Shown: in pieces, positions 1 to 64,000 of the stretch | Position numbering within the stretch: position 1 is the stretch's first letter | Layout: each line of letters begins with the position of its first letter | Origin: Octopus vulgaris | Taxonomy: Eukaryota | DNA length: 64,000 nucleotides | Reading direction: 5' to 3' | Assembly: GCA_951406725.2 (NCBI GenBank) | Contig: OX597815.1 | Span: forward strand, 67,952,001 to 68,016,000 | Notes under the pieces: model-generated | Seen by the model: only the letters and a program-made list of their open reading frames with translations | Database searches by the model: none | What the model was told of the DNA's origin: nothing | Program-made: the position numbers and the translations under genes

Positions 1-430
1 CTCACCAAAGACGCTGATTCCATCAATAGAAACCTGGAAAGCATGGAGGATATGCCAATAACGTCTTAATGAAACAATGTCTTCATTGATGAATCATCAT
101 TCACAGGGTGCAAGAGTGAAGTATACCACTTAGATTTTCCACACACACACACACACACACAATCACCGGATCTCAGTATAATCGAACATTTGTGATGTAT
201 TTTGGAGCAGCAAGTATGGAAACGTTTTCCCTGCCCGCCATCACCACTGAAGAGCTAAAGCAGGTTTTATTTGAAGAATGGCTTCTAATTCCCCTAACAA
301 CCGTTCAGAACCCGCACGAGTCAATTGCTCGACGTATTAAAGCCGTGATTAATGCCAAAGTTGAACCAACTCCGTATTAGATAATAAAATTTCCATTTAA
401 CAAGGTGTTTCCAACATTTTATCCAACAAC
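1..430 (+). mobile_element. Tc1-family transposon remnant (C-terminal transposase and decayed right end)
   Basis: Reads DESSF near 88, then QSPDLSIIEHL and EELKQVLFEEW...SIARRIKAVINAKVEPTPY*, the Tc1 DD34E C-terminus; internal deletion and a (CA)n insertion. Confidence 0.85.
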
Positions 431-1294
431 AGATTAAAAGAGAAAGTAAACTACAAATGAAAAATACGACAATAGATGATGATGACGACGACGACGACGA
501 CGATAATAATGATGATGATGATGATGACGATGATCTGTCTACCTACCAACCAGCCTACCCACCAACAAGTCCACCCGCCTACATGCCTGCAATCTACTTT
601 CTTACCATATCCGTCTATATCTCTCTACTCCGTTAGATCACGTTATCTATCTGTCTATTTATCTCTCTATCTATATGTCTATATGTATGTCTTTTTATCT
701 ATCTTTCTTTCTATGTATCTCTCTGTCTGTCTGTCTAACTGACTGTCTACCTATCTAACTGACTAATAATTTGCCTGCATGTCTAATTTCGCTTACGCAA
801 ACGGGTAGGTGTATATCCATGTACATGCGTGTGTGCTTGTATGTGTGTGCGTGCACATGTATGTGTGTATATACATGTGAATATGCACGTATTGTATGTA
901 CGTGGACTTGTACATGTGAGTGCATGTATATATGTGTATGTGTATATATATGCGTGTGTATGTGTGTCTGTGTGTGTCTGTGTGTGTCTGTGTATATATG
1001 TGCTTGTGTGTGTGCGCGCGCGTGTGTGTGTGATTAATGAGAAGTTATTATTTCATTTCGATTCAATTTAATTCATTAGTAGAAGATTTATTAACAGACA
1101 TCAAGCGTAAGAAACACCTGGATGCGCTTCGTAATACTTTCAACTTATTACAAATCATTTATCTTCTTCCCCTTCCCTCCACATTTACGCACGCACGCAC
1201 GCACACACACGCATACACATACACATGTATATATAAAGATATATATGCATATACCTATACATAAACATACATACATACATACATATATATATAT

Positions 1295-1349
<55 letters not shown>

Positions 1350-1650
1350 CGTCTGTGTGTAGCTGTGCCTGCATGTATTTGTATATATGACGACAATCAG
1401 GTCTCTGTCATCAACACAGAGACTCTATCACCAAACTTACCATAGATATCAAATCATAGCTAAAACGCTCTTTAGTCACGAATATCACACAGTCTGTGGT
1501 GATATACAGTAGACACCACATCACAAAGTCTATTTTCTCCTTTTAGCACTACGGGTCTAGTACTTCAACTCTCGTTAATTTGCTAATTCTTCTCAATGCT
1601 CCAGTAAAAACCCCATCAACTCAACCATTATTATTATTATTATTATTATT

Positions 1651-2204
1651 GAGTGAGAGAGCAGTTCATGCCATCAAAGTGACACTGGGGTAAAATATAC
1701 GAAGCCCAATATACCCATCATGACTACCCGTCTGATAAGGGCACACCAGGCACATGCATCACAACCATATGTGCGCGACATGGTGATCTCATATCAAAAT
1801 AAACTGCACATGACCTTGCAGGTGGGGCCCAGTTAGAATTTTCTTCAGGTTGAGTAGCCCATCCCGCTCAAACGGTCCCTGAATAAGGGTTGTTTAAGGA
1901 TGTTGAAAAAACCACCCATGTCTCCAGAGGTGAATTATTCAAACCCCAAAGAATCCCTCTCAACACATGGCTATGATGCTCCCCCACTACTTCTGCTCGT
2001 GATCAGAGATGCACATATCGTCAGTCACTAAGGGACATGCTCAACTGGTTAAGGTCAAACAACTGACAAGCAAATCTGTGGTATTGAGCAGAATATTTGC
2101 TGTAGCCCATCTTTTATACCAAGACAGAACAATGTACATGATAACACTTCCAATCAGTTAAGATCAGAAGCCATGAGAGCCACTGCCTGGTACTGCATCA
2201 GGGC

Positions 2205-2206
<2 letters not shown>
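1651..2206 (-). mobile_element. ~556-bp non-autonomous repeat embedded in an (AAT)n array (longer copy)
   Basis: Near-identical reverse complement of 9485-9916; (ATT)n on both sides; no ORF. Orientation inferred from the shared end and truncation of the second copy. Confidence 0.85.
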
Positions 2207-2259
<53 letters not shown>

Positions 2260-2277
2260 ATTATTATTATTATTATC

Positions 2278-2800
2278 CTTGTTGGTGTTATTGTTGTTTC
2301 ATTACTCAGGTCTCAATTTCACTTGCTCCGGTTAATTCTGTAAGGATTTCACTAGGTCTCTTTCGACGATATTTAGCATCCAAGTACCAATCTCAAAATC
2401 CTCGTTGTCCCTAACAAAGCAGTTTTCTGAGCATGCTCTATCCTCATATCAATCCCAATTTCTCCAACAAATTTCTCAAACCTGGTTGTTAATGCTCCCA
2501 ATATCCCTACAACTACTAAGATGAAAGTTACTTTCTTCATTCCCGACATTCATGCAATCTCATCTTTTCTAGTTCTTTACCATCCACTCGTACATCCTCA
2601 GGTATGACAATATCTATGATCTTGGTTTCCTTCATCATTTTATCAACTACAACAATATCTAGTCTCCCAGCATCAATTACTGAATCACACCGAATTGTAA
2701 AATCTCACAAGATTTTATATTCGTTATTCTCAGACACCTTCTGGCTTATGCTCGTACCATTTCAGTATCTTTTCAATTCCGTACTTCTAACACAATCTCC
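2278..2800 (-). mobile_element. R4/Dong-clade non-LTR retrotransposon 3' fragment (RLE domain, 3' UTR, (AAT)n)
   Basis: Minus strand reads KWYEHK..ENNEYKIL*DFTIRCDSVIDAGRLDIVVVDK..KETKIIDIVIP..KELEK..VVVGILGAL..QKTALLGTTRILRLVL; abuts (TAA)n at 2207-2277, the known Dong target. Confidence 0.85.
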
Positions 2801-4099
2801 AATGACGTAGCTAGGTATCACTTTTCTCTAACAAATCACTTTTCCTTTGCTCCCTCTAGGTACTGATCTTGTCTTTCCCTTCCATTTCTCTGAGGTATTG
2901 TCCTTGCATCGTTTTCACTTTCCAGTTGTTCAATCTTTGCTCTTCATCTTGTTTCTTAAATGCTTTTGAAATGTTTTTTCAAAAGCAAGACGATACATTT
3001 CCACAAGGTATCGTCTTGCTATTTCGAACAACAAAGAAAGCAGTTGAGACAACAAAAGCTCTAGTAACTCCAGCATCACTATCACCACCCACATCAACCA
3101 GAAAAACAACAGAAAAAAACACCCATGACGTATCTTAGCCCAGCTCTTCCTTTCCTCCTCTCTCAAACACTCACTCACACAAACAGACACACTCCCACAC
3201 TCCGAGAAAGATTCCACAGATACTGGTTCCTGCGCATGTCGAAATGAAGACGAAGAGGAACCCCCAAAATTAAAAAAAAGGATACACAGGAAAATAAGTA
3301 CCTGGCCTCACCACCAACACTCACACCAGGAAACGCAGGAAATGCTTTCATATATGTTGTGATGAAAGTTACGACGCCCCCTTGCGAGAGGTAGACTGGT
3401 CCGAGTAAAATATAAATAGTAACGATCCGAGTGAGTTCAAAGTTCAGAGTCGAGTGAAGTTCGTGTTAGTTCGCAGTGAAGTCGGAAGGTGTCGATTGGT
3501 TAGTTCACAAGGAATATTGATTGTTGGTTTGTAAAGAGATTTGTTAGTTCGCTACATTGTTTTTACTGTTGTCAGGGTATTTTATTTATTGTACGTAACA
3601 AATCACGTTACAACTTCAAAATATAGACTCGTCGAAAACAACACCAACCCCACCAGCTCCACATCAGTCAACACAACCGCCGCTACCTCAACCAGTTCCA
3701 CCAACACTATCATAATCCCAAAAAGGTTCACATAACAAGAGTCAACCACGCAGACATCAAACTTCTTGCCTGTGAGGAAAGCCAACGAAGATTTGATGGC
3801 CCTTATAGCACAAAATAAAAATATTGAGAGAGGAGTTGCAATTTGCAGCATCAGCACTTTTAAAGTGCCAGAAGATTTAATGTGAGAGCGCATACTACCA
3901 AACATATACAAAACCATTAGGGAGGTTTTCCCCTACACCGTGTGAATCCCTTACGTAAATGTCACCATGAGACTTTTACAGGGATTCCCAGAGGAACCCC
4001 AACCAGATTCGGAGATCGAGCTGACCGGCCAACAGCAGCACCGAGAGGGTAAATAACCACAATCTTATCCTTTCTCTCAACTCTTTCCGGCCAACATAG

Positions 4100-4615
4100 C
4101 AATTATTAAAGTAGGAAGGATTAATGTTCGTGAACTGGGGTTGTCGTGAAAGTAAGGTGATTTGCTTCACGACCTCAAGCCGTTAGAGCTGGATGTGAAA
4201 GCCGCCTGTTAGATCACAGTTTCTGACACGCGCACACTAGTTCCCAATTTTGACGATCTACGCATCCCGACGCGGCTGGAATGGGAAGTGGGGTGGCAGT
4301 ACTGTTTCGGAAAGGTCTAGATCTTAAGATACGGACGATCTTACTGTGCCCGGACAAACGTTGGTGGTCCTGAATGTGGATAAAATCGAAGGTGGTGCTT
4401 TTAGATTAGTTGCTGTAAATATCCCGAATGGGGCTGGGCAGCCATATTTCTTTAGACTTTCGGAGGTTTTCTTTGCGACGTCTCACTCTTTAGAGTTACT
4501 GGGTGGTTTGAACGCCATCTTGGACGCACGTCTGGATAGGGTGGGGCTAGCCGATAAGTGAGGGAGTGTAAAAGCCTCACAAACCTGCTCAGTCGTTTTC
4601 AACTGAATGCGTAAC
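4100..4615 (+). mobile_element. Tx1/L1-type LINE ORF2 APE endonuclease fragment (decayed)
   Basis: INVRELG..LLHDLK..LDV near 4120-4200; ORF 4346-4561 FRLVAVNIPN...FF...LLGGLNAILD..LDR matches the APE YAPN and GDFN motifs. Confidence 0.75.
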
Positions 4616-4624
4616 TGTGAACAT

Positions 4625-5271
4625 AGGCAAACAGCATTTAAAAACTATAATGTAATTAATATTCATTAATAAATAATATTAATTAATTAAATAAACATCT
4701 AAATAAATCTAATTCGAAATGTATAATATAAATACTTTTTGATTAATATATAAAAAATTTTATTACAAACTATAAACTTAACAATCGTTTATAACAAATA
4801 TATATTATATATCATATTAATATTCAAAGCAAATGCTAATAAATTAAACTTATTATATAATTAAAGTAATCTATATTTAGATCAAATACTTCCCTCATTA
4901 ATTGTACATATTATTAATCGTACATAAAGTACATATTATCATTATAAATAAATAGTACATAAAGAAAAATATTTTTTTACTACATATTCAAAATTGTTTA
5001 TTTAACGTTACTAAAACTATTACTAAAAAAGTATATATATATATACTTAATACTATAAATTTTAGTAGATATATAATAAGCATAATAATAACCATATCAA
5101 CCACAAAAAAATGAAACAACTATCTTTTAATCTATATTCATTAAATAAATTATATATTTAGTAATAAAATAAACATCTAAATATAATCTAACTATTTAAA
5201 AAACCTTTACTAACTCTTATTGACTTATATTCAAGCCACCTGTAGAAGTGCAATTACAACACTACTATAAT

Positions 5272-5303
<32 letters not shown>

Positions 5304-5960
5304 TAATAAATATTAATTTAGACTTATTAAATTATGCAATATACAATATAAAATCACATGCTAATTTTTAGAATTCATACTAGTACAAAATATAACAACA
5401 AATTAGAAACAAAAATAGGGTTTAAATACAGTCGCTACTTATCTAAACATTTATTATATAAATAAAGTCATTTGTGTCTACATTTAATTTTACGCTCGTT
5501 CAATATATTAACTAATTTATTATGCTTATTAAATAGTATTTCTTTAAATTCACTAGAACATAAAAAACAGGAATACTACCTATACTATATGATTTCACTT
5601 TAAATTATACTTAAGTCTTTGGGATTTAAGTTCCCATATATATTTGCTAAGCCCGGTAGAGTTCATAAGATTTCTATTCTTAAAGGAATGCATATGCTGA
5701 GCGACTCTTAATTTAAATTTTGTGGAAGTAGACCCTACATATTTATTTCAATATATTAAAATAAATATATAGGAAGTAGACCCTATATATTTATTTCAAT
5801 TGAATTTATATTTAATTGTAGCCATGAAACGTACGTAGGTTTTTTTACTTATATATTGATTATTCATTTTTATAGTTTTTGAGATCTAGTTATGTTTTAT
5901 AAAAATATATTTTATTTATTATTTATGTTTTGGTTTATGTCTATCACTGTTTGAGTTGCA
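4625..5960 (+). mobile_element. Extremely AT-rich segment, possibly a heavily decayed PLE 3' end
   Basis: Abrupt composition shift near 4625; ends in a hammerhead-like remnant (5778-5842: AGACC..GAAA CGTACG TA GGTTT) before (TA)n; protein similarity only vague. Confidence 0.4.
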
Positions 5961-6062
5961 AAATGGTGGTTTTATCTCTAATTTATATTATATATATATA
6001 TACTTGTCTATATGTATAAATGTATATGTGTGTGAGCTTATATATATGCATGTGTTTGAATG

Positions 6063-6194
<132 letters not shown>

Positions 6195-6432
6195 TTCTCA
6201 TTCTCTTTTTCTGTTTCTATGTATCCTAATATTCCTTCTTTGTATTCTTATTATAAGATTTTTGTGCAATTTAGAATTTGTTTTAATTAATGCTCGAGTA
6301 TTATAAATGATCTTGTTTTTAAAGGGAATAATTTGCGGATTATCTTCTTTTGTAGTGGTTTAATGAAATGAAAATTAAAAATCCAAATAACGTTCGGTTT
6401 TTGTGACCAATAAAGGAAAGATCATTATTATT

Positions 6433-6464
<32 letters not shown>

Positions 6465-6505
6465 TATTATTATTATCATTATTATTATTATTATTATTAT
6501 TATCA

Positions 6506-6542
<37 letters not shown>

Positions 6543-7399
6543 GAGGAAGTTAACAGTTTCTTTATTACATTGCGAAATGAATATACATATGTATGCATAC
6601 ACACATATATATCCGTATATATATAAATGTGTGTGTGTTCGCGTGAGTGTGCGTGGGCGTGTGTGTGTACGTATATATGTGTGTATGCCTATGTATATGT
6701 TTATCCTTATGTATGTATGTATGTATGTATGTATGTATGTATGTATGTATGTATGTATGTATGTATGTATGTATGTATGCATGTTTGTGTTAGGTGTGAC
6801 TTTGAACTGCATCCGGCAGTGGGGTCCTGGTACGGGTGGTGGGAGTTTTGAAGAATGTGGAATTACCTTTTAGCCACTATTGTTCCCAAGTCTTCTCTCA
6901 CCCGGAGTAGTAGCACCTGTTAATGTCCCAGCCATGGGTTAATTAGCATCTAAACCAATGGAAGTAAAGGAAATCCAGTTCTTATTAGAACTTCCTTCAA
7001 GATGGTGAACTCATATAAAAAAAACTGAAGTACAGTTGGTTTCTGAGCGTCGCATTCAACTTAAAAACTTCTGGTTGTAGAGCTGATTGCGATGAATAGT
7101 GGATTCAGCGTTATGCAACATATTATCGACTAAAAACAAATTCAAGCACACGAACTTCTTGGACTCGGAACGTTTACACAGACTTACTAAGATTACGAAG
7201 TAGTCTTACTCGGTCACGAATTTGACTTCCACTATGTTTGTATATATGTATATATGTAAGTGTATATATATCGTTCTTATGTTTGAATAACCTGCTGTAA
7301 ATAGGTAATAAGAAATATGTGAAGTCAACGGATCAACTAAATGTGGCCTCTATACCACGAAAAGAACATGCACTTTAATTTGATCAAAGAGCTCCAGCA

Positions 7400-7800
7400 T
7401 GTGGTAAGTAGCTTGCTTACCAGCCACATGGTTCCGGGTTCAGTCCCCCTGCGTGGCACCTTGGGCAAGTGTCTTCTACTATAGCCTCGGGCCGACCAAA
7501 GCCTTGTGAGTGGATTTGGTAGACGGAAACTGAAAGAATCCCGTCGTATATAAGTATATATGTATGTGTGTGTGTGTTTGCGTGCCTGTGTTTGTCCTCC
7601 CAACATCGCTTGACAACCGATGCTGGTGCGTTTACGTCTCCGTAACTTAGCGGTTCGGCAAAAGAGACCGATAGAATAAGTACTAGGCTTACAAAGAATA
7701 AGTCCTGGGGTCGATTTGCTCGACTAAAGGCGGTGCTCCAGCATGGCCGCAGTCAAATGACTGAAATAAGTAAAAGAGTAAAAAAGAATAAAAGAGTAAG
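7400..7800 (+). mobile_element. tRNA-derived SINE with CR1-LINE-like 3' tail
   Basis: A-box-like TGTGGTAAG and B-box GGTTCAGTCCC; internal (TA/TG)n; tail GGCGGTGCTCCAGCATGGCCGCAGTCAAATGACTGAAA shared with the LINE at 35609; (GAGTAAAA)-like tail repeats. Confidence 0.9.
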
Positions 7801-8262
7801 ACTAAATTTTATAAAGATGTTCACCTGGTGTTTCCACGCAAATAAATTAATCCTGTGCAATTGGAAAATCCCACCCAGACAGTATTTCAAGTAAGGCACC
7901 TCACCGATCCAGCTGGGCACATCCTCTGCTTTCTACTTTCTTGTTTTTACCTTTTCGACATTTTATACTCTACACACATAACCAGCAGCTACAAATTACA
8001 CACGTGCTTCAAACAGGTAACTTTCTTCTCTTGTTTCTTTTATCTGGTTTCTCGTTCTACTTTGAAATACTTTCACCCGAAACATCAGTCTACGTCTTTT
8101 CCTTTTCCTTTGTTCATTGTACGATTCTCTCTGATTAATTTTATTGTTAATTTTTGTGTACTTTCACGTTATTCATCAGTCTATCCATTTGTGCTATTTT
8201 ACATTTTACACACACACACACACACATACATACATACATACATACATACATACATACATACA

Positions 8263-8293
<31 letters not shown>

Positions 8294-8460
8294 GTGTGTG
8301 TGTGTGTATTCATTTCACTTAGGCATTGCGAGACTAATAACCTGGTGTAGTGGTGTAGAACTCAATATACGTATTTTCAGAACGAAGTGTTATCTCAATA
8401 TAGGGCAGTATAAGAAAGAGAGATGACAAAGGAAAAAATGATTATCTTATGAACCCCATT

Positions 8461-8565
8461 AGCTTACAGCTGTTTCTATTATAAGATGCAATGGACTAAT
8501 AGTAGACTATAAGATGCAGTGGACTATAAGATGCCTGAATAACACCTTAAAGCTTTATCGGAGCC
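8461..8565 (-). ncRNA. Decayed type I hammerhead motif with extended helix II
   Basis: Minus: GGCT CCGATAA [long helix II] GAAA CAGCTG TA AGCT; two substitutions in the CUGAUGA core; palindromic helix III. Confidence 0.5.
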
Positions 8566-8616
8566 TCGAATATAAAGTACAGTTTATTTGGGAAAGAATT
8601 ACATTTGTACTATATA

Positions 8617-8832
8617 CGAGGGGTTGCTGAAAAGTTCCTAGCTTTAAGAGTATGGCGAAAGATTTGGTTGGAGGTCTAAATTTCTGAGTTCTTTTATAGG
8701 GCTTAGAAAGACTGAAGGGCCGCTGCAATAAGTGAGTGAATCTGGGAGGAGAATATGTTTAGTAAAATCATAATAAACTGATCCTCCTGTATTTTCTTTT
8801 ACCCAAAGTCAGGAACTTTTCAGCATACCCTC
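8617..8832 (+). mobile_element. Mariner-derived MITE
   Basis: TIRs CGAGGGGTTGCTGAAAAGTTCCT / AGGAACTTTTCAGCATACCCTC, TA on the left; internal remnant resembling the mariner C-terminus (GEYV). Confidence 0.85.
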
Positions 8833-9028
8833 AAGAGAATGGCACTAACAATGGGAAGGTTAAATAAGATGAATATAAAAAAGTTATGTCCAAAAGGCAA
8901 TAAGATGTATTAGTGGAAATATATGTATATATACTTCCGCACGCAATTCCTTTCTTTATGTATAAATGTATATGTGTGCCTATGCTTCTGTTTGGGTCAG
9001 TCTCTCTGCGTCAATATGTGTATGCTGG

Positions 9029-9111
<83 letters not shown>

Positions 9112-9112
<1 letters not shown>

Positions 9113-9410
9113 AAAATACAAACTGGGACAAGAACGCAAAACATTTAGAAGATGATACAAAAAACACGGACGGGACATTCGAAGCCTTCAATCTTCAGTC
9201 AAGATCCGGATCATCCTCGCAATTTCGGCTGATTAATCGTGAGATTGCTCCAATCTGGTCAGCCCCAAGGAAAACCTAAGCTAAGCGCATTAGATTCCTT
9301 GGAAGAAAGCTTCGAATGTATGCAAAACAAGGACAGAAAAACGGACGATGTTACACGAATATGAATACAAAATTAATACGTAAAAACAATGATAATAATA
9401 CGTAAAAACA
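9112..9410 (-). mobile_element. Structured non-coding repeat (probable PLE terminus); partial second copy at 58374-58545
   Basis: Homology to 58374-58545; multiple internal inverted repeats (CATTCGAAGC/GCTTCGAATG, CCAAGGAA/TTCCTTGG, GGCTGA/TCAGCC). Confidence 0.65.
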
Positions 9411-9415
9411 ACAAC

Positions 9416-9484
<69 letters not shown>

Positions 9485-9485
<1 letters not shown>

Positions 9486-9916
9486 TACCACAGATTTGCT
9501 TGTCAGTTGTTTGACTTTAACCAGTTGAGCATGTCCCTTAGTGACTGACGATATGTGCATCTCTGATCACGAGCAGAAGTAGTGGGGGAGCATCATAGCC
9601 ATGTGTTGAGAGGGATTCTTTGGGGTTTGAATAATTCACCTCTGGAAACATGGGTGGTTCTTTCAACATCCTTAAACAACCCTTATTCAGGGACCTTTTG
9701 AGCGGGATGGGCTACTCAACCTGAAGAAAATTCTAACTGGGCCCCACCTGCAAGGTCATGTGCTGTTTATCTTGATATGAGATCACCATGTCGCGCTCAT
9801 GGTTGTGATGCATGTGCCTGGTGTACCCTTATCAGACGGGTAGTCTTGATGGGTATATTGGGCTTCGTATATTTAACCCCAGTGTCACTTTGATGGCATG
9901 AACTGCTCTCTCACAC
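9485..9916 (+). mobile_element. Truncated copy of the (AAT)n-embedded 556-bp repeat
   Basis: Reverse complement of 1651-2084 with few differences; (AAT)n on both sides. Confidence 0.85.
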
Positions 9917-9984
<68 letters not shown>

Positions 9985-10362
9985 CAACAACAATATCAGG
10001 ACATCACAAACAGGGGTATTTCGACTAGGACGAATTAAACTCAGCTGACATGTTAGGAATGTGCCTTGGGACAGAGAAAATAAATTTTGGTGTTACCACG
10101 ACGGCTGCCAGACCCAAAAGGCCAGTAGTCGTTCGGTCAGTCATATACGAAGAGAAGAGAGAGGAAAAGAGGGACAGACGGATTAAGGAGGGGGAGAAGA
10201 GAGAGAAAAAGAAGAACAAGGAATTACGGAGGAGGAGCAGAGAGCTAGCGAGAAAAAGAGACAGGGACAAAGTGAAGTGCAAAGTAAGAAAGGCAAAGAA
10301 ATGTAGGAGAGTGGGGAGAGAGACAGTGTTGATGAGTCGTACCGAGTTTAGAGAAATGTGTA

Positions 10363-10680
<318 letters not shown>

Positions 10681-11039
10681 TGTATATATATATGTATATA
10701 TAATGTATATATATATATGTGTGTGCGTGTGCGTGTGCATGCATGTGCGTATGCATGCATGTGCGTGTGCATACATGTGCGTGTGCATAAATGTGCGTGT
10801 GCATGCGTGTGTGTATGTGTATGTGAGTGTATGCGTGTATATGTGTGTGTATGTGTAAGTATGTGTATGTGTGTGAGTGTATCCATGTATATGTGTGTGT
10901 ACACACGCACGCACACACACACACACACACACAGATATTATATCTCAGTGTTTGAGCTAAAGTACAACACATACATTTGATCACTATGAACAAGTCATTC
11001 GTGCAGGTTGTTCATTATTATCGTTATTATTTATTTTAA

Positions 11040-11180
11040 ATTTAGGCAGAAGGACAGTAATTTTCTGTGAAGGGGATAAGTCGATTACATTGAGTCCAGT
11101 GCTCAAATGGTACTTCATTTTATCGACCCTGAAAAAATGAAAGGCAAAGTCAACCGCGGTGGAATTTGAGCCCAAAACTC
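11040..11180 (-). mobile_element. SINE fragment (same family as 23397-23616)
   Basis: Shares GTCGATAAAATGAAGTACC..TGTAATCGACTTATCCCC and a B-box CTCAAATTCC on the minus strand. Confidence 0.75.
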
Positions 11181-11445
11181 AGCTTGCTGCCTTTAAATTT
11201 TGAAAGAGAGACAGGAATTTTGAGTGAAGGGCTTAGTCGATACAAAGGACCCCAGTACTTGACTGATACTTCGAATTACAAACATCTCCAATATTGAGCA
11301 TGTGTGTGTGTGTGCGTGCGAGCGTGTGTTTTCATATACATATTGGTACATATATGCATATATGCATGGTATATATAGATCTATGCATACGTTTGTATTT
11401 GCATGAGCCATAATTCTTGTTTAGATTTATTGATCCAGACGTGGC

Positions 11446-11492
11446 TTTGACTGAAGAGACACAACCAGGTTGAAATACCACGGCGTCTCAAA
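11446..11492 (+). ncRNA. Type I hammerhead ribozyme
   Basis: TTTGA CTGAAGA GAC..GTT GAAA TACC AC GGCG TC TCAAA; perfect 5-bp helix I, intact core, GUC cleavage triplet. Confidence 0.75.
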
Positions 11493-13106
11493 ATCCACTT
11501 ACGTGAATAAATTGAATGTATTATAAGCATACACCGTCAAAAAGGAAAAGGGGCTTTCCGAAGACGAAATACAACAGCTATAAGGGTATTGATTGCCCGT
11601 TTCTACCGGAACGTATTGAGAATGAATCGGTACATCATTTATTTTGATTCTCGTTGTTTGCGTACACGTGATGATTTACTGTGTTAATATATGTCTTTCA
11701 ATTATTGAAACAAGAATCAACCACCATTATAAATAATACCCCCATTTTGCATTGAATATTACTATCATCTTTGGACTGTTGCCTCTTCTGAATATCTTAA
11801 GTGGCTTGGTTGAATTCAGAATCAAGTTGTCAACATGGTGAATCCTCTTCTTTTGTTATTGAAATCAATTCATCATCATGACCATCATCATCATCAGCAG
11901 ACAGATATTGCCAGTGGTATTATGATACTAACTTTGTAGGTTGGAGTCTTTGGCTGATCGTCGAAATGTACTTCACTCTGACTTTTCTATAATTTTTTCT
12001 AAGGTCATTCTCTAATAATCTTTCTGGTCTGGTACTCTATATCAAGGCTTTAAAACGAGTCACTCATTTTTTTGCCCGGGCGCATCGTTTCTTTATTGAG
12101 GTTCTTGTAAGTCATAAATCCTTTTGTTTAAATAGTTTCTTTCCTCAAACTGCTACTCTCTGGAACGCACTACCATCATTTTATTTTCCTCTGGTCAATC
12201 CTTTTTCGCTTTCTATCAATCGACATCTTTTGAAATTGTAGGCACTTCTTTTCCTTCTTTGTAGTCCATTACGCTACTGTGGCCTCAAGCCTAGTTTAGA
12301 ACAAAATCGTATAAAAACTATAAATTGAATTTGAATAATTCAAATGAAATCAAGTTATTACTGTTCTTTGTAAACCTCAACTTATTAATGTTACAGAGTA
12401 AAAAGAAACTGGTAACGTTAGAAAGTGTCATAACGATTATATTATTATGAAAGGATATTCTACACTATTATCAGAGTATATTTGGAGTGCAATTACTGCT
12501 TCATCTGGATAATGAGATTCTCTTTTTGCTTTCTTTTGATGTAAAATTCAAATCGGTTTGATAATCGATATCTCCTAAATAGTATACATGCTTAGTCGAG
12601 CCTGCGATTGAGCTTTTGTTGGTTTGCTGGGCCTGTTAAAAATAGCAACTAAATCTGCAAATCGCATCATACCGTCTCACAAAACTGAAAGGTTGAACAA
12701 CGGCCGGTGGTGTTCTCAACTCACTGAAGGTAAAAGAATGTTTACGTCTGGATCGACTTTGAACATAGATAGGACTGATCGATCGAGATTGACCTGTGTC
12801 TATAAAACAACAATAACAACAGTAGCATTTTTCCTAGGGACAAAATATTTGATTTATTTAAGTCTTGGTCATAAAATGTCTTCTGATATACCCCACCAAC
12901 TCAGGTACAAAATCGTTTAAAATCGATAATGTCTTGTATATTTCCATAGGAAATAATTGCACTAAAACGTTGTACATTTGCAGACATTTTTCGAGCGCTT
13001 GTTGATCGATATATATGCTTGTGACGTGTGTGTCTATGTGTGGTTTGTGTGTGTGTGTATGTGTGTGTGTGCGTGCGTGCGTGCCTGCGTGCATGCGTGC
13101 CTGCGT

Positions 13107-13155
<49 letters not shown>

Positions 13156-15139
13156 TATGTGTGTGTGTACAGCAGATACCTGCCTCAAATTTAAACCCGA
13201 CTCTTTTCTTTACAAGTAAAACGTGTGTAAACAAACAGGACCTTTTAAAAATGACGACGTCAGAAAAATTTGGCCAAACAAATCATAAGAAACAGACAAG
13301 CTCTTGAACTCCTCACCTTTGGCTCAATAGAACATCGAGGATGTGACAGTTAGAGAGAGGATCTGGTGCAGTAAAGTAAAATGAATTATCTTACTCAAGG
13401 ACACAACTCAAGGACGCGCCGCCTGCTCCAGGAACCGAACTCACGACCTTATGATAGCGAAGCCAACACCCTAACCTTACACACACAAAGAAACGTGTAT
13501 ATATGTATGCATGCATGTATGTACATATGTATGTGTACGTATGTATGTATGTACGTATGTACGTATGTATGTATGTATGTATGTATGTATGTATGTATGT
13601 ATGTATGTATGCATGCATGCATGTGTGTGTGTTTGTCTGCATGCAGGTATGCATGTTTTTATGTATGTTTATAAGAATATATGTATGTTTCCATGTATGC
13701 GTATATGTATGTATTTATGTATGCATGTATGTATATCTGTGCATATGTGCATGTTTGTATGTAGTTCTGTATGCATCTATGTATATATGTATGTGTATAT
13801 GTATGTATGTGTATGTACCTATATATATGTATGCGTATATGTATGTATGTATGTATGCATGCATGCATGTATGTCATTATTCAGTTTATTTCAAGATTTC
13901 TTGCCAATAGAGAAAGAACCGGTTTCTAACCTAGATCCAAAGTTCCTTTATTAGAATTTCAACATCAACAACAGGGTATGTATGTATGTATGTATGTATG
14001 TATGGATGGATGGATGGATGGATGGATGGATGGATGGATGTATGGATGGATGGATGTATGTATGTATGTATGTATGTATGTATGTATGTATGTATGCATT
14101 CATGTACGTACAGATTTGTATGTTTTATGTATGTATTCTCATGCATCTTAACCTCCTCCCCTAAATATGCTGGCCTTGCGCAAAAATCTGAAACTTATTT
14201 ATTTTGGCTTTTAGGTGGCGAGCTGGTCAATCATGAGGACGTGCGGCAAAATGTTTAACCGCATTTCTTCTGAGCCTCTGTATATTCTGAGATCAAATTC
14301 TAATGGAGCACTAATTATGACGTAATCAAAATAGTCTTTCCTCTAAAATGGCTAGCCACGTACCAAAGTTTTAAATCATTTTTTTTTTGTTTTGGTCTCG
14401 TTGTCCAAACGCTCATATTTTGTCTCCATACAAATAATTTGCCTGAAGTAAAATTTTTACAAGTCCAATTTTCAAATTCTTTCATCAATAAATATGGTTA
14501 GTGTATGTTTCTGATATTATATCAGGCTGTCAAAAGTTATTGAAAGTGAACCATGATGTCTTCCGTCTGGCTTCCATTCTGGACAGCGCCTGTCGATATC
14601 GCTGTTGATGTGGAAATTGCCGCTTGCAAGTAAGTATCTTTTTGGTTTGTCCTGTCAATGGAACGGATTTCTTCGTGAGATCAATCAAATATCCAAAATG
14701 TTAGCAAGAATTCTGGTTCTGAGAATGTTTTGTGGGATATTGATTTGTTCAGTGAAAGATGTTCCGATGACCATATCTTGTCGTGTGTGTATGCCTGCAT
14801 ATGTATGTATGCATGTATTTATGTATGTATGTATGTATGCTTGCATGTGTGTATGTATGTATGTATGTATGTATGTATGTATGTATGTATGTATGTATGT
14901 ATATATGTATGTATGTATGCATGTATGTATGAATGAATGAATGTATGTGTGCATGTATGTATGTATGTATTTATATATGTATGTGTATGTATGTACTTGT
15001 GTGTATGGGTGTATACATGTGTTGTGTATGTCTATGTGCTTGTATGTATATATTCATTTAAGTATGCTGTGTTTATGTGTGCATGCATGTGCGAGTAAGT
15101 ATGCTTAAATGTACATATGTGAGTATATATATAGGGGTT

Positions 15140-15415
15140 AGGGTGTTACACTCATGATCATTAAATCGTGGTTTCAATTCCTAGACCGAGTGGTGCGTTG
15201 TATTCTTGAGTAAAACACTTCATCTCGCGTTGTTCTGCGATCACTTCGATACCTGACGCGTGGCACACAGTGCACCTGTTCAGACAATGTCGATTTGATG
15301 GAGAGAGTGAGCTAATGTGCGGCGCATACATTTGATCACTATAAACAAATCATTTGTGCAAGTCATGTGGAAGAAGCTGAATGTCCATACGTCGTCTTCG
15401 ACGGGAGAGTCCATC
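15140..15415 (+). mobile_element. tRNA-derived SINE (third family), decayed
   Basis: B-box-like GGTTTCAATTCC followed by GTGCGTTGTATTCTTGAGTAAAACACTT; related heads near 40960 and 46390, and on the minus strand near 13390-13475. Confidence 0.6.
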
Positions 15416-15789
15416 ATATGCATATATACGTAAATATCGAACAACGAGAATGAGTGCCCAACATTGTATTGGTGGATAAAATGTCTCTACTTGTACATTG
15501 AAGATAGCATTCGTTTCATGTTAAGAAAAATATCTTAATATCTTAACAATTTTTTCAAGCCGATCACATTGAGGAATAGTGTTCATCTCCATTTTGGATA
15601 AGTACGCACTCGTATATACATACATATATATATTTGTATATTTGGGGAAGAGCTTTTCGCGTAGATATTATTATGAAAACACGATTATGTTCTAATATAA
15701 TTATTAGTTTTATTATTTCAAAATTTTTTGTCTCCCACCCCCTATGATGGGTTTTAGGTGGGTTTACTCTTGGATAACAAGTCACCACC

Positions 15790-16100
15790 TGTAACCTCAG
15801 CCATCCAAGAACATTCGAATTATCTTCACAATAAGCATGTCAATTGCATATATTGTATGTACTTCTGCAAGCCGAAATTGTCTGTTCACTCTTTGAGTCT
15901 CATCCCCATTATGCCTAAGGCTCCACTGACAATTGGTACGATCTCATTTTCTTTGCAACCCCACAATCTGCTTATCTCTCTCTTCAAGACCTGGTATATA
16001 TCTACCTTCTTGATTTCTTTTGCTTTACTCTTGTCTAAAATGGACAGGCCACATCAATCATAGAGGAAATTCGCTCCCTCTTCTCAAACACTAAAGTATC
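15790..16100 (-). mobile_element. R4/Dong-type RLE C-terminal fragment
   Basis: Minus: MIDVACPF..KEIKKVDIYQVLKREISRLWGCKENEIVPIVSGALG..KIIRMFLDG*. Confidence 0.8.
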
Positions 16101-16217
16101 TCGTCTATTACGCACTAGGACATGATCCGTTTGGATACGAAAGTCCCAAAGAAGTTCTCAGTCCCTTTCTCAACAGCTACTGTCCTCCATGTCTTGGACT
16201 CTTTTGCCCAGTAAAAG

Positions 16218-16259
<42 letters not shown>

Positions 16260-16829
16260 GCATTACTATTATTATTATTATTATTATTATTATTATCATC
16301 ATCATCATCATCATCATCATCATCTTCATCATTATTATTATCATCGTCGTCATCATCATTATTATTACTGCATCTGCAAATCAGATCTTCATTGTTCGTT
16401 TGGAAAAATGAATTTCGCAAATTCATTTATATTAACGTCTCTAGACTATCTCAGCCACATCTTTGAGATGGATTTCTCTACTGACCATTTGATGTAGTCA
16501 GTTTATATTTAAAGAGATATTTCCTCCAGAATTTGACCGTTGGATGCTTAGAGTTCCACATTGTCGGATTAGCATTTGTGGCGTAGCACTAAAAACTATA
16601 ATTAACATAAACAATACATACAACACACACGCGAATCCGATGACGTAGAAAGCTAAAGGTTTAGTGGAATTAAAGTTTGTATATAAAGGTTTTCTGGAAT
16701 TAAAGTTTGTATAAAAATACGTCATACACTATAAAAGGGGCAGTTGAGAAGCTAAAGTTTGAAGTCACTGTCAATCATTTCTTGTAAAAATATATATATA
16801 TATATGTATGAGTGTATGATTATATACAA

Positions 16830-16906
<77 letters not shown>

Positions 16907-17273
16907 CACAGAGAGAGAGATACATGTGTATGCATATATAAATATATACATATATGTCTGGATATGTATACATACATATATACATATATGTATGGGTACA
17001 CACACATATATAGATAGATATGTATGTGTGTATTATATGTATTATATATAGAGAGAGAGCGAGAGAAAGAGAGAGAGAGGCAGACAGACAGACATATACA
17101 CACATACATACATACATACATACATACATACATACATACACACACACATACATACATACATACATACATACATACATACATACATACATACATGCAAACA
17201 TACACACATAGATACAAACACACATACATAGACCGACAGACGCTAAAAGATCCGTAATTCAGAAAAAATACAT

Positions 17274-17309
<36 letters not shown>

Positions 17310-17937
17310 ACATGCACACGCCACTTTATTGGAATTCATCTTGAGGTTCCAATATAGATACAATACATTATACGATGTTTTTTAACGACGGTGTTGAGGC
17401 GAGGCTTGGTTCTCCTTCGGGAAATTTCGCTCTACATATTACATATATTTCAACAAGATTCAATTAAACTTACAACCATTGCTGACCATTTCACACCTGT
17501 TTATGTATGTATGTATGTATGTATGTATGTATGTATGTATGTATGTATGTATGTATGTATGTATGTATGTATGTATGTATGTATGTGTGTGTGAGGGGGC
17601 GAGGCATTGATATACATATTGTTATGCATATATGCATAAATTCTGTATTGTGTCTGTGTATGTGTGCATGTATGTGTGTAAGTATGTATGTATATATGTA
17701 TGTGTGTCTATGTATGTAAGCATTTATGTATGCGTGTATGCATGCGTGCGTGTATGTAAGCATCTATGCATGCGTGAATGTATGCGTGTGTATGGAGGGA
17801 TGTATAGAAATATGTATATATATGTACATGTTCCTATGTATGTATGTGTAATATATGCATATATAGATGAAACATAAACTTATATCTCTATATACAACCA
17901 TATATACATACACATAATAAATACACAGACTTGCATT

Positions 17938-18003
<66 letters not shown>

Positions 18004-18044
18004 CATATATATACATATATACATATATATATATATATTTATTT

Positions 18045-18078
<34 letters not shown>

Positions 18079-18198
18079 ATGACTATATATATACACATAT
18101 ACATACATATATGTATGTGTGTTTAAATGCATATTTATATATATATAATTTATGTATATCTATATACATACATATATTTATATATATATATATATATT

Positions 18199-18291
<93 letters not shown>

Positions 18292-18503
18292 GTGTGTAAA
18301 CATAAATCACTTTTGGTAATATTCATATTAGAAAAGCTCCCATCCGACACACCAGATACCAAATAAAAGTTACCATCATCAATACCTACCTGACCAGCAA
18401 TACCATATATATGTCTAATATATTAACATGTCACTATACCTATAAACTTGTCTCAGGTATCTCCTCCTTTCCTAACAACATATTCAATTTCATTCATTTT
18501 CAG

Positions 18504-18564
<61 letters not shown>

Positions 18565-18769
18565 TTCACTTACTCTCTTTCTTTCGCCCCTTTCTTCCTT
18601 GCTAGCTTATTCACTCTTTAGGCCTTCCCTTTCTTTATTCGGACTTCTTTTTTCTATTCCTTTGCTTTCGTTTTCATTTATCCTTCTTTCCATAGTCCTC
18701 TTTATCTGTCCACATAAATACATTCATACATACATACATACATACATACATACATACATACATACATAC

Positions 18770-18843
<74 letters not shown>

Positions 18844-21800
18844 GCTTGTATATATGTCTATATAACAACCTGATAGTCAATCGATCTATTCATCTTTCTA
18901 TTTTTATCTAAATATCCATCTATCTTCCCCCCCTCTCTCTCTCTTTTTCTATTGTTCTCTCCCCTTCTACCTCCGTTTCTCTCCCTCCTTCTCACTCTTT
19001 ATCACTCTATCTATAGATCCATCTATGTATCTATGTATCTATTTAGCTATCTATCTTTTTATCTATCTATCCCTCCATCCATCTATCCATCTAGCTATCT
19101 CTCTAAATATCTCCTTTTCATATTCTTCCTTCGCGATATTCAACTTGCCACGCACTGATATTTGAAACTATTATAGGAATGAAAAGAACCATAAGAATAA
19201 TGGAAATGACAACAACAACAATGCTAGGAGCAACAAAAATGGTGATATTCTCTGTTCCCATAACATGCATTTACTCGATTCCAAACCGTCATTCCTCTCT
19301 ATGTATTCCTTGTAGTCTTCATTTTTTTTTCAACACATTGGTTATATATACGTTTTATATATGTTTTCCACAAATTTTCAACTCATGATTTTGCCACATG
19401 GTGTATAATGAATCTCCAGTATTTTTGCTCCTTTTATATATTTTTATATTTCTACTATTTGCCTCACGCTGTACACAAAATGCCTGCGAAACCAACTCTA
19501 CCTCATCGGATTAAATTACCAACGAGGACATCCTTAAGGAATTAAAAGAAATCAACACAAATTTAGTCACTCTAACCAACAAAATCGATGGAGACGACTT
19601 AGAAAACTTTCAAAGAAAGTAATCTACAGAGAAGGTCAGTCAAAATCTTAGTGAACTATGCACTACATTAAACTAATTCTTTACCAACATTTTCACAAAC
19701 AATACCATAAAAGATACACTACAAAAATCACCCACCCCAAATGAAAACACACCAATTTCAGCATACCTAATTAAAAACCGCATTAGTCACACTTGGTCCA
19801 AAAACCTCAACACCAGAAAACTCTCATTCTGGAACGTGATAAAAAAATAACAATAAGGCAAAAATATATGAAAAATGGATCACTTCAACACCATTAATCT
19901 TGCCATGCAAACTCCAAATCAAACCCATCCCAGATGAACCAGAACAACGCAATTATACCACCCAAAGGAAGGAATAAAACACTAGACGACTTCTGCAACC
20001 GTATCCAGAATTTTACCCACACTATCTATAGACCAAAAATTGTACCTAACTTCAACAACCTACAGCGGAAGCACCTACTACAGCTAAAAAGTGACAAAGA
20101 CCTGACAATCAAAGAAGCAGACAAAGATAGTGCTGTAGTCCTGATGGACACAGAATGCTATAAAAATGAGAAGAGAGAGTGAATTACTTAAACTCAGAGC
20201 TAAGAATCATGAACAAAAATATAAAATTGATATATATAAATATATAAATATATATATATAAAATATAAAATATAAAATCGATGATGCGATGATCACAGAA
20301 CTCACGATACATACCAGTGAACAACTTCTACAAAATGTTATTAAACTATGGAAAGACGACTGTGAATCGGAAGAAAATATTTCACTACAACGGTGGGAAA
20401 ACAATATCAATTTTTTCCTCAACTACGAATCTCAATTCAAAAAAGACTACACCTCAGACAACCCCTTTTTTAAAAGAAATCCAAAACAAATACATCCACA
20501 GAAACCAATAATCGTACATCCAGATCAAACTCCAACACAGACATACAAAACTACCCCACCACTGGAAAATCAACCACCACCAACCTTACAATAGGAACCC
20601 TCCATTCATAGGAAACACCAGTAAGAACCACCCATTAATAGAAAACACCAGTAAGAAACACCCCATGACTAGGAAGAATAATAATAACAATTATTATTTC
20701 AATTCTTTCCCTCCAACAACTAGAAACAGACAGGGGGTCCTACCTACTCCTCAACATAGGAATTCAACTACTATTTCACCCAGACAAAAAGAACATCTTC
20801 ACAGCGCCCCATACAGGGCCAAACACCCCTACAACTCATTCCAACATAAACACCCACACTATATAATCCCAACTAATTCACCTACACAACAATACTCCCA
20901 CAATAACAACCCTAACACTGAGAACCCCCTTCCGACCTAATTACAACAAACAACATTTTTTTAGACGGAGTAGAGAGACACAGGGACACACGTTGGAGCA
21001 TAACTTACGGGAGAAACTCAAAACATTCAACTTATCTAAGAAAACTCTCTCCACAACAAAAATCCATATTTTAGCTAAAGGTTCAAAATTTACCCCCCAC
21101 TCCACGTAGACCCAACTCCAATGAAATTAAAGATAATATTGCAGAACTCTGTAGAAAACTTCGATTGACAGAAGCACCAACCAACTACAACAACGATGAC
21201 GAATCACTAGTGAAAAACAAAAGCAATTATCTACCACCCAAAGGAAGGAATAAAATACTAGACGACTTCTGCAACCGTATCCAGAATTGTCCCCACACTA
21301 TCTATAGACCAAAAATTGTACCTGACTTCGACAACCTACAATGGAAGCACTTACTACAGCTAAAAAGCGACAAAGACCTGACAATCAAATAAGCAGACAA
21401 AGGTAGTGCTGTAGTCCTGATGGACACAGAATGCTATAAAAACCTAGCATTGGCCATACTAGAAAATGACATCTTTTATAAAAAAAAGTTGCTAATTATA
21501 GGCAGCAAAAAACATTAAAAGATCTTGCATCTTTAATACTCAAACATGGAAAAGGCCTCACAGAAAAAGAAAAAGACTATATCACAAACTTTAAATGCAA
21601 ACCAAGCCTTTTCTATGGACTCCCCAAAATCCACAAGAGTTAAATAATGCCTGAAAATCAAATCCAGGTCTATCCATAAATAATCCCAACACCAGAAGAC
21701 TTAAAATTAAGGCTTATTATAGCGGGCCCAGCCTGTGAAATTATACTGCCTAAGCAACTTTCTGGACATACTATTGAAACCTTTCCTCAGATACGTTAAA

Positions 21801-23396
21801 AGTTTCATTAGAGACGATCTGGACATGGTAGAGCATCTACCAAAAACCACCAACGAAGAAGCTCTATTAGTCTCCTTTGATGTCATCAACCTCAACACTA
21901 ACATTCCACATGACTACGGAATAGAGGCAATAAAATTCTGGTTAGAAAAATACCCGAAGTTCTCCCGGACCGCTTAAACCATACCATTGTCATTGAATTC
22001 CTGGAGTTCATCCTACAAAACAATTATCCCCTTTCGATGCAACATGCAGTATTGCGATGGGAACGAAAGCAACGCATGTCCTTACTAAGCTAATAATGGG
22101 TTTCTTTGAATCTATCCTATATGAACTTTTGCTCCAAACATTTGGACCCCGATTCCACCAGTATATAAGAGAAAACTGTAAGAGGTACCTAGACGATTTT
22201 TTTAATCATCTGGAATGAAACCTATGATAAACTCCTGGATTTCAAATCCTCACTGAACAATATAAACTCCTATATTCAATTTACAATGGAATATAGCAAG
22301 GAACAGCTCCCATTTCTGGACATTTTGATTATAAAAAAATCCAACGACCAAATTGCAACTGACATCTACTACAAACCAACAGACTCAAAACAGTATCTCC
22401 TTTTCAGTTCATGCCATCCTAAACGCACCAAAATATATATCCCATTCAATCTAGCTAAAAGGATCTGTACAATTGTATCTGACACAACCACGCGGGAACT
22501 TCGCCTACAAGGCCCCAAAATAACACTCACTGAACGTCAATACCCACCCTCACTTATATACCATGGAATTGAACGTGCCAAGAAATTAGACACAAACACA
22601 CTAAGGACAACAAAACAAACACCAAACCTCACTTTAAATCACTCCCATACATATCAACCCACAACCCCAGTAACAATGAAGCATGCAGTACAATTATACA
22701 AAATCTCCCTCTGCTCACTCAAGACCCGAAAATGAACAACATCCTAAATACACATAAACTCTTCAAATGCAAAAGACAACACAAATCACTCATGAGACTC
22801 CTAACAAGTGCAAAAAACTATACTCAATACATACGATACCAGCAGTTAAAAAATGCAGACGACCTAATTGTAGTACATATCCATACCTAACTGAATGCTC
22901 AGAATTCATATTCCAGCAAGGAGAAAAATTCTCAATTAAGGCCAACTTCACATGTGCTTCCCAGAACTTTATCTATGCCCTAACCTGCTCAGATTGTGGC
23001 CACAATTATGTGGGCCAAACGAGTCTTACTTTGAGGCGCATAGTCACGCTCCATAAATAACAGATTCGTTTTCCTCAATACATGCAGATAGCCCAGAGTG
23101 AACATATCGACAGATGCGCAAGAAATAAACGCCGAATTTACATATCTTTCCATTATACCAATGTAAAGATTCACTCTCCTTGCAAGAACGCCTAAACAAG
23201 GAAAACCTGTTCATACAAAAGTACTTCACACCTTATTATACAAACTTGACCACTTCAAAAATTATACTGAAGACTTAGTTGTCCCCCTTGCCACGTGTTA
23301 CCTCCCTTGGTCCACTCTCTAAACTCATTCTTATTTTTCAAGCATCCAAAATGGCGAGACTCCTTTGTCACAAGAATTGATTACTTCACATTGTCC

Positions 23397-23616
23397 CTTA
23401 TTTCTTTATCGCCCACAAGGGGCTAACGTATAGGGGACAAACTAGGACAGACAAGGGGATTAAGTCGATTACATCGACCTCAATGCGTAACTGGTACTTA
23501 ATTTATCGACCCCGAAAGTATGATAAGCAAAGTCGACCTCGGCGGAATTTGAACTCAGGACGAAATACCGCCAAGTATTTCGCCCGGCGTGCTAACGTTT
23601 CTACCAACTCGCCGCC
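23397..23616 (-). mobile_element. tRNA-derived SINE inserted in the PLE 3' region with a ~16-bp TSD
   Basis: Minus: GGCGGCGAGTTGGTAGAAACG A-box and GAGTTCAAATTCC B-box; TSD TTACTTCACATTGTCC (23381-23396) / TTACTTCACAATGGTCC (23617-23633). Confidence 0.9.
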
Positions 23617-23629
23617 TTACTTCACAATG

Positions 23630-23670
23630 GTCCTTGAAAAGCTAATTTAAATAGCGAAAACCGGTTGGAT
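23630..23670 (+). ncRNA. Decayed minimal hammerhead of the PLE 3' region
   Basis: GTCC TTGAAAA GCTA ATTTAAA TAGC GAAA ACCGGT T GGAT; helices I and II pair, core CUGAAGA is mutated. Confidence 0.65.
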
Positions 23671-23864
23671 ATCACTACATCCATAAAATATGTATATATT
23701 TTTTAAAATTTCTTTATAAAAAGATATTAAACCATGTGAAACGAAGGCATTTCTCTTCCACTTTTTATATATGTTTTCCACATATTTTCAACTCATAATT
23801 TTGCCATGTGTTGTATACTGAATCTCCATTATTTTTGCTCCTTTTATATATTTTTATATTTCTA

Positions 23865-23924
<60 letters not shown>

Positions 23925-24102
23925 CGACACCTTTCACTTTCGACAACGCAGCTGTACATCCATATTTCGATTTCTTTTATAACATTATTCAGAAAGTTTT
24001 CGCTAACATTTGAACCATCAAACTATCCCTAACTAACTGCTAGTCGGTTATCCTTTTGTTCATCAACCAGTAAACGCAGCACAAATATGACTGAAACATG
24101 AA

Positions 24103-24260
24103 GCAGGCGTGGCTGCGTGGTAAGAAACTTGCTTCCCAACCACATGGTTCCTGGTTCAGTCCACTGCGTGGCACTTTAAGCATGTGTCTTCTACTATAGC
24201 CTCAGGCCGACTGAAGCCTTTTGAGTGGATTTCGTAGACGGAAACTGAAAGCTTGTCGTA
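24103..24260 (+). mobile_element. SINE 5' half (family of 7400-7800)
   Basis: GCAGGCGTGGCTGCGTGGTAAG..GGTTCAGTCC..TAGACGGAAACTGAAAG aligns with 7400-7550. Confidence 0.85.
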
Positions 24261-25006
24261 TATATATATATGTATGTATATGTATGTCCCTCTCTCTCTC
24301 TCTCTTACTCTTCCGTCCTTGTTCTTTCGTTGCTCGCACATGACCATCAGCTATCTTTCTTTTCCTAACTTGAATTTCTTTCTTTCTCTCTGATTAGCCA
24401 CATGGATAAGACGCATTCTTGTCTGTCTCCTGTCAGAGCTTGTTCCTCCGCGTTCACCAACTCAACTCGTTTAGAATTAGCAGCTCTTCCTGTTTGTTTT
24501 CACTGTCCTGTTTTTGTTACCAAATTCGTATTCCATGTTTTCATATTTCATGTTGTTTACGTTCTATGGTGTTCTTGTGCCCATTTATGCATGTGTATAT
24601 ACATATATATGTATGCATATATATTTATGTATTATTTATATTATATATATATATATGTGAATGAATATGTATGTGTGTGTGTGTGTGTGTGGTTGCCTTC
24701 GGACCCAACCTGACAAAGGGAAGGGACCTCCTCCCCACAGCAGGAATTCATGGTCTCTTCTTGCCTCTCCAAGCCCCATACCGATGTAAAAGTTGAATTC
24801 TTTTCTCTCAGAGACCTTGCTTCTGGCTGTCCCACCACTTAGATCGAGAGTATTTGAACAATCAGACGAGTTTTTGCGTTTGTGAAACTCTCAATGAAGT
24901 AGGTTTAAGTAATGAACTGTTCAAACATATTTTTAATTCCTGTGACACATGCTGAGTGCCCTTTCCTTCGTCTATACACTTATCAGTTTTTGCCCGTCCA
25001 TTTATT

Positions 25007-25046
<40 letters not shown>

Positions 25047-25124
25047 TATATATACATACATACATATATATATATATTTACATACATATATATATATGTA
25101 TATATAAATATGTATATATATATG

Positions 25125-25183
<59 letters not shown>

Positions 25184-25761
25184 AAATTACATGAACGTAT
25201 ATAAACAGAAGATACAAATATTACAGGCACCCCCACATACACTAAATAAACATAGACGCACATAGAGATATAAGCATGTGCAAATGAAGACATACAATAG
25301 AAATACAAAATGGCTGACCGTTAGTAAAGAGAGACACAAATAAGAAAGAAGAAAACAAAGGACCACTGATGCGGTCACAGGAGTGTGACGAAAGAACTCT
25401 GGCCGAAATAAGATTAAGATTAATGTAAAAAATAAATAACGCTGAAGCAAAGTAACACCAGATATATAGTGCGTGTGATTTTATTGGCTAAACTTTGCTT
25501 CAGCGTTATTTATTTTTTACATTAATCTTAATCTTATTTCGGCCAGAGTTCTTTCGTCACACTCCTGTGACCGCATCAGTGGTCCTTTGTTTTCTTCTTT
25601 CTTATTTGTGTCTCTCCTTACTAACGGTCAGCCATTTTGTATTTCTATTGTATGTCTTCATTTGCGCATGCTTATATCTCTATGTGCGTCTATGTTTATT
25701 TAGTGTATGTGGGGGTGCCTGTAATATTTGCATCTTCTGTTTATATACGTTCATGTAATTT
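25184..25761. repeat. 270-bp near-perfect inverted repeat (tail-to-tail PLE pLTRs), 38-bp spacer
   Basis: Arms 25184-25453 and 25492-25761; I count three transitions between them; mirrored ORFs 25187..25450(-) and 25495..25758(+). Confidence 0.95.
25360..25404 (+). ncRNA. Minimal hammerhead, variant core (mirror copy at 25541-25585 minus)
   Basis: GGACCA CTGATGC G GTCAC AGGAGT GTGAC GAAA GAAC TC TGGCC. Confidence 0.7.
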
Positions 25762-25880
25762 GTTTTTGTTGTTGTTGTTCTTGTTTATTCTTATTTTGTT
25801 CATGTGTTTACATCCCTTTATTATTATCATTACATATGCTTGTATGTATAACAACAATACTAGTAATAATAATAATAAAT

Positions 25881-25943
<63 letters not shown>

Positions 25944-26157
25944 TTTATTTCTATTTGTTTATTTATCTGTGTATTTATTATGTTTTCGGGATCCTCTACC
26001 GTCATATGTTGTGGTGTGTGCTTGTGTTCCATTCTAGTTTTCTATTCAGGCTAGGTTTATTTTCTATTATGTGTGTAGCTTCTGTAATTTGTCTGATTGT
26101 TGCATCTGTTCTATGTGTGGACAATATTTTAATTTCTATGTTGTTGATTGATCCCCC

Positions 26158-26160
<3 letters not shown>
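25470..26160 (-). mobile_element. PLE 3' end (GIY-YIG C-terminus plus pLTR)
   Basis: ORF 26002..26241(-) EIKILS..IRQITEATHIIENKPSLNRKLE; followed by the hammerhead and AATAAA near 25480. Confidence 0.8.
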
Positions 26161-26199
<39 letters not shown>

Positions 26200-26328
26200 G
26201 ACACACGAGTGAGTGGACAAACGGAAGAAAAGGGCACTCAACGCATTTACCAGGAGTTATGTATTATTTAAAACATGTATTATTAAAATATGTATTATCT
26301 ATTCGGTCCTGAATCTAACTGTTTTAAA

Positions 26329-26372
<44 letters not shown>

Positions 26373-26622
26373 ATTTAGCTGAATAAGGTACTTAAAGTTA
26401 AGGCACCTGGTTAGCTCGGAATAAAACGCACACACCACAAATATAGATGAATTCCAACCTTGGTACAGGAGTACTGGCAGAATGATCTTCATGTAACGTA
26501 TACCGTTAATTGGACCTGCTCTTGCGCTTTTCAAACATGTACATTTTAATTAAATATACAGTCCATAATATATTTCGGAATATGCAAAGAACATGTTCCA
26601 AGATAGCTGAATTAAAAATAAA

Positions 26623-27078
26623 TAACAATTGATGAGCAGTTGTCGATCTATTACAGCCGTTTCTAACGAATATTTTAAGATATTTAAAAAAATGATATAA
26701 CGTACTCTTGTACGTTATATCATTTTTTTAAAAAAACCTTTTCTTCAGATAAATACACGATTCTTACAATCAAGGACATTTGAAATAATTTTAAATAATT
26801 CAAAATCCGCAGCACGAACATTATTTTTTGCGTGATTCTACTACTGGTTCCCGCCGTAGAGTGGTTGCTCATTCTAAGGCAGGAACCAGTCACACAAAAT
26901 AATATGTTCGTGCTGCGGATTTCGAGTTATTTTTTAATTATTTCAAATGTCCTTGATTGTAAGATTTATGTATTCATCTGAAGAAAACGGTTTTTTAATG
27001 ATATAACGTACTCATTGATCAATTAAAATATTCGTTAAAAACGGCTGTACTGGATTGACACCTGTCCATCAATTATTA
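26623..27078. mobile_element. Fold-back (palindromic) MITE-like element
   Basis: Arms pair over about 210 bp around a centre near 26862 (CTGGTTCC..GGAACCAG; TTACAATCAAGGACATTTGAAATAATT and its complement); TA at both ends. Confidence 0.85.
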
Positions 27079-28084
27079 CGTATTTATAAGTATGTATATA
27101 TATATATATATATATATAAAGAGAGAGAGAGAGAGAGGGAGGGAGAGAGAGAGAGGGAGGGAGAGAGAGAGAGAGAGGGAGAGAGAGAGAGTGACAGACA
27201 GACAGACAAGGCATGAATAACGGTCATTACATGTTTCTTTTTCACTATAATAAATTTGACTTACAACTGTTTCCAATATTCATTAGGTTCGTTATTGATA
27301 AGTTTACTCAATAGGTTTACCCAAGTGGTATTGTGCGTACGTGTGAGTATGTCTACACAGATATGTAATGCGTAGATTGATTGATTAAGAGGTCAAGAAT
27401 ATAGGCAACAGAATGCATATAGTTGTTTCAGCGACAGACAGACAGATAGACAGACAATCAGCAGGCAATAAAAGAATTAACGACGAATAGATTTACCGAG
27501 GAATATTCTAATTAGCAGGTAATTCTACAACAGAGGTTGGAAGCAATAGCACTAATGGCAGAGAACCATTTGTATTAGGGAGGAAAACTGGATAAATGGA
27601 CTAGGTTTGGATATATTAATAGAAATATATGAACGGAATGTCTACAAGAATCCTTGGGAGTGTTTCATACATTATACGCCACACGTGCACGCGCACGCGC
27701 GTAGTTGTGTGTGTGTGTGTGTGTGTGTGTGCATGTGTGTGTATGTGAAAAATATTCATTGAACAGGGCGTGGTAAAGATCGATAATTAAAATGGCGACG
27801 AAAGTAGATAGTTTTTTAAAGCAATAATGAAAACGTTGGAGAAAAGACAGAGAAGTACAAGGTAAGTTAAGAGAATTGAAAGGAGAAAATGAAGGAGTAG
27901 AGAAAGAGGTGAGGAGTGAAGAGAGAACCGAGATATAGAGGAAAGAGGAAAGATAGGGAAACAAGAAAAGAATAAAGATGTGTAGAGTATTGAGTGCTTA
28001 GGAAGGAAGGAGAGATATGAAAAATATATACAAGTGGTTGAGCATAGGAAAGTGAAGGAAAATGAAAGACACACACAGATATGC

Positions 28085-28193
<109 letters not shown>

Positions 28194-28240
28194 GGCAGCA
28201 AGATCAACATGCCTAGGAGAGCTCAGTATATCTAGTGGAA

Positions 28241-28350
28241 CATGCACCTGATGTGACACAAACTGCACAGAGTGATGCAACACAATTAGATGCACAATAT
28301 CCTACCCATAACGGATAGTTGCAGGTTGGGTCGAAACGATCGTCGTACTG
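28241..28350 (+). ncRNA. Type I hammerhead with extended branched helix II
   Basis: CATGCAC CTGATGT GACACAAACTGCA...TGCAGGTTGGGTC GAAA CGATCG TC GTACTG, then AATAAA; helix II base 11/13 paired; segment flanked by (TA)n. Confidence 0.7.
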
Positions 28351-28410
28351 AATAAAAATTAGTGCTAAATATCTATCTTCCATTTCCTTCATCAATTATT
28401 ATAATGCATA

Positions 28411-28449
<39 letters not shown>

Positions 28450-29164
28450 GCATATGTATATACGGCTCTGTGTATACATACATACATACATATATACAAT
28501 ATTTATGTATTTACTACTACTATAACCCTCCTGCTGATGCATCTTTACCAAATAAATCACCATCCTCATCATCACCGTCATCATCACAATCATTACTACT
28601 ATTACTGCTCTAATAATAATGAGAAGAATAGTAATGATGATGATGATGATGATGATGATGATAATAATAATACCTTTTTTTTATTCATTCAAATAGCTGT
28701 TTGAATTACCTTTCAAAGTTGAAAACACAACCCTTTGATGACAACGTTTCTTCGCCACCGTCGCCATAACCATCACATCCTTCTCCTCCTCCTCCTCCTC
28801 CCTCTAATTCACCACCATTACCATCACCACCACCACAACAACAACCAATTTACAAGCACAACCAGGTTTATTGTGGAGTCTTATTATCAATAGAGCTCTA
28901 TCTCTACATATCGCTTGACTTCAGTCGTTTTAGAAGAATTATCGCGTTTGTATATGTATGTGTGTATGTGTGTGTATGTATGTGTGCACGTATATGTATA
29001 TGTTTGTGTATTTGTGTGTGTACGCGCGCGCGTTTTTGTGTGTATATATGCATATATGTGTGTGTGAGTTTGCAAGACTGTGTATGTGTGAATTTGCATG
29101 TCTTTGTGTATGTATTTGTGCATGTGTATATATATACATATGTTTGCCTGTTTTTCTGTATGTG

Positions 29165-29252
<88 letters not shown>

Positions 29253-29253
29253 C

Positions 29254-29304
<51 letters not shown>

Positions 29305-29314
29305 CATACATACA

Positions 29315-29349
<35 letters not shown>

Positions 29350-30849
29350 GTGTGTGTGTGTATGTGTATGTATGTATGTATGTATGTATGTATGTATGTA
29401 TGCATGTATGTATGTGTATTAGTGTAGAAATATGAGTATGCGTACGTGTGTGTGTGTGTGTGTGTTTGTGTGCGTGTTTGTATGATTCTGTGTGAGCATG
29501 TGTATATATATGTGTCGCATCTCCCTCTGCACGTGTATGTGTATATATGTGTTTGCATGTCTCTCTGTATGTATGTATATGTGCATTTACCTATGCATGT
29601 GAACGTGTTTGAGTATACACGCGCTAAAGGTATGTCATTTCTTTCTTTATATATTTATCTATTTATTCTGCTCCGTTTTTTCACTCCATAAAAATATTTT
29701 TAGCACCTATTGTTCGAAAATTATCACTGAATTAAGTCAACAATGCCAAAAGGATGGAAGTTTGTGATTTTCATTCTTCGATATAAATTCTTTGAGTAAA
29801 TAACGGCACCAGAAATAAATGCGACTGTTTATTTGGTGGATGCTGGTGGCGATGACCTCATAAATTAATTGGCAGTTTAACCTCCATCTTTATCATATAG
29901 AAGTCAAATACAGAAATATCTAGAACTCTTGTAGACATTGTTTTATAATTCTCCAGGAAAAAATGTGCCACTGTTTTGGGATTACCGTTTCTTTAGATAC
30001 CATCGTATTTCCGGGTTTGGTTTGAATGAGATACAGAAATAAGCTGAAGATATGCAAGGAATTTACGTAAAGGGAATTGGTTCTCGTATTTTTAGATTTA
30101 CTCATCTCGTCACTATCTCCAACTTCTCCAAGACTCTGTGTGTGTGTGCATGTGAGTGTATGTGTGTGTGTATCTGTGTTTGTGTGTGTATGTTTTATAT
30201 GTTTATTTGTTGTTTTTATTCTTTCATTTTCCTTCATTAATATAGTTTCATCTGTTGCCAAATATCTGTTTTACTCTGCTGGTGTATATCTTTTACTACT
30301 ACTACTACTACTACTACTCATTTGTCACGGCAGAACTGAGATGAGATGTGCCATCACCCTACGATACTTATTTTTCAAGTAGTTATACTGAGTCATTTGA
30401 ATCTCGACTACGAAGGCAGCGGTTACAAACTGTAGGTCCTGTGTTAACTATAGCTAGCATATAAACACACGGTGAGTTAGTCCAGCTGCAGTTTTCAGTG
30501 ATGTTGTAGCTTACTCAGAGACATAAACTTCAACAAAAAAGATGGAAGTGATGTCACTGGGAATAACACATTTCGGAAATATGATAGCAGGCTGTTTCAA
30601 TAATTACGCATTATTTTTTTCACGTTTAGGGCAAATATTTGCATGCAGGAATTGATGTCTCATTGGGCAGTGAAGCAACTCTTTAGGTATTTCAGCCCTT
30701 TCCACTGTTACACTAGAGCTGCCCAACGTCATCCACTGAAAGTAAGCAACAAAGCTCCAGCGCAACATCTCAAGCTTTGTTGAGTCAGATGCAGTGACTC
30801 TGGGCTGACTGTTCCTATCATCTTAAAAGATCGTTGTTGCTGCACTACT

Positions 30850-31090
30850 CGTCCTCTTTCTTCAGCCAGTTTCTGATAATTTCTTGGCAACTTCTTTTCT
30901 CCCCTTCGCAACTAGTCTATGACTCCTGAGCATTGAATGTTCTCTGGTTTCAACAAATCCTCGAACACCTACCTCTACAGAAGACAATGTTTTCGCTGAG
31001 TTCAACCAATTGATTGTATTTTCTGTCACACGAACCATGAGGTAACAATTAGAAGTGGAAACAAATTGTCGATACAATCGGTACATTAGG
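30850..31090 (-). mobile_element. HERO/NeSL-like non-LTR RLE C-terminal fragment
   Basis: Minus: RKYNQLV and VEVGVRGFV..MLR..RKEVAKKLSE, resembling the VEVGxRGF motif of HERO-type RLE elements. Confidence 0.55.
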
Positions 31091-31259
31091 TAACTGGGCA
31101 GTTATCTCAATACACATGCTCTGTCCAATACACGATGCGAAACCGATTAGTAAGATCGGCTGTAATAAAATCTATAATACTGTATACTTTGATTAATATA
31201 AAATACGAGTGTCTATTTTTTCTGACTTATAGATTCTTGGTCGACTGTATATACAAACA

Positions 31260-31772
31260 TCTATATATATAAAACTGTAGTTGTGTGAGTGTCTGTCCCC
31301 TTCGATTTAGATTCCTAATTACTCCCACATTTTGCGGTGCAGTTTAACCAAATTCGGGTATCTTATAGTCGTGATTCATATCGAGCCCGTCTGGGTATTA
31401 GCGCGCGTCTACGATGAGTCTACGATTTTAAAAATAATTTAACATCATTTTTTATTCCATTTTAATGCATAATTTTTCGTGTGTCGATGGCGGCGGAGTT
31501 GGCGTCCACGCTCACATCTGCACCTGTTTGCTTCTCCCCCTTCTTCCCTCCCTCGTAAAGCTGTGGGGGAGGGAGTGTAAGGAAATCAACGTCGTAAAGC
31601 GTTGTCAAGGAGACCAGCATTCTTTTAGAACAACGACTTCATGGCTTGAAGACACCAAAACAGAAATGGCTAAGAAAGCCCGAATTGGCATCTATAAGGG
31701 AAGTAACTCTCTAAAAATGCTTATATAGTTATTTCCCTTCCAAACCCGAGCAACGCCGGGCGATACTGCTAG
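31260..31772 (+). mobile_element. Non-autonomous Helitron
   Basis: A|TCTATATATATAAAA 5' end; subterminal hairpin CCCGAGCAACGCCGGG; CTAG|T 3' end; inserted at AT with no TSD. Confidence 0.9.
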
Positions 31773-32551
31773 TATAATATAATGTAGTATCGAGCACTCT
31801 TTGTCTCGACAATGAACACTACGTATGTATATCTGTGTGTATGTAAGTATATACATACATACATACATATATGTGTGTGTGGAAGATCTGTGCATGTGTG
31901 GGGCTACAATTTGTGTGCAGGGGTAGTGGGAGGCAGTCTATTTTGTGGAGTGTCTGACTTATAGGGGTGTACGTGTGTGTTCAAGGGTGCATTGGTGTGT
32001 TCTTTGGCCAAACTCTTTTTGCGAAGCCCGAGGGTATTGGTGGAAGGTCGAGGGTCGAGGCAGGGGACCTGTGGTTACAGTGATAGTGGGGCGCGCAGGT
32101 ACAATAGAACATCTACCCGAATAGCAAGAGTGAGGTGTTTAACCCTTGCCCGCATGTACCCCGCACATGCACAGACCCCACCCCACCACAAACACACACG
32201 CACGTTACACACTGCACGCTAACAAAAAAACCTATGACTTCATCCTTTACAGAAAGAAAACCAATGAACACACCTATATATACTTACACCTCCGGATAAA
32301 ATTATGCATATGAAACCACTACACATATCACACACCCCATCCCAACAGGAGCACCACATGAATAATACACATCCTCCCCACTTCAAGATAACTCTTGCCG
32401 GCTTAACTGCAGACCCAACCAAGGAACATAACTCCTAACTTAATCCTCTGACCCCATTTTCGTTTCACCACCCTTTTTACAGCAGCCGCTGACTGGTTGT
32501 GCTAATCCACCTCCGAGAATAGAGAGCAGTCGCCATATTCCCTTCCATATC

Positions 32552-32643
32552 GACTAACTCTGATGAGCGTAAAGTTATGCAAGCGGATTGTTACCTAACA
32601 CTCCAGTGTATTCTTTACGCGAAACCGATTGGTATGATCAGCC
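32552..32643 (+). ncRNA. Type I hammerhead with extended helix II (helix I decayed)
   Basis: CTGATGA GCGTAAAG...CTTTACGC GAAA CCGATTGG TA; perfect 8-bp helix II base; related 3' half at 31136-31160. Confidence 0.7.
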
Positions 32644-32658
32644 CTGATGGTTATTTAA

Positions 32659-32696
<38 letters not shown>

Positions 32697-32705
32697 TATA
32701 TATAT

Positions 32706-35582
32706 CAAGCCTTATGCATAGCACTTACAGAAACGCACCTGAAACCGGACATAGCAGATGCGGAGTTACACATACCACAGTATGCTGTACTACGGACCGA
32801 CAGGAAAGAAAGGAGCCATGGAGGTGTTGCTATGTACATCCGTGAGGACCTCACACCCCAGGTCCTCTTGTCATACTCAAACTCGGTGTGTGACACACTA
32901 ATTGTACATATTAGGCAACTTGATGTAGTTGTGTGTGCTACATATCGCCCTCCAGATGCCCCAAGCCATGTGGGCAAGTTTGAAGACTGCCTTATAAAAA
33001 TAGAAGAAATTCTAACCACATTAGAACAACACATAGGTGTGCTTCTTATGGGAGACTTCAATCTGCCCAATGTCAGATGGCCCGAGGGCCTTTCTCTCCC
33101 AGGAATGACAAGATGTGAACGAGGACAGGCGAGGTCCCTCCTGAACCTCATCAACACCCTGTACATGGAGCAGGTAATACTCCAACCAACCAGGGCAGGT
33201 AACACACTGGATCTCTGCTTCACAAATGACATGGATCTCATCCATAATGTGAAAGTGACACCGACACTACTCTCGGATCACAACATGATAGAGCTGACCA
33301 TGTACGGGCCAAAAGAGAGCACGGACATGCAGCCTACAAGAAACCCTCAAAATCTTTCCAGCTTGAACTACCATAAGGCAAACTGGAAACAAATTGAGAA
33401 AGAGATCCTCAAACAAAACTGGCATAAATGTCTCTCCTCGCCAGACATCGACGTGAAACTTCAACAATTCATGTCTGTAATGCAAGCCATATGCTACAAA
33501 TGTGTCCCAGAGAGAAAGGCCACTGTACACAAGAACAAAATCCCCAGAGAGAGGAAAATTTTTATGAGACGGCGTACGAAATTTTCAAATCGCCTAAACA
33601 AACAGATTGAAAGCAGTGAAAAGTCCCGCCTAAAAATAAAACTGTTGGAAATCGAAAAATGTCTGCAACTCTCCCATGAAAAAGAAAGAGCAGACAAAGA
33701 AGCCTGGGCTATAGAAAACATAAAATCTAACCCCAGAGCTTTCTACAGGTATGCCAAAGAAACAGCTACAGTGCACTGTAGAATAGGGCCACTCCTCGAA
33801 AAGGATGGCACACTTACAGGAAAACCAATGAGGGTAAGTGAAATACTGAATGAGCAATTCAAGAGTGTTTTCACTCCACCCCTTGGGCATCTCCAAATCA
33901 CCAATCCAACTGACTTTTTTACCACTGCAGATATAAAATCAGAGGCGGCGACGATAGATTACATCGATATAAAGGAAGACGATGTAACCAAGGCTATAGA
34001 TGAAATGAAAACAGACTCAGCTACTGGCCCCGATGGATTCCCGGCAATCCTCCTAAAAGCATGTAAGAGAGTCCTAGCAAGACCACTGCAGTTCCTCTTT
34101 CAGAGCTTCCTTGCAGCTGGCAAACTTCCAGGAAAACTGAAGGAAGGTAAAATATGCCCCATTCATAAAGGAGGTAGCAGAGCGGAAGCCAAGAACTATA
34201 GACCTATCTCTCTGACCTCACACATCAGCAAGGTCATGGAACGAATAGTCAGAAGGAAGCTGATCACCTTCCTTGAAGAGAATGACTTGCTGCCCGACAC
34301 CCAACATGGTTTCCGACCAGGGAGAAGCTGTTTAACTCAGCTCCTACAACACTATGACTGGGTGCTGAAACGGCTGCTCAACCACTCAAATGTGGAAGTG
34401 ATATATCTCGACTTTGCAAAGGCCTTTGATAAAGTCGATCATGGAATGATATGTCACAAACTGCGTGATCTCAACATAGTTGGAAAACTGGGAGAATGGC
34501 TTCATGACTTTCTGAAGGATAGAAGTCAGGTGGTAGTAGCCAATGGGGCCACCTCCATTAACACACAAATAGTGAGCGGTGTTCCGCAGGGCACTGTTCT
34601 GGGACCACTACTGTTCATAATGGCCCTCTCAGACATGCCCTCAGCCACGCAGAGAGCCACGATCACAAGTTATGCAGATGATACAAAAGTTTCACAGGCA
34701 ATACAGAACCCTGAGGACACTAAACACCTGCAATGTGAGCTGGACGAAATATACAAGTGGGCTGAAAAGAATAGCATGCAGTTCAATGCTGGAAAGTTTC
34801 AAGCTTTATACTATCAGCATGCAAAACTGAATGCAATACCCAATGAATACACTGGACCCGGAGGGATTGCAATCCCAGAGGCACAATCAGTGCGTGACCT
34901 GGGTATTCACATGAGTGATGACGCGACCTTTCATGTACATGTTGCTAAACTGACAATGAAATGTAGACGGCTGGCTGGCTGGATTTTTAGAACCTTTAGA
35001 ACAAGAGAACAAGAAACCATGATGGTCCTCTGGAAGACACTTGTCCTAAGCCACTTTGACTATTGCTCTCAGCTATGGTCACCATCCAGCGTCAAGTTGA
35101 TCACAGAACTTGAGGCGATCCAACGAAGCTACACAAAGAAGATAGCCTCTATGCAGAATGTAAGCTACTGGGAAAGACTCAAGAGATTAAAATTATATTC
35201 CCTGGAGCGTAGGCGGGAAAGATATGCCATAATATACATCTGGAAGATCCTGGAGGGAAGTGTCCTGAACTTTGGCATCGAGAGTTACGCAAATGCCAGA
35301 ACTGGGCGCCACTGCGTGGTGCCTAGGACTCCAAACCTGCCATCAAGATGTAGGACAAGATTCTGTGATAGCCTGGGCTTCCGAGGCCCACAGCTCTTCA
35401 ATATCCTCCCGAAGAACCTGAGAGACCTGCATGGGGTGGATACAGATGTCTTTAAAATGAAGCTGGATCTCTTCCTGTCAGGTGTCCCAGATGAACCAAC
35501 TTCACGGCAGGAGGGGCAGATGAGGGCAGCTGCATCGAACTCTCTCATGCACCAAATAGCAGTTGCTAGAAAGCCTCCATGA
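32706..35582 (+). CDS. LINE ORF2: APE endonuclease plus reverse transcriptase (frame open from 32706; first ATG at 32832)
   Basis: QALCIALTETH, YRPP, GDFN, SDH (APE); NYRPISL, QHGF, YLDFAKAFDKV, GVPQG, YADD (RT); no stops across 916 aa plus the upstream extension. Confidence 0.95.
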   Translation, partial: QALCIALTETHLKPDIADAELHIPQYAVLRTDRKERSHGGVAMYIREDLTPQVLLSYSNSVCDTLIVHIRQLDVVVCATYRPPDAPSHVGKFEDCLIKIEEILTTLEQHIGVLLMGDFNLPNVRWPEGLSLPGMTRCERGQARSLLNLINTLYMEQVILQPTRAGNTLDLCFTNDMDLIHNVKVTPTLLSDHNMIELTMYGPKESTDMQPTRNPQNLSSLNYHKANWKQIEKEILKQNWHKCLSSPDIDVKLQQFMSVMQAICYKCVPERKATVHKNKIPRERKIFMRRRTKFSNRLNKQIESSEKSRLKIKLLEIEKCLQLSHEKERADKEAWAIENIKSNPRAFYRYAKETATVHCRIGPLLEKDGTLTGKPMRVSEILNEQFKSVFTPPLGHLQITNPTDFFTTADIKSEAATIDYIDIKEDDVTKAIDEMKTDSATGPDGFPAILLKACKRVLARPLQFLFQSFLAAGKLPGKLKEGKICPIHKGGSRAEAKNYRPISLTSHISKVMERIVRRKLITFLEENDLLPDTQHGFRPGRSCLTQLLQHYDWVLKRLLNHSNVEVIYLDFAKAFDKVDHGMICHKLRDLNIVGKLGEWLHDFLKDRSQVVVANGATSINTQIVSGVPQGTVLGPLLFIMALSDMPSATQRATITSYADDTKVSQAIQNPEDTKHLQCELDEIYKWAEKNSMQFNAGKFQALYYQHAKLNAIPNEYTGPGGIAIPEAQSVRDLGIHMSDDATFHVHVAKLTMKCRRLAGWIFRTFRTREQETMMVLWKTLVLSHFDYCSQLWSPSSVKLITELEAIQRSYTKKIASMQNVSYWERLKRLKLYSLERRRERYAIIYIWKILEGSVLNFGIESYANARTGRHCVVPRTPNLPSRCRTRFCDSLGFRGPQLFNILPKNLRDLHGVDTDVFKMKLDLFLSGVPDEPTSRQEGQMRAAASNSLMHQIAVARKPP

Positions 35583-35671
35583 AGTGAAACCAAGTAGCAA
35601 CACCAAATGGCGGTGCCCCAGCATGGCCACAGCTCATAAGCTGAAACTAGAATCAATCAATCAATCAATCA

Positions 35672-35674
<3 letters not shown>
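32706..35674 (+). mobile_element. CR1-group LINE, 5'-truncated, inserted in (TA)n, with (ATCA)n tail
   Basis: Open ORF2, ~70-bp 3' UTR with terminal hairpin, (AATC)n at 35651-35674, (TA)n both sides. Confidence 0.93.
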
Positions 35675-35721
<47 letters not shown>

Positions 35722-35760
35722 TATATATGTAAGAATACACACACACGCGCGCACACACTC

Positions 35761-35859
<99 letters not shown>

Positions 35860-36339
35860 TATACATCTATAAAGATTCACAAGACAAACAGTTTATTCAT
35901 TTCCCAAGTTAAGATTGCTTGAAGAAAACATTTCCATAAATTGTATGAGGACGTGGACGTTAAATAGAGATAAGATTATAAAACAGGAAAATAAGAGCGG
36001 AGGTAGAGGAGCGATATAAATACAATTTATAGAACGGTCACATAGAAAGAATAAACAACCAAACAAAAAGTGATCTGCTGTATTAAGCATTCGATGATAG
36101 ATATGTGATTCCCTCCGGAAAACGTTAATGAACGTGCATTCTTTAAGAATAAAATAAAAGACAATACTGATAAACATTATGTGAGATAACAAATCAATAA
36201 CTTTTTCAAGACGAAGTAATCACTTTTAAAATAAAAATACACAAACGCCAACGAACAGTCAAACCTGCCTCCAAATCAGGTTCTCACTAGAAAGAATGTG
36301 GGGTGGAAATCTGCATAGCAATTATTAATATTTGTTGGC

Positions 36340-36490
36340 ATGCTTGTGTGGTTAAGAAGTTCGTTTTGCAACACCGTGGTTTCGAGTTCAGTCCATCCCA
36401 CTGCGTGGCAACTTGAGCAACTGCTTTCTATTCTAGACCTCGGGCTAACAAATATGAGTGAATTTAGTAGACAGCAACCGTGCGATGCTC
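36340..36490 (+). mobile_element. SINE 5' half, decayed
   Basis: TGTGTGGTTAAGAAG..GAGTTCAGTCC..CTGCGTGGCA aligns with the 7400 family. Confidence 0.7.
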
Positions 36491-36565
36491 ATTGCAGACA
36501 TGTTTTTATGTGTGTGTATGTATGTATGTACAAATATACATATATATATATATAATAAATATATG

Positions 36566-36596
<31 letters not shown>

Positions 36597-36607
36597 AATT
36601 ATATATA

Positions 36608-36768
36608 TTCTTTTATTCTTTTACTTTTTTACTTGTTTCAGTCATTTGACTACGGCCATGTTGGAGCACCGCCTTTAGTGAAGCAAATCGACCCCAGGAC
36701 TTATTCTTTGTAAGCCTAGTACTTATTCTGGTGGTCCCTTTTTTCCGAACTACTAAGTTACAAGGACT
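36608..36768 (-). mobile_element. SINE 3' half (CR1-like tail)
   Basis: Reverse complement of about 7640-7800. Confidence 0.85.
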
Positions 36769-36897
36769 ATGTATATTCAATTGATAGTATGGCATACACC
36801 TGGTAGTTTGCCGGTAAAACACTTCACTGGCTTAGTGTTCGTTGGATATGTAATTAATGAGAGAAACGAAAGCTGGAAGATAAGAGAATCTTTATTG

Positions 36898-37003
36898 ATC
36901 ACTACAATCGTTTCGACCCATCTAGCATCGATCCCTCACGGATGGGATACAACACAACTGGTTTGAGTGTATCCCTTGGTGTAGATGTGTCTCCTCAGGT
37001 GAT
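36898..37003 (-). ncRNA. Apparently intact type I hammerhead with branched helix II domain
   Basis: Minus: ATCAC CTGAGGA GACACATCTA [hairpin GGGATACA/TGTATCCC; hairpin ATCC/GGAT] TAGATGGGTC GAAA CGATTG TA GTGAT, then AATAAA. Confidence 0.85.
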
Positions 37004-37399
37004 TTCAAGAAGAATCTCGTTAAAATAAACTCTCTTTCGCACAACTTATTATTGCATTTTTTGTTCTTGGTCTTCGTAGATAGAAATTGCAAACTAAGGG
37101 ATACTGCATTATTCTTACAGAAGATCAGTGATAAAGATGAGACACAAAAAGAAACAAATACACAATACAGCGGAAAAATTACTACATATAACCGTTAGTA
37201 GATTGTAATTATAAAGTCGGTACCCATTAATGGCCAGTGATATGATACTGCTTGATGAGTAGTTACACATTCAGTGATGCGCTCCACTGGGTCTAGCTGG
37301 TATATCTTTATGGAACTTGCACATTCATAACTACGGACATAAATATCAACATACACTCATATATACTCGCACGGACATATTCACACAGTTTAGTGTATA

Positions 37400-37720
37400 T
37401 TGCTATACGTATACGTCGCAACTCAGCACAACACTCTAGAATCAATAAGCTAAACAACAAATATAAGGAACACGACGTACTCTGGTATAACCCAATCCAC
37501 GGTTCACATGTGTCAACGAAGATCACTAGGGAGTTTTTCGCCGTTTTAGATAAATATTTCCTTAAATCAAATAGATACCATAGTATTTTTAGTAGGAACA
37601 CTGCGAAGATATCATATGCAAACTCCACTATTTTAGAGCAACACTTACACCAGATTAATAACAGAAAAAATGAACCAATATATATTGTTATAAGGGAACT
37701 TTGGGACATTGCGGAGCTTA
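37400..37720 (+). mobile_element. Nematis-like PLE fragment (RT-EN linker)
   Basis: VLWYNPIHGSHVSTKITREFFAVLDKYF..YHSIFSRNTAKISY. Confidence 0.75.
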
Positions 37721-37721
37721 C

Positions 37722-37760
<39 letters not shown>

Positions 37761-37826
37761 TGTGTGTGTGTCTGTGTGTATGTGTGGGTGTATGTGTGTG
37801 TGTGTCTGTGTCTGTGTGTCTGTGTA

Positions 37827-37920
<94 letters not shown>

Positions 37921-38225
37921 TGTGTACATACGTACATACGAATGTGTGCGTGTGCGCGTCTTTGTGTTTGTCATTCTACCGTCATTCAGTGTCGGATATA
38001 AAATCTTTTACTAGAAATGGGAGATTTCCACTGTGCTGACTTGCCAGAAATATACTACAAGAAAATCTCTGCATAATCATAGTCCATGTAAATGTTTGTT
38101 GGGTGATCTCCAGTCGTACAGAGAGGATGAAAACGAGTAAACGAGAGATAGAGATATCGTTAAAATAAGAGGTGTACGATAAGTGCACATTCGAGTTATG
38201 CGTCAGGCAATGAGTAAAGGAACGC

Positions 38226-38301
<76 letters not shown>

Positions 38302-38850
38302 ATCATAGAGACAGAGGAAGAAGAAGTGGTGTAAAGGACAGAGTAGTTATGGGAGAAGAGAGATATGAGAAATATGTTTTATATAATATATTTTCAGGTT
38401 ATAAATATTTTCTTTCGTAAATCAATATTCATTTCATCATTTTGTGTAACCACCAAGAAATTTGATAAAAATTAAATTATAATTATTGTATGAATAACAT
38501 ATTACCTTATTTACCCATGGGGGCAAAAGTATTCTGCCAAAGTTACCCATCATATGAGAAGTACCATTCTATCTCTAAATAAAAATAGCCGATATAAATG
38601 TTAGTTGGTTGGTTGGTTGGTTGGTTGGTTCGTTCGTTCGTTGTAATCTTCAGTCACGCTTTACATTGCATAGAGAGAGGAAAAGAAAGTGCAAAAAAAA
38701 AGATACAGAGGGATTTATAGCAAAACAGGTTTATAAGTCTTATAACTTTCAAAAGATACACATTCATTTTCATAAAATTTTGCAGGGATAAGTTTTCGAT
38801 AGAGTAGATAGTAATTATGCTGATAAAATTTAGAAAAATAATAACATATA

Positions 38851-39032
38851 CAGGGTGGTCCGAAAGTCACGCACCAACGCATTTGACTATTTATATTATG
38901 TTATCTTTATTATTCATTCTGTTCATCAAGTACAAGTACATTATTTCATTCAATTTTTAAAAAATGAAGCATGTCCTTGACAATTCCGGGGCGTATTGAA
39001 CTTATTTTGTACGTGACTTTTGGCCCACCCTG
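38851..39032. mobile_element. Tc1/mariner MITE
   Basis: TA|CAGGGTGGTCCGAAAGTCACG ... CGTGACTTTTGGCCCACCCTG|TA. Confidence 0.9.
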
Positions 39033-39724
39033 TACTTATTGTAAATGAGAAATTTGTTTTATTTGATTTTATGTTAGTATAATAAATATTTTTCTTTTGA
39101 AAATCAATATTCACTTCATGATTTTGTATATGCATCAGAAACTTTTATTTTTAAAAATGTTGATTTATAATTATTTTCAGTGTACCATATATTACCCATG
39201 GTAGCGAATGTATGCTTCCAAAGTTAGTCGCTATATGAGTAATACTCTAGTTTTCATATGTACTTCAATATCTGCGAGCTACCAGAGCATACTTGCTTAA
39301 TTTTTGCAAGAAAGGGTAATAGAAAAAGAAAAATAGATGGATGCTAAAAACAAAATAATAAATTTCGATTATGATATAAAACAGATATATTCATTATTAT
39401 AAAAGAAGAAATTTTTTTTAAAAATCACAAGAAACACAGCAGAAGATTTCGCGAACGACCGGAAATAAGAAATACACTGAAGGAACAGTCAAGTTAAAAA
39501 CAATAACAGTAAAGAAACAATTATAAAAACAAGAGAAAGTGTATCAAAAATAACTGTGATAACAGCATCAGCAAGCAACAAGAACAAACAAACAAGGAGA
39601 GCTAGAGCTAGTTATTAAAAGATATTACTGAGATGATAAATCAATCAACTATATAAAGAAACCGTAGAATTTCCTGCACCATTTTTTTTTCTTCGACAAC
39701 GGATCAACATGTTACATTGAGAGA

Positions 39725-40035
39725 CTGATGGTGATGGTGGTGTTAGTGGTGGTAATGGTAGTGGTGGTGCGGATGGTATTGGATATTATGGTGGTGGTGG
39801 TGGTGGTAGCGGCGGCGGGGTGGGAGTGGTGGGGTGGGGGTGGCGATGGTGCTTGTCCAATGGGGGAGTAGGAATGATGGTGGTGATGGAGCCTGTGACA
39901 GCGGTTGATTGGTGGTGGTAGCAGCAACGCTGGTGGTGATGGTGTTGGTGATGAGGATGACGGCAGCGGTGATGGTAGTTGCGGTGGTGGTGGTGTTGGT
40001 GGTGGTGACGTTTGTGGAAGTAGTGGTGGATGTTT
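39725..40035. repeat. Degenerate (GGT/GAT)n trinucleotide tract
   Basis: G-rich low-complexity sequence. Confidence 0.8.
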
Positions 40036-41316
40036 AGTGATTACTACCATTCGACTATTTTCTCGTCTTTTATTTATTTTTTTTTAGCTAAATAATCTTT
40101 GAATCGCAAGTTGACCGATTTAGATTGTGAGCTGTCTCTTTTTGTTGGTGGCAATGTTGTGGGGTTTGTTAATCGATGTCACAGCGGTAGTAATTCCGGC
40201 TATACAGACATACACACACATACACACATACGTACACACACACACACACACACACAAATACGTATAAACATACATTCAAGAGCATACATAGTTATTCCGG
40301 CTATACACACATACGCACATACGGACACACACACACACACGCAGACACGTACGCATAGTCGCGCGCGCATGTACATATGCACACACACACCCACAAACAC
40401 AAATACGTACATACATATATACATGCATGCATATCTACATAAATACATACATACATCTATACGTACATATATTCACGCATGTACACACACATACACACAC
40501 ATATACACGCGCGCGCACATACACAAACATACACACATACCAGCACGCCGCGCACATATATTTACACACACATCCACATATACACACATATAGACGCACA
40601 TACACACACACACACACATATGCTACCACCATCAACGCCAATATTTGTGTATGACACCAATATTGTTCCAGACTTAGAAATCCTTATCTCAGATAGATTC
40701 CAGTTTCTAGAAAATAAAACTGAGTTTTCTAGCCGGTTTTGATTTCTATAAAACGTATTTCACCTCATTGACACCATTCAGAATAAGATGTCATAAATAT
40801 TCCTCCCAAACCCTTTCCTATTAACCTTTAGTACACTGCAGTTTCTCCAGAATTATTTCCCCTGCCACTGCCCTGTTACTACAAGGGAGGAAACTCATAC
40901 AGTGACATGATGCATCTATAATGTGCTAAAGGTTAAAGTCTTCTGTATTAAGCCGAATGGTTAGAAGGTTCGGCTCGTGATCATAAGATTGTGGTTCAAT
41001 TCCTGGATTGAGCGACACAACTGAAAACGAAAACCTGCTGAGTACTGGTGCGGCTCTTGCTATATTCTCGATGTTTCCATGGGATCAAGGGTGAAGAGAC
41101 CACAAGGATGTCTATGTCTGCTCAAAACTACATGGGCACTTAAAATAATTGGAGATAACACAGGACACGCCAATGACGGTTAGTTATACAGTGAGAAACT
41201 TCCATTGGTAACTAGAACGGCTAACAGAAATTTTCTCGATAATTTGTGTATTTTCTTACATTTTTAGGAAATGTGTGAGTAACCATTAATCTCTACACGT
41301 TCATTTTTCCTCTCTC

Positions 41317-41359
<43 letters not shown>

Positions 41360-41405
41360 CTCTCTCTCTCTCGCTCGCTCTCTCTCTCCATATTTTCCTC
41401 TTATC

Positions 41406-41443
41406 TCTTTCTGTCGAAGAACGTACACTCAAAACATCAAAGA
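41406..41443 (+). ncRNA. Decayed minimal hammerhead (family of 10568)
   Basis: TCTTT CTGTCGA AGAACGTACACTC AAAA CATC AAAGA; helix I perfect, core mutated. Confidence 0.5.
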
Positions 41444-41597
41444 CTCCGTTTTCCTGAGCGCCAAACTAATACATCTGCTTGTTGTTCCCTCGCCTGTCTC
41501 TGTCTTTTGTTTTCTGTGCATTTCAACCATATATATATACGTTTGCGTGTGAATAAATGTGCATTTGCGTAGTGAGTGAACGTATCACGTTATTACA

Positions 41598-41646
<49 letters not shown>

Positions 41647-42394
41647 GCGTGTGTGTGGACTCATTTACTGTTTACGTGTGAGAGCGTGCGTATTCGATAT
41701 GTATTTATGATTATATGCAGATGCTCGTCCAGGAACCTGGAAAAGAAAATCTCTAAAATGTTTTACAAATTTTCAGTTTTGACCAACTGCATCTGTTTTT
41801 TTTTTTGGTTTTTTTTTTTTGAGAACTCAAGCATTTCACGGATTTTATGTGGACCCGTCTTTACGAATCCTTGTGCACATAAGAAAATATGCATACATGC
41901 ATATATGTATGTATATATATGTATGTATGGCTTAAACTCTTATTGTCTAGACTTCGAGCAGACTTATCTCACACAAATGAGTCGGACTCCTTAAGTATAA
42001 TGCAGCACTTTATATCTTCGCTTTAAAAAAAATTTAAGACTTTACATAACCGATATATTGATCTGTGTAATCTGTATCACGTTGTCTATCGTTCAGCCGG
42101 CATTCCAAACGTGGTTATCATTCCTTCTTTTGGGACACACAGTTACAGTATACAACTCCGCAAGACATTTGTTCATTTTATTCGGAGATATAAATTGATT
42201 TAAAGGCAATTCAGCTCTTATTACTAATAAATTGAGTGACGGCATTGAAAATCTCTTAGTAGCTTGTAAAAAATCACTTATACTTTATAATTTACCAAAT
42301 TTCTGACGGTTTTGAAATTAGTCACAAAAAAATATTACTTTCCAAATGAATTTTCAGGCACTTGCAATGCAGAACCTCATTTATATTATTCTAT

Positions 42395-43015
42395 ATGGCT
42401 GTATGGTTAAAAATAATTCGCTTCATAACCACGCGATTAAGGATTCGGTCCCACTGCATGAACCTTGTAGGATGGCGTTGTATACAACCAATACTTTGTG
42501 AATCGACAAATAAATACTTAGTAGGTGAAATTGGTAGACAGAAACTGAAGCCTGTCATATAATCATACGAGTACATATATATATATGTGTGTGTGTTTAT
42601 GAATATATGTTCATATGCTTGTGTACGTAAATGTGTTTGTGTGAGTGAGTTCGTTTTCCCCCTCATTTTTGCATTGTGTTTTTTTTAATGTAAACAACAA
42701 TCTTGCCGTCCATACAGGCGGTGTCGTTTCATTGCAGTCCAACTTGAAAGCGTGTCCGAGCTTAATGACATGTCTTGTTATACGACCTTTGTAGACAAAA
42801 TGTTCACTAAAACAGTGTCATTTGTTTCTAGTTCTCCACCTGACAAGTCCACGCTGTTTGTTGTTCGACAGATTATGGGATAAATAACATTCTTGAAAAC
42901 AGATGTAGTTTAGTGTCTGGGTGGGGTGAAACGGGCTGTAGAAACTCTGCTCCGACGTAATTTCATCTGACCCATGCAAGCATGGATTACTGAACATTAG
43001 GCCAATGATGATGAG
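42395..43015 (+). mobile_element. SINE with the shared tRNA head and an alternative (RTE-like) tail ending in (GAT)n
   Basis: Head TGGCTGTATGGTTAA..GGATTCGGTCCC..GGTAGACAGAAACTG; tail GACCCATGCAAGCATGG..TGATGATGA; counterpart on minus at 60763-61204. Confidence 0.65.
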
Positions 43016-43298
43016 GCGGGGGAGGAGGATATTCTGTTAGTCCCATAACCATACTACGATATAACAACCAGCTATACAGAAACTCCGTGTTTTACCGTAA
43101 GCCCTTAATCCGCAACATGCAAAGTGAAATTGCCATCTATGTATCGTACTTAACGTACATATACAATAGACAAGTAAGACACTGCAGTTTTCGTCAGAGA
43201 TAAAAAAAAAAAAAAACCCTTTTATAGACGTGTTGTGTTTAAAAACATAACATCTATCAGAAGGAGACGAAAATCGTCCCAGTAGTTGCTAGCGAGAG

Positions 43299-43339
43299 CG
43301 CCAAATGCATTTCGGCCTTTTTCAGCCTTGTCAGTGACA
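43299..43339 (-). ncRNA. Minimal hammerhead, one core mutation
   Basis: Minus: TGTCA CTGACAA GGCT GAAAAA GGCC GAAA TGCA TT TGGCG. Confidence 0.65.
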
Positions 43340-43515
43340 TGAACTCTCAAATCGCCTGTCTAAATGAAATCTGTTGACTTCAATACATAGGAAACAGTGA
43401 ATAATACATTCATTGATATTGCGAATAGCTGCCATATTTCACTAATTTTTTTATTCTTTATTTATCTAAAATTATGTAAACATAGCTTTTCGCCATCCGC
43501 ACATTGCCAAATACG

Positions 43516-43626
<111 letters not shown>

Positions 43627-44474
43627 CGTGCGTACGTGCGTGTATGTTTTATATTCTTTTTATTTTTTGTAAAAATAAGCCATACTACAAATGGGTAGCA
43701 TCAACTCTTAAGCTATAATAATAACGCCACAGCTTAAATCATTGCGAATTCTGTTAAATAAAATATTGTCACCATCTACCACACAGCGAATACTAACCAA
43801 CCAGCCTACTCGGTATTTTAGCAAAAGTAGGTTTTCGTTCGTGACAAATTCCTATGCTGAGTATGAACAGGTGGCGAGACATTATATGAAACTTTACAGA
43901 AAAGAAAGCCAAACATGTCCCCGAGGGGTACCCTAATTACATCTTGTCTGCTGTATGAAATTACAATTCGAGAAACGTCATTACTTATTAATTTGTTTCG
44001 TCTAAGTAATTGTTCGTATTTCCATTTCTTGCTTTATCTCATGTAAAGTATTCAGAACATTTTTTTTTTTCATCTCTATAATCAACTTTACTTTCCGAAG
44101 ATTTACAAGACCAGAAGGCAGGCCATGTTCACGTCTTGTCATGGTTCTTGGCAGAGAGTGAATGGATTCAACTCCGATGAATGAAATAATTCAATCAACA
44201 GGCATGAAAATATAAAAATATTGAAAATGTTGGAATAATTTGTGATTTAAAAATTGAAAGTATTATCGATTTGAATCAGGACACTATTTTGAAACTAGTC
44301 AAAACACTTTATTACATTATACAATTTTACAGGAGTGTACAATTGTATTTAACACGTTCGTGTACACTCAAACTCAGAAAGGCCTCCCCTGGAAAAAGTA
44401 TCTCTGGAGAGATATTCTCTTTAGAGACAATGTGTGTGAAAAACATTTACTGGGCCAAGAAGGATATCATTAGA

Positions 44475-44519
44475 CTGCAGGCCACGTGTTTCAGCGTCGT
44501 TACGCCTCATCAACTATAG
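44475..44519 (-). ncRNA. Minimal hammerhead, decayed
   Basis: Minus: CTATAG TTGATGA GGCGT AACG ACGCT GAAA CACGTG GC CTGCAG. Confidence 0.65.
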
Positions 44520-45299
44520 ACACCGAAACCGGCATTTATAATTCATTAAGAACTACCGTTCTTGTATTTAAATGTAACGAACGATGAGAAAGGATAAAAA
44601 GAAATAAAAGGGGATATCATCTGTACAAGACCGTGTTGTTACAAGTAACAGTAAATAGGTGATATACAAGAGAAAGAATGCGAGAGATATATCTGAAACT
44701 TGATATACACTTAAGTTAATACAGTATAGATTGAAGAGACACCCCCACCTTAATGCCTGCTACGATGGTGGGATAAGGTATGGACATGCGCTATCTCCAT
44801 GAATAAAAATCTTACAAAAACAAAATTTAATAGAGACATCAGGGTGTTTTTTTTAGGAAGATTTGGTTATATTCTCTCTAACAGACCAAGCATCTACGTA
44901 GATGATGTGGTAGCTCAACCGATAAAAAATAACACCCAAATCTCCCTCAGATAAAACCCTGCTTTGAGCCTCTACACGGTCGCTCGATCCGCTAGAAATG
45001 ATAACTAAGCGTCTTCAAAACCCTCTCATCTTAACAAACAAACACGTTGGAAAATATAATCCAAGGTATACAAAATGAAGGCATTGTCACAGTTGGACGC
45101 CCCTGTGCGTAGGCCTTATCATTCAGATGTGAATTTAGCAAAACGAAACAGTGACAATAATTTAGCCGGTTTCAACAGCACAGAGACACATTTTAGTCTC
45201 TTTCTGATAGCATTTGTTAAACAGCAGCAAAAATAAAAACACTAACTCAGTGCTGAAAAGTGAAAAGAACAATATTCTACGTGTCAGTAGCGAGCTTCT

Positions 45300-46170
45300 C
45301 AGGAAACACTTTCTTACTGATTACCCAACATACACCCTCCAAAACAGCCGAACTAACATGCTTCAAAGAAAACCTGGATGTAAAATACTCAGTATATAAT
45401 AAAAAAAAGGACTATGCATGGGTATGTTTCCTGAAGATTTGAAGAAGATAGTAATATCGACATGAAGCGAAGCCTGTCTTGGACTCGTGACCACTACATC
45501 ACACTTCGGTTATGCATTTGCAAACCAAGAACAGGAGATTGCCACTAAATACCTAATGAGCAAAAGAGACAGCGAAGCCCTTGGAGCTCCAAGATGCAAG
45601 CGAAAATGTTGATTATGTCATATTTCTGTAGAAGACGTCACACATGTGCTTAACAGCTGTCCAAAAGTGTCATCAAGGTACTACTTCCTTTTGCGACATG
45701 ATGTTGTCGCGAAAATAATATGCAATGCCATTCGGAAAAAAATTGTTCTGAAATAAATATAGACAATCCACTTGTTATTGAATTCATACACAAACACCAG
45801 CACAAGGAATATCGGGGGAACATCCCAATCAAAACATCTGTCAATTGTAAACATAACACGCCGGATATCGTTTGAAACAGGTAAGAAAAAGTGTGTACCG
45901 TCATGGAGATCGGCTGTCAGATCAAAGAAAGAGGATAATTATGGACAACTGCTTCGAAAACTCAAGCCATCTATATCTAGATTATAAATTCACATTTCTA
46001 CCAATAATAGTTGGTGCACCTGGTTTTGTGGGTAAATACATAAGTGGCAATCTGGATAAGTAAGGGTTTTCAGAAAAAGAAATTAACCAGCTAATTCGCA
46101 CATTACAAATACAATCTGTAAGTGAACAGTAAAAATGTCCAAGACTTTTTTCAGGTTTAGAATGTAGCAT
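45300..46170 (+). mobile_element. RLE-type (R4/Dong-like) non-LTR retrotransposon 3' fragment
   Basis: CHISVEDVTHVLNSCPKVSSRYY..RHDVVAK (CCHC knuckle plus RHD), HNTPDIV, YGQLLR, FLPIIVGA. Confidence 0.8.
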
Positions 46171-46318
46171 TGTTTTCTGTAATCTATATTTCAACAATGG
46201 GGCTTTGTATTTTTGTTAGAAAGCAGCTCCTTCCTCAGAGAAACATTTCAAAAATTAAAAAACAGATGAGAACATACATACATACATACATACATACATA
46301 CATACATACATACATACA

Positions 46319-46354
<36 letters not shown>

Positions 46355-46721
46355 TACACACATACACAAATGTAAAAGGGTGCGATTTAGTGCTCAAAGA
46401 TTTCAGTTAATGGTCATAAAGCATGTGGTTTAATTTCTTGAACAGTGCGACGAATTGTGTCTTTGAACAAGACAACTTCATTTTATGTTGCTTCAGTTTA
46501 TTCAACAAAAATGTCTACTAAACAAATACTAATGCGACCTTCTCTCTCCTTTCAGCTGTTGCAACCCCAATGTTACATTGGGTCGAGGATGAGAGGAGGG
46601 GAAAACCAAGAGGGGGATTGTGTCTGCTCGCGACTATACAGGCGCTTAAAACAAATTTGAGGAAGCATTGTACATGTTACCAAGCTATACTCGATCGTGA
46701 GTGATGGCTGTCAGCACTTTT

Positions 46722-47135
<414 letters not shown>

Positions 47136-47754
47136 GTTTGTATGTATGAATGAATGTATATACGTATGTATACAATGAGAGAGAGAAAGAGAGAGAGAGA
47201 GGGGTGTTGTGTTTCTGTCTGTGTGTGGCATATTCAGTAGGCACAGCCTTAAAAGTTTAAACATATAAACTGATTTATCAAACAGATAAGAAAATCAATA
47301 AATATTTGTAGATAATTATACTTGAAAGATCAAAGAGATTCGAAAGTTCAATAATATTTCCCCCAGATCTGAAAGACTTTAAAGGGATTTGTGTGTATGT
47401 TCGTATGCGTGTGCGTGTGTGCCTCTGTTTGTATTTGTGTGTGTGTTGTTTTTCATATTTTCCGCGGGTGGGGTCTAGTTTGCTTTTGTTTTGTTTCGTC
47501 TTTTCTTTTGTTTTTGTTTTTTATATGAGGTGAGGTCTGTTTGTCTGTTCTATAACTCCCAGCAACAACCTGTTTCTGTTAAATAGATCGCAATTAACCC
47601 TAGGAATATATATATATATATGTATATACGTATGTATGTATACATGTATTCTTGTATATGTATGTATATGTATTTGTGTAGGTATATATATACATATATA
47701 TACATACATACGTACATATATTTGCATATAAATGTATATATATATATATGGATG

Positions 47755-47796
<42 letters not shown>

Positions 47797-47878
47797 AATA
47801 TATATATACATACATATACAAATATATATATCTACATATATACATACGTACATATATATGCATATAAATGCATATATA

Positions 47879-47950
<72 letters not shown>

Positions 47951-47979
47951 ACGTATATATACATATATGTGTGTGTGTG

Positions 47980-50131
47980 ATTAAAGAAGAAGAATGGAAA
48001 GTTGGTAAGGATATAAAATTAATTTGTTAACATACTGCCAAATAAAGACTACTTTCGTTTAAATTCAGTCCAATATATAATTGTAAATTCAAAGATTGGA
48101 ATAAATCCAAAAGTTAGAATAAAATTCCATTTTGAAAATATTGGGCAGAATCTCATCAGGGCTAGAGTACAATAGAAAGAGTTACATGTTGATGGATTGG
48201 GTTTTATCAATAGACTAAGAAAGTTAAGAAATGTATATTTTAGTGTTTGTATGTCTATGCTACTAATCTAAAAAATGATATTAAAAAATTAAAAATATAG
48301 TACAAGGGTAAAAAGTAAAAATGAAAACCAAATAATAATAGATATATAATATAAAGTAAGATAAAAATAAAACCGTTATCTATGTAAATTTCTATTCGTT
48401 TACATAATCATTGTGTATTATGCCTATGTATTTATTATCATAAAATCTTATCGAATCAGATTGATTCGTTTATGTATCTGTGTAGTTTAATTTGAAGAGG
48501 ATAGCCGTTAAAACTATGTATTATTTATATATCTGTATATAAATAACTCCTGTTAACGCGTAGCGTATGAATATGTGTTTGTTTATACATATGTATATAT
48601 CTGTTATATATATGTGTGTATGTGTGTGCATGCGTATAAAAACATTTTTGTATTAAGCAAAAAAAAAAAATTGTGATAATTAATTTTAATATTTTTTACA
48701 AAATGAATTAAAGTTAATCAAGATTATTAAAATAAGAGTTTTATTATTGTTAATAAATTCATGGTTCAGAAAGGGAAAAATTGCATATTACATAGCAGCA
48801 CAGATTTAGTGTATTACATCATCAGATTATGTATTATTGAAAGAACAAGATTATTCCTAACGAAGACTGTCTCTTTACATAGTAATTATATTGCTAAATT
48901 GATCATGTTAATTATTACAATTTCATTTATACAAAAATTACATATTACATGTTTGTACTTTATTACTTCATATTACATTATTTGTATGTATTTGATATAT
49001 AGTCTAGCAATATTAAGAGAAAATATACTTCGAAACGTGTACACAGAATAAACTTTTCATTTCTAGAATTAAGTAGTTGATGTCTGGAAGGTGATATTTG
49101 ATAAATTTCTTCTACACAAAGTTCACATCGCCTGTCATTGATACTATATGGTTTAGCGTGACTCATAATTTTCCATTTAATTTTATAACTCTTAGTATAA
49201 CTCTTATTGCTGTTCTTTATTCTCCAAATGAACTAAGACTTGTATTGTTAATTTTTAGACGGTTCTCAAAACTACTTTCGTGGTTAGCTATTCTTTTCTT
49301 TATAGAACATTCAGTTGCTCCAATATAAAAATAATTATTACTTACAGATTTAACAATTTCCTGATATACCAGATTATTGTGTTTACAGAAATTATTAAAT
49401 TTACAGTTGGGCTTGTTCTTACAATTACAAAATTTATTTTCATCAGCTTTTTATTGATTATAACAAAGGAGTTCTAGTGAGCTGTTTCTCATTCACTATT
49501 TGAAGTAAAATCATCACCATTTGTCATGGCCGATTTATCATGTTGTGTATTCAATGAAAGAGTGTCTATTTTACGATTCTCATAAAAATAATCTAGTTTT
49601 CGGTTGTTAATTGAGGATATAATTCGAAATAGATTACGAGATGAAGAGAACGCTATTCTAATTTTCGTATTATTAATTATTTCACTATATTTATTATTAG
49701 TAAAGTTTTTAGTTATTAATCCACGCAAAGATTTAATTACGTTAGTTTTTATCTGTTTTCCAAAAGGGATAATTTGCCTTATGGTATTATTCGTATCAGA
49801 ATTATGGTTATAGTAATTGTCAGTATTTGTTTTAGTGGAGTTTTTCTTGGCAAATAAAAATGTTTTATTAAAAGCTATTGGGTTAATGGAGGAATAATAA
49901 TCATTAATATCAACTTGCATGAATTTATATATGTCCTTGTTTTCAATATGATTGAACCAACCTATTACCTCTTATGTATTAGACCAAAGTTCCAATCTAA
50001 TCTTATTTCTCAGAACAGTTATAAATTTGTCAATAATAAATTTATTTAATTTCCCGAAGTCTAATTTGCCCGGTCAAATGAATCTCAGTCCTTCTAAATT
50101 ATTCTAGACCTTAATGGAATAAAAGGTTCAG
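47980..50131 (-). mobile_element. Nematis-like PLE, internally deleted
   Basis: Minus: QVDINDYYSSI (RT); FCNCKNKPNCKFNNFC..LVYQ..FYIGAT..RIANH (GIY-YIG); RRCELCVEE..LLNSRNE; hammerhead remnant at 48047-48164. Confidence 0.85.
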
Positions 50132-50166
<35 letters not shown>

Positions 50167-50223
50167 AGAAGGACCATAAAGAAAATTTTGAAACTATATA
50201 TGTACCATATACATAATTTTAAA

Positions 50224-50276
<53 letters not shown>

Positions 50277-50277
50277 C

Positions 50278-51060
50278 AAGATTTACATTGGTGCAACTGT
50301 TAATTTAAATCAACGATACTCAGTACATTTGAACATTTAAGAAATACAGTAAATCTACTTCTCTAGCCAACCATATACACAACCTTGGGAAACAATAGGT
50401 CATACGACATTACTTGATTCATTATTGATTTGGGTCCTCCATGCTAGAGTTAAAATACTCCGTGTTGGCTATGCTTGAAAGAATCAATACAAATACTATT
50501 ACATAATCCAACATAATTATTAAACAAACAACATGAAGTGTTCTCCTCTTGTGTTCATAAATTCTTTAAAACCTTTCGATTTTGCCACAGTAAGACAAGT
50601 ACCTCTGTATAATTTTCTTACACTTTCACTTAAACATAGTTTAGATATGGCATAATCTTATTTAATTAAATTAGTATATTTACCTTCTGTCTTTAATCGT
50701 TATATAACACTTTACTACTTATATTTTCACTCTTCACCTAGCTTAATTATCTTAATATATTTAAATTATCTTCATATATTTACTTTATTTAATCTGTTCA
50801 TTTGCTTTACTTTTATTATATTTTATTTTATTTTATCTTAATCCGTTATATTTCATTTATTCGATTCTAGTAATAACTTAATATTTCATTCATTCCAAAT
50901 GAACTTACACTTTCAATACTATTTTTACATTTCTCTAGCTAACTCTATTTTATATTTTTGTATCTAACTCTATTTAAAGTTAACCCCTGATCTTCTTACA
51001 CCTCTACACTAAAGCCTCTCTCCTAATAAGGAAGTATAACTCCTTCCCCACCACACACCA
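50278..51060 (+). mobile_element. Nematis-like PLE 3' fragment between (TA)n arrays
   Basis: IYIGAT..QRYSVH..STSLANHIHNL..PCWLCLKE..LLNKQHEVFSSCVH. Confidence 0.75.
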
Positions 51061-51077
51061 TACTGTATGTGTGTGTG

Positions 51078-51137
<60 letters not shown>

Positions 51138-51584
51138 TATATATATGTGCATATATATGTATATGCATGTGCACATATATGAATCAAAAGGATGTATTAT
51201 AATACTATTTCACATATAAAAAAAACAGCCATATGAAAATATATCGATGGTGTATAAATATATTTTTTTTTAGTTTCAGCTCAGAGCGACGACCTTGCTG
51301 ATGCACCACCGTGAAAAATAAATGCGCCCTTTTTAAAGCCTATGGGCCCGGTTTCCCGGTTTCTATGGTATATATGTTCCCCAGCTGGACGGGACGCCAG
51401 TCCATCGCTTCACTTTCTTCCCGAATTTTTAACTCATTTCATTTCATTAATTTCATTTATATTCTGTGAGTTGGACCACTTTATATACCGAATAATTGTC
51501 ACATATTATATTTACAGATAAATTCCTCTATTCAAATAATATCGAGGTCTCTTTCATACTTTTGTTGTCTTACCATTACTATCA

Positions 51585-51653
<69 letters not shown>

Positions 51654-51669
51654 CATATATATGTATATG

Positions 51670-51862
51670 TATGTGCACATATATGTATCAAAAGGATGTG
51701 TTATAATACTATTTCGCATATAAAAAACAACCATATGAAAATATATTGATGTTGTATATATATGTATATATATATATACAACATGGATATATTTTCATAT
51801 GGTTGTTTTTTATATGTAAATAGTATTATAACACATCCTTTTGATACATATATGTGCACATA
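51670..51862. repeat. ~190-bp palindrome centred on (TA)n; third direct copy at 51167-51258
   Basis: ATCAAAAGGATGTGTTATAATACTATTT..CAACCATATGAAAATAT and its reverse complement. Confidence 0.9.
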
Positions 51863-51910
51863 GATATACATATATATGCATATATATACACACATAGACA
51901 TATATATACA

Positions 51911-51942
<32 letters not shown>

Positions 51943-51957
51943 CATACACACACACAT

Positions 51958-52001
<44 letters not shown>

Positions 52002-52361
52002 ATACTCATGTATATATGTACAGATATATACACATATACATATATATACATATACAAATATATGCACAGATACATATATAAATATATATATATCTACATA
52101 CATACATATACTTACATATATATATACGCATATACAAACATATACATACATATATATACATACATATGTACATATACATATATACACATACAAAGATAGA
52201 TATATATATACACATATATATATACACATACATACATACACATTTATACAAATAGATATATACACACATATACATATATATATATATACATATACATATA
52301 TACATAGACATATATATACATAGACATATATATACATACATATACTGACATATATATTTAT

Positions 52362-55137
52362 ATCTATTAAATTCTCAAATTTTTCTTCCAAATATCAAAG
52401 GAATCTAACAAAAATAGTCAACCAAATTATTAATTCACCAATAGTACATGTCTTTTCTGATAAAACTGGAAATTTATATTCTATTACCCCAATTCACTAC
52501 CAAGATTTTATCGATAAAGAACTATGTAAATCATATAAAATTACAAACACGTCAAATTTAGAATTGATAAATAATGAACATTGTAAAATTATGTATAAAT
52601 TGGAAGTCGAAGACCGCACAGAAATATACACTCCAAATACACCACACTTCAACTTAAAGGACCACAAATCTGATTTTAATATTAATCCAACTATAAGACT
52701 AATTGGCAGAATCAGTAAAAATATACTTGACCGAATTATATCTATAATGAAGAAAAAAACTCAATTGTAACATTTGGTTTAGCACAGGAGAAGTAATTAC
52801 TTGGTTCCATTTACTACCAAAAAAAACTAACTCGTCATTCTTACAATTTGACATTAATAGCTATTATGCATCTATACTACCGATTATTAAATAAAAATTC
52901 AATTTTATCCAAAAGTCTCTCTGATATTACACCACTTGAAATTGATATAATACTACTAGCTAGAAAAACACTTATAAAATTTAATGAAAAATTATGGTGC
53001 CGTGCCGCAAATAATAATGTATTGGATATTACCATGGGATCTTCTGATTCCGCACAAATTACAGGCTTGGTAGGTTTATATCTGTTACATAAGTCTAGAC
53101 AATGCTTCTCTTTTCTCAAAGGAGGATTATAAAGAGACGATGCTCTCCTGGTTTATAATGGCCGATCCAAAAGAAAAATAGGTAAAATGAAGGAAGAACT
53201 CCATAAATTTTATAAAACTTTGGTTTATCTATTACCTTTGAAGAAAGCAATTGTAAAGCGAATTTCTTAGATGTAACTCTGGACCTCAATACCTCTACTT
53301 ATTCTCCTTTCTATAAACGTAATGAATATCTCAAATATATAAACATTCATTCTAACCATCATATATCATTACTTAATAGCATTGTAAACAGTATATCTAT
53401 TAGAATCTCAGATCTATCCTATAATGAAGAAATATTTAATAATCACGCCAACTATTATAATCAAGCTTTAGCTGCAAATGGATTTAAACAAAATATTAAA
53501 TATATAAAAGATATAAAACTTAAGCTTTATATAGCACAAATGGAACTAAACCAAACTACGCATAATAGTAAACTAAGAAATACAACTAACCTTACCTCTA
53601 ACAACAATATTCAATCAATACAAAAAGATGAAACCTTTGTAAAACATGATAAAAAAAAGAAAATGTTATGGTAGTTATAAAACCAAATATAGTAATAAGA
53701 AAAACACTCGGGAAATACTATGCACATTCCAAAATCAGTGCATAACTATAATAAATGGCCTAGTAGGAGTGAAAATAGGAAAATTATTTGGTGCACGCAC
53801 CCCATTTTCAATAAATGTTAAAAGATTAGCAAAACAGTCAAAAATAGCTTTCCTAATAATCATAAGTATCACCATATATTTAATAGATTAACAATTAAAA
53901 TATCTTTTTCAACATTGCTGAACATAGGATCAATTATCGCCAACTCTAATAGACGAAAACTTAATAAATATAAAGATAGTTTAAGAAATAATAACAACAA
54001 CAATAATACTAGTAATGAAATAGACAATAGTCCTAGAACACTAAATAATACTCAACATAATATTTGTTCAATAGATAACATTACGAGAACACATAGCAAT
54101 ACTATAACAGTAACAAAATCTCAGCAAAATTCCAATAATTATACATCTCAAAGTATCCAATAGGCCTTAGATAATCCAATACCACAATCTAATAACATTA
54201 ATAACTTACAAACAGTAAATATACCTAATTCTATTATAAATGATTCCACAATAAATTCAAATATAGCACCACGCACCATAACAAATAATCATAATAGTAC
54301 TAAAGATTATACCACAGAACAGAAACATATAACTAAATATTGCACATGTAAACATAAAAATCATGTCTTTTTGAAGGCAAATGTAGAAGGTTCAACGTGA
54401 TATGTAAATGCAATGTTACAAAAACTGATAACTCACACAGTATGGTATATATAGGGAGCTCTATTTTAGCACATATACATTCATTTAAACCAAATATAAC
54501 GAGTAACACTACTTCATTGGCTACATATATACACAAACTCAAACAAGAAAAGTTAACTATATATTATCCTGGTCAATCATTGACTCAGCTACACGATATA
54601 CACATAAATCTTCTATTTGCCGTCTTTGTACAAGGGAATCGGTATACATATTATTACATAAACATAATTATTTAATTAATTGCCAATCTGAAGCATTATC
54701 CACATGCAAACATGGGTTTTATGAAACTTTTAAGCACTATAAGAGATCGTCAAGTAAAGAATCATATTAATATCTAATTCTTTTTTATTTTTCATATAGT
54801 GGTATCATAATAATAGTAGGTGTTGACAAGTAAGAAAAAAGAAAATTAAATTTGAATTAATTTGAGTATACACATATTCACATAACATAAATTTTCCATT
54901 GGATAAATGATAGAAATGTCTTCTTGAAATTCGAATCAGTACACCTCTATTGTACAGCAAATTGATTTTAAATATAATAATTTAAATTTTACATTAATTT
55001 ACTCTATATTGTGTCAGTAAACGGCTATATTTACATTTGCATAAAATATAACAATGACATCTTCTTCCATATAATACAAAGTAAGATAGGGGTATGGATG
55101 TAACCCACTATGGGATATCATTTATCCAATATACTTT

Positions 55138-55140
<3 letters not shown>
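52362..55140 (+). mobile_element. Nematis-like PLE (RT plus C-terminal GIY-YIG), decayed, 5'-truncated
   Basis: LKDHKSDFNINPTIRLI, FDI, DITMGS, GGL.RDD, FLDVTLDL, YINIHSNH, CTC..C..GKC, YIGSS, TSLATYIH, CRLC; AT-rich microsatellite on both sides. Confidence 0.9.
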
Positions 55141-55192
<52 letters not shown>

Positions 55193-55620
55193 TACATGTA
55201 TATATACATATCTATACACATATATACATACATATGTATAAATATATACATGTATATACAGATATATACACATATACATATATATACTTATATATACACA
55301 TATACGTATATACACATACATATATACATATATATGCACACATATATATACATATATACATACACATATATATACTTACATACTTATATATGCATACATT
55401 TTTCTATATACATACATATATACATGCATAAATATATACATACATACTTATATATACATACTTATATTTATACATGTATATATTTACATACATACATATA
55501 CACATATATACACATATACACACATACACAGATATACACATACATATATACACCTAAATATACATACATATGTATATAATCCTTATATGCACATACATAT
55601 ATATAAATACACATATATAC

Positions 55621-55654
<34 letters not shown>

Positions 55655-55659
<5 letters not shown>

Positions 55660-58247
55660 AAAACAAAAAAATGAAGAAGTCTTATGCAATAAACAAACTT
55701 CAAACAGAAATTGGAGAGTCAAAACACACAGTTATACACAAACCAAATATCAAACACCAGAATCGGATACAACTACTGTCAAAATGCCAAGAGCAACTAG
55801 ACAAAATCAAAAATATATGAAGAATGACCGGAACAACAGAAGAACCAAACCTCCACATATTAATCCCAAACAAAATTCTACCACTCAGAAAATTACCAAC
55901 ATGAAATGCCAGTGTACATAAAATATTTCACCACAAAAGAGATACCCCTATCCCAAATTCTTTTTTAGGAGAAGATGCCTCCAACTAAATGAAATAAAAA
56001 ATGAAAAAAACACCACCCTTGACGAAGAAAAACTACAGGCACCAAGAATAATCAACAAATCGGCCAAGAAATTAACACAAATGGAAATCAAACTATTACA
56101 AAATGGACTGACTTCCCCCACCCCAAAAGCAGATCAAGCCGATCATATAAAAGACACAGAAGATTTTTGTCGCAAATTGCGTCTAGGAGAGTTTTTCCAG
56201 CATGTAGAATACGAAGAGGAGTCACTAGGGCAAAACAAAAAGAACTTCAAACCACCGCTGGATAGAGGCAGACACTTGGAAGAATACATAACCTGCTTAC
56301 TACGATCAGCCCAGTCAAATATTGCAGAAACGAAGCACAAATACATCTTCTCTATAGACCAACTGCCAGCACTAAACAAATTACAAAAAGACTTCTCAAT
56401 AATCATTAAAAAAGCTGACAAACCTAGAGCAACCGTCACCATGGACAAAAACCACTACAAATATATGATCCTAGAACAGTTGAATAACGAAGGATTTTAC
56501 AGGAAAATCAACAAATGCGAGCAAAAAATAAAGTAGATAAACTGACAACAAAGCACCAAAATAATCTCAACTAAAGGGAATCAATAACTTAACTTTGAAA
56601 TGAAAACCAGTAATTTTTATGGATTACAGAAAGTTCACAAATCCAAAGAAATCTAAAACAGCATAAAATCAAAACTTCATCATATGTCGAAGTACAAAAA
56701 CCGGCAGATTTAAAATTACGACCAATTGTTGCTGGTCCAGCCTCACGCACACAACGTCCAAGCAACTTATTAGACATCATTCTGAAACCCCAATGTAAAA
56801 AAGTGCCAATCAAAGATGATATGAAATTCCTGATCTATATCCCCCCAAAAGTACACCAAGACACAATCTCAGTCAGCTTTGATGTAACAAGCTTATATAC
56901 TAACATCCCACACGAAGTAGGAATTGAAGCGGTTGACTTCTAGATTACAAAACATCTAGATTCCATTTCAGAGAGATTCCCGACAGAGTTTATTTTGGAA
57001 GGGCTCAAATTAATATTGGAGAACAACCACTTCCTCTTTGATAACGAACTATATTTACAAATAAAAGTAACAGCCATGGGCACCAAAGTAGTCCAAACAT
57101 ATGCAACACACGTTATGGCATACCGAGAAACAAAATTATATTCCCAACTGCAGGAAACGTTCAGTCACGACTTCGCTACCTACATTAATAACTGGAAATG
57201 TTACCTAGACTATAGCTTCATCTTCTGGGATAGAAATCAAGAAAACCAGCTAAGATTCCATTCAATCATAAACAAGTTCCATGAAGCAACACAATTCACT
57301 ACGGAATGTAGTAGAAAGGAACTACCATTTCTGGATATCGTTATCATTAAAGAAGAGGAAAATATCAAATTTTTACCTATTTTACAAACCAACACGAATA
57401 CTTAAATTTCCGATCAGCACACCTCTCTCATACTAAAAGGAACATTCCCTTTAACATGGCAATACGCATCTGCACCGTAGTAACACAGCCCACACAACAG
57501 GAAAAGTTTTCATGAACTAAAATGGTTCCCTAAAAGACAAGAATATTCGATGAACCTTATCAATACAGCTATCTCCAAGGCCCAGAACATTCCAGTGACA
57601 ACACGGAGAAAGACAAACCAAAAAAATAAAAAGGACAAAACAGGCATCCCCTTTGTCGTCACTCACAACCCAAGGAACTTCAACATTGTGAAAGCCGCCA
57701 TACAATATCTCCCAATTCTCCAGCAATCTCCCAAAATGAATGCACTCATAAAATAATATATAGCAGATGCCAAACACCAAACCTAAAAAAAAACTACTCA
57801 CCAAGGCGAAATTTACATCTAACACTGAAACAATGTCTGTTAAAAAATTACGGGGTCCCTTGATACAGAACCCTTGATTGAAGAGGATGTACAAATCTCT
57901 TTTAAAAGCAATATTTTCAAAATCAAAGCAAACATGAATTGGAAAACGAAAAACTTAATTTACGGTGCAACTTGCCCACAATGTAAAGAGTACTATATTG
58001 GTACACAGAGTTCGTGTACACAAACAACAAATTAAAGACCCCTCTGTCAGAAAGACCACTTGCAGTGGACACTTCGCATCATGCGGAAAGGGGAAATTCA
58101 CAATCTTACCCTTCTTCAAGTTATGGTCTGACAACAATCATTTTCGGAAGTATAAAACATTACTGAACACATAAAAATGATATTCCAAGTCCACACAATC
58201 CCCAACAAATAATGGGATCTTTTTTATATATGAGGATGGGGTTGCGT
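55655..58247 (+). mobile_element. Second Neptune-like PLE, decayed
   Basis: FCRKLRL, KKADK, LRPIVAGP, FDVTSLYTNIPH, TAMGT, LPFLD, NLIYGATCPQCKEYYIG. Confidence 0.9.
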
Positions 58248-58808
58248 ACACACACACACACACACACATACATACATACATACATACATACATACATGCA
58301 TACATACATACATACATACATACATACATACATACATACATACATACATACATACATACATACATACATACATAAAATACAAAATGAGACAAGAACGCAA
58401 AACATCCGGACAGCTAGGTGATACAAGAAGGGACAACAAAACATCCAGATAGACGATGCAAAGAAAACAAGGACGGGTCATTCGAAGCCCTCTATCCTCA
58501 GTCAAGCACTATATTATCCTCGCAATTTCGGCTGATTATTCTTGGCACGCACACATGCATATATATATATAGGCATGTGTGCGTGGATATGTATGTATGA
58601 GTACGTACATACATGTTTGTGTGTGTGTATGTGCATGTACGTATAGATGTTTGTGTGAGTGTGTACCTATGTAGACGTTGTGAACGCAGGAGGTTTATGT
58701 CTATGTATTGTAGGAATATGGTTGCGTGTACTTTTTATCTTTTTTCTTTGTCCTTTTTCTACCTATCAAAGTAACTTCCCTTTTATTCAACGGTTTTTCA
58801 TAGCGTCT

Positions 58809-58886
58809 GTTGCCATTACTAGCCGACAAGAATGTATCGCAGCTCTTTGCTCCGACATTCGAAACTCCGGCTACTATAATGGCAAC
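58809..58886 (+). ncRNA. Hammerhead-like motif with long helix I, core decayed
   Basis: GTTGCCATTA C TAGC CGACAA GAATGT..ACATTC GAAA CTCC GGCTA CTA TAATGGCAAC. Confidence 0.5.
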
Positions 58887-58962
58887 CTTTTACTGTTTGT
58901 TCTAAATCATAACATATATAATCCTCTATTTCTAATATCGAAGTCTCATTCTTTTGTTGTTA

Positions 58963-59005
<43 letters not shown>

Positions 59006-59008
<3 letters not shown>

Positions 59009-59284
59009 CCTGGGTTTCAAGGGCCCACAGCTTTTTAATATTCTCCCAAAGAGTCTGAGGAACTTGCACAAAGTAGATGTAGCAATTTTTAAATCAAAGC
59101 TGGACATCTTCATGTCAAGAGTCCCAGATGAACCTACCTCACGGCAAGAGGTGCAAATGAGAGTAGCTATATCAAACTCCATTCTTCACCAAGTGCCACA
59201 TATTAGACGAGGTTCGTCGTAATAACAGTGTAGCACAAAACGTCGGTGCGTCAGCATGGCCGCAGCTCTGAGCTGAAACTAGAA

Positions 59285-59293
<9 letters not shown>
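59006..59293 (+). mobile_element. 5'-truncated relative of the CR1-group LINE (3' end only) in (TA)n
   Basis: SLGFKGPQLFNILPK..VPDEPTSRQE aligns with the ORF2 C-terminus at 35370-35582; same 3' hairpin; poly(A) tail. Confidence 0.92.
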
Positions 59294-59324
<31 letters not shown>

Positions 59325-60762
59325 TAGGAGATGTGGTGACAGTCATTCTCTATCACTCATATTTTCCTTTTTCATTCTCATTGTATGCAACTGTTAAGTG
59401 GTTAAAACAACATACTGTTAAAGGAGAGATCCTGTTCTTCAACAGAAGAAAACTTAGATACAACAGCCATCTTAAAAGAGTTTAAAATTGAAATTTCTAA
59501 ACCAAGAGAATAATTTTAAATTTTCAAACAGTTGGTGCATTAGGATTAACAAACTTTGATGTCGAGTAATAATGCAGTAAGAAGATAATTAATAATCCAA
59601 ACTTGCACGAAATACAATTTGTCCTTAATGGTACTTCATGTAGCCAAAAGGGAATTGATGTAAAATAGCAGGATTAGAGGTTCTTGGTGCCTGATTGCTA
59701 CATTTAGTGGTAATTTTTTAAGGTCATTGTTTTTTAGGGTTTTTCTTTTTTTCAGTACCAATCCCAGATGGTGGGTTGGCAAAATTACTAAAGCACCGGA
59801 TTTGGATACGTGATCAGTGGTTCCCACACATTTCGTTTTGTACATACATTCATTAGAATATATCACTAGTCATAACCAATACCACCCCACATTTTTTGTC
59901 CATTTACCACTGACCAAGTACCCAAATCAAGACACTAACACACCAACTAGATACAGTCACGTATCCATCTATCTATACACATGTTTCTTTGAGGAAATTT
60001 CAAATTCTAAAGAAATACAAATTACCACACACACTTATTTGTCCAAAACAATGCCCCCCACCCCACCAAAAAATGATATTCTCATAAAAACAATCTCCAC
60101 CCAAATTAATTCAACCGTGTAAAGCACTGTTCATTAGAAATATTGCTAACAGAACACACCCTTAATTACTTTTACTTTCAAATAAACCAATTCAAAACGT
60201 TCAGTTAAACACCTTACACACACATACATGCACACAATAAAATGATAAACAAAAACATCCCCCACCAAGAAACCATAAACAAATAAATAACACCCCCTCC
60301 CACGATTGCTACAGATACAAATACCTCACTACAGAAATAACGTACACAACCCATGAAAAACCAATAAACACAAGGACTAGACCACACATAAATCAACGTT
60401 GTGTGTGTGTGTATACTCATACACACACGCACACAACCAATACCGAGCTGTAACAGTTACAGCTGGAGATTGCAGTGGCTTGACATGAGAATCTAATTGA
60501 AAAAACACATGCTATCTGTGTGTAAGTGGTTCTTACCAAGAGATTCTGCTTGTGAATGCTAAGCATTTGACAAACGAGATGATGCCCAATGTCAAATAGA
60601 ATGATACTAGACAAGCATCACCCATAAGAGAAGAAACAGCTATAAATTAGAGTGAAAACTGAGAGTTGGTGTTGAAACAAACAATATACACATACGCAAT
60701 TAAGCATACTCGTGTAGCTGTTTCACTTGAGCGACGAGATCGTTTACAGCTAGTGATTGATG

Positions 60763-61204
60763 TCATCATCATCATTAGCATGTATGGCTTAGATGGAATT
60801 TTGTTGGGGTAGTTTTTTTCTCGTCCGGATGCCCCTCCTGTCGCCAACCCTCGCCTGTTTCCAAACATGGCAATATTTCCCCATAACCAGACACGTTTTT
60901 CATGGGGCACTGGAAATGAACATCACTTGTAGGATGATTATGCACATGACGTCGAAATTTCTCTTTGGCCAGATGTCTGCGCAGACACGGCTTGTATGAC
61001 AGTGACCATCATTTACAAGTATCATACACTGTCAAGGCGAGACGCGAGCGCACGCGCATATATGACCAAGCTTCCTTCAGGTTTCATCTACTAAATTCAC
61101 TGCCACGGTTTTTGATTTGGCCTGGAGCTACGCAATGGGACTGAACGCAAATTAGAAAGTACATGGTTGCAATGCAAGCTTCCAACACACACGGCTTCGC
61201 CTGC
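60763..61204 (-). mobile_element. SINE (tRNA head plus RTE-like tail)
   Basis: Minus: head TGCAGGCGAAGCCGTGTG..GTTCAGTCCC; body GGTTGGCGACAGGAGGGGCATCCGG; (GAT)n end. Confidence 0.7.
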
Positions 61205-61776
61205 ACCGATGTTGATACCAATAAGATAAAGCCCACTAAATAATAAACTTGCTGAGAACAAATATTCAAGTAGACCATAGCTATTACCATTCTCAGTTTT
61301 ACTAATAGCAATAATCTATTGAATGGATTAACTTCCCTCACCTACTTATCCCCAACCTCCATCCTTTTTTTTTTATTAATATTATTCCTTAGTCTAAGAA
61401 GTCTTGAAAAGATTAAAAGAACTATTCCTATTTCACCGACTACATTTAACAAACAAAAGATCTGATGAAGATCTAACAAAGTTGCTTAGAAGTAAATTTA
61501 GAAATTACCGAACGAGATGATGAGTCCAATATGAAAGGTTGCGAAAACGTTTGACCACAGAATAAACAACTATAACAACAAAAATACACAACTCTGCCAT
61601 CGTTATGATATTCATGCTCACATAAAATGTATTATTTTGGATGTGAATTTCAGAAATCTGCTTCAAAAGTAGTACACGAAATTATAATCATTTTCTTTAA
61701 TCTTCTGTGTATCAAATCTGAAGTCGATATATATGAAGTCAGGATGGAGTAAGAGATAAGTAGTAACTACCACATT

Positions 61777-61811
<35 letters not shown>

Positions 61812-61981
61812 CGTGCGTGTAAATATCGAACAAAGAGAATGAGGGCTCAACACCGCATTGGTGGATAAAGATTCTTTGTTTTAAGGTTGTCATTGATTTC
61901 ATGTCAAGGAAGTTTTCAACAATATTCAAGTCCATCACATGGAGCATCGGTGTTCGTCTCTATTTTGGATTTATATATATA

Positions 61982-62778
61982 CTAGCAGTATTGCCCGGCT
62001 CGTGCGCTCGTGCGTTCTATGCACGCGCGAATTAAGCTAAACTTGGATGAAGTTCAATCAAAATTCAATTATTTGGGTTTTAAAATCAAGCATTTAATGC
62101 CCTCTATTTTTGCGCTTATGTGTTCCATTTCCTCAATAGGAAGTACGTAGAAGCGTTTCATAAATTTTTGTTGATCAAATAATTGCATTGTTGAATTATT
62201 CTTTTAGATCAGTATTTCTCAACGGGGATTTCAGGGAGTCGCTGGCGATGTATCGTGATGATCAAAAATCCGGCCTGCTAAAATTTGGTTAAAGTGATTC
62301 AAACTGCAGACTCAACGCAAAATGGTCGCATTTAATTCAAAGCGTTAAAAATGTTATGAAAACAATTGGTATGTGTTCACAAAGTCCAAACGATTAATGC
62401 GAAAAAACCCTCCAGGCTACATCCCGAAAATTCATTTCTTTGCCGAATTTCTACAATGTTTACGGGAATTCGTTTTTATATCTTGATTTTTTTATTTTTC
62501 ATGCAATTTACGCATGCTCGCACGCGTGGTGAACACAGTTCAGTTCAAACAGCTGACTGAGTAAAGTTCACTATTCAATGCATGGGATAAGGCCTAAACA
62601 AACGCATTATCGATTTTTGCACTTGCGAGATGAATTTCGGAACAGAAATAGCGCAGTTCAATTTTCATTCGCCTAAACTTTAAGTGACCCATTTTATGTG
62701 GTTCTACGATTTGTTGGCTAGGAGATGTGCCGGGAAGTTAAACACACAGACACACAAGTTGAGTATTATATATATAGA
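61982..62778 (-). mobile_element. Non-autonomous Helitron
   Basis: Minus: A|TCTATATATATAATAC 5' end; GCCGGGCAATACTGCTAG|T 3' end, nearly identical to the 3' end of 31260-31772. Confidence 0.85.
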
Positions 62779-63194
62779 TAAGTTGCTTCCATAAGGTTGA
62801 ATTCGTGAACTGAGCTGACCATCGGAAGCCCAAACACCGAGTTTTCTTGAATTTGCTCCAAGCTTCTGATGACATGGACATGTCCAACGCGCCTACGAAA
62901 CTATCAAGGACTGAGTCAAACATCAAATATACATACACAGTATATATATATATAATCCAGCGTAGATGTGTAAACCGAGTAATTGGTTTCACAGTAAGCG
63001 ATGAGCCAAAGATCCACACCGTGCTCTAACGTCGCATTTTTGACATGGTTTCTATTGCTGGATGCCCTTCTTAATACTGGTCACTTTACAGAGTGTACGA
63101 AGGGCATTTTTATGAGGCACCAGCACTATAAATGTTGTTTTGGCTCTCGGCAAGACTAAAGAGCTCTCTCAAACCTAAATTTTCTTGTTAGCAC

Positions 63195-63312
63195 TTCTCT
63201 AAAATAATTCCTGTTCGTACTGTTCTCTAAAATAATTCTTTCTTGTTTGTGCTGTTCTCTGAAATAATTCTTTCTTGTTCGTACTCTTCTCTAAAATAAT
63301 TCTTTCTTGTAC
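63195..63312. repeat. ~29-bp minisatellite (about 4 units)
   Basis: TTCTCTAAAATAATTCTTTCTTGTTCGTAC-like units. Confidence 0.85.
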
Positions 63313-63769
63313 GTGGTTGCGCCCATCCTTTCCAAGAAATCTCGTTTCTCTTACAGGACACCCCATTGCACTTACCTGAAATTCCCGCTTTCGTACTGGT
63401 AGTCTCCTCTCTTATATCGGTAATATCGCCCCAACTTTTCTTTGTCTCTGGATTAATCCAAACAGATAGCAGCCCACTTAATTTAACATTGGCATATTTA
63501 TATTCATTTTTTATTTCTATTTATATCTGCAGCATCAGTTACACTTATATCTACAATGTTCATAACGCTTATATTTACAACACCCAAAATACTTTCATTT
63601 ACAATGCTTCCTTACTCTCATCCCGCAGTAGAGGCAACAATTTTAACATGTTTGAATGACGATAGGTTAAAAGCGAGAAGAACCGATGTGACGTCTATCA
63701 AATATGGAAACCTTTTCAGGTGCTGAATAACATCTCTCCTTCCTATGTTTCCTCCCACATCCCTTCCCC

Positions 63770-64000
63770 AGTTTTCAGAGTTGGCACTGTAAATGTAGGT
63801 CTAGCGAGATTGTAGAGATGCCTGAACTGAGGCGTGTTGATGTATGCTGCATACAAGAGGTAAGGTGAAGAGTTTCAGCCAGGGTCCTTACAGGTAATGT
63901 ACATAGGTATAAAATCTGGGGAAGTAGTGACGGAGTAGTGGGTGTGGGCATACTTCTTGCAGAGAAATGGGTGGATAAGGTCATAAAGGTAGTCAGGGTG
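63770..64000 (+). mobile_element. RTE-clade LINE APE N-terminus (decayed, runs off the window)
   Basis: FRVGTVNVG..EIVEM..RRVDVCCIQEVR*..GVGILLAEKWVDKVIKVVRV. Confidence 0.8.

Follow-up and report, generated by a model that had tools for sequence, protein, structure and literature searches.

The two Penelope-like retroelements that lie in a 64,000-nt stretch of Octopus vulgaris DNA (contig OX597815.1, positions 67,952,001 to 68,016,000; hereafter the window, whose first letter is position 1 and on whose forward strand all features below are given) each carry a slippery heptamer, T TTT TTA, in -1 register ahead of the RT frame. To judge from the sequences of related elements, these two sites are probably the remnants of a conserved slippery heptamer for programmed -1 frameshifting in Neptune-like Penelope elements. 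Both copies are decayed Neptune-like elements, pseudogenes now that make no RT, and the original prediction, that of a Neptune lineage with two ORFs that employs -1 frameshifting, is supported at the level of the lineage, by the ORF1 of six intact relatives. The mechanism is well known from retroviruses and has been hinted at for PLEs in print, and it seems to be little described in the Neptune group.

The sequence TTTTTTAG is located at 20957-20964 in the first element (copy 1) and at 55961-55968 in the second (copy 2), as had been predicted, with the heptamer itself at 20957..20963 and 55961..55967. At both heptamers the RT frame reads TTT TTT AGR (FFRR) and is open through to the conserved N-terminal motif of the RT, namely NLSK in copy 1 (21029; 72 nt on) and NKSA in copy 2 (56054; 93 nt on). 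The frames claimed for copy 2 were likewise recovered: a TAA at 55919..55921 shuts the RT frame 14 codons before the heptamer, the first ATG in that frame is at 56081, and the zero frame, which reads NSFLGED and resembles the ORF1 ends of relatives, stops at 55986..55988, 18 nt past the heptamer. In copy 1 the heptamer lies within a run of seven T's beginning at 20956; the RT frame is closed at 20864 and lacks an ATG as far as 21100, and stops at 20919 and 21072 confine the open part of the zero frame (from 20922).

Across the entire window the T6A string is common (33 on the forward and 32 on the reverse strand); it is rare inside the elements, which are poor in T, with three occurrences in copy 1 and one in copy 2. 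In the 330 nt before the RT motif, base composition predicts about 0.005-0.006 in-register matches per copy, the empirical T6A rate within the elements being about 10 times the composition rate. Because the string is rare in the T-poor elements and so few in-register matches are expected, the pair of heptamers exceeds chance.

Copy 1 retains parts of both ORFs between two 109-nt direct repeats (19350..19458 and 23760..23868, 92% identical), which may be remnants of pseudo-LTRs. The 5' part of its decayed ORF1, a helical region in two frames, occupies 19494..19956, where a profile of 19 ORF1 relatives matches 19494-19850 (iE 3e-9) and 19843-19956 (iE 3e-8); tblastn with the ORF1 of L001, L002, L003, L006 and L010 (numbers of the relative loci described below) marks the same part. 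A 211-nt duplicate of an RT N-terminal piece follows inside ORF1 at 19956..20166, 95% identical to 21232-21442. The 3' part of ORF1 (20259..20955) consists of a conserved helical block and then a P/Q/N/H-rich tail, with frame shifts along it; the profile matches 20259-20804 (iE 1.5e-17), and identity to the L002 ORF1 is 34% over 97 aa. This decayed ORF1 did not figure in the original prediction. The decayed ORF2 (21029..23144) encodes a PLE-type RT, the remnant of a Cys linker (22848-22880) and a GIY-YIG domain (from 22965), as found by tblastn and blastx with the intact ORF2 of L002, L003, L005 and L010, and it is interrupted by numerous stops and frame switches. Beyond it, at 23633..23670, is a degenerate core that by eye is like a hammerhead ribozyme, namely the CTGATGA...GAAACCGG motif of L001, L002 and L005; in L002 the core-like motif is present twice, 3.7 kb apart. 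The core has no Rfam match at the gathering score and folds no better than shuffles, and Rfam marks no family in the whole window. The window is also rich in microsatellites.

Copy 2 is about 40-45% identical to copy 1 and is truncated 5' by a (TA)n tract, after which a remnant at 55660..55960, whose best frame by composition varies along it, precedes the heptamer. This remnant is probably an ORF1 tail; the ORF1 profile finds no match in it. The decayed ORF2 of copy 2 (56054..58144) again comprises a PLE-type RT and a GIY-YIG domain (from 57952), and 769 relatives match its RT N-terminal part at E<=0.001. The RT of each copy aligns with the intact ORF2s and shows the G.KF and DKG motifs, while the GIY-YIG domain appears as IYA..C..C...YVG.T in copy 1 and IYG..C..C...YIG in copy 2. 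The CX2-5CxxC linker that joins RT and EN, a feature common to Neptune and Nematis, is reduced to CRRPNCSTY, without its last Cys, in copy 1 and is not recognisable in copy 2, and it is intact in L002, L003, L005 and L010. None of six short PLE pieces from the window exceeds the Pfam cut-off; the GIY-YIG domain does so in the relative L003. Among named proteins, those nearest to copy 1 come from Octopus sinensis (56-59% identical), and a relative from that species has FFRR at the same place. Word-index protein searches gave no match for the copy 2 RT N-terminus (against longer proteins) or for the copy 1 ORF1 tail, both weak negatives.

Relatives were collected with a query alignment of 43 RT N-terminal sequences. 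The loci used were the best 80 of 574 confirmed metagenome matches together with 21 from genome contigs, the latter read as animal DNA mis-binned in prokaryote assemblies; viral contigs gave 33 pattern matches and no confirmed relative. Ninety of the 101 loci were anchored at the NLS motif, nine being without the motif and two being dropped as mis-anchored. Across these 90 loci, the 330 nt that precede the RT N-terminal motif contain T6A 20 times in -1 register, with 0 and 3 occurrences in the other two registers, compared with a split of 16/13/3 in the RT bodies (Fisher p=0.009), and T6A density is about six-fold higher upstream (0.74 per kb) than in the RT bodies (0.13). A binomial test with equal registers (p=2e-7) was set aside in favour of this comparison, because the RT bodies are themselves skewed and the test therefore overstates the effect.

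In 61 loci the frame is open for 290 codons or more from the motif, and ORF lengths alone served to sort these into 29 two-ORF, 17 single-ORF and 15 unclear loci; one of the first group, L065, was removed, its 'ORF1' being its own RT ORF, leaving 28 two-ORF and 45 classifiable loci. In 23 of the 28 two-ORF loci (the exceptions are L006, L037, L052, L084 and L094) the ORF1/RT overlap contains a canonical X XXY YYZ heptamer that is in phase with the upstream ORF and lies in -1 register to RT, and the other two registers give 1 and 3 loci. More specifically, T6A or TTTAAAC is found in 19/28 two-ORF loci versus 0/17 single-ORF loci, and after clustering at 60% identity in 15/21 versus 0/10. Thirteen two-ORF loci have a full ORF2 with both the Cys linker and the GIY-YIG motif, and 12 of these possess a canonical heptamer.

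The window copies cluster with six of these loci (L001, L002, L003, L005, L006 and L010; SH-aLRT 93) in a quick, unrooted IQ-TREE tree of 63 rows in which the window rows are long branches and the other rows are unnamed loci, and which does not separate Neptune from Nematis. In all six, ORF1 reads through the heptamer in the zero frame and ends just past it, and the first RT-frame Met comes after the conserved NLS motif; the RT frame of intact relatives is closed upstream. Their ORF1s count 405 (L001), 434 (L002), 573 (L003), 193 (L005, where the contig end cuts ORF1), 479 (L006) and 566 (L010) codons, and their slip sites are T6A in four, A AAT TTA in one and the non-canonical T TTT TTG in one.

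The signal is conserved at the nucleotide level. TTTTTT encodes 22/24 of the FF pairs that lie in the open RT frame before the motif, as against 39/106 in the RT bodies (p=6e-7 before allowing for related loci), and the slip signal is conserved beyond protein need. The distance from heptamer to NLS motif varies from 54 to 300 nt. In L005, whose ORF2 is intact over 789 codons, the homologous T6A has changed to TTTTCTA, yet A AAT TTA occurs 6 nt upstream in the same register. At the protein level, FL lies 12-14 residues from the C-terminus in 11/18 ORF1 homologues (L001 and L002 are two of the 11), and of 45 RT proteins with at least 25 residues before the motif, 12 show FF followed by a residue whose codon starts with A.

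The frameshift reading has one competitor of some weight, albeit an unlikely one, in which an in-frame fusion of ORF1 and RT, arising for instance through an extra T, was already in place in both host families, so that FFRR is the relic of an ancestral slip site. Local composition leans this way: a composition score tracks the copy 1 ORF1 tail in one frame to about 20925 and favours the RT frame over the final 15 codons ahead of the site, and in copy 2 it likewise favours the RT frame over the zero frame in the last 15 codons, the score being correct in 87/96 training windows by resubstitution and both copies switching frame often, which makes local frame calls weak. The phase of ORF1 at the copy 1 junction is set by a C5 run at 20925..20929 whose length varies among family copies, one base being missing at 20925 in family contigs of all four sequencing runs. 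Such a C4 variant combined with a six-T run would give the layout of the relatives, and combined with the seven-T run of copy 1 it would give a single fused frame; the 12 indels listed out of 124 do not include the T-run length in other copies. The seven-T run is probably not an assembly error, because one contig from run X18 is identical to 20899-21079. Fused, single-ORF Neptunes do exist: the N-terminal extensions of 14/17 single-ORF loci match the ORF1 of L037, L046, L047, L052, L064 or L074 (E<0.01), and because of these matches the single ORFs look like in-frame ORF1-RT fusions. However, the C4 form accounts for a minority of the depth (11-49%), every one of the closest intact relatives is two-ORF, and the RT frame of copy 2 has its stop at 55919. 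The copy 2 zero frame, NSFLGED, comes near to ORF1 ends such as NSFL..D.NW and so favours an intact site at that junction. A fused ORF, moreover, has no need of an unchanged TTT TTT A in two families as divergent as these.

A second explanation, already named as an alternative in the original prediction, takes TTTTTTAG for a 3' splice acceptor, such that an intron in the ORF1 region would be removed and an upstream exon joined to the RT frame. Introns can persist in PLEs according to the available part of PMC8557442, and G is the next base after T6A in 14/19 sites of relatives as well as in both window sites. The remaining 5/19 T6A sites, however, are followed by A, C or T and are without AG, as are the loci that use TTTAAAC, TTTAAAT or TTTTTTG, and the preceding 30 nt are not rich in pyrimidines (fraction 0.33-0.70). 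When GTRAG donors were sought in eight T6AG loci, 0/7 were in phase and four loci had none, and no GT..AG joint occurs among the 15 listed of 126 contig joints. Splicing is disfavoured and highly improbable.

Slippage in transcription, whereby RNA polymerase or the element's own RT would add one base on the T run, is just as improbable; copy 1 does have seven T's and homopolymer lengths do vary among family copies, but nearly all relatives have six T's, a short run for polymerase slippage, and TTTAAAC and AAATTTA suit tandem tRNA slippage rather than a homopolymer mechanism. Least probable of all is that the heptamer is a by-product of a conserved Phe-Leu end of ORF1 and that ORF2 has a start of its own at a near-cognate codon or an AUG farther downstream. 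In favour of this, ORF1 C-termini share a short conserved FL..D.NW motif, an RT-frame Met precedes the NLS motif in some relatives (L064, L071, L074, L080, L094 and P0162), and L037 and L052 are two-ORF without a canonical heptamer. Against it, the codon choice is nearly fixed (TTT TTA, with T before), the RT frame is open from heptamer to NLS over the whole 54-300 nt, heptamers of differing sequence mark the ends of unrelated ORF1 types (helical and esterase), and the first AUG in the six closest loci would remove the NLS motif.

Under programmed -1 frameshifting, ribosomes would translate the upstream ORF1 as far as the heptamer, where a fraction of them would slip back one base into the RT frame and yield a minority ORF1-RT-EN fusion. 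Most ribosomes would stop a few codons past the heptamer and release ORF1 alone, a product that is likely structural. Both octopus-like families presumably used the heptamer in this way while they were active.

A downstream hairpin or pseudoknot, which the original prediction had proposed to look for, did not emerge as a conserved stimulator from fold z-scores, a crude pseudoknot and hairpin search and single folds. Mean MFE fold z at 30 sites was -0.13, as compared with -0.33 for 57 controls, with no group-wide signal. In the crude search a hairpin ranked in the top tenth of shuffles (rank <=0.1) at 9/33 sites and a pseudoknot at 3/33, neither being in the window copies.

The ORF1 of the window clade is predicted by structure modelling to form long helices, coiled-coil-like, with a disordered C-terminal tail (mean pLDDT 71, pTM 0.47). 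These ORF1s have no Pfam match above the cut-off and no usable Atlas match, and against the PDB a sequence search gives weak helical-bundle matches and a fold search none at E<=0.001. By analogy with the coiled-coil ORF1 of Athena elements, one may guess at a structural or RNA-packaging role. Two other loci, L049 and L068, have an SGNH-like ORF1 (below the Pfam cut-off).

The two-ORF and single-ORF forms are interleaved on the tree, and the two-ORF label requires three changes. It is conceivable, at a confidence that falls somewhat short of even, that the layout of ORF1, -1 frameshift and RT-EN is widespread and old in Neptune-like elements, that the single-ORF forms are in-frame fusions of the same ORF1, and that the slip sites (T6A, TTTAAAC, AAATTTA) turn over and work without strong downstream RNA structure. 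If this is true, a gag-pol-like expression strategy would exist in the retroelements closest to telomerase, and most annotated Neptune proteins would miss their real N-terminus. Gene callers would yield truncated or falsely spliced models, and builders of consensus sequences who close the 'frameshift' would erase a signal. Should much of the Neptune-like group frameshift, mechanism studies would also be overlooking a protein, with an abundant ORF1 accompanying the minor fusion. The intact loci L002, L003 and L010 make a direct reporter test easy.

The retroviral gag-pol slip site of HIV is U UUU UUA, and that between ORF1a and ORF1b of coronaviruses is U UUA AAC. The sites described here share with these systems the same heptamers in the same register, a probably structural ORF upstream and a polymerase downstream. 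They differ in that no strong stem-loop or pseudoknot was detected 5-9 nt downstream and in that several ORF1 stops abut the heptamer, directly so in L063, L068, L069, L077 and L078; the elements are, furthermore, without protease or integrase.

Among Penelope-like elements, a T6A frameshift is reportedly used by Athena/Terminon PLEs. These EN-deficient elements resemble the window lineage in having two ORFs (available text of PMC6431247), a coiled-coil ORF1 and a frameshift symbol in the Fig. 1 legend of PMC8557442. In contrast to them, the window copies carry GIY-YIG, 13 two-ORF relatives carry the linker as well as GIY-YIG, and no pseudoknot was found.

An ORF before the RT-EN ORF is also a feature of published two-ORF or esterase-bearing Neptunes. 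The killifish Neptune repeat.CL27 is described with two non-overlapping ORFs, frameshifting going unmentioned in the available part of PMC12602865, and esterases are known in Neptune-like or Penelope-like elements, again with no mention of frameshifting for Neptunes in the accessible text of PMC5408684 and PMC3905857. The SGNH-like ORF1 of L049 and L068 is similar to these, whereas the ORF1 of the window clade is helical and without Pfam, PDB or Atlas match. A literature search found no paper that states -1 frameshifting for Neptune elements, Repbase entries, figures and most subscription papers lying outside its reach, and Fig. 1 of PMC8557442 may already draw a frameshift for Neptune; the legend of that figure says that a frameshift with a pseudoknot can separate ORF1, the clade being unnamed there.

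Canonical EN+ PLEs are single-ORF elements in the available text of PMC8557442; the accessible part of PMC6431247 contrasts single-ORF EN+ with two-ORF EN- elements, and a single ORF is likewise described in the parts at hand of PMC3846280 and PMC6515669. The closest intact relatives of the window copies depart from this canonical layout, having two overlapping ORFs. In other respects the window lineage agrees with the Neptune clade (Craig et al. 2021, PMC8557442), including a PLE-type RT with G.KF and DKG, a C-terminal GIY-YIG, a Cys-rich linker that is intact in relatives and eroded in the window, a (TA)n neighbourhood and a hammerhead-like motif in relatives. What sets the window lineage apart from the Neptune clade as published is a separate zero-frame ORF1 that runs over a slippery heptamer.

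The proposed frameshift site between the upstream ORF (ORF1) and the reverse transcriptase (RT) ORF varies among the relatives of the two decayed Neptune-like copies. In one such locus, L005 (493-583), the T TTT TTA heptamer is altered at the homologous place, a new A AAT TTA lies 6 nt upstream of it, and a T TTT TTG 30 nt upstream shares the register of both; as judged from sequence, this arrangement is a turnover of slip sites. In two other relatives, L037 (2826-3390) and L052, the two ORFs overlap by about 550 nt and contain no canonical heptamer in the -1 register. A short D-H/R-N-W motif, which lies a few codons 3' of the heptamer and is read in the zero frame, is conserved in the ORF1 homologues P0174-P0191 and could be a protein motif or could hide an RNA signal.

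The content of the ORFs is also variable. Two elements that encode the GIY-YIG endonuclease carry a NADAR domain in ORF1 (Pfam, above cut-off), namely L068 (388-1890), which has an SGNH-like part as well, and L071 (246-2231); in both, ORF1 ends in TTTAAAC followed immediately by a stop. Five further loci (L042, L050, L075, L077 and L078) retain ORF1 and a slip site, and are probably endonuclease-less members: their RT ORFs end at 603-621 codons and contain no linker or GIY-YIG motif. Another 21 Penelope-like loci (L081-L101) were found in prokaryote genome records, where they most likely represent contamination from a host animal.

Within the octopus window, a 211 nt piece of the RT N-terminus has been duplicated within copy 1 (21232-21442 and 19956-20166, 95% identical), the latter lying within ORF1 and adjoined by a TA-rich tract. 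An intact LINE ORF of 963 codons with endonuclease and RT domains (32691-35582, forward strand) possibly belongs to a young element; a 3' fragment of a similar LINE is present at ~59000-59270.

Two decayed Penelope-like elements of a type other than copies 1 and 2 are located at 52324-54750 (forward strand), a short distance upstream of copy 2, and at ~48200-50600 (reverse strand). Both possess asparagine-rich stretches, a YIG motif and a CxC-type linker, which resembles the Hydra clade linker as presented in PMC8557442.

Follow-up and report, generated by a model that had tools for sequence, protein, structure and literature searches.

Hammerhead ribozymes of Penelope-like elements (PLEs) from the Hydra clade are the closest described counterparts of the motif analysed here (Craig et al. 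2021, PMC8557442). They are likewise of type I, lie in sense near the 3' end of the element and share a short helix I, a self-complementary helix III and an A-rich sequence past helix I with the present motif; the elements that carry them, which include Hydra-1_oBim, also have (TA)n targets and protein motifs in common with the element described below. The difference lies in helix II. In the 26 Hydra rows listed in File S2 of PMC8557442, stem II measures 3-7 bp and loop II 3-10 nt, in keeping with the first-pass annotation of this DNA, which had proposed a distinct architecture, whereas helix II of the families reported here spans 54-92 nt. The longest loops in that file, 28-34 nt, belong to two spike-moss PLE-X elements marked as deviating.

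The minimal hammerheads of metazoan PLEs (Cervera and De la Pena 2014, PMC4209133) are, according to the parts of that paper covered, likewise located in pLTRs and have a palindromic helix III, predicted activity as dimers and thousands of dispersed truncated copies. The descriptor given there (stem II of 3-7 bp, loop of 3-10 nt) is failed by the 77 nt of the main site, no long or branched helix II is described in the same parts, and subfamilies A1, A2, B, E and F (defined below), unlike the minimal hammerheads, have no extra base after A9. The sole PLE tested in vitro is the Anolis Poseidon element PAc (Frangieh et al. 2024, PMC11167929), whose hammerhead, from the sections covered, depends on the PLE protein, while insertion does not require cleavage. 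As in the present families, two 3' ends define a tail past the PAc hammerhead and copies arise from uncut RNA. PAc belongs to another clade, however, and its ORF starts inside stem II rather than approximately 270 nt past the cut site, as at the octopus locus L289. A full-text literature search of partial coverage, which included PMC7936874, PMC7761336, PMC3088659 and bioRxiv 10.64898/2026.07.22.740005, found no long or branched helix II in a PLE hammerhead, and a text search of the PMC8557442 supplement, in which line breaks could hide a match, did not find two of the family motifs. Judged from sequence, the novelty would be a structural variant, with a long helix II, of an already known PLE ribozyme type; repeat libraries may already hold these families unannotated.

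A complete hammerhead with an extended second arm

A complete type I hammerhead was found at positions 36898-37003 on the minus strand of the window, the 64,000-nucleotide stretch of Octopus vulgaris DNA analysed here (Table 1). Checking letter for letter confirmed the features originally reported for this site, namely the catalytic nucleotides CUGAGGA, GAAA and GUA, the 5-bp helix I, the near-palindromic helix III and the AATAAA, and the NUH site and both the CUGANGA and GAAA cores are all present. Helix II, the second arm, is closed by GAC/GUC and measures 77 nt, close to the approximately 80 nt initially claimed, as against the usual 10-25 nt.

Table 1. Coordinates of the main-site hammerhead, its parent element and the other hammerhead sites of the window
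Feature	Position	Strand	Remarks
Inverted piece of the element's own ORF (RT thumb/linker, WYNP motif)	37414-37680	+	
PLE 3' UTR upstream of the hammerhead	37004-37413	-	
Helix I, 5 bp	5' strand 36999-37003, 3' strand 36898-36902	-	Covaries across subfamilies
Catalytic core CUGAGGA (C3-A9)	36992-36998	-	
Extended helix II, 77 nt	36915-36991	-	Irregular stem of ~14 bp plus 44-nt distal domain
Predicted first hairpin, P2a	36944-36975	-	Stem 36975-36969 with 36950-36944, variable 18-nt loop
A-CCC-NNNA-GGG-A, most conserved distal segment	36932-36943	-	Predicted hairpin P2b, or part of an alternative 5-bp hairpin
GAAA core	36911-36914	-	
Self-complementary 8-nt helix III ending in GUA	within 36903-36914	-	Predicted cut after 36903
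AATAAA	36891-36896	-	One base past helix I
Element 3' end	36788-36897	-	Usual end ~55 nt past the cut site, optional tail to ~115 nt
Subfamily B copy, 78-nt helix II, A9U core	28241-28350	+	
Decayed family C copy (family helix II 92 nt)	48047-48164	-	Downstream of Hydra-type ORF remnant ~49000-49970
Family D hammerhead, unbranched 54-nt helix II	32552-32643	+	
Damaged family H copy (in the family majority, helix II is unbranched and 54 nt)	8461-8565	-	

An initial descriptor scan of both strands of the window matched the main site only. When loop II was allowed up to approximately 120 nt, as had been proposed with the first-pass annotation, two matches were obtained, the main site and a short motif at 11451+, compared with a mean of 0.01 and a maximum of 1 in 200 shuffled windows; the match at the main site is not due to chance. 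The short motif (11446-11492, plus strand) has a 5-bp helix I, CUGAAGA, a 14-nt helix II, GAAA and GUC, and its helix III is non-palindromic. The Rfam model RF00163 (Hammerhead_1) aligned the core and all three helices of the main site at 13.9 bits (E 2.3), below its gathering score of 34 bits because of a 63-nt insertion in loop II. Together with the published loop limit of 3-10 nt, this bears out the expectation that short-loop descriptors miss the form. In an Rfam scan of the whole window, no hammerhead was present among the 150 matches listed of 275, which were microsatellite-driven. When folded alone, the helix II insert formed a stem with two hairpins (z -1.69, 10 of 200 shuffles equally good), and minimum-energy folding of the whole 106 nt did not reach the hammerhead fold (z -0.27).

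The parent is a Penelope-like element with Hydra-clade marks

By its sequence, the main-site motif is identified as the terminal-repeat (3' UTR/pLTR) hammerhead of a decayed PLE with Hydra-clade protein motifs, the position in the 3' UTR and these motifs bearing out the PLE identity originally put forward. The ORF piece that is inverted beside the main site lies in sense, 1.2-1.6 kb upstream of the hammerhead, at 16 of 29 other loci and is arranged in the same way at 3 loci of a separate locus set, and 21 of 40 further loci contained a family match. Between this piece and the hammerhead, many loci contain CxCx5C, a GIY-YIG-type YIG motif, CxxC and CxH. At locus L289 (subfamily E), which is a partial tandem, the hammerhead is followed by a broken ORF with RWK, NKT (for DKT), YRDD, CxCx5C and YIG motifs that starts approximately 270 nt past the cut site, placing the pLTR just upstream of the next ORF. 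Pfam matches in this broken copy (RVT_1, E 0.015; GIY-YIG, E 0.0012) were both below curated cut-offs. The order of RT followed by a C-terminal GIY-YIG domain, a criterion of the Hydra clade, is present; the clade is also marked, in the parts of PMC8557442 covered, by RWK, DKT, a CxCx5C linker, and CxxC and CxH around E/N. An inverted second copy occurred at 3-10 of 24-29 loci per family, and (TA)n targets were seen among family insertions. By protein motifs, endonuclease order, (TA)n targets and partial tandem or inverted copies, the element would fit the Hydra clade. A protein search with a 90-aa fragment returned 25 candidates, none of them significant.

Two other identities were ruled out. 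A Naiad PLE, with an N-terminal GIY-YIG and no canonical hammerhead, is incompatible with the C-terminal endonuclease; Naiad membership would have accounted for Naiads that seem to lack a hammerhead. A non-LTR retrozyme, made of short non-coding tandem units with hammerheads at their borders, does not fit families whose copies derive from a coding element, are cut down to its 3' end and extend upstream to varying degrees, although subfamily B, with no ORF seen beside its copies, may still be of this kind. As a separate observation on Naiads, the records preceding the Naiad_Omin and Naiad_Ovul headers in File S5 of PMC8557442 contain, by eye, a 6-bp stem with a loop of approximately 23 nt before GAAA, and the same octopus Naiad 3' ends show a variant first core, also by eye; a long-loop hammerhead may lie behind the 'half core' label of the octopus Naiads.

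The 2.8-Gb genome yielded 2357 first-look candidates for the main-site motif, and the full-length matches among the 40 that were scored were 81-87% identical; the main-site family is high-copy in the genome. Copies have a common 3' end followed by a microsatellite and a variable 5' truncation, with 20 of 34 matches ending at +50 to +61 and 9 of 34 at +105 to +119 past the cut site. These clusters at approximately 55 and 115 nt match the two internal RT start sites plus tail of PAc, as given in the sections of PMC11167929 covered. In A1, A2, B, E, F and G, 67-87% of copies have AATAAA after helix I, and no copy of families C or D has it there; in several families it can also pair with the upstream flank. 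A poly(A)-like loose end at 36876, approximately 15 nt past AATAAA, in one contig from a presumed RNA run weakly hints that AATAAA may be a real signal; four such runs contain family-like contigs, from which neither ends nor strand can be read. In the window, the copy is itself probably a dead and inverted fragment. After the tail of the element, at approximately 36615-36760 on the minus strand, lies a different short repeat, which also flanks other loci and which we take to resemble a SINE.

Related subfamilies and the other sites of the window

Searches with the window sites and with diverged loci yielded A1 (the window copy), A2, B (28241), E, F, G, C (48047), D (32552) and H (8461). Samples consisted of the 19-30 best loci per search, which biases them toward well-preserved copies, and the A2 sample of 16 copies picked by motif. 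Helix II measures 77 nt in A1, A2, E and G, 78 nt in B and 79 nt in F, and 92, 54 and 54 nt in C, D and H, respectively. The claimed genome-wide recurrence of the extension holds, with 77-79 nt in six families. A1, A2, B, E and F are mutually 55-81% identical. First-look candidates, which are not copy numbers, amounted to 2357 for A, 807 for B, 755 for E, 287 for F, 1349 for G, 1532 for D, 1591 for H and 74 for C. Some copies of A1, C, D, E, F, G and H have a Hydra-type ORF match next to them, and none of the 29 subfamily B loci does; subfamily B may lack autonomy or be catalytically weak. Rates of change at paired and unpaired positions are similar within families (0.08-0.12 vs 0.08-0.15), which implies that copies decay neutrally and that only differences between subfamilies inform on selection.

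The first-pass annotation had also described the branched layout as recurring in unrelated sequences, but the sites cited in support are not independent examples. Positions 28241-28350 (core CUGAUGU) are homologous to the main site (70 identities, alignment z 9.7). The family C copy at 48047 lacks G12, has a scrambled helix III and folds as a nested rod, and the arms on which its branching had been based recur in 1 of 29 (TGGAAT) and 4 of 29 (TTGGA/TCCAA) copies of its family. Among the sites proposed as simpler long-helix versions, the family D hammerhead is real and unbranched; 8461 is a damaged copy of family H, whose majority has the 54-nt rod; and 5778-5842 contains the GAAA/helix III half only, without CUGANGA. 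The 77-nt helix II of family G likewise folds as a rod.

Further features were observed in the window. Directly after the family D hammerhead, inside (TA)n, lies a non-LTR retrotransposon (32691-35582, plus strand) with an unbroken 963-aa frame containing an APE-type endonuclease and RT (Pfam). Hydra-type PLE ORF remnants are present at 49000-49970 (minus strand) and 52324-53674 (plus strand), and remnants of another PLE type at 22193-22735 and 55922-57405 (both plus strand). Long, nearly perfect inverted repeats occur at 25184-25761 (270 nt at 99%, 38-nt spacer) and between 1769-2084 and 9485-9800 (316 nt at 98%).

Fold of the long helix II

The majority sequences of A1, A2, B, E and F are predicted to form a 10-16-bp stem ending in a two-hairpin junction (fold z -2.5, -2.1, -1.25, -3.8 and -4.0), and all five have a distal domain of exactly 44 nt that contains no indel although 9-23 positions differ. 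Covariation was assessed on 30 natural copies, six per subfamily, nearest to the majority. The whole named structure was 80.8% paired as against 75.3% when shuffled (0/500) and 27-38% when slid, with the caveat of the covariation tool that related sequences can beat these shuffles without structure. Double changes were seen in four of five helix I pairs and four of five proximal helix II pairs; helix I and the core-proximal part of helix II covary clearly. The two hairpins alone, however, were 73.0% paired compared with 72.4% shuffled (134/500; covariation 66/500) and did not rise above the control. RNAalifold predicted no pair on the 30 natural copies, and in a plain alignment 18 of 43 changed pair cells were still paired, which does not exceed neutral decay (0.25-0.42).

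Within the distal domain, P2a is paired in 28 of 35 cells of the five majorities, with one double change. In the A-CCC-NNNA-GGG-A segment, 7 of 12 columns are invariant as against 2 of 18 in the P2a loop, and the GGG run stays 4 nt from the complementary CCC (13 of 15 cells). A1 and F, which are 59% identical, share a common junction with one A-U to G-C compensatory change, and their distal folds are more stable than shuffles (P 0.010 and 0.018) and exceed random divergence (P about 0.03). A 5-bp hairpin incompatible with the two hairpins obtained a better score (0/500), though essentially from one column pair, and one flanking pair takes four pair types. In the ensemble, A1, A2 and F adopt the first register, E the second and B firmly neither, P2a being absent in B and E. 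Shuffled distal domains inside a fixed outer stem gave a two-hairpin junction 22-53% of the time. A first drift simulation, in which topology was kept in 1.5-9%, was discounted since it also mutated the stem needed for catalysis; under a fairer null, topology was kept in 25-64%. A pseudoknot of the 5' G-run with the second C-run was rejected, as only 2-4 bp were found by eye. The branched two-hairpin helix II of the first-pass annotation therefore stands as a prediction for five related subfamilies, with a junction common to A1 and F, and falls short in hairpin covariation and in the frequency of such junctions among shuffles: the long helix II is established, while the exact branched fold, as modelled, is only partly supported.

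Core variants, helix III and insertion traces

Intact CUGANGA and GAAA cores were present in 12 of 35 A1 copies. Subfamily A2 carries an apparent U4C (1 of 16 intact) and its core spellings fit CpG decay of CCGA; U4C reduces activity in vitro, according to the part of PMC3088659 covered. In subfamily B, A9U was found in 21 of 35 copies and an intact core in 0 of 35, and the same change occurred in 5 of 36 E copies (e.g., L256 and L257). Both core-changed lineages, A2 and B, retain the 77-78-nt arm. As the U4C and A9U lineages were amplified with the arm kept, the arm appears to outlive strong catalysis.

Helix III is self-complementary in six of seven family majorities, with three different palindromes plus one of 10 nt, and also in G and H; the E majority has two mismatches. 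A palindromic helix III is, from the covered parts of PMC4209133 and PMC6765202, a signature of dimer-dependent PLE hammerheads. In a set of 29 copies found by their downstream part only, 24 continue past the cut site for 10 nt or more on its upstream side, and the starts of 3 lie no more than 3 nt from it; these 3 are not distinguishable from ordinary truncation. Since most copies read through the cut site, templates would have been mostly uncut or rejoined. Separately, a candidate RT-stop cluster was seen: the first base of 7 of 29 tail-bearing copies (L354, L356, L359, L365, L367, L346 and L371) lies 27-35 nt upstream of the cut site (P 0.01 under a uniform and 0.08 under an exponential model). 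There, where a short palindrome marks the base of the distal domain, these copies show 5' truncations or inversion joints; the cluster was not replicated in second copies (1 of 34).

Possible roles of the extended arm

The function of PLE hammerheads has been called 'still a mystery' (PMC7761336, part covered). The reading tentatively favoured here, a plausible one with nearly even prospects, is that the 77-nt arm is a non-catalytic handle for the element's own RT protein. An RT or protein binding site had already been suggested in the first-pass annotation and is plausible by analogy with PAc. As the hammerhead of PAc needs the protein and cleavage is dispensable for its insertion, this role appears the likeliest, ahead of a passenger arm. 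The RT protein would recognise the 3' region of the RNA via the arm and also help the ribozyme to fold; cleavage after GUA would depend on helix III pairing between two hammerheads, such as tandem transcripts provide, and would release the following unit approximately 270 nt before its start codon; and integration would proceed mostly from uncut RNA, primed approximately 55 or 115 nt past the cut site. In A1, A2 and F the distal 44 nt may adopt a three-way junction; in B and E their fold would be looser or shifted. This reading draws on the 3' UTR position sense to the ORF, the intact core, the palindromic helix III, the covarying helix I and proximal helix II, the fixed arm length, the two 3'-end clusters and the amplification of core-changed lineages that kept the arm. 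Against it stand the distal hairpins that do not exceed shuffles, the empty RNAalifold result, the rod of family G and the other Hydra elements, which work with a loop II of 3-10 nt, so that the clade does not need the arm.

Several of the same observations would be expected of a tolerated passenger, in which only the helix II closing stem is selected, to let the core form, and the distal 44 nt are an inherited loop II expansion with incidental hairpins. Loop II tolerates inserts, helix II varies among 22, 54, 77 and 92 nt in related elements, two-hairpin folds are frequent in shuffles and the distal hairpins show no covariation above controls. The 44-nt domain is nevertheless free of indels across five subfamilies, its A-CCC-NNNA-GGG-A segment is far more invariant than the adjacent loop, and the A1 and F distal folds exceed random divergence, so that a passenger arm is considered possible but rather doubtful.

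Improbable, in turn, is a tertiary-contact module, whose distal hairpins would dock on an extended, bulged helix I, replace the loop I-loop II contact and speed cleavage. Atypical long-helix hammerheads with loop contacts are known (PMC7936874, in the part covered), and the helix I flanks pair beyond shuffles in A1 (-14.0 vs -8.4 kcal/mol), A2 (-19.3 vs -8.8 kcal/mol) and D (-16.7 vs -10.8 kcal/mol). However, the helix I extension is weak in E, F and C, by eye, no conserved sequence near helix I in the alignments could pair with the distal loops, and the arm is kept in lineages with damaged cores. Sp/KLF factors bind CACCC boxes. A DNA-level element, in which a CCCACCC-like segment would be the part of the pLTR promoter driving a downstream tandem copy and the RNA fold would be secondary, is equally improbable, for although PLE promoters reside in pLTRs (PMC6765202, part covered), the L289 pLTR lies immediately upstream of the next ORF and the fixed spacing is compatible with a promoter, the GGG run complementary to CCC is kept at its fixed distance, a flanking pair takes four pair types and the motif is absent from family G.

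A broader form of the protein-handle reading, which we consider unlikely though worth stating, is that a PLE lineage grew a three-way-junction domain on helix II, possibly switchable between two registers, that would dock the telomerase-like RT, couple RNP assembly to cleavage and be kept though the core decays. Hammerheads with such a long arm go unseen in standard searches and may underlie PLEs listed with a half core. The published descriptor overlooks a large class of genomic hammerheads, and Rfam likewise misses the main site; statements of 'no hammerhead' therefore need rechecking with long loop II limits. The octopus families provide a natural series on one scaffold, with helix II of 22, 54, 77 and 92 nt, rod or branched, and with cores that are intact, U4C or A9U, so that catalysis and the peripheral arm can each be tested for its role.
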